A stretch of 5,676 nt of DNA from a virus: the IMG/VR virus record IMGVR_UViG_3300038540_000019, positions 1 to 5,676 of that record; one strand, 5' to 3'. Of this stretch, positions 1 to 5,676 are shown in pieces. Position 1 is the stretch's first letter, and every line of letters begins with the position of its first letter. The notes below the pieces were generated by a model that saw only the letters and a list, made by a program, of their open reading frames with translations, had not been told where the DNA came from and searched no databases. The translations under genes and the position numbers were made by a program.

Positions 1-107
1 TACTTGATAATAAAGTATACATGCGTACCACTTGTGAAAGGGGGGTTTTTCACCCCCCTTTTTACTTATAGTTTAGTCGCTTGTATAGACTAGGCTTCGC
101 CTTCTTT
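1..107. repeat. Terminal redundancy, copy 1 (identical to 5570-5676); wrap-around of a circular sequence
   Basis: Compared base by base: tacttgataataaagtatac...taggcttcgccttcttt occurs at both window ends. Confidence 0.97.
37..61 (-). terminator. G6/C6 hairpin (HP1) at the end of the VP1 gene block; putative bidirectional intrinsic terminator and/or ssDNA structural element
   Basis: AAAGGGGGGT (37-46) pairs with ACCCCCCTTT (52-61): 10 bp, loop TTTTC. On the coding strand it reads AAAAAGGGGGGU-GAAAA-ACCCCCCUUUCAC, 29 nt downstream of the ORF104 stop. The T-run on the plus-strand side (59-63) is the longer one. Confidence 0.55.
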
Positions 108-404
108 TCCCATCGGTTCTGATGGTTTTTCTGCTTCTTCAAGTCTTTTGTAGTACTCCTGTCTTTTCGCTTGTTTTGCGCTGCTTACTTTGTCCATCGC
201 TTCAACTGCTACTTCGAATCTGTCAGTTCTTACATCATATGCGGGTTGCACTCCTTCTTTTCTTTCCACATATATTAACGGTGCCCCATCTGTTATTGGT
301 TCTTTGAATGTTACAATTCTTTCAACTTTTATTTCGATAGATTCCCCTTGATATGAGGCATTTGTCTTAATCAGACCTTTGTCTCTAATGTTTATTTTTT
401 TCAT
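90..404 (-). CDS. Hypothetical 104-aa protein translationally coupled to VP1; assembly/scaffolding (VP3-like) role is only a positional guess
   Basis: The track ORF 90..431 starts at a GTG (429-431) inside VP1. The first ATG (402-404) lies 1 nt after the VP1 TAA (406-408; TAAgATG), which fits termination-reinitiation. Stop is TAG at 90-92. The C-terminus is charged and acidic (KRLEEAEKPSEPMGKEGEA). I recognise no motif. Confidence 0.7.
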   Translation of the reverse strand: MKKINIRDKGLIKTNASYQGESIEIKVERIVTFKEPITDGAPLIYVERKEGVQPAYDVRTDRFEVAVEAMDKVSSAKQAKRQEYYKRLEEAEKPSEPMGKEGEA

Positions 405-405
405 C

Positions 406-2484
406 TTATAAATTTGGCATAATTTTAGCACTCATTTTCCTTCTTGCATTTACATCCACTCCAATTTGTACCCAAAAGTTTTGTGCTGTTAGGTCAGTTT
501 GAGCGAAAGCGTAATTAAATTGACTTGGGTCAATGTAGGTTGTTAAATCCTTTATTTTCCCTTGTTGAGCATCTGGTTTGTACCGTCTTGCTAATGTCAT
601 GTACATTTCATTTCTTTCGTCTGCGAAATTACCATACAACTTATTAAAGTTTGTCATGTAATTAATCCAAGCTGGCTGTTTTCCTGCGCTTGAATAGATT
701 ATATTATTCGGCTCTAGGTTTTCACTTTTTGTGTCCCAGAATGCCATTTGATCTGTTAATAGGTCTTGGAATCCTATCTCATCTAAGTTAGGTTTGTGAA
801 AGTCGTTGAATGTTTTTAAATTCATTGTCCAATCATTACCCTGATAATAGTCTACTCTTGGGGTGATACTTACAATACCCATAATTATACTAGGTTCGTC
901 TACATGAATTGTCATGCTTCCGCCTTTGTGTTTGTTGGCCATTGTTCCCCTGCCTCCCAACGCTCCCAGCGATTGTTCTCCGCTTCCTGTTGTTGCTGCT
1001 GTTGAACTTACTACCTCTTGAAATATGATTTCTTTGCTTAATCCCCCCATGTACATCGGGGTTTCTGCTTTTCTGTAGCTGTTTGCATCATAAACTGCCT
1101 CTAACCAATCATCATAGCTACCACCACTTACCGCAATTCTATTCAACATGTCATAGACTTTTTTTGATAAGTTTAGCGTGTCTAATGTGAATGAACCATC
1201 GGTTGTGTCAATAGCTGTAATTCCATTAATTCCACTGTCTCCTTCAATCCATTCCGTATTTAACCATGCGTTAAATATATCGCTTTGGTATGTTTTTATC
1301 GCCAATGCTTCCTGACTGTAAAAGCTAGCGCTTTGTCCTGTGCTTCCGTATATGAATGCCTCTTTTAATGGTAAGCAATATGGTTCCCATGTGTTCCATG
1401 CATCAATCATAACTCCATTACTTGCGGCTAGTATTTGTTCCCTCATTCTATCAATGTTATCTAATGGGAATTCCAGTAGATTTATTTGGTCAGCTGCTTC
1501 TGTTAGGCTTATAGGTGCTAGTACATCTGGATCTCCTGCGAATATTGAACCAATATGCATGTTTCCAGTCCATGTGTAGCTAACTTCTGCTTCATACCAA
1601 TAATAATCTGCAACATGTTCAACAAAGTTAAGTGTTTGTTCGTAGTTTGTTCTTACTATTGTGTACTCTCCGGCGGCTTCATCTAGTTTTATCATTTGTA
1701 GCCAGCTTTTTAATGTTCCACCTTCGTTTGTTTTTATAGCTACTTTGATTTTTCCTATACCTAATGCTCCGTCTATACCTGTCAGGTCGCTAGGAATCCA
1801 TTTTGCACTACCTGTGTACCATGTTTGTGGTACAGCTTCATCTGACATTACTATTAAGTAGTCGGCAAAGTTATTTTTGTCTCCGGCTTCTGTATGTATA
1901 CAGTATCCAATTTCTTCCTGTTTGTTTGCATAGTAGTTTTTATAGATATCCCAATATGACAATAGTGCTGTTGCGTTTCTTTCTCCCCATGCGAATTTGA
2001 ATTCTGTGTATTCCTCTGGGCTTGGTAGTCCTCTTAGTCCTAGATAAGCTAATAAGCTACTTTGGTTGAATTGTTGGAATTCTAGTGGTATTGTTTCGAA
2101 TGTTGAGAAGTCGCTCGGTGTTGTTTTTACCTTCATGTATGGCAAGGCTACTGCTTGCATGTTTAAACCTACGTTCAACTTGTTGTTGTGTAGCTGGCTG
2201 TTGTATAATCTCAAAGGGCATTGGAATACATCCAACTGCAATTTAAAGCTAGCGAATAGCGGCCCTAATGTTGGGTGAGTTTTCACATCTGCTCCTAAGT
2301 TAATGTCAAAGGTGTCCCCCGGCAATGCTAGCATGTTCATAAATGGTACAAGTGTACCTGTTGCCATTGTTGATCTCCACACGTAACCAAGATCATGATT
2401 ACTTCTTTCGAATCCGTGTAGGGTTACCCTTTGTTTTTTTCCACTTCCTAGGCGGTCTCCGCCTAATGTTACTGTTTTTGCCAT
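406..2484 (-). CDS. VP1: Major capsid protein VP1 (Microviridae F-type jelly-roll capsid protein), 692 aa
   Basis: Longest ORF; ATG at 2482-2484 preceded by AGGAGG. The N-terminus is HGFERSNHDLG...TGTLVPFMNMLALPGDTFDIN...FKLQLDVFQCPLRLY. This follows the conserved N-terminal pattern of gokushovirus-type VP1 (SFDRS...G.LIP....VLPGDTF....YFFVPLRLLW). Confidence 0.93.
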   Translation of the reverse strand: MAKTVTLGGDRLGSGKKQRVTLHGFERSNHDLGYVWRSTMATGTLVPFMNMLALPGDTFDINLGADVKTHPTLGPLFASFKLQLDVFQCPLRLYNSQLHNNKLNVGLNMQAVALPYMKVKTTPSDFSTFETIPLEFQQFNQSSLLAYLGLRGLPSPEEYTEFKFAWGERNATALLSYWDIYKNYYANKQEEIGYCIHTEAGDKNNFADYLIVMSDEAVPQTWYTGSAKWIPSDLTGIDGALGIGKIKVAIKTNEGGTLKSWLQMIKLDEAAGEYTIVRTNYEQTLNFVEHVADYYWYEAEVSYTWTGNMHIGSIFAGDPDVLAPISLTEAADQINLLEFPLDNIDRMREQILAASNGVMIDAWNTWEPYCLPLKEAFIYGSTGQSASFYSQEALAIKTYQSDIFNAWLNTEWIEGDSGINGITAIDTTDGSFTLDTLNLSKKVYDMLNRIAVSGGSYDDWLEAVYDANSYRKAETPMYMGGLSKEIIFQEVVSSTAATTGSGEQSLGALGGRGTMANKHKGGSMTIHVDEPSIIMGIVSITPRVDYYQGNDWTMNLKTFNDFHKPNLDEIGFQDLLTDQMAFWDTKSENLEPNNIIYSSAGKQPAWINYMTNFNKLYGNFADERNEMYMTLARRYKPDAQQGKIKDLTTYIDPSQFNYAFAQTDLTAQNFWVQIGVDVNARRKMSAKIMPNL

Positions 2485-2747
2485 TAGTTATTTTCCTCCT
2501 TCATTATTTTGTATGTTTCTTCGGCAATTATACCTGCTATTAATGTTATAATATTCCATTTTTCCTGATCAATAATTTTGATCATTTCTTCTAGGCTATT
2601 TGCTGTATATGGTAGCCTGAATTTTCCCCATGTTAAAAATGCTGGTTCTTCATCGTATTTGACTGCTATGAATGGTGTCCCCTCTATTGGTACTCTTTGT
2701 ATTAGTTTACCATCCGAAGCTGAGTTGTTGTTCTTTTGCTTTATCAT
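2484..2747 (-). CDS. Hypothetical protein, 87 aa, immediately upstream of and coupled to VP1
   Basis: ATG at 2745-2747. The TAA stop (2484-2486) overlaps the VP1 ATG by 1 nt (TAATG). The sequence looks globular (GKLIQRVPIEGTPFIAVKYDEEPAFLTWGKFRLPYTANSLEEMIKIIDQEKW). There is no obvious SD, and the start is embedded in the 3' end of the preceding ORF. Confidence 0.6.
   Translation of the reverse strand: MIKQKNNNSASDGKLIQRVPIEGTPFIAVKYDEEPAFLTWGKFRLPYTANSLEEMIKIIDQEKWNIITLIAGIIAEETYKIMKEENN
2495..2500 (-). promoter_or_regulatory. Shine-Dalgarno site for VP1
   Basis: Coding strand reads AAGGAGGaaaataactaATG; AGGAGG lies 10 nt upstream of the VP1 ATG. Confidence 0.75.
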
Positions 2748-2979
2748 TTTTTTCTTTTTTACTGTTGTTTATTATTGTTATTTTACTGTTGTCGCATTCC
2801 GGACTTAATTTTGTTATTTGTCCATCTTTGGAATAGTTGTATTCCTGTTTATCAATTCTGTGTTTGTGTGTTGTGCATTTTGTGCACTCCCATTCGTTTG
2901 GGCTGTAGCCATTCCATCTATGGCGTTTATTTATTTCGTTGCCCTTGCTTATTATTTCACCATCTTCGTTTATTATCAT
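2707..2979 (-). CDS. Hypothetical 90-aa Cys/His-containing protein (possible small zinc-binding module), Lys-rich tail
   Basis: The ATG at 2977-2979 overlaps the stop of the upstream 47-aa ORF (ATGA). It contains RHRW...WECTKCTTHKHR...(about 27 aa)...PEC. The C-terminus is low-complexity (NNSKKEKNDKAKEQQ). Stop is TAA at 2707-2709. Confidence 0.5.
   Translation of the reverse strand: MIINEDGEIISKGNEINKRHRWNGYSPNEWECTKCTTHKHRIDKQEYNYSKDGQITKLSPECDNSKITIINNSKKEKNDKAKEQQLSFGW
2757..2792. repeat. 12-nt direct repeat TTTTACTGTTGT x2 (2757-2768 and 2781-2792), in frame within the 90-aa ORF
   Basis: Read directly from the sequence. The copies are offset by 24 nt, which duplicates the peptide N-S-K in DNSKITIINNSKK. 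Confidence 0.85.
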
Positions 2980-3119
2980 TCACCTAAAATTTCTAAGATT
3001 GCTCTAATTTTTCGTTCGATAATGTGTTCTGCTTCTGCGTTTCGTAGATTTAGTAGTGTCATTAGGACTAGATAGGCTATTTTATAAGCCTTTTTCCATG
3101 ATGTTAGTTTTTTTCTCAT
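2976..3119 (-). CDS. Small ORF, 47 aa (MRKKLTSWKKAYKIAYLVLMTLLNLRNAEAEHIIERKIRAILEILGE), not in the supplied ORF track
   Basis: Hand translation of the minus strand. ATG at 3117-3119 with a strong AGGAGG 5 nt upstream. The TGA stop (2976-2978) overlaps the next ATG (ATGA), so this is the first cistron of the block leading into VP1. Confidence 0.5.
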   Translation of the reverse strand: MRKKLTSWKKAYKIAYLVLMTLLNLRNAEAEHIIERKIRAILEILGE

Positions 3120-3124
3120 ATTTA

Positions 3125-3130
3125 CCTCCT
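3125..3130 (-). promoter_or_regulatory. Shine-Dalgarno site for the 47-aa ORF
   Basis: Coding strand reads GAAAGGAGGtaaatATG. It shares the AAGGAGG core with the VP1 RBS. Confidence 0.7.
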
Positions 3131-3160
3131 TTCTGTTTTTTAGTTTATGCAAATATAATA

Positions 3161-3180
3161 AAAGGGGGTTTCCCCCCTTT
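3161..3180 (-). terminator. G/C hairpin (HP2) with GAAA loop and U-tract on the coding strand; putative intrinsic terminator between the two gene blocks
   Basis: Plus strand: AAAGGGGG-TTTC-CCCCCTTT (8 bp). Coding strand: AAAGGGGG-GAAA-CCCCC followed by UUUUAUUAUAUUU. It lies between the 65-aa ORF region and the RBS of the 47-aa ORF. Confidence 0.6.
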
Positions 3181-3262
3181 ATGTTTTACGACACATTTAA
3201 CATGAATGTTTTACCGTTATCCCATAGTATTAGATAGCCACCTTTCCATTTTATTTCAGTTA

Positions 3263-3460
3263 CTACAGGTTTAACTTGGATTTCTCTAATCTTTTTATGT
3301 CTATAAAGAAACTTGCATATTCGATACTTAATACATCTTGTTTGTAAATTTTGTTTTGTACTTCGAATTTTTGTTCATAAACTTCGAATTTCCATTTACT
3401 AAACATCATACTGGTTTCAACATCTTTCTTTTTCATAATTATATTATTTAAATTAAACAT
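3263..3460 (-). CDS. Hypothetical 65-aa ORF, weak coding evidence; may really extend to 3186 through a -1 frame change
   Basis: ATG at 3458-3460 and TAG at 3263-3265, followed directly by TAA. Very AT-rich, no clear SD, and a possible internal start at 3436. See the finding on the -1 frame continuation. Confidence 0.4.
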   Translation of the reverse strand: MFNLNNIIMKKKDVETSMMFSKWKFEVYEQKFEVQNKIYKQDVLSIEYASFFIDIKRLEKSKLNL

Positions 3461-3674
3461 GCTATATCCATTTGTTATTCAATCGAATAAGATAAAGGGC
3501 GAAGCGAAGCGGAGTTTATATACCCTTTTCGTTTCGAGGGAATAACATAACTTTGCAACGTTTAATTGATAATATATCTGCTCGCATACCACGGCTTAGG
3601 GATTGAAGTGGAAATCCTTTTTGCTTTTGGGCAAAAAGATTGGAGCGTAAAGCCCGACCCGATAGGGGAAGCCC
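3461..3674. other. 214-nt non-coding, G+C-enriched structured spacer downstream of rep (candidate origin, cis element or small RNA)
   Basis: No ATG-initiated ORF with an RBS on either strand. Features seen: tandem pentamers GCGAA-GCGAA-GCGGA (3499-3513) and CCCGA-CCCGA (3653-3662); helices 3500-3508/3528-3536, 3600-3604/3613-3617, 3617-3624/3631-3638 and 3663-3668/3672-3677. Confidence 0.6.
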
Positions 3675-4616
3675 CTAATTTTTATTCTTCTTTAATATAT
3701 TGCGCATACGTTTATAGTGCGCCATTTGCCATGTTTCGCTGTTGTCTCCGAATCCCAGTCTTTTATTTTTTTGTTGTGCTCGTTTTAGTGTTTCTTCGTA
3801 TTGTATTTCATTTTCTTTAATACTTATTTTTTCTCCTAATATGTATCGTTCTTCTTTATCTAGTTTCTCTATCCATAATTTTTCCCGTTCTTCTTCTGTG
3901 TATAATTTATTTCTGTAATATATTGGTAGAGCTAGTTTTAGTCCTGTTCTTGTTCTGTAATATTCTTTTGTATTTTTATCTTTGTATTTATTTATGTTAC
4001 TATCTATTCTTTTTATATAGTTGCTTCCTATTCCTGCGGATGTTAGTATTTTTGCTTTGTATCCTTTATGGTCTGTGTCTATTTTAGTGACGTATTTTAC
4101 TATATAGTTTACCGTTCTTTCGTTTACGTAGTCACCAATATATGTATGTCCATATGTCCATATTTTTTTTATGTCCTCTATTTCATTTGTCCATATTATA
4201 CCGTGTATATGTATTCTTTCTGTGTTGTTGTGTCCTAGTTCTGTTATTAACCAGTGTTTTACTGATTTTTTATATTTTTTTCTCCATCGTTCTAGGAATC
4301 TCCTTGTTCCTAGTTTTGCAATTTCATTTTCTATTAGTTCTTCTGGTGTTATTGTTTTTATAACTTCTTTTTTTAATTTTTGGAGTTCTCCCTCTTCGAA
4401 TGTGAGTGTTACGAACTTTCCATTTCTGTTATTTCTTATTTCTTCATTTAGTCTAACTTGCCATTCTCTGGATTTTTGTTTTCTGCATTCTATGCAGTTA
4501 CCGCAACCTATTGGCACTTTTGTTACTCTTATATCATTAATGGGGGGTATTATCCCCCCATTTTTTTTGGTTGCTTTATACTTTGGATTATCTATTAATT
4601 TTGGATATAAGCACAT
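3675..4616 (-). CDS. VP4: Replication initiation protein VP4 (HUH rolling-circle endonuclease, phiX174 gene A superfamily), 313 aa
   Basis: N-terminal MCLYP...CGNCIECRKQKSREWQVRLNEE is typical of microvirus VP4. RCR motif 1 is FVTLTF, motif 2 is HIHGIIW (H-u-H), and motif 3 is NYIVKYVTK (YxxKYxxK, compare phiX A YVAKYVNK). The ATG at 4614-4616 overlaps the VP2 TAA by 1 nt (TAATG). Confidence 0.93.
   Translation of the reverse strand: MCLYPKLIDNPKYKATKKNGGIIPPINDIRVTKVPIGCGNCIECRKQKSREWQVRLNEEIRNNRNGKFVTLTFEEGELQKLKKEVIKTITPEELIENEIAKLGTRRFLERWRKKYKKSVKHWLITELGHNNTERIHIHGIIWTNEIEDIKKIWTYGHTYIGDYVNERTVNYIVKYVTKIDTDHKGYKAKILTSAGIGSNYIKRIDSNINKYKDKNTKEYYRTRTGLKLALPIYYRNKLYTEEEREKLWIEKLDKEERYILGEKISIKENEIQYEETLKRAQQKNKRLGFGDNSETWQMAHYKRMRNILKKNKN
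4539..4562. other. G6/C6 hairpin (HP3) embedded in the 5' part of the rep coding sequence
   Basis: AATGGGGGG (4539-4547) pairs with CCCCCCATT (4554-4562): 9 bp, loop TATTAT. T8 follows on the plus strand. It encodes Rep residues G-G-I-I-P-P as GGG GGG ATA ATA CCC CCC. Confidence 0.7.
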
Positions 4617-5524
4617 TATTTCATAGCTTTTGCTGCTGTTTCTACTACTGTTTTACCTAATTCCGCCCATGTCTTCCAATTTATAAACTCTCCTGTATTC
4701 CATTCTGATGCAAGTTTTTGAGCTGCTGCTTGTATCCCTGCTGCGTTTGATTTGTTTGTTTCATTTAGTAGTTCTTGCCAGTATCCCATTGCTTTGTTAT
4801 TGTTTAATAGTGCGCTTGCTTCTGCGTTGTTAGCTTGCGCCATTGCTTGTGTTACTGCTGCAACCTTTGATTGTGTGAATAGTGCATTAGGTGCTATCAT
4901 ATGAACGCCATAACGCTCATTTTTGTCACCTTGTCCTTGTTCCTTGTCTCCTTGTTGGTTGTCTTCGAATTCTTTTCTTACATTTTCAATCCATGTACTT
5001 TTACCCCTTTGGAATGTTTCCTCGATTACGTTATCCCTGTTTTTATTTGTGGTTTCTGCTTCTGCGTTTAGCTTGTTAGCTGTCGCTTGATTTACTGCTA
5101 TTTCAGATGCTGCTTTCTGCATTTGTAATCCCATTCCTGCCGATTGGATATTTGCCATTTTTCTGCTCGTTTCATCGCTTGCGTTGCCTCCTCCAACGGA
5201 AGCGCTTCCGCTTCCTGTGCTGCCTCCTGCTCCGCCTTTTGCGTACATTAATGCGGGATTTAATCCTGCTGCTTTGTAGTGTGCTATTTGCGCTTCTGCA
5301 TTTGTTTTGTTCCACATATTTAACTGTTCCTTGTAGCTGTCTTTCATCAGACCTAAGTTAGCTTTGCTTTGCATATCTGTTAATGCTTGCTGTTGCTCTA
5401 ATTGGTCTTTTTTTAGTTTGTCGTTGTATCCTGTTAGTTCTCCTAATCCGTAGCCTATTTGTTCAGCTGCTGAACCTGCTACGCTCATACCTGTGCTTAA
5501 TGCTAATGTTCCGAGTGCGCTCAT
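4616..5524 (-). CDS. VP2: Minor capsid / DNA pilot protein VP2, 302 aa
   Basis: The sequence contains ...WNKTNAEAQIAHYKAAGLNPALMY followed by a Gly/Ser-rich linker (GGAGGSTGSGSASVGGG). The AGLNP-x-L motif and the Q/A/N-rich coiled regions are characteristic of gokushovirus-type VP2. ATG at 5522-5524 after an A/T-rich leader with no SD. Confidence 0.85.
   Translation of the reverse strand: MSALGTLALSTGMSVAGSAAEQIGYGLGELTGYNDKLKKDQLEQQQALTDMQSKANLGLMKDSYKEQLNMWNKTNAEAQIAHYKAAGLNPALMYAKGGAGGSTGSGSASVGGGNASDETSRKMANIQSAGMGLQMQKAASEIAVNQATANKLNAEAETTNKNRDNVIEETFQRGKSTWIENVRKEFEDNQQGDKEQGQGDKNERYGVHMIAPNALFTQSKVAAVTQAMAQANNAEASALLNNNKAMGYWQELLNETNKSNAAGIQAAAQKLASEWNTGEFINWKTWAELGKTVVETAAKAMK
4929..4955. 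repeat. Imperfect hexamer microsatellite CCTTGT x4 inside VP2
   Basis: Copies at 4929-4934, 4935-4940, 4942-4947 and 4950-4955. On the coding strand this is ACAAGG x4, encoding QQGDKEQGQGDK. Confidence 0.85.
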
Positions 5525-5559
5525 TTTATTTATTTTTTCGTGTCTTTTTTTAAAAAAGC

Positions 5560-5638
5560 TTTTACTTATTACTTGATAATAAAGTATACATGCGTACCAC
5601 TTGTGAAAGGGGGGTTTTTCACCCCCCTTTTTACTTAT
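5560..5638. repeat. 10-nt direct repeats TTTTACTTAT (5560-5569 and 5629-5638 = 60-69) bracketing a 59-nt block that contains the CTTGATA motif and hairpin HP1
   Basis: Exact repeat read from the sequence. A further TACTTGAT half-copy follows the first repeat directly (5570-5577 = 1-8). Confidence 0.85.
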
Positions 5639-5676
5639 AGTTTAGTCGCTTGTATAGACTAGGCTTCGCCTTCTTT
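5570..5676. repeat. Terminal redundancy, copy 2 (identical to 1-107)
   Basis: Same 107-nt string as 1-107. It includes a second copy of the hairpin (5606-5630) and of the 3' end of the 104-aa ORF (5659-5676). Confidence 0.97.

Follow-up and report, generated by a model that had tools for sequence, protein, structure and literature searches.

[quoted passage not shown] The plus strand at 3589-3678 is an intact Flavo-1 element and a textbook member of the Rfam family RF01705. An earlier note on this DNA had presented the 214 nt as one element; its description of a non-coding region with two modules held, and the modules turned out to be separate elements instead of parts of one.

The window (the whole stretch of DNA analyzed, 5,676 nucleotides) represents a circular microvirus genome of ~5,569 nt, with every gene on the window's minus strand. 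The stretch and its two neighboring genes are the following.

3461-3674, strandless: gene-free stretch in the ORF list, made up of module A, a spacer and module B
3675-4616, minus strand: rep, a VP4-like replication initiator of 313 aa (Pfam PF23343 on homologues), convergent with Flavo-1
3263-3460, minus strand: ORF of 65 aa from the ORF list at the other border of the stretch, with no Pfam match

Among the intervals between minus-strand ORFs, 3461-3674 is the longest (the remaining gaps measure 110 nt and about 135 nt), in agreement with its description as the largest gene-free stretch, and all coordinates and strings given in the earlier note were recovered from the sequence. It had also been called visibly richer in G+C. 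The direction was right (41.6% versus 36.3% for the genome), but the enrichment is modest, since 14% of all 214-nt windows reach the same value or more. The surplus is due to 3593-3678, with 48.8% G+C, which places it among the highest 3.4% of 86-nt windows. Folding-energy z scores were -0.96 for the plus-strand RNA, -0.23 for the minus-strand RNA, -1.36 and -1.28 for the minus-strand ssDNA, and -1.51 for module A. The folding energy of the stretch is by itself within chance, while the homology is far outside it, given the Rfam match to Flavo-1 (E = 5e-11) and the covariation across copies. A search for tRNA and tmRNA genes in the sequence gave none, and GenBank phages included no close relative, either by whole genome or by region.

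Flavo-1 is an RNA motif of unknown function (Weinberg et al. 2010, PMC2864571). The element in the window can be broken down as follows.

3589-3663, plus strand: match to the Rfam Flavo-1 RNA (RF01705), model positions 1-76 of 76, 57.8 bits, E = 5.1e-11
3593-3673, plus strand: complete Flavo-1 three-way junction, with covariation in 12 copies and 25 of 25 model pairs formed in the window copy
3674-3678, plus strand: single-stranded conserved 3' tail CCTAA (family consensus CC[A/T]AA)
3675-3677, minus strand: TAG stop codon of rep, within the Flavo-1 tail, which carries its complement

The score exceeds the curated gathering score of the family (42 bits), and an extended three-way-junction model, R1, gives the window copy 84.6 bits. 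This Infernal-type check against Rfam overturns the description of module B as undescribed. The strings noted in it before are all present (GGATT/AATCC, 3600-3604 with 3613-3617; the CTTTTTGC/GCAAAAAG hairpin; CCCGA-CCCGA; TAGGGG-AAG-CCCCTA, 3663-3677), and the candidate roles that had been listed for it rightly included a host-derived fragment and a plus-strand regulatory RNA. The window copy has the right residue at every invariant column of a 12-copy alignment, including the conserved loop and junction nucleotides GAUUG.AG, GGAAAUCC and GAUUG.AGCG.AAAGC. It shares with the described motif the long hairpin and the strings GGGAUUGAAG.GGAAAUCC ... GAUUG.AGCG.AAAGCCC, and differs from it in its setting, a 5.6-kb ssDNA microvirus in which it lies antisense and abuts a stop codon.

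The multi-helix domain of about 80 nt that had been proposed for module B does exist as a three-way junction, upheld by covariation across the 12 copies. P1, the closing helix of 5 bp, pairs GGCTT (3593-3597) with AAGCC (3669-3673) and was seen in seven different complementary forms. P2 is a long arm (3599-3655) with purine-rich internal loops, in which all pairs are standard in the window copy, and P3 is a short hairpin (3658-3667) made of CCC (3658-3660), the loop GATA and GGG (3665-3667). Over the 12 copies, in an alignment built by hand to fit the structure and with the loci of one phage lineage (that of the terminase-like gene, see below) mutually non-independent, 97.2% of cells were paired and both-sided changes affected 16 pairs; none of 500 shuffles equaled this, and slid controls reached at most 52% pairing. 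Covariation thus displaces the TTAGGG/CCCTAA pairing formerly thought to close the domain, which is lost in copies with a CCAAA tail, its place being taken by P1. The hairpin TAGGGG/CCCCTA (3663-3677) appears in the minimum-free-energy fold and does contain the stop codon of the ORF at 3675-4616, as pointed out earlier; although it is the thermodynamic optimum, it conflicts with the conserved P3 and P1 and lacks support in other copies. The junction is larger than the 76-nt Rfam model of this already known family, to which the present comparison adds P1, P3, the CC[A/T]AA tail and mini versions that are devoid of the upper part of P2 and keep the junction core.

Several resemblances were discarded. 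A dif/Xer-type attachment site, suggested by the 11-6-11 appearance of the central hairpin, does not fit a multi-copy element with covarying stems and variable loop length, and the conserved positions are unlike those of CRISPR repeats, hammerhead or other ribozymes, tRNA-like CCA ends, integron attC sites and the plasmid ssoA CS-6.

Several features mark the plus strand as that of the structure. In the 12 copies, G-U cells numbered 5 and A-C cells were absent, the purine-rich internal loops are on the plus strand, and the junction gains 6.6 kcal/mol in stability on this strand over the complement (-16.4 kcal/mol as RNA). The Flavo-1 copy is antisense to all virus genes and tail-to-tail with rep, and on the assumption, drawn from Microviridae in general, that the gene strand is the packaged one, the conserved structure belongs to the complement of the virion strand.

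Searches of 90 related microvirus loci with nhmmer and a covariance model found no Flavo-1 (best match, E = 1.8); the GenBank phage collection gave no match, and the microvirus-sized contigs of IMG/VR held no copy besides that of the window. Because the 90 related loci lack it, this microvirus lineage has gained Flavo-1 horizontally, and module B is no clade-wide cis element, which speaks against the shared origin, iteron or packaging-signal roles once considered for it. With the Rep of the nearest relative only 71% identical, the intergenic DNA is unalignable and the boundaries of the insertion cannot be set. A newly inserted passenger copy would appear equally intact. The most similar copy was found on a contig probably from Saprospiraceae, in a scan of bacterial genomes that used one very specific pattern and returned one contig. 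Most of the virus genes have A-rich leaders without Shine-Dalgarno sequences, and the VP1 leader has a strong one.

Flavo-1 is abundant in Bacteroidota chromosomes, and plasmids and some Bacteroidota phages bear it as well. Flavobacterium psychrophilum has 128 copies, described as lying sense or antisense to transcripts, many of them untranscribed and some in 5' untranslated regions. In expression data for this species (PMC9723704), sense-strand probes of copies antisense to mRNAs rise to 10 to 13 log2 and share samples and an expression cluster with tRNA, array values in which probes may cross-hybridize among the 128 copies, and for one copy a SigA start site is mapped 23 nt upstream. Detection of the element in Leptospira long-read data is likewise in line with a family of RNAs. 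Outside the F. psychrophilum genome, we found copies on phage contigs and on Leptospira and Paraclostridium plasmids, and copies ~80% identical were spread across phyla on plasmids and phages.

A recurrent position was apparent in phages. In a Chitinophagaceae phage lineage, Flavo-1 has the same antisense, stop-abutting layout after a gene for a 550-aa protein, for which sequence and profile searches of Pfam, PHROGs and PDB produced no match and whose UniRef label, "Terminase-like family protein," is the sole name available. This terminase-like gene was followed through eight lineages, with identities as low as 31%; each has retained a full or mini junction on the strand opposite to it, and in six of them (L239, L258, L267, L272, L273, and L275) the stop codon is at most 14 nt from the 3' strand of P1 (P1'). 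In L258 the stop falls in the same register of the tail as that of rep in the window. The copy in L215 cuts short a dcm methylase gene, at position 165 of the 324 in the profile, and both L215 and L216 have inverted, tails-out pairs of Flavo-1 flanking gene cassettes. The HNH genes between these inverted copies have only the catalytic motif in common, so a specific HNH endonuclease partner was discarded. No direct repeats or terminal inverted repeats were found at the flanks of the 12 copies, nor did any transposase link come up; the complementary ends of Flavo-1 act as a covarying helix derived from GCGTT/AACGC.

Our preferred reading, a tentative one that we would place somewhat short of an even chance, is that the Flavo-1 copy is a small RNA gene on the antisense strand of the microvirus. 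Three pattern-based features next to the element bear on it.

3548-3555, plus strand: TAACTTTG, an exact pattern match to the Bacteroidota -7 consensus TAnnTTTG, 38 nt upstream of P1
3573-3580, plus strand: TATATCTG, a -7-like box by pattern match (one mismatch), located 13 nt before P1
3679-3686, plus strand: T-run TTTTTATT, directly after the tail, a possible 3' end of a plus-strand transcript

Transcription would start at one of the two Bacteroidota-type boxes and end at the T-run, giving a plus-strand RNA of roughly 95 to 125 nt opposite to every virus gene. An exact TAnnTTTG within 60 nt has a chance expectation of about 7%; the -33 elements are poor for both boxes, and no good -33 TTG was found at the proper distance from that at 3548-3555. 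Similar boxes lie 12 to 20 nt upstream in only 4 of 16 Flavo-1 copies. A pattern scan scored the hairpin at 3663-3677 plus the T-run as terminator-like; other copies do not conserve this hairpin, and of all the copies only two, those of the window and L217, are followed by a T-run. An infecting phage might in this way supplement, from its own genome, an RNA that is already transcribed from many loci of the host. Its probable effect would be to engage a host factor that recognizes the conserved junction and loops, a step that is conjecture. The OOP RNA of phage lambda, whose small gene converges on the 3' end of cII, is likewise a short structured unit tail-to-tail with an essential phage gene. 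The predicted Flavo-1 RNA, however, overlaps rep by a few nucleotides only, which makes antisense pairing unlikely as the mechanism.

The main rival, possible if rather doubtful, is that the copy is instead a passenger, an interspersed and horizontally spreading repeat, REP/MITE-like in its behavior, that landed in the sole sizeable non-coding region at the end of rep, supplying or abutting the stop codon, and is useless to the phage. Its presence in this virus alone against 90 relatives, the 128 copies of one host genome in either orientation with many untranscribed, the ~80%-identical copies on plasmids and phages of different phyla, the truncated dcm methylase gene in L215 and the inverted pairs around cassettes in L215 and L216 would all be expected of such a repeat. 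REP/REPIN, ERIC and Correia-type repeats are likewise short intergenic hairpin elements; a host genome has about 100 copies, facing either way, and mobile elements carry them too. Flavo-1 differs from them in its strand-specific loops and compensatory changes, in being a three-way junction versus a simple palindrome, and in that no target duplications or terminal repeats were visible in the 12 copies. Moreover, the syntenic retention of the element across deep divergence in the terminase-like lineage and the exact junction core kept by the mini versions indicate selection and not junk, and the compensatory changes in P1 and P3 point to purifying selection on the structure. The same recurrent position could reflect a cis element at the 3' end of the convergent gene (rep or the terminase-like gene), acting as a roadblock or bidirectional terminator or, through its complement in the mRNA, as a 3' stabilizer or post-stop structure. 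The convergent stop is 1 to 14 nt from P1' in the window, in L005 and in the six terminase-like lineages, the window and L258 use identical tail nucleotides (CTA) as the stop codon, and wherever all genes of a phage locus run one way, Flavo-1 is on the other strand. This role is nevertheless improbable, as the complement strand has no U-run behind it, is the less stable one by 6.6 kcal/mol and turns the purine-rich loops into pyrimidine loops, while many copies are away from any gene end (L004, L216, L217, and L251) and host copies occur in 5' untranslated regions as well.

A complementary-strand origin or other ssDNA signal, in which the folded virion strand at 3590-3680 would recruit the host priming machinery, had been among the earlier proposals and is suggested by an intergenic, hairpin-rich location in an ssDNA phage, as in the phiX174 primosome assembly site, the G4 oriC, the M13 minus origin and plasmid sso elements. 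The complement still forms the junction (at the -16.4 kcal/mol given above), and the ssDNA fold retains the main hairpin. We consider this very improbable. In contrast to those origins, module B is not kept among relatives, 90 of which are without it and also need to convert ssDNA to dsDNA; conservation marks the complementary strand, which the standard microvirus cycle never leaves unpaired, and not the virion strand; the fold of the ssDNA is unremarkable (z = -1.36), and the family is chromosomal and multi-copy. Scarcely tenable is the view that the stretch is coding, either by readthrough of the rep TAG into an extension of 48 codons or through a real plus-strand ORF at 3566-3820 (84 aa). 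The frame past the TAG is indeed open for 48 codons, and L215 has the same frame open through the element, but the length of the apical loop varies by non-multiples of 3 (with an insertion of ~60 nt in L012), L267 has tandem stops, the plus-strand peptide had no match among 5.8 billion proteins, and covariation tracks base pairing rather than codons.

Module A is a conserved virion-strand hairpin of the virus's own.

3472-3547, minus strand (gene-sense, virion strand): module A, an extended imperfect hairpin in ssDNA folds
3514-3527, minus strand: apex motif AAGGGTATATAAAC, a 14-mer identical in L014 and L015
3499-3511, minus strand: CGCTTCGCTTCGC, the GCGAA pentamers of the earlier note read on the gene strand, with the motif CGCTTCGC(T) in relatives

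Its stems are TGTTATTC/GAATAACA, TCGAA/TTCGA and GAAAAGGG/CCCTTT.TC, and the pairings and repeats reported before were verified, namely GCGAA/GCGAA/GCGGA (3499-3513), AAAGGG/CCCTTT (3494-3499 with 3523-3528) and the 9-bp pairing CGAAGCGAA/TTCGTTTCG (3500-3508 with 3528-3536, with one G-T). The proposal of a cis element fared well here, as the closest relatives also have the apex AAGGGTATATAAAC and CGCTTCGC downstream of rep. The apex motif lies downstream of rep in L013, L014 and L015, its counterpart in L013 being GGTATTTAAAAC, and CGCTTCGC(T) is found directly past the rep stop in L013 and L220, with the variant CTTCGCGCC in L014. The latter, with a Rep 66% identical, has an architecture like that of module A with different stem sequences (z = -3.18). 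The motifs were not seen in 80 more distant relatives, and the 119 matches of the 14-mer in IMG/VR were all by chance and from no relative. Like rolling-circle plus origins (phiX174 gene A, CRESS-DNA viruses, and rolling-circle plasmids), module A has an A/T-rich apex motif on a virion-strand hairpin, adjoins rep and has short direct repeats alongside, although it shows no sequence identity to any mapped origin, and the phiX174 origin differs in being inside gene A and needing no hairpin. By conservation in four relatives and by analogy, the region from the apex AAGGGTATATAAAC to CGCTTCGC is a candidate Rep recognition or nick region, i.e., a putative plus-strand origin, and as such a concrete one in a microvirus clade without a mapped origin.

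The presence of Flavo-1 hints at a Bacteroidota host for this uncultured microvirus, and it indicates that a host-type structured element can be captured even by a 5.6-kb ssDNA phage, showing where such cargo is tolerated. The motif in turn gains a defined junction core, mini variants, a spread on mobile elements across phyla and a recurrent stop-abutting antisense position in phages. A broader reading, unlikely on balance, is that a working non-coding RNA gene lies opposite all the protein genes of the microvirus and that unrelated Bacteroidota phages, an ssDNA microvirus and tailed phages with a terminase-like gene, place Flavo-1 tail-to-tail with a key gene, exploiting a host factor. Microviridae are not known to have antisense transcription units. 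Were this reading true, the family would have its first non-coding RNA gene and its first antisense transcription unit, and the functional study of Flavo-1, an orphan RNA since its description in 2010, would gain a handle; the small, synthesizable genome would be a convenient chassis for learning the role of Flavo-1, provided that the RNA is expressed.

The sequence holds one complete circular genome; its ends overlap by 107 nt, which leaves ~5,569 nt. Rep places it in a large group of uncultured microviruses (71% identity to the nearest homologue), and every substantial ORF is encoded on the minus strand. We take this gene strand to be the packaged one, as in other Microviridae.

Genes of the window (from the ORF list)
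406-2484, minus strand, capsid gene VP1
3675-4616, minus strand, rep
4616-5524, minus strand, VP2-like ORF
minus strand, several small ORFs

The strings and coordinates in the earlier note were all correct when checked against the sequence, and the ORF list bore out 3461-3674, directly 3' of rep, as the largest intergenic gap. The G+C enrichment described for it is present but modest (41.6% versus 36.3%, matched by 14% of equal-sized windows), and stems from 3593-3678 (48.8%, top 3.4%). Whether folded as RNA or DNA, neither strand departed from its shuffled versions by more than ~1 to 1.5 standard deviations in predicted energy, so that thermodynamics alone would not single out the stretch. 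Elsewhere in the window, strong minus-strand Shine-Dalgarno sequences (AAGGAGG) were found for VP1 (2485-2505) and a small ORF starting near 3119 (3119-3135), the other genes having A-rich leaders without them. Three hairpins have G5-6/C5-6 stems (37-61, 3158-3182 and 4541-4568). That at 3158-3182 resembles a terminator for the gene strand, with an exact -7 box (TATATTTG, 3157-3150, minus strand) after it. The other two have their T-runs antisense to genes, on the plus strand, and 4541-4560 lies within the rep codons for GGIIPP.

The stretch had been put forward as a candidate undescribed element, yet its part next to rep (module B) belongs to a known family. The Rfam scan identified it as a full-length Flavo-1 RNA (RF01705; 3589-3663, plus strand) at 57.8 bits (gathering score, 42; E = 5.1e-11), the sole significant Rfam match across the window, in which neither a tRNA nor a second Flavo-1 copy was found. 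Comparative genomics revealed Flavo-1 in 2010, and it was counted among the probable non-coding RNAs of Bacteroidetes (PMC2864571). Flavobacterium psychrophilum has 128 copies, sense or antisense to transcripts and many outside transcribed regions, and the family has no known function (PMC9723704). The papers found to mention Flavo-1 yielded no link to phages.

None of 90 related microvirus loci (Rep 53 to 71% identical) contained Flavo-1 by nhmmer, and a covariance model of the full junction found nothing in them better than E = 1.8 (window, 84.6 bits). Rfam scans of the compared loci L001, L002, L013 and L014 were likewise negative, GenBank phages gave no match to the region, and exact-pattern scans detected no copy in microvirus-sized IMG/VR contigs. 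Because relatives, GenBank phages and microvirus-sized contigs lack it, the element was acquired horizontally by the window lineage and does not characterise the clade. L215 (JASGCW010000125.1) carries the copy most similar to it. This contig comes from a MAG assigned to Limnohabitans (Betaproteobacteria), but one of its proteins groups at ≥90% identity with a protein of a Saprospiraceae (Bacteroidota) assembly, so that the contig is probably mis-binned.

Further copies were found on phage contigs (L004, L005, L007, L012, L239, L251, L258 and L267), on L215 (two copies) and on plasmids of Paraclostridium bifermentans (L216, two copies) and Leptospira biflexa (L217), where each exceeds the Rfam threshold. 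Similarity among copies extends beyond the 3' end of the Rfam model, and a hand alignment of 12 copies revealed a three-way junction, in which the 5' flank forms a 5-bp helix (P1) with a segment past a small hairpin (P3), followed by a conserved tail, CC[A/T]AA.

Junction elements in the window (from the 12-copy comparison)
3593-3597 with 3669-3673, plus strand, helix P1 (GGCTT/AAGCC)
3599-3655, plus strand, arm P2
3658-3660 with 3665-3667, plus strand, hairpin P3 (CCC, loop GATA, GGG)
3674-3678, plus strand, conserved tail

Across copies, P1 occurs as GCGTT/AACGC, GGCTT/AAGCC, GCGTG/CACGC, GCATT/AATGC, GAGTT/AACTC, GCGCC/GGCGC and GCAAT/ATTGC, and P3 as CCC/GGG, CCT/AGG, TGGC/GCCA, GTCG/CGAC and CC/GG. 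Standard pairs filled 97.2% of 286 alignment cells and 16 of the 25 junction pairs showed both-sided changes, in an alignment made by hand to fit the structure, with gaps coded N and several mutually related copies. No pairing measure was equaled in 500 shuffles, and pairing fell to ≤52% when the 3' partners were slid. An independent sign of the extended junction is the dot-bracket string given for a 5' UTR overlapping Flavo-1 in the F. psychrophilum supplement, in which the long arm, the small hairpin and the closing helix all recur (PMC9723704). The long-range helix closing an 80-nt domain, proposed in the earlier note, was thus essentially right in idea, but the register is that of P1. The TAGGGG/CCCCTA hairpin is part of the minimum-free-energy fold of the window (-28.6 versus -23.0 kcal/mol for the junction) but is not conserved in other copies.

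Purines predominate in the conserved internal loops (GAA/GNA and GGA/GNA), and the P3 loops read GAA, GATA or GTA. G-U pairs occupy five cells of the alignment and A-C none, and the plus-strand junction exceeds its complement in stability by 6.6 kcal/mol. Together, these features point to the plus strand, opposite all virus genes, as the structured one. In the usual microvirus life cycle this strand is not known to occur as single-stranded DNA, so that the element, if it acts through the junction structure, must act as RNA.

The rep stop codon, TAG, is the complement of CTA within the Flavo-1 tail and begins 1 nt past the 3' strand of P1 (P1'). In other phages, the element comes after a gene for a ~550-amino-acid protein family with members in Ferruginibacter and Chitinophagaceae assemblies; the family has no match in Pfam, PHROGs or PDB, and one source labels a member "Terminase-like family protein." The eight lineages compared, down to 31% identity, all have the element on the opposite strand behind this gene. 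In phages and prophages of Chitinophagaceae (Ferruginibacter; L007, L239, L258, L267 and L272 to L276), a full or mini junction is found there, just 3' of the gene, followed by 170 to 830 nt without ORFs. Of the eight lineages, six (L239, L258, L267, L272, L273 and L275) place the stop codon 1 to 14 nt from P1', and its register relative to the tail in L258 is identical to that of the window. In the mini versions (L272, L273 and L275), a short hairpin stands in for the upper half of P2, whose base is retained along with P1, P3 and the tail, which marks the junction as the conserved core and argues for selection. A convergent ORF ends 11 nt from P1' in L005, and the left copy of L215 interrupts a cytosine methylase gene, which breaks off at Pfam position 165 of 324. 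Copies away from gene ends are the exceptions (L004, L216, L217 and L251). The antisense layout has only two clearly independent cases, the window and the terminase-like lineage.

Two unrelated replicons carry inverted Flavo-1 pairs with outward tails, L215 (6875-6968, minus; 7948-8000, plus), enclosing an HNH endonuclease gene, and L216 (1163-1257, minus; 3995-4088, plus), enclosing HNH endonuclease and amidase genes; the HNH proteins are alike in the catalytic motif only. The frame past the rep TAG is open for 48 codons (3531-3677, minus), ending at a TAA inside module A. In L215 the same frame crosses the Flavo-1 complement into a dcm fusion ending ...LSGRAFRSNLF...KGFPLQSL, and it is also open in the first half of L258. 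An 84-amino-acid plus-strand ORF (3566-3820) spans Flavo-1 into the rep antisense strand; it has no homologue among 5.8 billion proteins and is therefore very likely spurious.

Module A folds as an extended hairpin.

Apex motifs and their setting
3472-3547, virion strand, module A hairpin of the window, apex AAGGGTATATAAAC...CGCTTCGCTTCGC, motif 153 nt past the rep stop
L014/L015 (Rep 66%), identical 14-mer, 43 nt past the rep stop
L013 (Rep 71%), GGTATTTAAAACGCTTCGCT directly 3' of the rep stop
L220 (Rep 67%), ACGCTTCGCT directly 3' of the rep stop

The greater distance in the window is due to Flavo-1 and a 45-nt spacer. In L014/L015 the 14-mer tops a long hairpin (z = -3.18) with stem sequences unlike those of module A, and more distant relatives have other sequences at this position, often Bacteroidota-promoter-like. 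The motifs and hairpin that recur in one or other of these relatives indicate that module A is the virus's own cis element, and by analogy a Rep recognition or nick site, with a putative origin role, would be the most natural reading. L013 (5593-5640) and L220 (2225-2265), from the same sequencing project, have a G+C-rich element in common that lies 3' of rep (TTTACGC(G)CC-TCAGTC-GG(C)GC-ATCGCT.TCGCGG); a compensatory change is seen in its hairpin (GCCC/GGGC versus GCGCC/GGCGC), and it has no counterpart in the window.

Candidate expression signals around module B
3548-3555, plus strand, exact Bacteroidota -7 consensus TAACTTTG (pattern match)
3573-3580, plus strand, -7-like box with one mismatch TATATCTG (pattern match)
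3679-3686, plus strand, T-run after the tail

These signals are compatible with a plus-strand transcript, none being strong. Both boxes have poor -33 elements, an exact box within 60 nt has a chance expectation of ~7%, and -7-like boxes lie 12 to 20 nt upstream in 4 of 16 copies. In a small sample of Table S3 entries for F. psychrophilum, where probes may cross-hybridise among the 128 copies, sense probes of copies 0010 and 0040, antisense to expressed segments, climbed from ~6 to 10-13 log2 in samples grown on agar and shared the cluster of tRNA-Cys; a SigA start site maps 23 nt upstream of copy 0055, and copy 0025 is co-transcribed with nrdAB (PMC9723704). The agar-related, tRNA-clustered signal in these entries fits a small stable RNA, cross-hybridisation or RNA-extraction effects being also possible. 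Flavo-1 has been detected in Leptospira long-read data as well.

Our tentative reading, held at somewhat less than even confidence, is that a small Flavo-1-class RNA arises from the antisense strand, convergent with rep, and mimics the host's own Flavo-1 RNAs. A passenger copy of a spreading repeat is a serious possibility too, given the plasmid and phage copies, and set against the apparent selection in the terminase-like lineage. A cis-acting 3'-end element for rep is unlikely. For a complementary-strand origin the chances are slight, the structure being on the strand opposite the genes. Coding or readthrough is the least credible, with an open frame past the stop on one side and a conserved RNA junction on the other.

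Under the small-RNA reading, the window copy would be transcribed antisense to the virus genes, and the phage-borne RNA may benefit the phage. Module B is a further member of a known RNA family of orphan function, found where it was not expected, beside a clade-specific hairpin.
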